A DNA stretch of 27,993 nt from an uncultured Gemmatimonadales bacterium (lineage in GTDB: Bacteria > Gemmatimonadota > Gemmatimonadetes > Gemmatimonadales > GWC2-71-9). The notes beneath the pieces were generated by a model, which saw nothing but the letters and a program-made list of their open reading frames with translations, was not told the origin of the DNA and did no database searches. The stretch spans positions 1 to 27,993 of the forward strand of contig CAWJIM010000015.1 in the NCBI GenBank assembly GCA_963842945.1, written 5' to 3'. Each line of letters starts with the position of its first letter. Within the stretch, counting starts at the first letter, position 1. A program made the position numbers and the translations under genes. This document shows positions 1-27,993 of the stretch, piece by piece.

Positions 1-38
1 CCAGCCCCCAAAGCTACCAAACCGTTTTCAGCCAACAT

Positions 39-70
39 AGGCCCCGTAGTCTAAGTGACTTACGGGGCCT
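39..70. repeat. Palindromic hairpin AGGCCCCGTA-GTC-taagt-GAC-T-TACGGGGCCT (REP-like element or terminator downstream of the kinase gene)
   Basis: Perfect 10-bp outer arms (39-48/61-70) plus a GTC/GAC inner stem with one bulged base. No strong U-tract on either side. Confidence 0.6.
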
Positions 71-127
71 GGATGCTCGTCGCCGTCGCTGGTGGGAGGG
101 CTAACCGAGGTCGCAGTCTGCCTCTGG

Positions 128-640
128 CTATCGCACTCTCGTCACTAAGTTTCTGAGAACCTCCGGCCGGGTCTCGCCGTGCAGGTACAGCATGACATCG
201 CCGATTCGCCAGCTAGTCGCGGTGGCGGCCGGCACCTTCTCCCCCGGCCTCACCCGTTGCTGGTCAAGCAGGATCAAGCCTCCGTTTGGTCCGATATACA
301 CCGACCGGACCACCGACAGCGCTGTATCGGTATAGCCTGGGAACCGGCTCTGCGCCAATCCCAGGAATAACGCCGTCATCCCCTCTATGGCATGGACGGG
401 CCGGCCGAGCTGCCGCCTAGCCTCGTCCAACCCAATCCGGAGGTAGACTTGAGCCCGTTCCTCGAAGGTGGCGGGCTGCCGCGGCTCCGGCTGGGGACTC
501 GCCACCATGCCGGTCTCAGTCGAGAGAGCGGTGTCGGCGTCGGCGACGGCGGTTGGAACCGATCGCGGGCGCGCGGCGCGGGGCACCTGGGCAGGACTCG
601 CTACGGCCGCAGAACGGGCGCTATCCGTCGGACTGTACCG
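128..640 (-). CDS. C-terminal (probably extracytoplasmic) domain, likely the frameshifted continuation of the pseudokinase
   Basis: ORF 128..847 becomes protein-like from about 640 (TDSARSAAVASP...RIGLDEARRQLGRPVHAIEGM...VMLYLHG...TRVR). This is where the kinase frame stops in the middle of a Pro/Ala linker. No convincing independent RBS or start. Confidence 0.6.
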   Translation of the reverse strand, partial: RYSPTDSARSAAVASPAQVPRAARPRSVPTAVADADTALSTETGMVASPQPEPRQPATFEERAQVYLRIGLDEARRQLGRPVHAIEGMTALFLGLAQSRFPGYTDTALSVVRSVYIGPNGGLILLDQQRVRPGEKVPAATATSWRIGDVMLYLHGETRPEVLRNLVTRVR

Positions 641-1742
641 GCGTGGCTGGTACATCCCGGCGTGCTGCTGCGGGAGCCGGAGCCGCCGATCGAGTCCGCG
701 CGGTGGCGGGGGCCGCCTTATTGGTAGTGGGAGAATTGGGCACCGCGAGCTCCGGTTTCGTGGTGCTGGCGACCGGAAGGGGCCGCTCCTCGCTCGCTGC
801 CGGCGACCTCCAGCCAGGGAACAGCAAAATTCCTGCGGCGATGGCAAGGCCGGACGACACCGCCCCGAGCAAAAGCACCCGACCGATGCCTGGCTTCTTG
901 GGCTTACTTACGACCGCGACCAGTCGCGCCAGCGCCGCCTCCAACTCCGAGACCGTCTGGAAGCGTCGAGCCGGAGCAGGTGCCAGAGCGGTGTCGAGCA
1001 CTGTGTGCGCAAACTCGGGAGTCGGACTGCCAACATTCCCAGGGTCTGGGGGCATGCCGGTCAGTAGATGATGAAGCACAGCCCCGAGGCTGAAGACATC
1101 ACTCAGCTCGTCCGGTGGGTGCCCGTAGAGCCGCTCGGGACTCGCGTACTTGGCGCTCGCTTCTCCAGTGATGGGAGGCGTTGGGTCCAGGCTGAAGTTG
1201 ATGATCTTAATCTGAGGCCGCCCGGAGGCCGCACGTGTGACCAGTATGGTATGGGGCGAGAGATTCCCGTGAACAAATCCCGCCTGCCGCGCAGCCCGGA
1301 GCCCCGCTGCGACCTGGAGGGCGAGATCAAGGGCTTCCCGCGGCGCGAAGGTACGGCCCGCCCCCAGCAGATTCGATAGAGGTTCACCGACCAACTGCTC
1401 CAAAACCACGTAGAGCGAGCCTTCCGGCATCTCACCCACTTCAAGGGTCGCCGCGACGTTGGGATGCTGGATCTGCGTCGCTTGTTCCAAACGCTTGCGT
1501 TTGGACGCTGTGGCTTCGGCGGTCTGGGGATGCAGAATTAGCACCACGACCTCGATCCCCGTCGGATACCTCCCGTGGTACAGCATCCCGTCTGGAGTCG
1601 AGCCCAATCGGTCGAGTAGGCGGAGACCACCAGGGAGTGTCCAGCCCACAAGGGTAGAATCCTCGGGACTACCTAGATCGGCGGGCCTGGGGGGGGACAT
1701 TGGAACTGGCGGAGTGACAGCGGTATTGCCGTGTACCATCAA
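621..1742 (-). CDS. Membrane-anchored Hanks-type Ser/Thr protein kinase-like protein (pseudokinase)
   Basis: QHPNVA, YVVLEQLVGEPL, GFVHGNLSPHTILV, YASPE and SDVFSLGAVL match kinase subdomains. TM helix VLLLGAVSSGLAIAAGILLF, then a Pro/Ala linker. Start codon uncertain. Confidence 0.85.
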   Translation of the reverse strand: MMVHGNTAVTPPVPMSPPRPADLGSPEDSTLVGWTLPGGLRLLDRLGSTPDGMLYHGRYPTGIEVVVLILHPQTAEATASKRKRLEQATQIQHPNVAATLEVGEMPEGSLYVVLEQLVGEPLSNLLGAGRTFAPREALDLALQVAAGLRAARQAGFVHGNLSPHTILVTRAASGRPQIKIINFSLDPTPPITGEASAKYASPERLYGHPPDELSDVFSLGAVLHHLLTGMPPDPGNVGSPTPEFAHTVLDTALAPAPARRFQTVSELEAALARLVAVVSKPKKPGIGRVLLLGAVSSGLAIAAGILLFPGWRSPAASEERPLPVASTTKPELAVPNSPTTNKAAPATARTRSAAPAPAAARRDVPATPVQSDG

Positions 1743-2089
1743 ACAAGAGCCTTGCAGCTAAGAGTTCGCACTGGGAATGTAAGGACCGTTTGAGCCGAGT
1801 GCTAATCCCCGACCGAGCCCCACCGCTGGGTGACTTCCGTTTAATGCCCTGCCTGGCCTTTCGAGGCCCCCGTACGACGGGTTCCGCGGACGCCGGAGGG
1901 TTGTGCGATGGGTTGGGTGCGGTCCGTGCCGGGAAGGCTCTGGCACGCTTGCTATTGCGGCATCCGGTGGGAAAACGAGGGGCGCGAAACAGTGACAAGA
2001 TTCACCCGCTGATGCTTACTGGCACCAGGGGATACCACGCCCGTTGCCGGTACTCCTCCTCCTAGACTATGGCGAGCCAACGGTGATTG

Positions 2090-2221
2090 TTACGCCGACT
2101 CGTCAGCCTTCCAATCCGTTTCTTTCATCTCTATAAGCTTGCCAAGTTGGAGAAGCATAAGGAAAGAAAAAGTAACCTGAACAAGAGAGCAGATCAGTAT
2201 TACCGCTAGCAACCATTTCAT
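2090..2221 (-). CDS. Small 43-aa single-pass membrane peptide MKWLLAVILICSLVQVTFSFLMLLQLGKLIEMKETDWKADESA (below the ORF-track size cut-off)
   Basis: Manual translation from ATG 2221 to TAA 2090. GGAG lies 8 nt upstream of the ATG. About 24 mostly hydrophobic residues followed by a charged tail. Confidence 0.55.
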   Translation of the reverse strand: MKWLLAVILICSLVQVTFSFLMLLQLGKLIEMKETDWKADESA

Positions 2222-2414
2222 CTGAATGTCTCCGATGCTTCTCCCTCTGTATAGCGCGAGCGTGGTTGGCGCTCCGGTTTACTTCGGAAGGCTGCTGCTT
2301 GGATACAAGAGCTCCTCCTGCAGGCGGGAAATGTGAGCATGGGAGGATCAACTACGGAACAGCAGTCGCAAACGTACAAACAAAATGGCCTGCACTAGAC
2401 AAGAAATTGCTGGA

Positions 2415-2458
2415 GCGTACAGCACTTTGGTTTGATCGCCAAAGTACTGGTACTGCGC
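2415..2458. repeat. Inverted repeat CAGCACTTTGG-N8-CCAAAGTACTG (hairpin or operator)
   Basis: 11-bp arms at 2420-2430 and 2439-2449 with one mismatch (G-U in minus-strand RNA), extendable by GTA/TAC with a bulge. Confidence 0.55.
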
Positions 2459-2480
2459 TGTGCGTCAAGGCTCGCGGCCT

Positions 2481-2557
2481 GCCGTGATTCTGGATGAAAC
2501 CGACGCGTTTTACGGACACTCCAGCTTGTGCGAACCATGTCAACCAGAATCGACGGC
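2481..2557. repeat. About 18-bp imperfect inverted repeat just 3' of tRNA-Pro
   Basis: GCCGT-GATTCTGGATGA (2481-2497) versus TCAACCAGAATCGACGGC (2540-2557): one bulge and one mismatch. Confidence 0.55.
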
Positions 2558-2580
2558 GAGTCAATCGTAAGGCTCCTGCA

Positions 2581-2654
2581 TCGGGGCGCCGGGATTCGAA
2601 CCCGGGACCTCCTGCTCCCAAAGCAGGCGCGCTACCGGACTGCGCCACACCCCG
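2581..2654 (-). tRNA. tRNA-Pro (anticodon TGG), CCA not encoded
   Basis: CGGGGTG acceptor, TGGCGCAGTCCGGTAGCGC D-arm region, CCTGC-TTTGGGA-GCAGG anticodon arm, CCGGG-TTCGAAT-CCCGG T arm. Confidence 0.97.
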
Positions 2655-2679
2655 TCAGGCTGCCGGAAAAATAGCCGGT

Positions 2680-3306
2680 TTATGACGCCGGGACAGAAGC
2701 TTTCAGCGCCTGCAGAAACGCCCGCAACGCCCGGCCACGGTGACTCACCGTATCTTTTTCCTGGGCTGACGCGTCGCCGAACGTCTTTCCTAGCTCGTCG
2801 CTGAAGAACAGAGGATCATACCCGAAGCCGCCGGCGCCGTGCGGGGCCTCCAGGATGCGACCGGTGCAATCGCCGTAGCAGACGAGGGGGACAGCTCCAG
2901 CGGAGCGGAGAAACACCAGCACGCAGCGGTAGCGGGCGACCCGCTGGGCATCGGAAAGGCCGGCCAACCGGCGCAGTAGTTCGGCATTGTTGGCCGCGTC
3001 GACTTCGGCGGGGGTGCCTGAGGCTCCGGCCCAGCGCTTCGAGCGAACGCCGGGGGCTCCCCCTAAAGCCAATACCTCCAGTCCGGAGTCGTCCGCCAGG
3101 GTGGGTAAAGAGCTCAGGCGGACAAAATATTCCGCCTTCCTCCGGGCATTCCCTTCGAAGGTGTCGGCGGCTTCGAGCGCATCGTCTTCGTTTGACTCTC
3201 GAAGCCAAATATCCTCCGGGAAGACCACCTGGAGCCCTCCCGGTGTCAGGATCCGACGAATCTCCTCCTGCTTGCCGCGGCTCCGCGTGGCAGCCAGGAG
3301 TTTCAC
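2680..3306 (-). CDS. rdgB: dITP/XTP pyrophosphatase (Ham1 family)
   Basis: ATRSRGK, TFEGNARRKA, ADDSGLEV, GAPGVRS, GFGYDPLF and SHRGRA motifs. GTGA overlap with the rph stop. Confidence 0.96.
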   Translation of the reverse strand: MKLLAATRSRGKQEEIRRILTPGGLQVVFPEDIWLRESNEDDALEAADTFEGNARRKAEYFVRLSSLPTLADDSGLEVLALGGAPGVRSKRWAGASGTPAEVDAANNAELLRRLAGLSDAQRVARYRCVLVFLRSAGAVPLVCYGDCTGRILEAPHGAGGFGYDPLFFSDELGKTFGDASAQEKDTVSHRGRALRAFLQALKASVPAS

Positions 3307-4013
3307 CGACCGAGAACTTTCCGCTGGGCCTGAAACAGCTCGGCAATACCCCGCTGCGCCACGTTCAGCAGAGTTTCCAGCTGGCTCCGGCTAAAGGTGG
3401 CGTGCTCCCCGGTGCCCTGCACTTCTACGAATTCGGTGGGTTCTAGCATCACGATGTTCGCGTCCACCCCGGCGTCCTTATCCTCAGCATAGGCCAGGTC
3501 AAGCCGAATTTCCCCTTCGATCAGGCCGACCGAGACGGCAGCCACCAGCTTGCCGAACGGTGAGGGCTTTCCGGTTCGTTCCGCCAGCCAGGCGCATGCG
3601 TCGGCCAAGGCCACACAGCCTCCAGTGATCGAAGCGGTACGCGTCCCGCCATCGGCCTGAAGCACGTCACAGTCCACCCGGATGGTGAACTCCCCAAAGC
3701 TCATCGTGGACATGGCCGCGCGGAGGGAGCGTCCGATCAACCGCTGAATCTCCTGGGTCCGGCCGCCGGGACCGTTCCGCTCCCGGGAGGTGCGCTCCAC
3801 GGTGGCCCGGGGAAGCATGGCGTATTCCGCGGTGACCCACCCCTCACCAGTTCCCTTCTTGAAGCCGGGTACCCCCGTTTCAACACTCGCGGTGCAGTGG
3901 ACGAGTGTGCCACCCATACGAATCAGGCAGCTCCCCTCGGCGTAGGGGTTGGCTCGTCTCTCCAGCACGAGCGGGCGCAGTTCATCCGGAGCACGGCCGT
4001 CAGGTCGAGGCAC
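3303..4013 (-). CDS. rph: Ribonuclease PH
   Basis: RPDGRAPDELR, AEGSCLI, GWVTAEYAMLPRAT, GRTQEIQRLIGRSLR, DCDVLQADGGTRTASITG and EVQGTGE motifs. GTG at 4013 (MPRPDGR) preferred over TTG at 4028. Confidence 0.97.
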   Translation of the reverse strand: MPRPDGRAPDELRPLVLERRANPYAEGSCLIRMGGTLVHCTASVETGVPGFKKGTGEGWVTAEYAMLPRATVERTSRERNGPGGRTQEIQRLIGRSLRAAMSTMSFGEFTIRVDCDVLQADGGTRTASITGGCVALADACAWLAERTGKPSPFGKLVAAVSVGLIEGEIRLDLAYAEDKDAGVDANIVMLEPTEFVEVQGTGEHATFSRSQLETLLNVAQRGIAELFQAQRKVLGR

Positions 4014-4479
4014 GAAGACGTTCCACAATAGCAGAGGTGGAGAAGCCGCTGACCAGGGGGACTCGCACTACCCGGCCACCCCGTGATTCTACCAGATCGG
4101 CTCCGACAATGGCGCTGCGAACATAATCCGACCCCTTCACCAGGACATCGGGGGCAAGCTGTTGAATCAGTTCGAGGGGAGTGTCCTCATCGAAAACAAC
4201 AACGCAATCCACCGCCACCAATCCAGCGAGGACTCGGGCCCGGGCGGCCTCACCGTTCAATGGCCGATCGGGACCTTTTCCCAGCCGTCTTACTGAGGCA
4301 TCGCTGTTCACCCCGACAATGAGAGCGCTCCCTTCTCGCCGGGCAGCTTCCAGCAGCTCTACATGGCCGCGGTGCAGCAGGTCGAAGACTCCGTTGGTGA
4401 AGACCACCGGACCAGCCTGCCGTGCCCGCCAGCCCAGAGCCTCGGTCAAGCTCATCGCCTTATTCCTGGTGTCCATCAT
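4000..4479 (-). CDS. rfaE2: D-glycero-beta-D-manno-heptose 1-phosphate adenylyltransferase (RfaE domain II / HldC)
   Basis: VFTNGVFDLLHRGH, VGVNSDASVRRLGKGPDRP, FDEDTP, PDVLVKGSDY and FSTS motifs. Confidence 0.93.
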   Translation of the reverse strand: MMDTRNKAMSLTEALGWRARQAGPVVFTNGVFDLLHRGHVELLEAARREGSALIVGVNSDASVRRLGKGPDRPLNGEAARARVLAGLVAVDCVVVFDEDTPLELIQQLAPDVLVKGSDYVRSAIVGADLVESRGGRVVRVPLVSGFSTSAIVERLRAST

Positions 4480-5696
4480 GCCGGACGATCAGGGGTCCGG
4501 GCACCGAAGAGCAGCTTGAGACCGGGTGGCGCAACAAATGTGGTGGCCATAATCATGAGCAGAATTGCGCCGAACACGGCTTCATTCAGAATGCCCGCCC
4601 GCCTTCCAATATCAGCAAAGATCAATCCGACCTCTCCCCGCGGAATCATCCCGACTCCCACCACAACTCGTCGAAAGCGAGCCCAGGGTGCCGCCCAACC
4701 GGCAGCGACCTTGCCGACGATCGCCAACAGGGTCAGTATGGCCGCTACTCCAAGCACACCCGAAGCCCCGTCTCGGGTGGGATCGAGCAGCCGCACGTTG
4801 ACTGAAGCGCCGACACTCACGAAGAAGATGGGCGTGAATATCGAGCCCACCGGCCGAACCTCCCGCTCGATAGTGTCGAACTGATTGGTTCCCGACAGGA
4901 TCAAACCTGCGGCAAAGGCGCCGATGATGAGAGCTGATCCGGCCATTGCAGCTCCCGCCGACAGCGCCAGAACAAACGCGATGGCCGCGACCAGAAGCAC
5001 GTAGCGGACCCGCATCCGAACGACGAGATCGAACAGCCGCGGAGCCAAGAACCGGCCTGCCAGAACGGCCCCCACGAGAAAGCCGACCGCGACGGCAAAG
5101 ATCCGCAGTATGCTCGAAGGGGCGATGGTCGCTCCGGCCGCCATCTGCGAGACTACCGACAGAATTACGAGGCCGAAGACATCGTCTATGACGGCGGCTC
5201 CGATGATGATCCGCGCCTCTGGAGTGTTCATCCGGCGGAGGTCGGACAGAACCCGGGCGGTAATCCCGACTGATGTGGCCGTCAGCGTGGCGCCCACGAA
5301 AATGGCAGCGGTCGTCAGGGCCACCGAGCCGCCACTCGCCGCGTGCGGCACATACGCCCAATAGAGGAATCCGAACAGGAAGGGAAGCACGACCCCAACG
5401 GTTGCAACCGCCAGGGAGGCGGGGCCCACCCGAAACATTTCCCGCAAGTCGGTTTCTAGCCCGATCTCAAAGAGAAGGAGCACGACTCCCAGCTCCGCGA
5501 GTACACGCACCACCTCTCCCTCTCCCCCGGCGGTGGGGACGATCCCGAGGACGCTTCCGCCAAGAAGAACGCCGGCGAGCAACTCACCAAGTACCGCAGG
5601 CTGGCCTATCCGTTCCGCCAGCTCACCCATCAGCTTGGCGGCCACCAGTATGGCCGCCACCGTGAGAAACAAGCCAGGAATGGAGAGCTCGTGCAC
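4476..5696 (-). CDS. Cation:proton antiporter (CPA2, NapA-like)
   Basis: Many TM helices. GQPAVLGELLAG, LLFEIGLETD, ATSVGITARVL, GAAVIDDV and GMIPRGEVGLIFA motifs. Confidence 0.93.
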   Translation of the reverse strand: MHELSIPGLFLTVAAILVAAKLMGELAERIGQPAVLGELLAGVLLGGSVLGIVPTAGGEGEVVRVLAELGVVLLLFEIGLETDLREMFRVGPASLAVATVGVVLPFLFGFLYWAYVPHAASGGSVALTTAAIFVGATLTATSVGITARVLSDLRRMNTPEARIIIGAAVIDDVFGLVILSVVSQMAAGATIAPSSILRIFAVAVGFLVGAVLAGRFLAPRLFDLVVRMRVRYVLLVAAIAFVLALSAGAAMAGSALIIGAFAAGLILSGTNQFDTIEREVRPVGSIFTPIFFVSVGASVNVRLLDPTRDGASGVLGVAAILTLLAIVGKVAAGWAAPWARFRRVVVGVGMIPRGEVGLIFADIGRRAGILNEAVFGAILLMIMATTFVAPPGLKLLFGARTPDRPA

Positions 5697-5718
5697 TAGG
5701 CTCGAGCCTTGGCGGAAC

Positions 5719-6213
5719 TCACCACTGCGACTGGGCGCCTTCCACGATGTTTACCACCAGATCGTCGAGGGCTTTCCGCCTGCCATTGGCCTCTTGTCCC
5801 GGCACGTAGGTCCCTCGCAGCGTCAGCCCATTCCGCTGCCAAAGGGGTTTGCCCTGCCTCTGATCGAGGATCTCGACTGAAACGGTAATCTGGAGTTCCC
5901 GTTGGGTGACCGTCACGGTGCTGTCGCCTCCAGTATAGGCCACCGGGAGGTCAGGCTCGTAGCGGGTAATCGAGCCCCGGACGACGGCATCGGCCCGCGG
6001 CTCGGCTGCCTGTCGAAGCCCCAGTCTCTGCTCGACGGCCTCGCGAACCGCCCGGGAGATTTCCTGGGTCAGCGTCGGCTCAGGCGTCTGATTGTCGAAG
6101 GGAAGGACCGCGACCGTCTTGATTGCAGGGGGTAAGCCACCACCCGCAAAACCATAGCATCCGAGGGTGAGCAGACCACTAAGGCTTACGAGTAATCCAG
6201 ATATCAGGCGCAA
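5719..6213 (-). CDS. lptE: LPS assembly lipoprotein, LptE family
   Basis: Signal peptide with lipobox TLGC, followed by YGFAGG-LP-IKTVAVLPFDNQT and VRGSITRY, the pattern of non-proteobacterial LptE-like proteins. TTG start. Confidence 0.75.
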   Translation of the reverse strand: MRLISGLLVSLSGLLTLGCYGFAGGGLPPAIKTVAVLPFDNQTPEPTLTQEISRAVREAVEQRLGLRQAAEPRADAVVRGSITRYEPDLPVAYTGGDSTVTVTQRELQITVSVEILDQRQGKPLWQRNGLTLRGTYVPGQEANGRRKALDDLVVNIVEGAQSQW

Positions 6214-6886
6214 AGGTGTCCCGCGTTATGGAGAGAAACGTAAGGTCCAGCTGCGCAGGCCCGCTTGGGACGGTAAGCCTGGCCTTGAGCGGAGCTCCGT
6301 CCGGCCCCAGCGTGGTTTCGGCACGGCCGAGCAGCTTGCCGGCCTGGTGGACCTCCGCGACGAGCCGTCCCGACTCTCCAGCGGTCCTGGCGTACGCCAC
6401 GGTATCGCGTGCTCCGGCAAACTGCCAAGCCTGAGTAGAGGATGTGCTCAGCGCGCGTACACTGACGCTCTCAGACGGCATCCGTGCCACGCCGAACATG
6501 GCCCACATCAGGGGGTAGTTTGGCACCAACCGAGCAATGGCATCGGCCGGGTCGGTCCACAGCGCCCGATCACCAACGACAACCGCGGAAGCGACTCCGC
6601 TCCCGAATGGACCCGCTACATCGAACCGCATGGAGTCAGGTGGGGCAACTCGCACCGCCCCCCGGCCTCCGGCACTTCCCCGCTCGTCGCGCAGCAGCCA
6701 CTTGAATCGGTAGACCTGATGAGCCGCTGGCACAGTGGCGCTGACCCAGGGAGCGACTTCGGCCAGACTCGCCGGCTGGGCTTCAACCGGAACGACTGGT
6801 TCCGGTGCGTTCCGGCAGGCCACCTGGGCCGAGCCAAGATAGAGGAGCAGTATGGGTAGGTCAACACGAACATGTTGTCCCATCAA
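6179..6886 (-). CDS. Hypothetical lipoprotein, possibly LolB/DUF4292-like fold
   Basis: Hydrophobic N-terminus ending QVAC, beta-rich body with APPDSMRFDVAGPFG. ATGA overlap with the upstream Omp85 gene. Confidence 0.7.
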   Translation of the reverse strand: MMGQHVRVDLPILLLYLGSAQVACRNAPEPVVPVEAQPASLAEVAPWVSATVPAAHQVYRFKWLLRDERGSAGGRGAVRVAPPDSMRFDVAGPFGSGVASAVVVGDRALWTDPADAIARLVPNYPLMWAMFGVARMPSESVSVRALSTSSTQAWQFAGARDTVAYARTAGESGRLVAEVHQAGKLLGRAETTLGPDGAPLKARLTVPSGPAQLDLTFLSITRDTFAPDIWITRKP

Positions 6887-9714
6887 TAGTTATAGCCGAA
6901 GAAGAAATGCACGAAGCTGGGCTCTCGCTGGCTCCGGTCAAGACTGTACCCCCGGAAGTTGCCATCACTGAAGCGGCGGCCCACGTCCAGCCGCAACACC
7001 GCGAACGGACCCAGGGCCAAGCGGAAGCTGATCCCCCAACTCCCCAGTAACGCCCGCTGCGAATCCTCGTGCAAAAGCGCCTTACCCACGTCGCCAAAGA
7101 ATCCCGCCTGAATTTCCGGGAAATCGATATCGCCCAGCGGGGTGCCGAGGGTCAGGTGAGTCAGCAGGGGAAACCTGAGCTCCTGGTTGAGCATGTAGGC
7201 TCGAGTTCCAACGATATAACCGAATTCAGGGTAGCCCCGCAGACCCAGGGTACCCCCGATGTTCACTCGCCGCGGGCGGTCGCCACCGCTGTAGAAGCCG
7301 AAGGCCCGGATCGCGTAGGCGGTCCGCGGTCCCAGCCGGAGGTAGCGGCGCCAGTCCCCACTCAACAGGTAGCTATCGAAGCGGCTGTTGGTGAAATCGC
7401 TGGAAATACCGCCGGTAAGACTCAACCTTCCTCCGTCGATGGGGCCCGAAGGAATCCAGAGCGAGTTGTCGTGCACGAAGCTTAAGTAATTCGATGCGAT
7501 CCAGCCGACCCGCCGCGGTTCGTCTACCGTAAGGGTGAAGTCCACCCGGTCCGAATGTTCCAGGACGGCAGTACCCTCCACTCGACTGAAGCGGCTCAAG
7601 GGATACCGCAGAAGACCGAGTGCCCCGTAAGCCAGTTCTTCATAGGCCACGACCAGGTCGCCCTCGTAGTTCCGGCTTCTGGTGCGAAACGCGCCCAGCC
7701 CCCAATTGAGCCGCCGCTGCTGATTTACATAGATCGCGCTGGCGCTGATGTTCGCAAACACACTGCCCAACCGGCGGCCCTGGAAAGACCCGATACTGCC
7801 ATACACGAGGTTGTCGCCCAGGAGATCGCTCATGAGAAACGATATTCCCTGCGCCCCGCCGTACCCCGGGATAAACGCGGCTCCTCCGGCTGCGAAATCG
7901 AGGGTGAGCCGGCGACGGTACGGCTCTCCCACGACCTTGGCCGTGGCCTTGCGGCTGCCGCTCGCCCAGGCCCACTGCGCTGGTGGCGGACCCGAATCCA
8001 GCACGAAGCGATCTTCGTGCGCAGCGGAGTCAACCGGGTATCGGTACAGGTTCCAGCTCAGGTCGTGAAATCCTCCTACCAGCAGCCCACCGCCGTCCGG
8101 CAACGGTACTGCATCGAATGCACCGCTCCAGGCGCTGGTTTCCCGCCGTCCGTTTCCGAGGCTGTCGGAGGAGAAGACGTTCAGTATGCCGTCCCGATCC
8201 GAGGTGAAATAGATCCGACCATCGGGTCCCCAGGTGGGGGCCTCATCGACCCAGTGCCCCCGGGTGAGCTGCCTAACATCTCCGGTAACCAGGTCGAGAA
8301 TGAACAGATTGACCGCCCCTTCGAGCCCACCTGCGGTGCGGTCGGACGCGAAGACCAGCCGGCGGCCGTCCGACGCGGGGCTGGGATCGAGGTCCTGGTA
8401 ATGGTCGCGGGTGAGCGGCTCCAGCTTTCCTTTTGGCAGGTGTACCCGATACAGATCGGAAACCCCGCTTTCGGAAAGCCCGCTGAACACGATGCTCCGT
8501 CCATCGCGCATCCACATGGGCGAAAGAATCGAGACCAGCCGCTCGAACTGGTAGCGCCCGACCACCTTTCCCCGATCGAGATCCCACACGACCAGGGCGT
8601 CCCGATCGCCGTAGCGCGCGGTGAACAACAGGTAACCCGCGCGGGAGGCATCCATCCGAGAGTCAAAGGGGTGAAACGCTTCAAGCTCGGCCGAGCGGCC
8701 GGCGGTGACGACCTTCCGCGCCCGGCCTCCGTCCACACCCTTTCGGTAGACACTGAGGTATCCCGTGGCGGGAGAGACGTAGGCCACTTCTCCCGGGTGC
8801 TCGCCAGTGGAATCAGGAATGAACGCCGGCTTGACCGCGAGCCGGCTGATCTCCCGCCCCGTTACGCCTAAGGGAGCAAGGTTACTGACCGAGGGGTAAA
8901 AGGTCCGGCGCATGGCGAGCTGAAATTCCTCGCTGAGCTGATCCAGCGACCGGCCATAGACGGCACGAATTGCCTCCTCAAAGTTGTCGTGCTGGTTCAG
9001 CTCCTTGTACATCAGGGCGGCCCGCCAGTCCCCGTAGGTGTCGGCCAGCCAACGGTGAATCTTGCCGCCGATCGGATAGACGATACCACCGGTGAAGTAG
9101 GTCAGCTGCTTGAACTGAGGCAGCTTCCCGCTGAGCGTGAGGTCCCTGAGGACCATGTAGTCCCGTGCGTCCTCCCCTCCGGACCAGAGCTCCGCCAGGC
9201 CTTCGCTCCACCACAACGGGAATCCAAACCGCCGGGCGCGGGGTGCCTGGTAATAGCTCTCCGACTGCATATCCAGCTGAAAGACGTGGACCATCTCGTG
9301 CCGCAGGGTGTGTCTGAACTCGGCGAAGTTGCCCCGAAACGGCAACGATACCCTTCGCTTGAGGAAGTCGGTGGCGCCGAGGAGTCCTTCGGGTGGGGTA
9401 AATGGCAGAATGTTGGTCTGCTCGAAGTCGGTATGGGATGCATAGACGATCAGCGGGATGCGGGCGCCAACCGCGTGACCGAATTGCAGTGAAAGCGTGT
9501 CATAACTCGCTTCGGCATACGCCAGCGCCGCGGGCACCAGGTCGGCCTCGGCTGGATAGTAGTACAGGTCTATGTGCGGCCCCCGAGTGACCCGCCAGTC
9601 GAGCCGGCGATACTGGACTTTATTCTGGCCGAAGGCAAAGAACTGGGCCGCTGCAGGCACGGAGAAGGCGGAGAGAAGGAACAAGGAAATCGCCACCCTG
9701 CAGATACGACTCAT
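6883..9714 (-). CDS. Omp85/BamA-superfamily outer-membrane protein with N-terminal HEXXH peptidase-like domain and PD40 (TolB-like) propeller
   Basis: Signal peptide, FGQNKVQY, LRHEMVH...WWSEGLAE, PD40-type repeats (DLDPSPASDGRRLVFASDR, APTWGPDGRIYFTSDR), LRGY barrel-loop motif, C-terminal FFFGYNY beta-signal. Confidence 0.88.
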   Translation of the reverse strand: MSRICRVAISLFLLSAFSVPAAAQFFAFGQNKVQYRRLDWRVTRGPHIDLYYYPAEADLVPAALAYAEASYDTLSLQFGHAVGARIPLIVYASHTDFEQTNILPFTPPEGLLGATDFLKRRVSLPFRGNFAEFRHTLRHEMVHVFQLDMQSESYYQAPRARRFGFPLWWSEGLAELWSGGEDARDYMVLRDLTLSGKLPQFKQLTYFTGGIVYPIGGKIHRWLADTYGDWRAALMYKELNQHDNFEEAIRAVYGRSLDQLSEEFQLAMRRTFYPSVSNLAPLGVTGREISRLAVKPAFIPDSTGEHPGEVAYVSPATGYLSVYRKGVDGGRARKVVTAGRSAELEAFHPFDSRMDASRAGYLLFTARYGDRDALVVWDLDRGKVVGRYQFERLVSILSPMWMRDGRSIVFSGLSESGVSDLYRVHLPKGKLEPLTRDHYQDLDPSPASDGRRLVFASDRTAGGLEGAVNLFILDLVTGDVRQLTRGHWVDEAPTWGPDGRIYFTSDRDGILNVFSSDSLGNGRRETSAWSGAFDAVPLPDGGGLLVGGFHDLSWNLYRYPVDSAAHEDRFVLDSGPPPAQWAWASGSRKATAKVVGEPYRRRLTLDFAAGGAAFIPGYGGAQGISFLMSDLLGDNLVYGSIGSFQGRRLGSVFANISASAIYVNQQRRLNWGLGAFRTRSRNYEGDLVVAYEELAYGALGLLRYPLSRFSRVEGTAVLEHSDRVDFTLTVDEPRRVGWIASNYLSFVHDNSLWIPSGPIDGGRLSLTGGISSDFTNSRFDSYLLSGDWRRYLRLGPRTAYAIRAFGFYSGGDRPRRVNIGGTLGLRGYPEFGYIVGTRAYMLNQELRFPLLTHLTLGTPLGDIDFPEIQAGFFGDVGKALLHEDSQRALLGSWGISFRLALGPFAVLRLDVGRRFSDGNFRGYSLDRSQREPSFVHFFFGYNY

Positions 9715-9747
9715 GAGTGCATCTCCGTCATTGCCACTTCCTCTAGC

Positions 9748-11778
9748 CTATCGATGGATCGTTCGGATCAAGTCGCCCTGGCTGATCCGCGACAGCGGGC
9801 CGAAGTTGCCCACCACTTTCCCGAATACCGTGTACGTCCCATCCAGGTGAGGTTGGGGGGAGAGCGTAATGAACCATTGACTGGCCCCGGTATCGGGGCC
9901 GGAAAGGGCCATTCCCAGCACCGGCCTGGCACCATAGCGATTGCGGTTGATCTCGTCCCGTATGGAGCCGCCGGGCCCGCCGAAACCATCACCCCGCGGA
10001 TCGCCGTCTTGCACCACGAAATTCGGCACCACCCGATGCCACCGGTTGCCGTCGAAGAACCGGCGGTCAAGCAGACGGAGGAAGTTGGCCACGGTCATGG
10101 GCGCCTCGGGTCCGAACAGCTCCACCTCCAGCGCACCGCGTTGCTCCGTCTCTATAAAGACATGAGGCCTCGCCAGAGAATCGGGTGCCAGGATGAATTG
10201 CCGGGTCAGCTCGCGATAATCCTGCAGGGTGCGTCCGGTGGAGAGCGGATAAGCTGAACCCCACCGCTCCGCCGCCTCAGGCCAGTTGGCCTCAGCCCAA
10301 CGGCGCAACAGATAGTTGGTGGGGCGCGGGACGGCAGCGAGAAATTCCCGCTCGATCTGCGAGCCGGCAGCGCCACCCCTTTTTGAAATGGACTGGAGCG
10401 CCCCTAGTGCTGATAACGAGGCCTCGGGAAACGAGTCCCGGAGGGAGCGGGTGTACATCTCAACCAGCGGAGTGATGTCGGCCGGGGACGCTGCTCGGGC
10501 CAAAGCATCAGCGGAGACACTGCGAACCGCCGCGTCGGCATGGCCGAGCAGCCGACGGGCTGCCCCGATGAGCGCTGGCTCGGGTCCCGAAACTGCGTCA
10601 GCCCAGGCCTGAAGTCCGCTCGCGATAACCCGGCCGTCCCGATCAGAGAGGAACGCGGGCGTTCCAGTGTGGCCCGTGCGGGCCCATCCCTCCGCGGCGG
10701 CCGCGCGCGCTCTCCAGTCAGAATTCGACCTCCACGGTTCAGCTGCTGTCGCGAACCCCGCCCGATCGATTCGCGCTAACCCCAGCAACGCTTCGCGGCG
10801 AACGGCAAACCCTGCCTTCGACTGGACCAGTCGCCGCAAAGTGGCGGCCGCAACCGAGCCGCCCAGCTCTCCCAGACTGGATGTCGCCTGAACCCGGACA
10901 TTCAGGTCTGGATCTTCGACCTTGGAAGCAACCGCAGCCGAAAGCAGAGAGTCGTGGTACGTGCCGAGCGCGCGGAGCGCGTTGGTCCGAACACCGGGAT
11001 CCTCATCGTCCACCTCCCGGGCCAGCAGGCCGGATACTGTTGCGGGCGCGAGCTTGGCTCCCCGGGCGTACTCCCGAGTCAGCGCCCTGGCAGCCGTGGC
11101 CCTGGTCTCGGCATCATCGGCCCGCAGAGCAACAATCAGATGATTGCCTGCTTCAGGCGAACGGAGTCGACCGAGCGAATAAAGGGCACGCCACCGGACA
11201 TCCCGAACGGTATCGTCGGCAAAGGGCAGGAGCGACGCGGCTTGGGCGTCCTGCCCCAGGCGCCAGGTCTCCAGCAACATCTGCCCCAGGGCCGGAGCCG
11301 GATCGGCTTGGCTCAGAGCGATCTTCCCGCCCAGCGCGGAAGCGAAGAAGTCCGCGGTTCGCTTTCCTCCGATCTTCGCCAGAGCGGTGACTGCCTCGCT
11401 TGCGGTGGCGGTATCCAGTGGCGGCAGGCCGGTCAACCGCTGGATCAGTGGCTCGACCGTGGAAGAATCACGAAGCAGACCCAAGGCGAAGGCGGCGGCG
11501 ACCCGAACCGTGGAATCAGGTTGGTCCAACACCCGCAGCAGGAGCGGCGTCGCTCGGAGATCTCCGATCCGGCCGGCGGCGAGCGCGGCGGTGCGGCGGA
11601 CCAGAGAGTCGGGGGCGAGGAGCGCCCGTTGAAACAGATCGGGTTGCCAGTCGCGAGCATCCTCGGCGGCCAGCACTGGTGCCAACTGCTCGACCACGGC
11701 TTCATCCTGAGCTGCCAGGCGAGGCGGGGTCAGGAGCACTGCGCTCAAGAGGACCAGGCCGCCGAGTTGTCTCATCAT
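9748..11778 (-). CDS. Exported HEAT-repeat protein with C-terminal cyclophilin-type peptidyl-prolyl isomerase
   Basis: Signal peptide MMRQLGGLVLLSAVLLTPPRLAA-Q, repeated D..VR..A..ALG units, and APMTVANF, WHRVVPNFVVQDGD, GASQWFI, HLDGTYTVFGKV motifs. Start 11778 from the ATGA overlap with the thioesterase stop. Confidence 0.9.
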   Translation of the reverse strand: MMRQLGGLVLLSAVLLTPPRLAAQDEAVVEQLAPVLAAEDARDWQPDLFQRALLAPDSLVRRTAALAAGRIGDLRATPLLLRVLDQPDSTVRVAAAFALGLLRDSSTVEPLIQRLTGLPPLDTATASEAVTALAKIGGKRTADFFASALGGKIALSQADPAPALGQMLLETWRLGQDAQAASLLPFADDTVRDVRWRALYSLGRLRSPEAGNHLIVALRADDAETRATAARALTREYARGAKLAPATVSGLLAREVDDEDPGVRTNALRALGTYHDSLLSAAVASKVEDPDLNVRVQATSSLGELGGSVAAATLRRLVQSKAGFAVRREALLGLARIDRAGFATAAEPWRSNSDWRARAAAAEGWARTGHTGTPAFLSDRDGRVIASGLQAWADAVSGPEPALIGAARRLLGHADAAVRSVSADALARAASPADITPLVEMYTRSLRDSFPEASLSALGALQSISKRGGAAGSQIEREFLAAVPRPTNYLLRRWAEANWPEAAERWGSAYPLSTGRTLQDYRELTRQFILAPDSLARPHVFIETEQRGALEVELFGPEAPMTVANFLRLLDRRFFDGNRWHRVVPNFVVQDGDPRGDGFGGPGGSIRDEINRNRYGARPVLGMALSGPDTGASQWFITLSPQPHLDGTYTVFGKVVGNFGPLSRISQGDLIRTIHR

Positions 11779-12212
11779 GCCAGCCTGATCGGGTCCGGGA
11801 TGGGATGAAGAACGTGACGGACCCGCTCCGGTAAGCGGGCCAGCGCCATTCCGACATCGAGGGCGAGAAGCCGGGTAGAGGCGGTTGCCAGCAAGCGTTG
11901 ATCCTCGGCGTGTTCGACGGCATAGCCGAAATCCACCCGTCGTGAGGCTACTTCGCGCACCCAGCATCGAATCCGGATAAGATCGTCGTAGCGGGCGGGC
12001 TGGCGATATCTGATGGCGAGCTCGCTGACGGCGAGTCGCAGGCCAGCCTGCTCCAGCTCGCGATAACTCATCCCGCTCAGCCGCAGGTGCTCGCAACGGG
12101 CGACGTCCAGCCAGACCAGATACCGGGCGTGGTAGACCACGCCCATCTGATCGGTCTCGGAGTAGTTGACCCGTACGGTGGTCTCCGAGATCGACGGAAC
12201 CGTGCTGGCCAT
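11775..12212 (-). CDS. YbgC/FadM-family acyl-CoA thioesterase (hotdog fold)
   Basis: VRVNYSETDQMGVVYHARYLVWLDVAR and YRQPARYDD motifs. ATG at 12212. Confidence 0.93.
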   Translation of the reverse strand: MASTVPSISETTVRVNYSETDQMGVVYHARYLVWLDVARCEHLRLSGMSYRELEQAGLRLAVSELAIRYRQPARYDDLIRIRCWVREVASRRVDFGYAVEHAEDQRLLATASTRLLALDVGMALARLPERVRHVLHPIPDPIRLA

Positions 12213-12310
12213 GGCAGCCTCAGGGGTTAGACGTTCGGGACGTTGGGGCTGACACGCGCCGGACGAGGAGCCGGTTGCACCGGGGTATGCGGGAGTCCAT
12301 CTTTGGCGCC

Positions 12311-13048
12311 GTGCTGGGCCGTACCCTCGTGATCGTGTCTGACGCCCACCTCGGAGTTGCGCCACCGGGTACCGAGGAGGCACTGCTCGAATTCTTCGAC
12401 GCGGTGCCTGGGCTGGGCGATTGTCTGCTGATCAACGGCGATCTCTTCGATTTCTGGTTTACCTACTCACGGGTCATTCCCCGGCGCGGCTTTCATGTGG
12501 CCGCGGCACTCGCCCGACTTAGGCGTCGAGTGCCCATCGTGATGGTGGGAGGAAATCACGACCGCTGGGACCGCGACTTCTGGGAGCGGGATCTCGGGCT
12601 CTGCTTCAACCCGCATCGCGCAACCTTCCAGATCGGTGATCGGACCGTCAGTGCAGTCCACGGAGATGGACTGGCTGAGCCCCGCTGGCAGGCCAAACTG
12701 ATCCACCGGATGATTCAACATCCAGCCACTGCCGCGGTATACCGCGTGCTCCATCCCGACTTCGGTCTTCGGCTGGTGGATATTTTGAGTCCCGTTCTGG
12801 GCGATCACACCATGGACGAAGCGAAGTTAGCCCGGGCGGCTGCGCGGCAGCGGGCCTGGGCTGAACAGCTTCTTTCAACCGACTCAGGAGTCGGACTGCT
12901 GGTCATGGGGCATACCCATCAGCCAATGCTGGCCGAACCGAGCCCCGGGCGGATGTACCTCAATCCGGGTGCGTGGTTCGACGGACATCGCTACGCCGTC
13001 GCCACCGATTCGGGGGCCGAGCTCTGCACCTTCCATCCCAAGTCTTAG
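12311..13048 (+). CDS. lpxH: UDP-2,3-diacylglucosamine diphosphatase (LpxH-like calcineurin-type metallophosphoesterase)
   Basis: SDAHLG, GDLFDFW, GNHD, HGDG, GHTH and NPGAW motifs. Start could be GTG 12311 or ATG 12287. Confidence 0.82.
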   Translation: MLGRTLVIVSDAHLGVAPPGTEEALLEFFDAVPGLGDCLLINGDLFDFWFTYSRVIPRRGFHVAAALARLRRRVPIVMVGGNHDRWDRDFWERDLGLCFNPHRATFQIGDRTVSAVHGDGLAEPRWQAKLIHRMIQHPATAAVYRVLHPDFGLRLVDILSPVLGDHTMDEAKLARAAARQRAWAEQLLSTDSGVGLLVMGHTHQPMLAEPSPGRMYLNPGAWFDGHRYAVATDSGAELCTFHPKS

Positions 13049-13074
13049 CTCGGGATCTCGGCGAGCCGATCCGA

Positions 13075-13875
13075 TCATCCCAACGGCACCACCTCGGCTC
13101 TCGCCAGCCGTTCTCCGATGAAGCGCGATCCAACCTGCCGAAATCTGGCTTCGTCGTCGCTCACCACAAATCGATGGTGTACTGCCGCGGCGGCGGTCGC
13201 CTCCAGCTGCTTGTCCTTCAGAATCGATTCCAGGGCCGAGGCAGTGGCCTGACCACTGTCGATCAGCTTCACCTCGGGACCCATCACCCGTTGGAGTAGT
13301 GGCTTCAACAAGGGGTAATGGGTGCAACCCAGCACCAGGGCGCGAACACAGGCCTGCCGCAGCTCGCGGAGATAGTCGGCGGCCACCAGCTCGGTCGCAG
13401 GATGATCGAACCAGCCTTCCTCTACAAAAGGAACGAAGAGCGGGCAGGCCCGCTGCACCACTGGAGTGCCGGGGGCGAGTGCCTGAATTGCGCGGTTGTA
13501 GGCGTCACTCGCAATCGTTCCGGCGGTGCCAATTACGCCGATCGGCCCGCCGTCGCCCGCAGCCACCGCAGCCCGAGCGCCCGGCTTGATCACACCAAGC
13601 ACCGGCACTGGGGTGGCTTCCTGTAGAGTGCGGAGCGCGTGCGCCGTGCTGGTATTGCAGGCCACCACCACGGCCTTGACGCCCTGGCTCAGTAACCAGT
13701 GAAGGATCTCCAGACTGTAGCGCTTTACTGTCTCCGGCGATTTGGGGCCGTAAGGCACGCGGGCGGTGTCCCCAAAGTAGATGGTGGACTCCTGTGGCAG
13801 GCGCTCGTAGATAGCCCGCGCAACGGTGAGCCCTCCGATACCGGAATCGAAGATGCCGATTGGTGCCGGATTCAT
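13075..13875 (-). CDS. murI: Glutamate racemase
   Basis: IGIFDSGIGGLTV, GDTARVPYGPKS and catalytic ACNTS and LGCTHYP motifs. Confidence 0.98.
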   Translation of the reverse strand: MNPAPIGIFDSGIGGLTVARAIYERLPQESTIYFGDTARVPYGPKSPETVKRYSLEILHWLLSQGVKAVVVACNTSTAHALRTLQEATPVPVLGVIKPGARAAVAAGDGGPIGVIGTAGTIASDAYNRAIQALAPGTPVVQRACPLFVPFVEEGWFDHPATELVAADYLRELRQACVRALVLGCTHYPLLKPLLQRVMGPEVKLIDSGQATASALESILKDKQLEATAAAAVHHRFVVSDDEARFRQVGSRFIGERLARAEVVPLG

Positions 13876-14402
13876 GGTAGCCTTACTGGCAAAGAAACAC
13901 CCGCTCCGGCTCCTCCCGGCACGGCCTCCAGATGGAGGTCGCCGGGAAAATCTGCCAAGTGAGCGGAGATGTAGGCCTCCAGTCCGGCAAGGACATGATT
14001 GAAGCCCAGCAGCACCACCCAGTCTTCATGTTCCTGACGCTTGTCATCCGCCCTGCCGGAGTTAGTCCGTCGCAGATACTCCAGCTCGTGCAGGGTCTTC
14101 AGACTCATGCCAAGGGTGACGCCCTCCCACGCAATAAAGAGTCCCGCCGTGAGCTTCCGGTCCAGGCGGGCCTGACCCCAGCCGGGCAGCAGCAGCGAAC
14201 GCCACAGCGCGGCGGACGGACTGAGGTAGCGGCGAGTCAGCGAGTCCGGCGCGGCCGGGGCCCGAGCAGGCGTGGCGGCGGGCTGTGCCGGACGGGGCTG
14301 CACCTGCGCGGCAAGCTGAGTGGCTGTCAGCGGGCCGAGTAGAGTAATGGAAGCGAGTGCTGCCCGAAAAAGGTGGCGGGAGCGTGTGGGAATCGAACCC
14401 AC
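13872..14402 (-). CDS. Hypothetical exported/membrane protein (DUF5683-like SLLLPGWGQ motif); start appears to lie inside tRNA-Sec
   Basis: SPSAALWRSLLLPGWGQ plus hydrophobic segments. Stop overlaps the murI start (ATGA). Signal-peptide-like TRSRHLFRAALASITLLGPLTATQLAA-Q. Candidate in-frame starts: GTG 14402, ATG 14426, GTG 14504, or GTG downstream of the signal peptide. Confidence 0.75.
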   Translation of the reverse strand: MGSIPTRSRHLFRAALASITLLGPLTATQLAAQVQPRPAQPAATPARAPAAPDSLTRRYLSPSAALWRSLLLPGWGQARLDRKLTAGLFIAWEGVTLGMSLKTLHELEYLRRTNSGRADDKRQEHEDWVVLLGFNHVLAGLEAYISAHLADFPGDLHLEAVPGGAGAGVSLPVRLP

Positions 14403-14471
14403 CGGAGCCGCCGAAGGCGCCTCCATCGCGGTTTTGAAGACCGGCCGAACCACCAGGCCCGATCCGCTCCC
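14374..14471 (-). tRNA. selC: tRNA-Sec (anticodon TCA), CCA encoded
   Basis: 98 nt. Extended acceptor GGGAGCGG/ACGCTCCC, 6-bp D stem CGGGCC-TGGT-GGTTCG, CTTCAAA anticodon loop, long variable arm, GTGGG-TTCGATT-CCCAC T arm, G discriminator plus CCA. Confidence 0.95.
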
Positions 14472-14493
14472 GTATGGAAGGTAAGCCGTGAGC

Positions 14494-14886
14494 TTAACCC
14501 TCACCGCTCACCGCTGCTATCACCTCGATCTCGACCCTGGCACCGCGCGGAAGAGCGGCTACCGCCACCGTTGATCTTGCCGGGCGGTGCTGCCCGAACG
14601 CTCTGCCATAGATCTCGTTCATCGGGGCGAAATCGGCCATGTCAACCAAAAAGACCGTGGTTTTCACGACCTGGGAGAAATCGGTCCCCGCTTCCTTCAA
14701 GATGGCGCGGAGGTTCTCCAAGGCACGCGTCGTCTGTTCCGTGATCCCACCTGGGACGAGCTCACCCTTGGCCGGGTCGAGTGCCACCTGGCCGGCGGTA
14801 AATAGAAAACCGTTGGCGATGACGCCCTGGCTGTAGGGCCCTATCGCCTGGGGGGCTCCCGCCGTGCTGACGAAGTCGAGCGGCAT
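14494..14886 (-). CDS. ridA: RidA/YjgF family reactive intermediate deaminase
   Basis: APQAIGPYSQG, AGQVALDP, VVKTTVFL, PARSTVAVAALP and VEIE motifs. Confidence 0.95.
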   Translation of the reverse strand: MPLDFVSTAGAPQAIGPYSQGVIANGFLFTAGQVALDPAKGELVPGGITEQTTRALENLRAILKEAGTDFSQVVKTTVFLVDMADFAPMNEIYGRAFGQHRPARSTVAVAALPRGARVEIEVIAAVSGEG

Positions 14887-16571
14887 CAGAATAGTCCTTC
14901 GATGGTGCCATCGGACAGCACCCGGATGGATTCGGCGGCCGGAACCTTGGGCAGGCCCGGCATGGTCATTATGTCGCCCGCGAGGGCGACGACGAAGCCG
15001 GCACCTGCCGATGGGTACACGTCGCGAATGGTAAGCCGGAAGCCGGTGGGACGCCCCAGCTTTGTGGGATCGTCACTGAACGAATACTGGGTCTTGGCAA
15101 TGCAGACCGGAGTCTGGCCCAATCCCATGGACTCACATTGCGCGATGTTCTTCTCAGCCGCCGAGGTATAGTCCACGCCACCCGCTCCATAGATCTCCCG
15201 GGCGATGGTTTCGATCTTCTCCTTGATCGGCCGAGCGACATCGTACAGTGGCTTGAAAGCGCTCTTCCTTTCATCCAACACTGCGAGGATCTCCCGAGCC
15301 ACCGCTTCGCCTCCTTCACCGCCCTTGGCCCAGACCTCACTCAGGGCCGCCCGGGCTCCCCAGCCCTTGGTGGTATCGAGTACCGTTTGCAGCTCCTCCT
15401 GAGTGTCCGAGGTGAAGCGATTGAGTGCCACGACCACCGGCACGCCGAACTTCTGGACGTTTTTGACATGCGCCTCGAGATTGACGAGGCCTCGCTTGAG
15501 CGCTGGGACATCCTCCTTTGCCAGCGCTTCCTTTTTGACTCCGCCGTTCATCTTGAGCGCCCGCACCGTGGCTACCACCACCGCAACCTCGGGCTTGAGC
15601 TGACCCATTCGCGCCTTGATATCGAAGAATTTTTCGGCGCCGAGATCCGCACCGAAGCCGGCCTCAGTGAGCACCAGGTCTCCCAATGAGAGCCCCAGTC
15701 TGGTGGCGACGATGGAATTGCAGCCGTGCGCGATGTTTCCGAACGGCCCACAATGCACCAGTGCCGGCCCGCCCTCCAAAGTCTGTACGAGATTGGGCAG
15801 GATGGCGTCCTTGAGAAGAAGGGTCATGGCGCCAGAGGCCTTGAGGTCGGCCGCGGTGACCGGCTTCCGATCGCGCGTGAGCCCTACGATGATCCGGCCG
15901 ATCCGCGCCTCGAGGTCGGAGAGATCGGTGGCAAGAGCGAGAATCGCCATGATCTCGCTCCCGGGCACGATCACGAACCGTTCCTCCCGCACCGGGCCCG
16001 CGTTGATGCCGCCGAGGCTGATTACCATGGCACGCAGCGCCCGGTCGTTCATGTCCATCGTACGGGGCCAGGTGATGCGCCTGGGGTCTAATCCCAGGGC
16101 ATTGCCCTGATGGAGGTGATTGTCCAGCATGGCAGACAACAGGTTGTGCGCGGAGGTAATCGCGTGGAAATCGCCGGTGAAATGCAGGTTGATCTCATCC
16201 ATGGGGACCACCTGGGCGTAGCCGCCGCCGGCCGCACCGCCTTTGACTCCGAATACTGGGCCTAAGCTCGGCTCCCGAATGCAGACGATCACCTTCTTGC
16301 CGAGCCGGCGCAGCGCCTGGCTCACGCCCACGGTCACGGTGCTCTTGCCTTCTCCCGCGGGCGTGGGATTGATGCCGGTGACCAGAACGAGACGACCCTT
16401 CGGCTTCCTCCGCGCAATCGCTTCGGCGCTGATCTTGGCCTTGTACCGACCGTAGGGCAGGATTTCGTCGGGTCCGAGTCCGGCCTCCGCGGCTACTTCG
16501 GCGATGGGCCGGAGCTTTGCCGCCTGCGCTATGGCGATGTCGGAGGGAACCGGAGTCAGCGTAGCTGTCAC
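14886..16571 (-). CDS. fhs: Formate--tetrahydrofolate ligase
   Basis: [69 protein letters not shown] and IMTMPGLP motifs. Confidence 0.98.
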
Positions 16572-16584
16572 TGGAAGCTCGCAG

Positions 16585-17361
16585 TCAGGAGTCGGGAGCG
16601 GAGACCTGCAGTTGAAACACCCGGCGCGCGTTCTGGCCGGTCACCTGGATCAATTCGTCAACCGGCATCTCTCGGATCAGCGCGATCCGCTCCGCCACGT
16701 GACGCACAAAGGCGGGCTCGTTGCGCTTTCCCCGATGCGGAACCGGAGCGAGATAGGGACCGTCGGTCTCGAGCAGCAGCCGGTCGATTGGGGTCTCGAG
16801 AATGGCGTCGTCCAGCCGCCAGTTCTTGAAGGTGACCATTCCGCTGAACGACACATAGTGGCGGAGGACCAGCCCCGCTCGCAAGAGCACCATGCCGCTG
16901 CTGAAGGAATGCAGGATGGCCGGCACGTCGGGATGGCCGGCCAGAATGGCGGCAACATCGTCATCCGCTTCTCTCGCATGAATGACAGCCGGCTTCTTTG
17001 CCTCCGCCGCCAGCGCGAGCTGAGCCTCGAACGCCCGGTGCTGCAGTGAACGAGGCGAATGATCGTAGTGGAAATCGAGACCGATCTCCCCCACAGCCAC
17101 GATGCGGGGGTCCTGCAGCAGCTCCCGGAGCCACTGTTCCGAATCCGCGCTCCAGGCGTGGGCATCGTGGGGATGAATGCCGGCGGTGGCGGCCAGCTTC
17201 GGCTCAACCGCAGCCATCGCCAGCGCCGCGTCCGCGCGCTCGCGTGACTCGCCGATCACCACGATCCGCGCAACTCCGGCAGCCCAGGCCCGCTCCAGTA
17301 CCTGGGGGAGATCCGGAGCGTAGGCAGGATCCGCCAGATGGCAGTGGGTGTCGATTAGCAA
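16585..17361 (-). CDS. tatD: TatD family hydrolase/DNase
   Basis: [36 protein letters not shown] and GKRNEP motifs. TTG start. Confidence 0.95.
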
Positions 17362-17473
17362 AGCGGGGCAGCGGGGAGGCGGGGCAGCGGGGCGGTAGGT
17401 TCAATTCGAAATCGAGGCTCTGGGTGAGAGGGCACCTGGCTGCCCCTCTGCCCCGCCGCCCGCCTGCCCCGCT
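17362..17473. repeat. Inverted-repeat element built from 4 x GCGGGGCA-like octamers on each arm
   Basis: 17363-17394 GCGGGGCA GCGGGGAG GCGGGGCA GCGGGGCG; 17441-17472 TGCCCCTC TGCCCCGC CGCCCGCC TGCCCCGC. 27/32 complementary, 46-nt spacer. Confidence 0.85.
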
Positions 17474-17476
17474 GAT

Positions 17477-18461
17477 TCACCCGACGGTCTGTGGCTTCCG
17501 GCTGGGCGCCGCGGCGGGGGCTTCTTCGTAGCCAGGTGCCCACGAGCGGCGGGACCGGCCAGCGCTGCTCGATGGCCATCAGAACCGGTGAGGCGATGTA
17601 GATCGAAGAGAAAGTCCCGGTGAAGACACCGAAGAGCATCACCAGGGCGAACGGTCTGATCACCTCGCCGCCGAAGATCGCCAGCGCAAGCAGCGTGGCC
17701 ATGGTGGTGCCGTGGGTCAGTACGCTTCGGGGCAGCGTCTCGTTGATCGAGCGATTGAGAATCTGGTCGAATCGTTCCTGCTTGTGCTTGTGCAGGTTCT
17801 CCCGGACCCGGTCGAAGATGATGATGGTGTCGTTGAGCGAATAGCCCACCATCGAGAGCACTGCCGCCACCACCGTGAGGCTGACTTCCAGGCGCATGAA
17901 CCCGATGAACGCAATGGTCGCAAGAATGTCGTGAGCGGTAGCGATGATCGCGGCGAGCCCGAAGCGCCACTCGAAGCGGTATGCCAGGTAGGCCAGCACC
18001 GCAAAGAACGACAGGAATATCGCCAAGAACGCCTTCTGCCGAAGCTCGCCGCCCACCTTGGGGCCCACCGCCTCGGTTCGCACAACGGTGTAGCTTGCCC
18101 TCGCCCAGGACATGATCCAGCGCATGAGCCACCGCCTGCGCCGTGGCCTGGGTGTCGTTGGCATCGCTGCCCGGCTTGGCCACCCGGGCCCGGATGACGT
18201 ACTCGTTATCGGCGCCGAAATTCTGAATCTCGGCGCCGTGGAGTCCCTGCTCGTCGAGCCCGGTCCGGACGACTCAGCCACATCCACCGGCTGCCTGGCT
18301 CTGGATCTGCACAGGGTGCCGCCAGTGAACTCGATGCTGTAGTTGAGCCCCTTGATCAGCAGGAACAGCAGACCCGGGCACAGAATCAGAGCGGTCAGGC
18401 CGTAGGCGTAGTGCCGCAGCGCGATGAAGTCGTAGTTGGCGTTGGAAAAGAGTCGCAGCAT
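17477..18461 (-). CDS. secF: Protein translocase subunit SecF (several frameshifts as sequenced)
   Basis: [57 protein letters not shown] and GTFSSIYIA motifs. The periplasmic part jumps frame at about 18315-18270 and about 18095. Probable true end ...[13 protein letters not shown] at 17477. Confidence 0.92.
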
Positions 18462-18462
18462 G

Positions 18463-20175
18463 TCAGATACTCAGGGTTGACAGGGCCGGCCGGCGACTGA
18501 GCCAGATCATGTAGAAGGTACGGGTGACGAAGATCGAGGTGATCATCGAGGCGATGATACCCAGAATCAGGGTAACGGCAAAGCCCTTCACCGGGCCGGT
18601 GCCGAACTGGAATAGGAACAGGGCGGTCAAGCACCGTGCAGACGTTGGAGTCGACGATGGCGTTCATCGCGTGGCGGAAGCCTTCGTCGATGGCCAGCCG
18701 CACCGTCTTGCCGTGCATCAGCTCTTCTCGAATTCGCTCGAAAATCAGCACGTTGTTGTCCACCGCGATACCGATGGATAGCACGATGCCGGCCAGGCCC
18801 GGCAGCGTGAGGGTCGCACTGATCATCGCCAGCGCGCCCAGCGTGAACAGGATGATACAGCCGCCAGCGCGACGACCGCGAGTGCCCCGCTAGCGCGATA
18901 GTACACCGAGCATGATCAGGACCACCATGGCGGTACCGACTAATCCGGCGGTGATGCCCTTGTGAATGGAGTCGCTGCCCAGACTGGCGCCCACCTGCCG
19001 CTCCTCCACGATCTTGAGCGGGAATGGGCAGTGCGCCGGCCTTGAGGGTGAGGGCCAGGTCCTGGGCTTCCTGCAGGCTCTTGCCACCCAGGGTGATCTG
19101 ACCGTTACGCCCGATGCGGCTCTGAATGACGGGGGGTCTACCCTGCACTCTGCCATCCAGCAGGATTGCCATGTAGTCACCCACGTGCTTCCCGGTCTCG
19201 TCACCGAACCGCCGTCCGCCGGCACGGTCCAGCTCGAAGGTGACGATGGGTCCATTGGTCAGCGGATCGAGCTGAGCCTGCGCATTCACTAGATTCGCGC
19301 CGGTAACGATGCTCTTGTCCTCGAGGGCATAGAGGAAGCGTACCGGCTGAACTCCGACGCTCGTGGGCGCGGCGCTCCACCGCAACACCACACCCCGGGG
19401 CAGCTGGCGGGCCACCGCCGGCAGATTGAAGAGACTGTCCACCCGGGGAAACGCGGTCTCCGGCACCGCATATTCGCCCGGCACTCCGCCGGGGCCCGCC
19501 GGCTGAATCAACCCGCTGAGCACGCCGCCGGGCACCGGCGTGGTGTCCTGAGCCGCGCTGTCTCGCCCAGTGGTATCCTTGCGGCTCTTGGCCTTGCGAC
19601 TGGTGTCCGGCTTGGCGCTGTCCTTCGGGGCGGTGCGCGACGTGTCGCCACCCAGGAGCTGTTGTACGGCGGAGGGCTTCTCCGGCTGCAGCCTGACCCT
19701 TGATGCCCATGCTCTTGAGGGTCCGGTCCATGGCGGGCAGAGCCTTCTCCAGGGCCCCGGTCTCATTGGTGATCTTGAATTCGAGGAATGCGCTCCTCTG
19801 CACGATGCCCTTGGCCCGGGCAGGATCGGTGATGCCGGCCAGCTCGACGACGATCCGATTGTCGCCCACCTTCTGGACCAGTGGCTCCTCGACCCCGAAC
19901 TCGTCAATCCGCTTCCGGAGCACCGTTAGGGCGAGATCGACGTCCTTCTTGGGATCGGCCGACACCTGCTTGGATTGATCCAGCTCCAGGGCCAGGTGCA
20001 TCCCGCCCTGGAGATCCAGCCCACGCTTCAGCGGCACCCGGGTCACCACGGTGTCGCGCATGACCCCGCTGGGACCGCGCTCGCGGATGGTCACATTCCG
20101 GGGAAAGAGGAAGTAGACCGAGGCGGCCACCAGTGCGGCGATCAGGAGCAATCGGGAACGAATCGAGGCGAACAT
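18463..20175 (-). CDS. secD: Protein translocase subunit SecD (several frameshifts as sequenced)
   Basis: [77 protein letters not shown] and [12 protein letters not shown] are spread over different frames, with shifts near 19685, 19020, 18905-18860 and 18630. Confidence 0.93.
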
Positions 20176-20189
20176 GCGGTATCAGGCTC

Positions 20190-21161
20190 TCAGGCGTGCG
20201 AGACGCGGCTTGGTGTTGAACGTCGCCTGGCGAGCACCGCCAGAGCGTGTTGACGATCCTGCTGCATTTGCGCTTTCAGCTCCTCGATGGTGACAAATCG
20301 TTCGATGTCGCGCAACCGCTCGACCCATTCGATCCGAACCCACTCACCGTAGAGGTCACCGTTAAAATCGAAGAGGTGAGCCTCGAGCGTGCGCCGTCCG
20401 TCCTGGAACGTCGGCCGGGGCCCCTGGCTCATCATTCCCTCGGCGCGGCCACCGCGCCACTCCACCGCCACGGCGTATACTCCATCGGGCGGCAGAAGCT
20501 TTCGAGGCGAGACCTCAGTCAAATTGATCGTGGGGACACCGAGAGCACGTCCCCGGCGCTCTCCCTGTCCCACCCGCCCGACAACGCCATAGGGCCGTCC
20601 CAGCATGGCCCCCGCGCTGAGCAGATCTCCTCCCGCCACGGCCCGGCGGATCCGGCTGCTGGACACGTGCTGTCCTGCGAAGTCCACCGGGTCCACCACG
20701 TCCACCTGGAAGCCCTTGACCGCGCCCATCCGCCGCAGCGTCTCGACGTCCCCACTTCTTCCCCGGCCAAACCCGTGATCGTGTCCGATCACCAACTCGC
20801 GGACCGCACACCGCTCGAGCAGAACCTCGCGCACGAAACCTTCGGGCGTGAGCCCCGCCAGGTAGCGGTCGAAGCGCAGGAGAAGCACGTAATCAAGCGG
20901 GGATTGCACCAAAATTTCCAGCCGCTCCGCCCCGGTGGTGAGGAGGGGTGGCGCCGCGCCGGGATTCACCACCTCGAGCGGGTGGGGATCGAACGTCACC
21001 AAGACGCTCGCCCGGCCGCCGGCGCGGGCTCGCTGCCCGATTTCTCGAAGCACCGCCTGGTGACCCAAGTGAACCCCGTCGAAGGAACCGACGGTGACGG
21101 TGCTGCCATTCGGCAGTAGGGGCAGCGAGGCAGCGGGGCCGCGGGGCTGCGTTGGGCTCAT
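20190..21161 (-). CDS. ribF: Bifunctional riboflavin kinase / FAD synthetase
   Basis: GSFDGVHLGHQ, TFDPHP, VSSSRIR, RGRALGVPTIN, GVYA and LEAHLFDFNGDLYG motifs. ATG 21161 overlaps the truB TGA. Confidence 0.97.
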   Translation of the reverse strand: MSPTQPRGPAASLPLLPNGSTVTVGSFDGVHLGHQAVLREIGQRARAGGRASVLVTFDPHPLEVVNPGAAPPLLTTGAERLEILVQSPLDYVLLLRFDRYLAGLTPEGFVREVLLERCAVRELVIGHDHGFGRGRSGDVETLRRMGAVKGFQVDVVDPVDFAGQHVSSSRIRRAVAGGDLLSAGAMLGRPYGVVGRVGQGERRGRALGVPTINLTEVSPRKLLPPDGVYAVAVEWRGGRAEGMMSQGPRPTFQDGRRTLEAHLFDFNGDLYGEWVRIEWVERLRDIERFVTIEELKAQMQQDRQHALAVLARRRSTPSRVSHA

Positions 21162-21282
21162 GCAGTGTCCAACACGACCGTAGGACGGAGCCAACCATCC
21201 TCAGCTTGAGCGACTGCAATCAGCTCTCCGCGCCCCAGCAGCACGACGACTGCCCCACTGCCCCACTGCCCCGCCGCCCCGC
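21117..21282. repeat. Second octamer inverted-repeat element, embedded in the ribF 5' end and truB 3' end
   Basis: 21117-21148 TAGGGGCA GCGAGGCA GCGGGGCC GCGGGGCT; 21251-21282 TGCCCCAC TGCCCCAC TGCCCCGC CGCCCCGC. Confidence 0.75.
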
Positions 21283-22024
21283 TGTCTTTCACCGCCCGTC
21301 CATGAACCACCGCGTTGCGCGCGGTCTCGTCCAAATCCACGCTGGGCAAATCGCGAAGCACGGACTGAGGACTGAGGACGGCTGCCGGGCCGAGCTGCTC
21401 CAAGAGCACAGCGTCTTCCACCACGAGCGAGCCGATAGCCTCGCGACGGAGCGCGGTGAGATGGGCCCCGACTCCAAGCTGATGGCCCAGGTCGCGGGCG
21501 AGGGCACGAACGTAAGTGCCAGGACCGACCACGGCGCGAAAGCGCAGCTCGGGAGGACTATAGTCCACCAGCTCGATATCATGGACCATCACCGGGACCT
21601 CGGCCAGCTCGACCAGTTCCCCGCGCCGGGCTTTCCGGTAGCTGCGCTCGCCGGCGACCCGCTTGGCCGAAAAGGCGGGCGGACGCTGCGGGTGCTGACC
21701 GAGGAACGTCGCCAGCTCTTCACGCACCCGCACCTCGGGAACCGACTCTGAATTCGGAAAGTGGGCGATGACCTCGCCGGTGAGATCATCGGTCGCGGTC
21801 TGAATCCCGAGGCGCGCAGTGGCCAGATACCGCTTGGGCTGGCGTTCCACGAAACGGGCCAGGCGGGTGGCGCGCCCGACCAGCACCACCAGGAGACCAC
21901 TGGCGAACGGATCGAGGGTGCCGGTGTGTCCTGCCGCTCGGGTCTTCAACGCTCGCCTGACCCGATGCACCACGTCATGGGAGGTCGGTCCGACCGGTTT
22001 GTCCACCAGAACCGCTCCGATCAG
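21158..22024 (-). CDS. truB: tRNA pseudouridine(55) synthase
   Basis: DKPVGPTSHDVV, AGHTGTLDPFASG, PPAFSAK, GTYVRALARDLG and LRREAIG motifs. Proposed CTG start at 22024 (the ORF track uses GTG 22006). Confidence 0.96.
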   Translation of the reverse strand: MIGAVLVDKPVGPTSHDVVHRVRRALKTRAAGHTGTLDPFASGLLVVLVGRATRLARFVERQPKRYLATARLGIQTATDDLTGEVIAHFPNSESVPEVRVREELATFLGQHPQRPPAFSAKRVAGERSYRKARRGELVELAEVPVMVHDIELVDYSPPELRFRAVVGPGTYVRALARDLGHQLGVGAHLTALRREAIGSLVVEDAVLLEQLGPAAVLSPQSVLRDLPSVDLDETARNAVVHGRAVKDSGAAGQWGSGAVVVLLGRGELIAVAQAEDGWLRPTVVLDTA

Positions 22025-22380
22025 TCCGTGTCCTCCTGCCGAATCGTGTTCAGCAGCTCGTTGATACGTGCGGCGTGCTCCAGACCGCGGTCCAGCTCGA
22101 AGTGGAGCTCGGGTACCGTCCGCGTGGTCAGGGTGCGGGCCGCCCGTGATCTGAGGAAGCCGGCGGCACTCTGCAATCCTTCGAGTGCTCGCGCCTTCTC
22201 GGCATCCTCGCCGGGAACGCTGACCATGACCCGGGCATGGGACAGATCGTTGCTCACCAATACGCCGGTGATAGTCACGAAACCGACCCGTGGATCCCGA
22301 ATTTCGCGCGCCATCGCGTCGGTGATCACCTGTCGCAGCGTTTCGGCCATCTGCTCCGGCCGACGGGAGGAGCCCTTCAT
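22021..22380 (-). CDS. rbfA: 30S ribosome-binding factor A
   Basis: IRDPRVGFVTITGV, DLSHARV, GLQSAAGFLR and VPELHFELD motifs. ATG 22380 overlaps the upstream TGA. Confidence 0.96.
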   Translation of the reverse strand: MKGSSRRPEQMAETLRQVITDAMAREIRDPRVGFVTITGVLVSNDLSHARVMVSVPGEDAEKARALEGLQSAAGFLRSRAARTLTTRTVPELHFELDRGLEHAARINELLNTIRQEDTD

Positions 22381-22658
22381 CGGTACACCGTCACGGTATC
22401 GACAATGCGCACGCCATCGGTCTCCTCCACCATCCGGTCGGCCGCGCGCAAGGTCTCGTCCACTACCGTTCGGGCACTTCCTACGGCTGCACAGGCGATT
22501 TCCGCCCGCTGCCACAGATCCTGGTGCCCGGTTTCCGCCACCGACACGTTGAGATTCCGGCGCAGGCCACTGGTCAGTGGCTTGAGCACTCCCCGCTTCT
22601 CCTTCAAAGAATGGCAGGCCGGAAGGTGGAGCTCCCAGCTGGTAATGGCGACAATCAG
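22377..22658 (-). CDS. DUF503 (YlxP-like) protein
   Basis: ELHLPACHSLKEKR, NVSVAE and QDLWQRA motifs. Canonical position between infB and rbfA. Proposed CTG start at 22658. Confidence 0.9.
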   Translation of the reverse strand: MIVAITSWELHLPACHSLKEKRGVLKPLTSGLRRNLNVSVAETGHQDLWQRAEIACAAVGSARTVVDETLRAADRMVEETDGVRIVDTVTVYR

Positions 22659-25372
22659 CTCCTGGCTCCCAGCTCTCCGGCCGCCGGCTGCAGCGTCCGT
22701 TTGATCTCTTCCATCCGGAACGACTCGATTCGGTCGCCCACCTTGAGATCGTTGAAGTTCTCGATCCCGATACCGCACTCGAGACCTTCCCGGACCTCTC
22801 GCACATCGTCCTTGAAGCGTTTGAGACTGGAGAGCGAGCCGGTATACACCGTGGTGCCGTCGCGGATAATCCGGGCCTTGGCGGTCCGTTGAATGGTTCC
22901 GCTGCGCACCGTGCACCCGGCGATGGTGCCGACCTTACTGACCTTGAAGAGCTGGAGCACTTCGGCCTCCCCCAGCACGGTTTCCCGCTCCTCCGGCTTG
23001 AGCAGACCTTCGAGCGCGTTCCGAACATCCTCCACCGCTTCGTAGATGATGCGATAGGTGCGCACGTCTACCTGCTCCCGTTCGGCCGCAGTCCGGGCGT
23101 TGCTGTCGGGTCGCACGTGGAAGCCCAGGACGATCGCCCCTGAGGCCTTGGCCAGCAGAATATCGCTTTCGGTGATGGCCCCCACGCCCCGGTGCACCAC
23201 GTCCACCCGCACCTCGCTGGTGCTCAGTTGGGCCAGCGCGTCGGCCAGAGCTTCGGCCGGTCCACCTTGGTCCGCCTTGATGATGATCCGGAGAGTGGAG
23301 ACTTCGCCTTCCTTGAGGGCGCGGCTGAAGTCTTCCAGGGACGTCCCCTTGGCGCTCCTGCGGTTCTGGGCTTCTCGCTCCAGCCGCTGGCGCTTCTGGG
23401 CGATGTCGCGCGCCTCGTTGGCGTCGGTGACCACGGCGAAGATGTCTCCAGCCGCCGGCACCCCCTCGAACCCGAGAATCTGAACCGGTATGGAGGGTCC
23501 GGCGGCCTTCACCGCTTTCCCCCGTTCGTCGTACAGCGCCCGAACGCGACCGGAGAACTTGCCGCAGATGAAATTGTCACCACCCGCCAGAGTGCCTCGC
23601 TGGATCAGGATGGTAGCGAGCGGACCCTTCCCAGGGTCGAGGGTAGCCTCGAGCACTACACCGTGGCCCTTGCCGCTCGGATTGGCCTTGAGGTCCAGGA
23701 TTTCGGCCTGAAGCAGGATCTGCTCCAGGAGGTGGTCGATGCCGGTTCCCTTCTTGGCCGAGATTTCGGCGGAGAGCACCGTGCCGCCGTACTCCTCGAG
23801 CACCACGTTGTGCTGTAGCAGGTCCTGTTTGACCTTGGGCACGTTAGCCGTGGGCAGATCGATCTTATTGATGGCCACGATCATCGGCACGCCGGCGTTG
23901 CGCGCGTGGCTGATGGCCTCGACCGTCTGAGGCATGACCTGATCGTCGGCGGCAACCACTAATACCACGATGTCGGTGACCTGAGCCCCGCGCGCCCGCA
24001 TGGCGGTGAAGGCCTGGTGACCGGGCGTATCGAGAAAGGTGATCCTCTTCTCACCCGGCAGCTCGACGTGGTAGGCGCCGATGTGCTGGGTAATGCCGCC
24101 CGCCTCGCCGGCCACGATGTTGGCCTTGCGAATGTAGTCGAGCAGCGAGGTCTTACCGTGGTCGACGTGGCCCATGATGGTGACGACCGGTGGGCGGGGC
24201 GCCAGCTGTTCCGGGCTTTCCTCGGCCGTACTCGTCTCGGCCTCGGCGGCGTATTCGTCTTCTCGCACCGCCTGGAACCCGAAGGCCGACGCGATCAACT
24301 CGATCTGGTCGAAGTCGAGACGCTGGTTCACCGTGACCATGAGTCCCAGTTCCTTGAAGGCAAACTGGACGATCTGGGTTGCGGGCACCTTCATAGCGGT
24401 GGCCAGCTCGGAGACGGAGATGAATTCGTTGACCCGGATGAGGGTCTTTTCCCGCTCCTTCTCCTCGGCCAAGCGGCCGGCCTGCACCTCGCGGAACGAG
24501 GGCTCGTCCGGCCGGCGCCCCTTGCGCCCTGCCGGTCCCTTCATGCCCTGCAGCGTGCGCAGGATATTCGCGTGCACCGCTTCCTGATCCACCGAGGAGC
24601 GCTTGCCCTTCTTCCCCTTCTTCCTGCCGCCGCCCTTTTCGGCGTCGGGGCCAAAGGCGCGTTGCGGCGCGGGGCGATCGCCGCCCGGACGACCAGGGAC
24701 ACCGGGCCGAGAAGGCGCGCCCGGTCGGGAGGACGACGGTGGCGCGCTACTGCTGAACACCGGTTTGGGGCCACGTGGCGTTGGAGCAGCGGGTCGCTGC
24801 ACCCGGGGCGGAATGAACGGTGCCCGAGTAGGCGTGGGTGCGGGAGTCGAGGCCGGACGGAATGCCGCGGCATCGGGAGAACCGCCGTTCGCGGGCTCCT
24901 CCTCAGTGGCAACCTCACCGTCATCCGACTGGGGCGGCGCGGGCGGAAGATCCTTAAAGAGGGCGCGGGCGCGTTCCTCCAGCGTTTGCGCCGGGCCGAC
25001 CTCTTCCACCTCGTGGATCACCGGGCGCTCCAGCTCGAGGGCCGCAAGCTCGGCTGCCTTCTCCGCCTGCTCCTGGGCCTCTACCTGAGCCACTTCGGCC
25101 GCCGTGCGACGGCGTTTCGTGGGTTTGGCTTCAGCCGCAACCGGCGCGGGTTCCGCCTTGGCCGCCTTGCGCCGCCCCTTCTTCGCGGCGGGCTCATCTG
25201 CGCTGCGGCGCTTCTCGCGCTCCCAGCGCACCCGCACGGCCGACACCTGGTCGCTTTCCAGGGCCGACATGTGGCTGCGCACGAAGATGTTCATGTCCTT
25301 GAGCATGTTGAGGAGCTGCTCAGGAGCGACACCGAACTCCGCTGCCAGATCGTGGACTCTTGTTTTAACCAC
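22655..25372 (-). CDS. infB: Translation initiation factor IF-2
   Basis: RVHDLAAE N-domain, RPPVVTIMGHVDHGKTSLLD, EAGGITQHIGAY, FLDTPGH, NKID, YRIIYEA and SLKRFKDDVREVREGLECGI motifs. Confidence 0.99.
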   Translation of the reverse strand: MVKTRVHDLAAEFGVAPEQLLNMLKDMNIFVRSHMSALESDQVSAVRVRWEREKRRSADEPAAKKGRRKAAKAEPAPVAAEAKPTKRRRTAAEVAQVEAQEQAEKAAELAALELERPVIHEVEEVGPAQTLEERARALFKDLPPAPPQSDDGEVATEEEPANGGSPDAAAFRPASTPAPTPTRAPFIPPRVQRPAAPTPRGPKPVFSSSAPPSSSRPGAPSRPGVPGRPGGDRPAPQRAFGPDAEKGGGRKKGKKGKRSSVDQEAVHANILRTLQGMKGPAGRKGRRPDEPSFREVQAGRLAEEKEREKTLIRVNEFISVSELATAMKVPATQIVQFAFKELGLMVTVNQRLDFDQIELIASAFGFQAVREDEYAAEAETSTAEESPEQLAPRPPVVTIMGHVDHGKTSLLDYIRKANIVAGEAGGITQHIGAYHVELPGEKRITFLDTPGHQAFTAMRARGAQVTDIVVLVVAADDQVMPQTVEAISHARNAGVPMIVAINKIDLPTANVPKVKQDLLQHNVVLEEYGGTVLSAEISAKKGTGIDHLLEQILLQAEILDLKANPSGKGHGVVLEATLDPGKGPLATILIQRGTLAGGDNFICGKFSGRVRALYDERGKAVKAAGPSIPVQILGFEGVPAAGDIFAVVTDANEARDIAQKRQRLEREAQNRRSAKGTSLEDFSRALKEGEVSTLRIIIKADQGGPAEALADALAQLSTSEVRVDVVHRGVGAITESDILLAKASGAIVLGFHVRPDSNARTAAEREQVDVRTYRIIYEAVEDVRNALEGLLKPEERETVLGEAEVLQLFKVSKVGTIAGCTVRSGTIQRTAKARIIRDGTTVYTGSLSSLKRFKDDVREVREGLECGIGIENFNDLKVGDRIESFRMEEIKRTLQPAAGELGARS

Positions 25373-25383
25373 TCATGCCTCCA

Positions 25384-25689
25384 TCAGGAGCGAACGGCTG
25401 CCAGCTGCACAATGCCACTGGCCAATGCGCGATCCCGTACGCCTACCGCCATGACCGGCGGCTTCCCCAATTGCGCGCCGATCGCTGCGGCACGCGGTCC
25501 CGGCATCAGCTGCACCCCCTTGGCACGCGCCAGCCGGACCACTTTGTCGACCGCGCGTGGACTGGCGTCTTCCGCCACGACCACGCACCAGCACTTTCCT
25601 GCCTGCAATTCCCGACGAACCGCGTCCACCCCGACCACGACCCGTCCTCCGCGATAGCCCAGCCCGAGGAGGCCCAACAGCCCGCTCAT
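25384..25689 (-). CDS. L7Ae/L30e family RNA-binding protein (YlxQ-like)
   Basis: LLGLLGLGYRGGRVVVG, VVVAEDAS and IGAQLGK motifs. Located between nusA and infB. Confidence 0.9.
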   Translation of the reverse strand: MSGLLGLLGLGYRGGRVVVGVDAVRRELQAGKCWCVVVAEDASPRAVDKVVRLARAKGVQLMPGPRAAAIGAQLGKPPVMAVGVRDRALASGIVQLAAVRS

Positions 25690-27006
25690 GCCTTGGGCCG
25701 GGTTTCCTCTCCGCTGTCCTCATCCGTGAGCTCGGACACGAACGCCATGAGCTGGTCCGACGTTTCCCCCGTCATACCCGGAATCTTCGCGATGTCTTCC
25801 CGCTCCAGGTCGAGGATGTCGTTGAGGGTCTTGTAACCGGCGCTCTCCAGGATTCCGGTCAGCTCGGGAGAGAGACCCTTGAGCTCGCTGAGCGGCACCT
25901 TGCCCGCCATTTCCTCCTCCGGAGGCAAGGGAGCGAACAGCGGACCTTCGCCTCCCCGCTCGAGCCACTCGCGACTGGAGTACAGATCGATCTTCCAGCC
26001 GGTGAGCTCCGAAGCCAGCCGAACGTTCTGGCCGTTTCGTCCGATTGCCAGCGAAAGCTGGTCTTCGTCCACCACCGCCTGAATCGTCTTGGCCTCGGGA
26101 TCGGAGAACACTTTGGCGACGCGGGCGGGGGCCAGCGCCAGGCGGGCGAACCGCTCCGGTCAGGAGACCAGGGAACGATATCGATCCGCTCGCCGCCGAG
26201 CTCATTGACGACGGCCTGAACCCGGGAGCCCTTCAAGCCGACACAAGCGCCCACCGGATCGATGGCGTCGTCGCGGGAAATTACCGCCACCTTGGTGCGG
26301 CTTCCGACCTCTCGGGCGATAGCGCGAATCTCGACGACCTGCTGCTGGATCTCGGGCACTTCAAGCTTGAAGAGAGCCTTCACGAACAGAGGGTCGCCCC
26401 GGGAGAGGATGAGGCGCGGACCCTTGGGCGTCTCTTCCAGACGCTTGAGCACGGCGCGGATGGTGTCGCCCTGATGGAAGTGCTCCCGGTGATTCTGCTC
26501 CCGGTAGGGCACGATGGCTTCGGCCTCCCGGAATTTGTTCAGCATGATGACCAGCTTGCCGCGCTCGATCTGCTGGACTTCTCCCGACAGAAGCTCGCCC
26601 ACCTTCGAGGTGAACTCCTCCCGGATCCGGGCCCGCTCGCCTTCGCGCACCCGCTGGATGATCCGCTGTTTGGCCGCCTGAACCGCCAGCCGGCCAAAGT
26701 CGACAAACGGAACCTCTTCCTCGAGCATGTCGCCCACCTGGAAGTCGGGATCTTCGTACTGCGCCTCTTCCAGGGTGATCTGCGCGCTGGGATCTTCCAC
26801 CGTCTCCACCACCTGGCGGAGACGCACCACCTTGATGGTACCCTGCAGCTCATCGACGCTGAGCTCGAAGCGGACGTTGGGGCCGAATTTGCGACTAAGG
26901 CGGCGTGAATGCCGTCGCGCAGCAGCTCCAGCAGATCGGAACGCTCGAGTTGTTTTGTCGTGGTCAGCTCGCGAAACGCGGCCAACATTTCAGTCGAACC
27001 TGCCAT
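25686..27006 (-). CDS. nusA: Transcription termination/antitermination factor NusA (two frameshifts as sequenced)
   Basis: [14 protein letters not shown] start, [51 protein letters not shown] and [24 protein letters not shown] motifs. Frame changes near 26895 and 26160. Confidence 0.96.
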
Positions 27007-27065
27007 CCATTCACTCCATAGTGGGCGCATCCGGCGCCCTGCAGTGTGTGGGACGCGTGTGCGTC

Positions 27066-27553
27066 CTATCGCCCTCGCCTCTCGAAGGCCTCCACATCGG
27101 GTATCAAGGTGGCCTCCCGAATCTCCTCAACGGGAGCGAGACTCGGATCCATCCTCTCGCCGCACGATCACCCGCTCGTCGTCCGGTACCGCCAGGATTT
27201 CCACCCGTTCCCGGCCAGTCAGCGAGCCGGCCCGTTCCCGGGCCTGACGGCCGATAGATGGCGCAGTGCTCCGGCCAGCGGAGAGGCCGTTCCCACCCGG
27301 GACGATACTTCCGGCACGTATCCGGCCCGACCATAGCCCTGGATTCGAGGAAGCGTTCGAGTGACCGGCTGATTCCGGCGCAGTCGTCGCCGTAATTCCC
27401 TGGCCAGGTCGACTGTCGTGGCAGTCCACCCGATTGCCCTGCAAGAATGGGCGGTTCCGGGTTCCAGTCCGGCCTCGATCGACGAGCTGGACACCCCAGG
27501 ACCCGGCAATGTCGTCGGCGTACTCGGAACCCAACGGCGCGTCAGGCAGACAT
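27066..27553 (-). CDS. rimP: Ribosome maturation factor RimP (heavily indel-damaged as sequenced)
   Basis: Fragments in alternating frames: QLVD..TGTRNRP, DSRPGQGITA, DDCA.ISRSLERFLE, EVSS, ERPLRWPEH, IGRQAR, EEIREATL. Directly upstream of nusA. Boundaries approximate. Confidence 0.8.
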
Positions 27554-27993
27554 CGAGCAGGAAAAGGAATCAAGGAAGCTACCCACATCGACAGTCCAGC
27601 CTGGACGAGCGCCTCCCGGGACAGCGGTTGAATATTTCTCGCGGTGCTCAGATTGAAGAGCAGCAGAGGGATCGAGGCCAAGGTAGGCCACCGTTCCCCG
27701 GTCCTGGCCCCGGGAGGCCCCGGATGGCTGTGGAAGGCGCTTTCGGTCATGGGCCCCAGCGCCCACCCAGGATCGGCTTTTCTCGGTTCAACCGCCGCAG
27801 CAGAGCCTCAGGCAGTTCAAGACCTCGCGAAGGTAGAAGTACTGGGGGCCGATTGCCTTTCCGCCGCCATGCCACACCCGGCCATGACTCAGACCCAGAC
27901 CTCATAACAGTCCCAAAAAATCCCCCACACCCACGTGGATTACAACCTAGCCTTCCGTTAGCCCCTGAGGCCGCAGCAGGCCTGCACTCCGTG

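Follow-up and report, generated by a model that had tools for sequence, protein, structure and literature searches.

The window, which denotes the whole 27,993-nt stretch of DNA that was analyzed, contains a run of minus-strand genes in which a selenocysteine tRNA gene (tRNA-Sec, selC) is located between ridA and a gene for a DUF5683 protein, followed by murI. Upstream, the stop codon of fhs and the start codon of ridA overlap (TGATG). All coordinates refer to the whole stretch.

14494..14886, minus strand: ridA (RidA/L-PSP family; PF01042, 4e-44), stop codon TAA at 14496–14494
14480..14512, minus strand: short heptamer-repeat hairpin spanning the end of ridA, predicted to bury GTG 14504 (about −21 kcal/mol); the repeat unit before it is a weak anti-Shine–Dalgarno match (−7.6)
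14502..14504, minus strand: candidate start GTG favored here, 11 nt before the end of the ridA stop; it would imply a signal peptide of 66 residues
14478..14483, minus strand: −10-like box TACCTT, 6 nt before G+1 of the tRNA; putative promoter of a tRNA transcript
14374..14471, minus strand: tRNA-Sec (selC), 98 nt with encoded CCA, in the DUF5683 frame; 33 codons counting the junction codon
14451..14453, minus strand: in-frame GTG in the D-loop, alternative start with a 49-residue signal
14420..14426, minus strand: ATG (14426–14424) and GGAGG (14424–14420) in the variable arm, alternative start or ribosome-binding site
14400..14402, minus strand: in-frame GTG in the T stem, alternative start with a 32-residue signal
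14307..14372, minus strand: post-CCA part of the predicted signal peptide, a hydrophobic stretch with cleavage after LAA and without a canonical start
13872..14306, minus strand: predicted mature DUF5683 protein with a Pro/Ala linker, two long helices, and a C-terminal beta hairpin
13075..13875, minus strand: murI, glutamate racemase, the final gene of the minus-strand run

The tRNA-Sec gene and the reading frame across it

The tRNA gene matches Rfam family RF01852 with 70 bits (gathering threshold 47) over model positions 1–91, has the anticodon tca according to ARAGORN, and possesses a long variable arm. The initial annotation placed a tRNA-Sec on the same strand as the DUF5683 gene, with the DUF5683 frame open throughout, which is confirmed by ARAGORN, Rfam, and the open reading frame itself: the frame 14504–13872 contains no stop codon anywhere across tRNA-Sec, and 166 of its codons follow the CCA. 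Its description of the surroundings is also correct. GTG 14402, ATG 14426, and GGAGG 14424–14420 are at the positions claimed, tRNA-Sec lies 22 nt past the ridA stop, and the stop of the DUF5683 gene overlaps the start of murI in the sequence ATGA (13875–13872). None of the 22 codons that separate the CCA-C codon from the predicted mature Q (14306) is ATG, GTG, or TTG, as it had stated; ATT and CTG, which are near-cognates, occur among them within the hydrophobic stretch. Two further in-frame starts had not been weighed. One, GTG 14453, is in the D-loop; the other, GTG 14504, precedes the tRNA and overlaps the final 11 nt of ridA. The openness of the frame through the tRNA was dismissed as evidence of coding, since all frames through the tRNA are mostly open in the genus: the window's frame in 89 of 89 cases and the other two in 89 of 89 and 75 of 89.

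An assembly error at the junction of the tRNA and the gene was ruled out, because the same length and frame are found in six close relatives (L002 and L034–L038). Frameshifts occur elsewhere in the window's assembly. Genome G000 has a second copy of the locus (contig C1), in which the junction is out of frame; this copy also has indels in ridA, the DUF5683 gene, and murI, and was therefore excluded from junction-frame scoring.

The gene selA is present in 94 of the 103 genomes of the genus (93/102 without G065) and in 44 of the 46 that are near-complete; in G000 it is split by frameshifts. Both selB and selD were found in all five genomes tested, the selB of G000 as a partial match under the cut-off, and selD contains an in-frame TGA in four of the five, G000 included. 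The selB of the window's genome is on a different contig. Judging by these genes, the selenocysteine machinery is present and tRNA-Sec is presumably needed, because selA, selB, and selD occur together with the in-frame TGA of selD. A relic tRNA retained purely as mRNA was ruled out by the presence of the Sec genes.

Two states of the junction in the genus

The DUF5683 gene is held by 92 of the 103 genomes of the genus; 90 loci from 89 genomes were compared, and three loci in which the match was cut by a contig end were left out. The tRNA is upstream of the gene in 89 loci, and after the frameshifted loci L090–L093 had been dropped from the frame counts, 85 were scorable. Signal peptides and cleavage sites were called across the loci by eye and with a hydropathy window, the putative Sec-type pattern being a basic n-region, a hydrophobic h-region, and small residues ahead of the cleavage site. 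The loci fall into two classes by the distance between the CCA and the cleavage site, which is bimodally distributed: 95–130 nt in 41 long loci and up to 85 nt in 44 short loci. Forty of the 41 long loci have their own start codon after the tRNA, with signals of 22–29 residues (median 26), usually preceded by a GGGA/GGAG-like motif about 10 nt before the start (a strict Shine–Dalgarno (SD) 4-mer in 12/40). Their frames relative to the tRNA are distributed 15/13/13, with 14 frame changes on the tree. In the short loci the spacer is gone; 39 of the 44 share the frame of the window, four use a second frame, and one has its own ATG. The conservation in relatives of the frame running from the tRNA into the DUF5683 gene, proposed in the initial annotation, is thus borne out in 39/44 short loci. 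It had also considered that orthologues might have a normal start 3′ of the CCA: such a start is absent from most short loci, as it expected, and present in 40/41 long loci.

The post-CCA region of the short loci varies like coding DNA. Differences among these loci, counted from overlapping pairs, are distributed over the three codon positions as 65/41/97, which resembles the own-start signals of long loci (77/57/112) rather than their spacers (21/44/21), both likewise counted from overlapping pairs. The hydrophobic stretch, cleavage motif, and frame are preserved across nine different lengths of the region. Only 3 of the 39 short loci in the window's frame possess a canonical codon from which the signal would have 18 residues or more.

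A near-cognate start (CTG, ATC, ATT, or ACG) just past the CCA would remove the overlap between the tRNA and the protein, and the shared frame would then reflect deletion end points and descent. The length of the post-CCA stretch, 20–28 codons (median 25), is indeed close to that of a complete own-start signal (median 26), and 34 of the 39 loci offer a codon, canonical or near-cognate, from which the signal would have 15 residues or more. However, 18 of the 39 have neither kind of codon at a position giving 18 residues, and 24 of the 39 have none giving 20. Neither the codon nor its position is conserved, the first codon after the junction being CTC, CCC, CTT, CCT, CCG, or CCA, and the ribosome-binding-site-like GGGA/GGAG that precedes own starts is lost in the short loci. 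Since such a start also leaves the frame locking upstream of the tRNA, described below, unexplained, it is very improbable. Even less credible, to the point of being almost negligible, is that the signal peptide is vestigial, with translation beginning at a later canonical start (GTG 14303, VQPRP), or that the region is untranslated. Some canonical codon does occur between the CCA and the conserved core in 29 of the 39 loci; however, there is none up to the core in the other 10, including the closest relatives L002, L036, and L038, and the late codons are scattered in position while signal hydrophobicity, cleavage motif, and frame are kept. The GTG of VQPRP, which had been named as the alternative that would overturn the initial annotation, is at a site that is unconserved across loci.

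The coding sequence of the short loci reaches back to the CCA without a usable start, and therefore must begin earlier: the DUF5683 coding sequence very probably starts before the CCA. It is likely that in about half of the genus the same 98 bases form a tRNA and encode protein. On a quick tree of DUF5683 and MurI (93 rows) the short state corresponds to seven changes, and a single clade of the short loci in the window's frame is rejected with p-AU 9e-6 in a subset analysis (15 of these loci among 36 sampled rows). The data reject a single origin, and the short, start-less state arose more than once.

Candidate starts upstream of and inside the tRNA

On balance, the DUF5683 protein is likely to be translated from GTG 14504 by re-initiation at the ridA stop, through the whole tRNA. 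In sequence comparison, the candidate start at the end of ridA is frame-locked to the DUF5683 frame, and the gene is frame-locked to the tRNA. Of 32 main-clade short loci, 28 have an open in-frame start between −15 and +12 nt relative to the ridA stop, compared with 3 of 64 in the other frames; these counts overstate independence, because repeat types are shared and many of the loci are closely related. The same test of the long loci gives 3/33 and 5/66, and the contrast is stable over all five window sizes tried. When any upstream start within 100 nt is accepted, the used frame has one in 39/43 short loci (other frames 17/86) and in 14/40 long loci (other frames 25/80). Between ridA and the tRNA there is one stop codon in the frame of the gene and 36 in the others; a small control of long loci is also skewed, 1 versus 10. 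Read-through or fusion of ridA was ruled out, as the lengths of the ridA–tRNA gap modulo 3 are distributed 14/12/6.

The heptamer-repeat hairpins at the end of ridA place a GTG every 7 nt, and they were tested as a null explanation of the in-frame starts. In 28 of 32 scored rows, the repeat run ends with a GTG that is in frame, and the same holds for 8 of the 12 distances that differ from one another (p about 0.02); the count is based on 35 rows, three of which have no run, and includes two frameshifted loci and the C1 copy. Similar hairpins elsewhere in the genome have lengths modulo 3 of 10/6/12, without bias.

A held-out set of 29 metagenome loci was fetched later. The tRNA is present in 21 of them, and 13 are short without a usable own start. 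The held-out short loci with ridA have a coupled start in the used frame in 12 of 12 cases, one of which (L174) was classed by eye, compared with 1 of 24 in the other frames; ten of the loci repeat known types, and L173 and L174 are new, both using the second frame. Loci in the second frame provide what appears to be the cleanest test of an upstream start, because the tRNA offers no usable start in that frame. All nine of them have an upstream start at the stop of the upstream gene: TGATG in six, ATGA with GGAGG in L082, GTGA in L173, and a repeat GTG in L174. A caveat applies to the six TGATG loci, which are closely related to one another: RNase P may favor a U immediately before G+1.

Ribosomes terminating on ridA would melt the hairpin over GTG 14504 and then re-initiate. 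Elongating ribosomes would unwind the tRNA on the long operon RNA, so that no initiation inside the folded tRNA would be required. Cleavage of the 66-residue leader after LAA would yield the same mature protein as in relatives with a normal start. Translation of murI, which mostly lacks a Shine–Dalgarno sequence, would be coupled to the end of the DUF5683 gene, providing the selection that holds the frame open. Mature tRNA-Sec would be derived mainly from the short transcript of the −10-like box, or from operon RNA that is cut and not translated. In E. coli reporters, second genes without a Shine–Dalgarno sequence are translated by re-initiation, with an efficiency that decays with distance (PMC3592434).

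Several properties of the loci count against a start at the ridA stop. The implied signal peptides have 60–86 residues, compared with 22–29 in the long loci, and the codon-position bias of the added N-terminal stretch is weak (289/270/336). GTG 14504 itself is buried by 22 kcal/mol in the absence of an upstream ribosome. Strict GTGA overlaps occur in only 5 of 32 loci; relative to the end of the stop, most starts lie either 3 nt downstream or 11 nt upstream. Loci L040, L042, and L070 have no upstream in-frame start, those of L053 and L048 are about 20 nt from the stop, and the upstream GTGs of five clade-B loci, at −48 (three), −99, and −108, are uncoupled to ridA.

Initiation within the tRNA, either at the T-stem GTG 14402 with GGAGG 14424–14420 or at the variable-arm ATG 14426, is less probable but a real rival. 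In the T-stem variant, the inner hairpin of the variable arm would be looped out as a structured spacer between GGAGG and GTG 14402. The variable and T arms of the tRNA are the part whose conservation fits an internal start better. Main-clade short loci and long loci, whose branch lengths are 3.33 and 5.97, differ in the numbers of changes at tRNA positions 46–98 (13 versus 61; 13 versus 53 in region 46–69 and 0 versus 8 in region 70–98) and less so at positions 1–45 (16 versus 25), the regions having been picked post hoc. Position 52 of the GGAGG has 1 change in the main short clade and 12 in the long loci, and position 47 of the ATG has 2 and 10. Signals starting at the T-stem GTG would have 30–38 residues, the nearest to the norm of 22–29, and an internal start accounts for the exceptions L040, L042, and L070. 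However, it leaves unexplained why the ridA-end start remains in frame despite many length changes, and how the nine second-frame loci, in which the tRNA holds no start, are translated. The variable-arm ATG is absent in L040, L058, and clade B. The GGAGG is 17 nt from the GTG and paired in the variable arm, whereas the GGAG peak of the genome is at 4–8 nt, and the cost of opening the internal sites is 16–24 kcal/mol compared with a median of 15 at own starts. A leaderless start in the tRNA was rejected, because there is no TANNNT 6 nt before ATG46 or GTG70. The start inside the tRNA favored in the initial annotation is thus disfavored, the stronger comparative signal being upstream at the ridA stop, but the conserved variable and T arms keep it alive. 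An internal start could coexist with the upstream start, on the short transcript.

Of 97 loci collected in the sister family, 85 were scored; duplicates were removed, as were loci lacking the gene and one in which no cleavage site was called. At least two rows, L110 and L203, are mis-called. Twenty-six loci have no own start, and their frames are evenly distributed (9/8/9). An upstream start within 30 nt is present in the used frame of 14 of these 26, compared with 1 of 52 in the other frames; own-start loci have such a start in 20 of 59 cases (Fisher p 0.10 versus 14/26). An in-frame start inside the tRNA is available in 26/26 loci without an own start and 28/52 in other frames, which speaks for internal initiation; however, it is also present in 49 of the 59 own-start loci. 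A smaller sample of the family, with internal starts in 8/8 and a background of 20/23, is undiscriminating. Both upstream and internal routes may be in use.

Transcription, coupling to murI, and known systems

Boxes of the form TANNNT precede the tRNA by 5–8 nt in 25 of 46 short loci and by 5–12 nt in 31 of 40 long loci; genome-wide, such boxes peak 6 nt before start codons (45 versus about 7). The −10-like box probably gives the tRNA its own short transcript. A sigma-70 consensus scan of the locus found no full promoter. In three rhizosphere RNA runs from one study, 5–8% of words matched; one near-identical RNA contig spans the DUF5683–murI junction, and of the 24 RNA pieces listed, 0 extend across the CCA junction by 31 letters in both directions.

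The DUF5683 assignment is based on a score of 30 bits against PF18935 (cut-off 26.7), with the best stretch at residues 94–113 only, and on Atlas matches to DUF5683 clusters of 0.94–0.97. The taxa of the Atlas matches suggest Gemmatimonadota as the phylum. The structure model (pLDDT 85) has a helical hairpin and a C-terminal beta hairpin, and the protein is predicted to be an exported or membrane helical hairpin. A structure search with the model returned only generic helical-hairpin matches (best Z 9.0), a sequence search of the PDB gave no match, and the accessible parts of the literature on DUF5683 were uninformative. Relatives without an upstream tRNA retain the DUF5683 gene with a normal start, and the protein is therefore not tied to selenium. 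The coupling of the DUF5683 gene to murI suggested by the initial annotation is supported: all 86 of 86 loci of the genus have the RTGA overlap (ATGA or GTGA), and only 4 of the 86 have an SD-like 4-mer before murI. MurI provides D-glutamate for peptidoglycan, so the frame would stay under selection.

The initial annotation further proposed that folding and processing of the tRNA gate the DUF5683 protein or MurI. Such a gate is possible, but the same set of genes occurs without the overlap in half of the genus, and the TANNNT box suggests that the tRNA has a transcript of its own. Any single RNA molecule can become the tRNA or be translated, not both; the cell need not choose. A stronger version, in which maturation of tRNA-Sec and translation compete on the operon RNA, cleavage by RNase P and at the 3′ end uncouples murI from ridA and ties the output of glutamate racemase to tRNA-Sec processing, and whole tRNA genes are recurring signal-peptide front ends in the order, is improbable. 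Next to the other listed tRNAs of G000, inspected by eye, there is no comparable start-less exported protein. The arrangement is read here as tolerated compaction by repeated deletion of the spacer, without a dedicated switch.

Annotation pipelines take tRNA and protein genes on the same strand as non-overlapping. The overlap at the start of a gene, the matched relatives without it, and its repeated origin provide a natural experiment on how ribosomes and tRNA-processing enzymes share a transcript, and on the leader length that is tolerated by export. If the locus did act as a switch, processing of Sec-tRNA would be linked to the supply of peptidoglycan. No earlier report of this locus was found in the literature searched, which covered few subscription journals.

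tmRNA is one RNA with tRNA-like and mRNA-like parts; its mature form contains the reading frame, which ribosomes enter by template switching. By contrast, the reading frame here runs beyond the CCA, and each molecule can fulfil just one of the two roles. The identity of the locus as a tmRNA was ruled out because the frame continues past the CCA and the tmRNA genes of the genome are elsewhere. Termination–re-initiation coupling (PMC3592434) shares with the locus the SD-poor starts beside a stop codon (ATGA, GTGA, TGATG); unlike in ordinary coupling, the coupled reading frame here opens with a complete tRNA gene. A tRNA-Lys nested in cox1 of the mitochondrion of Armadillidium vulgare, known here through its citation in PMC8124441, is likewise a tRNA within a protein gene in direct orientation, for which alternative processing has been proposed. 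However, it belongs to a compact organelle genome and involves no signal peptide, whereas the present locus is from a free-living bacterium with a genome of about 4 Mb.

The only bacterial precedent found in print is a prediction that selC is nested in or overlaps selB in Alphaproteobacteria, some Gammaproteobacteria, and Nitrospirae (Mukai 2021, PMC8124441), a case repeated in a 2026 review (PMC13188914). Both there and here the whole tRNA-Sec is on the coding strand of the host reading frame, although whole nesting in the present case depends on a start at 14504. The stop codon of the host overlaps the next start, the trait is conserved yet lost in some kin, and either-tRNA-or-protein logic has been proposed. 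In the selB case, the tRNA, mostly of 96 or 93 nt, forms a C-terminal extension of SelB, its partner in selenocysteine insertion. By contrast, the 98-nt tRNA described here occupies the 5′ end of its host gene, within the signal peptide predicted for a membrane protein unrelated to SelB and encoded upstream of murI. There it replaces a lost start region, with several origins and at least two frames. On its gene order and sequence, the locus resembles nested selC of the selB type but is not a member of that group, since both the host gene and the end of the gene that is occupied are different.

The DUF5683 gene in neighbouring families

Most loci of the sister family, which lies outside the genus of the window (L104–L111, L119–L148 and L178–L237), carry the same DUF5683 gene after tRNA-Sec. 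The gene lacks a start of its own in 26 of the 85 scored loci of this family, and all three frames are used. A stop codon in the D-loop is immediately followed by ATG in L111/L120 and L123, and this ATG is a possible internal start. In the third family (L095–L103), the overlap of DUF5683 with murI is kept without an upstream tRNA, and the gene upstream resembles, by eye, that of a diacylglycerol-kinase-family protein.

Sequences upstream of tRNA-Sec and start signals

Five loci (L025, L028, L076, L084 and L087) share a conserved insert of 142–158 nt between the ridA stop codon and the tRNA. The insert contains a TATATT box, and in three of the five loci a GGGA motif precedes a GTG at −48; a shortened form of the insert is present in L090 and L091. 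The insert may act as an independent promoter with a leader sequence, or it may be a small RNA. Throughout the genome containing the window, TANNNT peaks 6 nt 5′ of start codons (45 versus about 7), alongside an ordinary Shine-Dalgarno peak at 4–8 nt. The TANNNT peak points to leaderless transcripts in the lineage.

The end of ridA in the window includes one member of a repeat family:

14480–14512, inverted hairpin of heptamer repeats

The family comprises 41 runs in the genome, organized as forward GTGA-type units, a loop, and reverse TCAC/TTAC units. The forward run supplies the ridA stop codon, and the type of repeat unit at this position varies among sister genomes.

Assembly quality and the second locus copy

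On the minus strand of the window (17355–20175 and 25686–27030), secD, secF and nusA, named by eye from translations, are broken across several frames, as is selA on another contig, C2; the breaks are probably assembly indels. A diverged, indel-rich extra copy of ridA-selC-DUF5683-murI is located at C1:148947–150700 of the same genome, in which tRNA-Pro(tgg) and tmRNA are also present twice and contamination is 6%. The extra copy probably originates from a contaminating sister strain.

Acceptor stem of tRNA-Sec

The acceptor stem of bacterial tRNA-Sec usually contains eight pairs. By contrast, that of the window tRNA folds into seven standard pairs and leaves an A adjoining the T-stem unpaired; this A is conserved (window 14385, tRNA position 87; A in 69 of the 70 compared).
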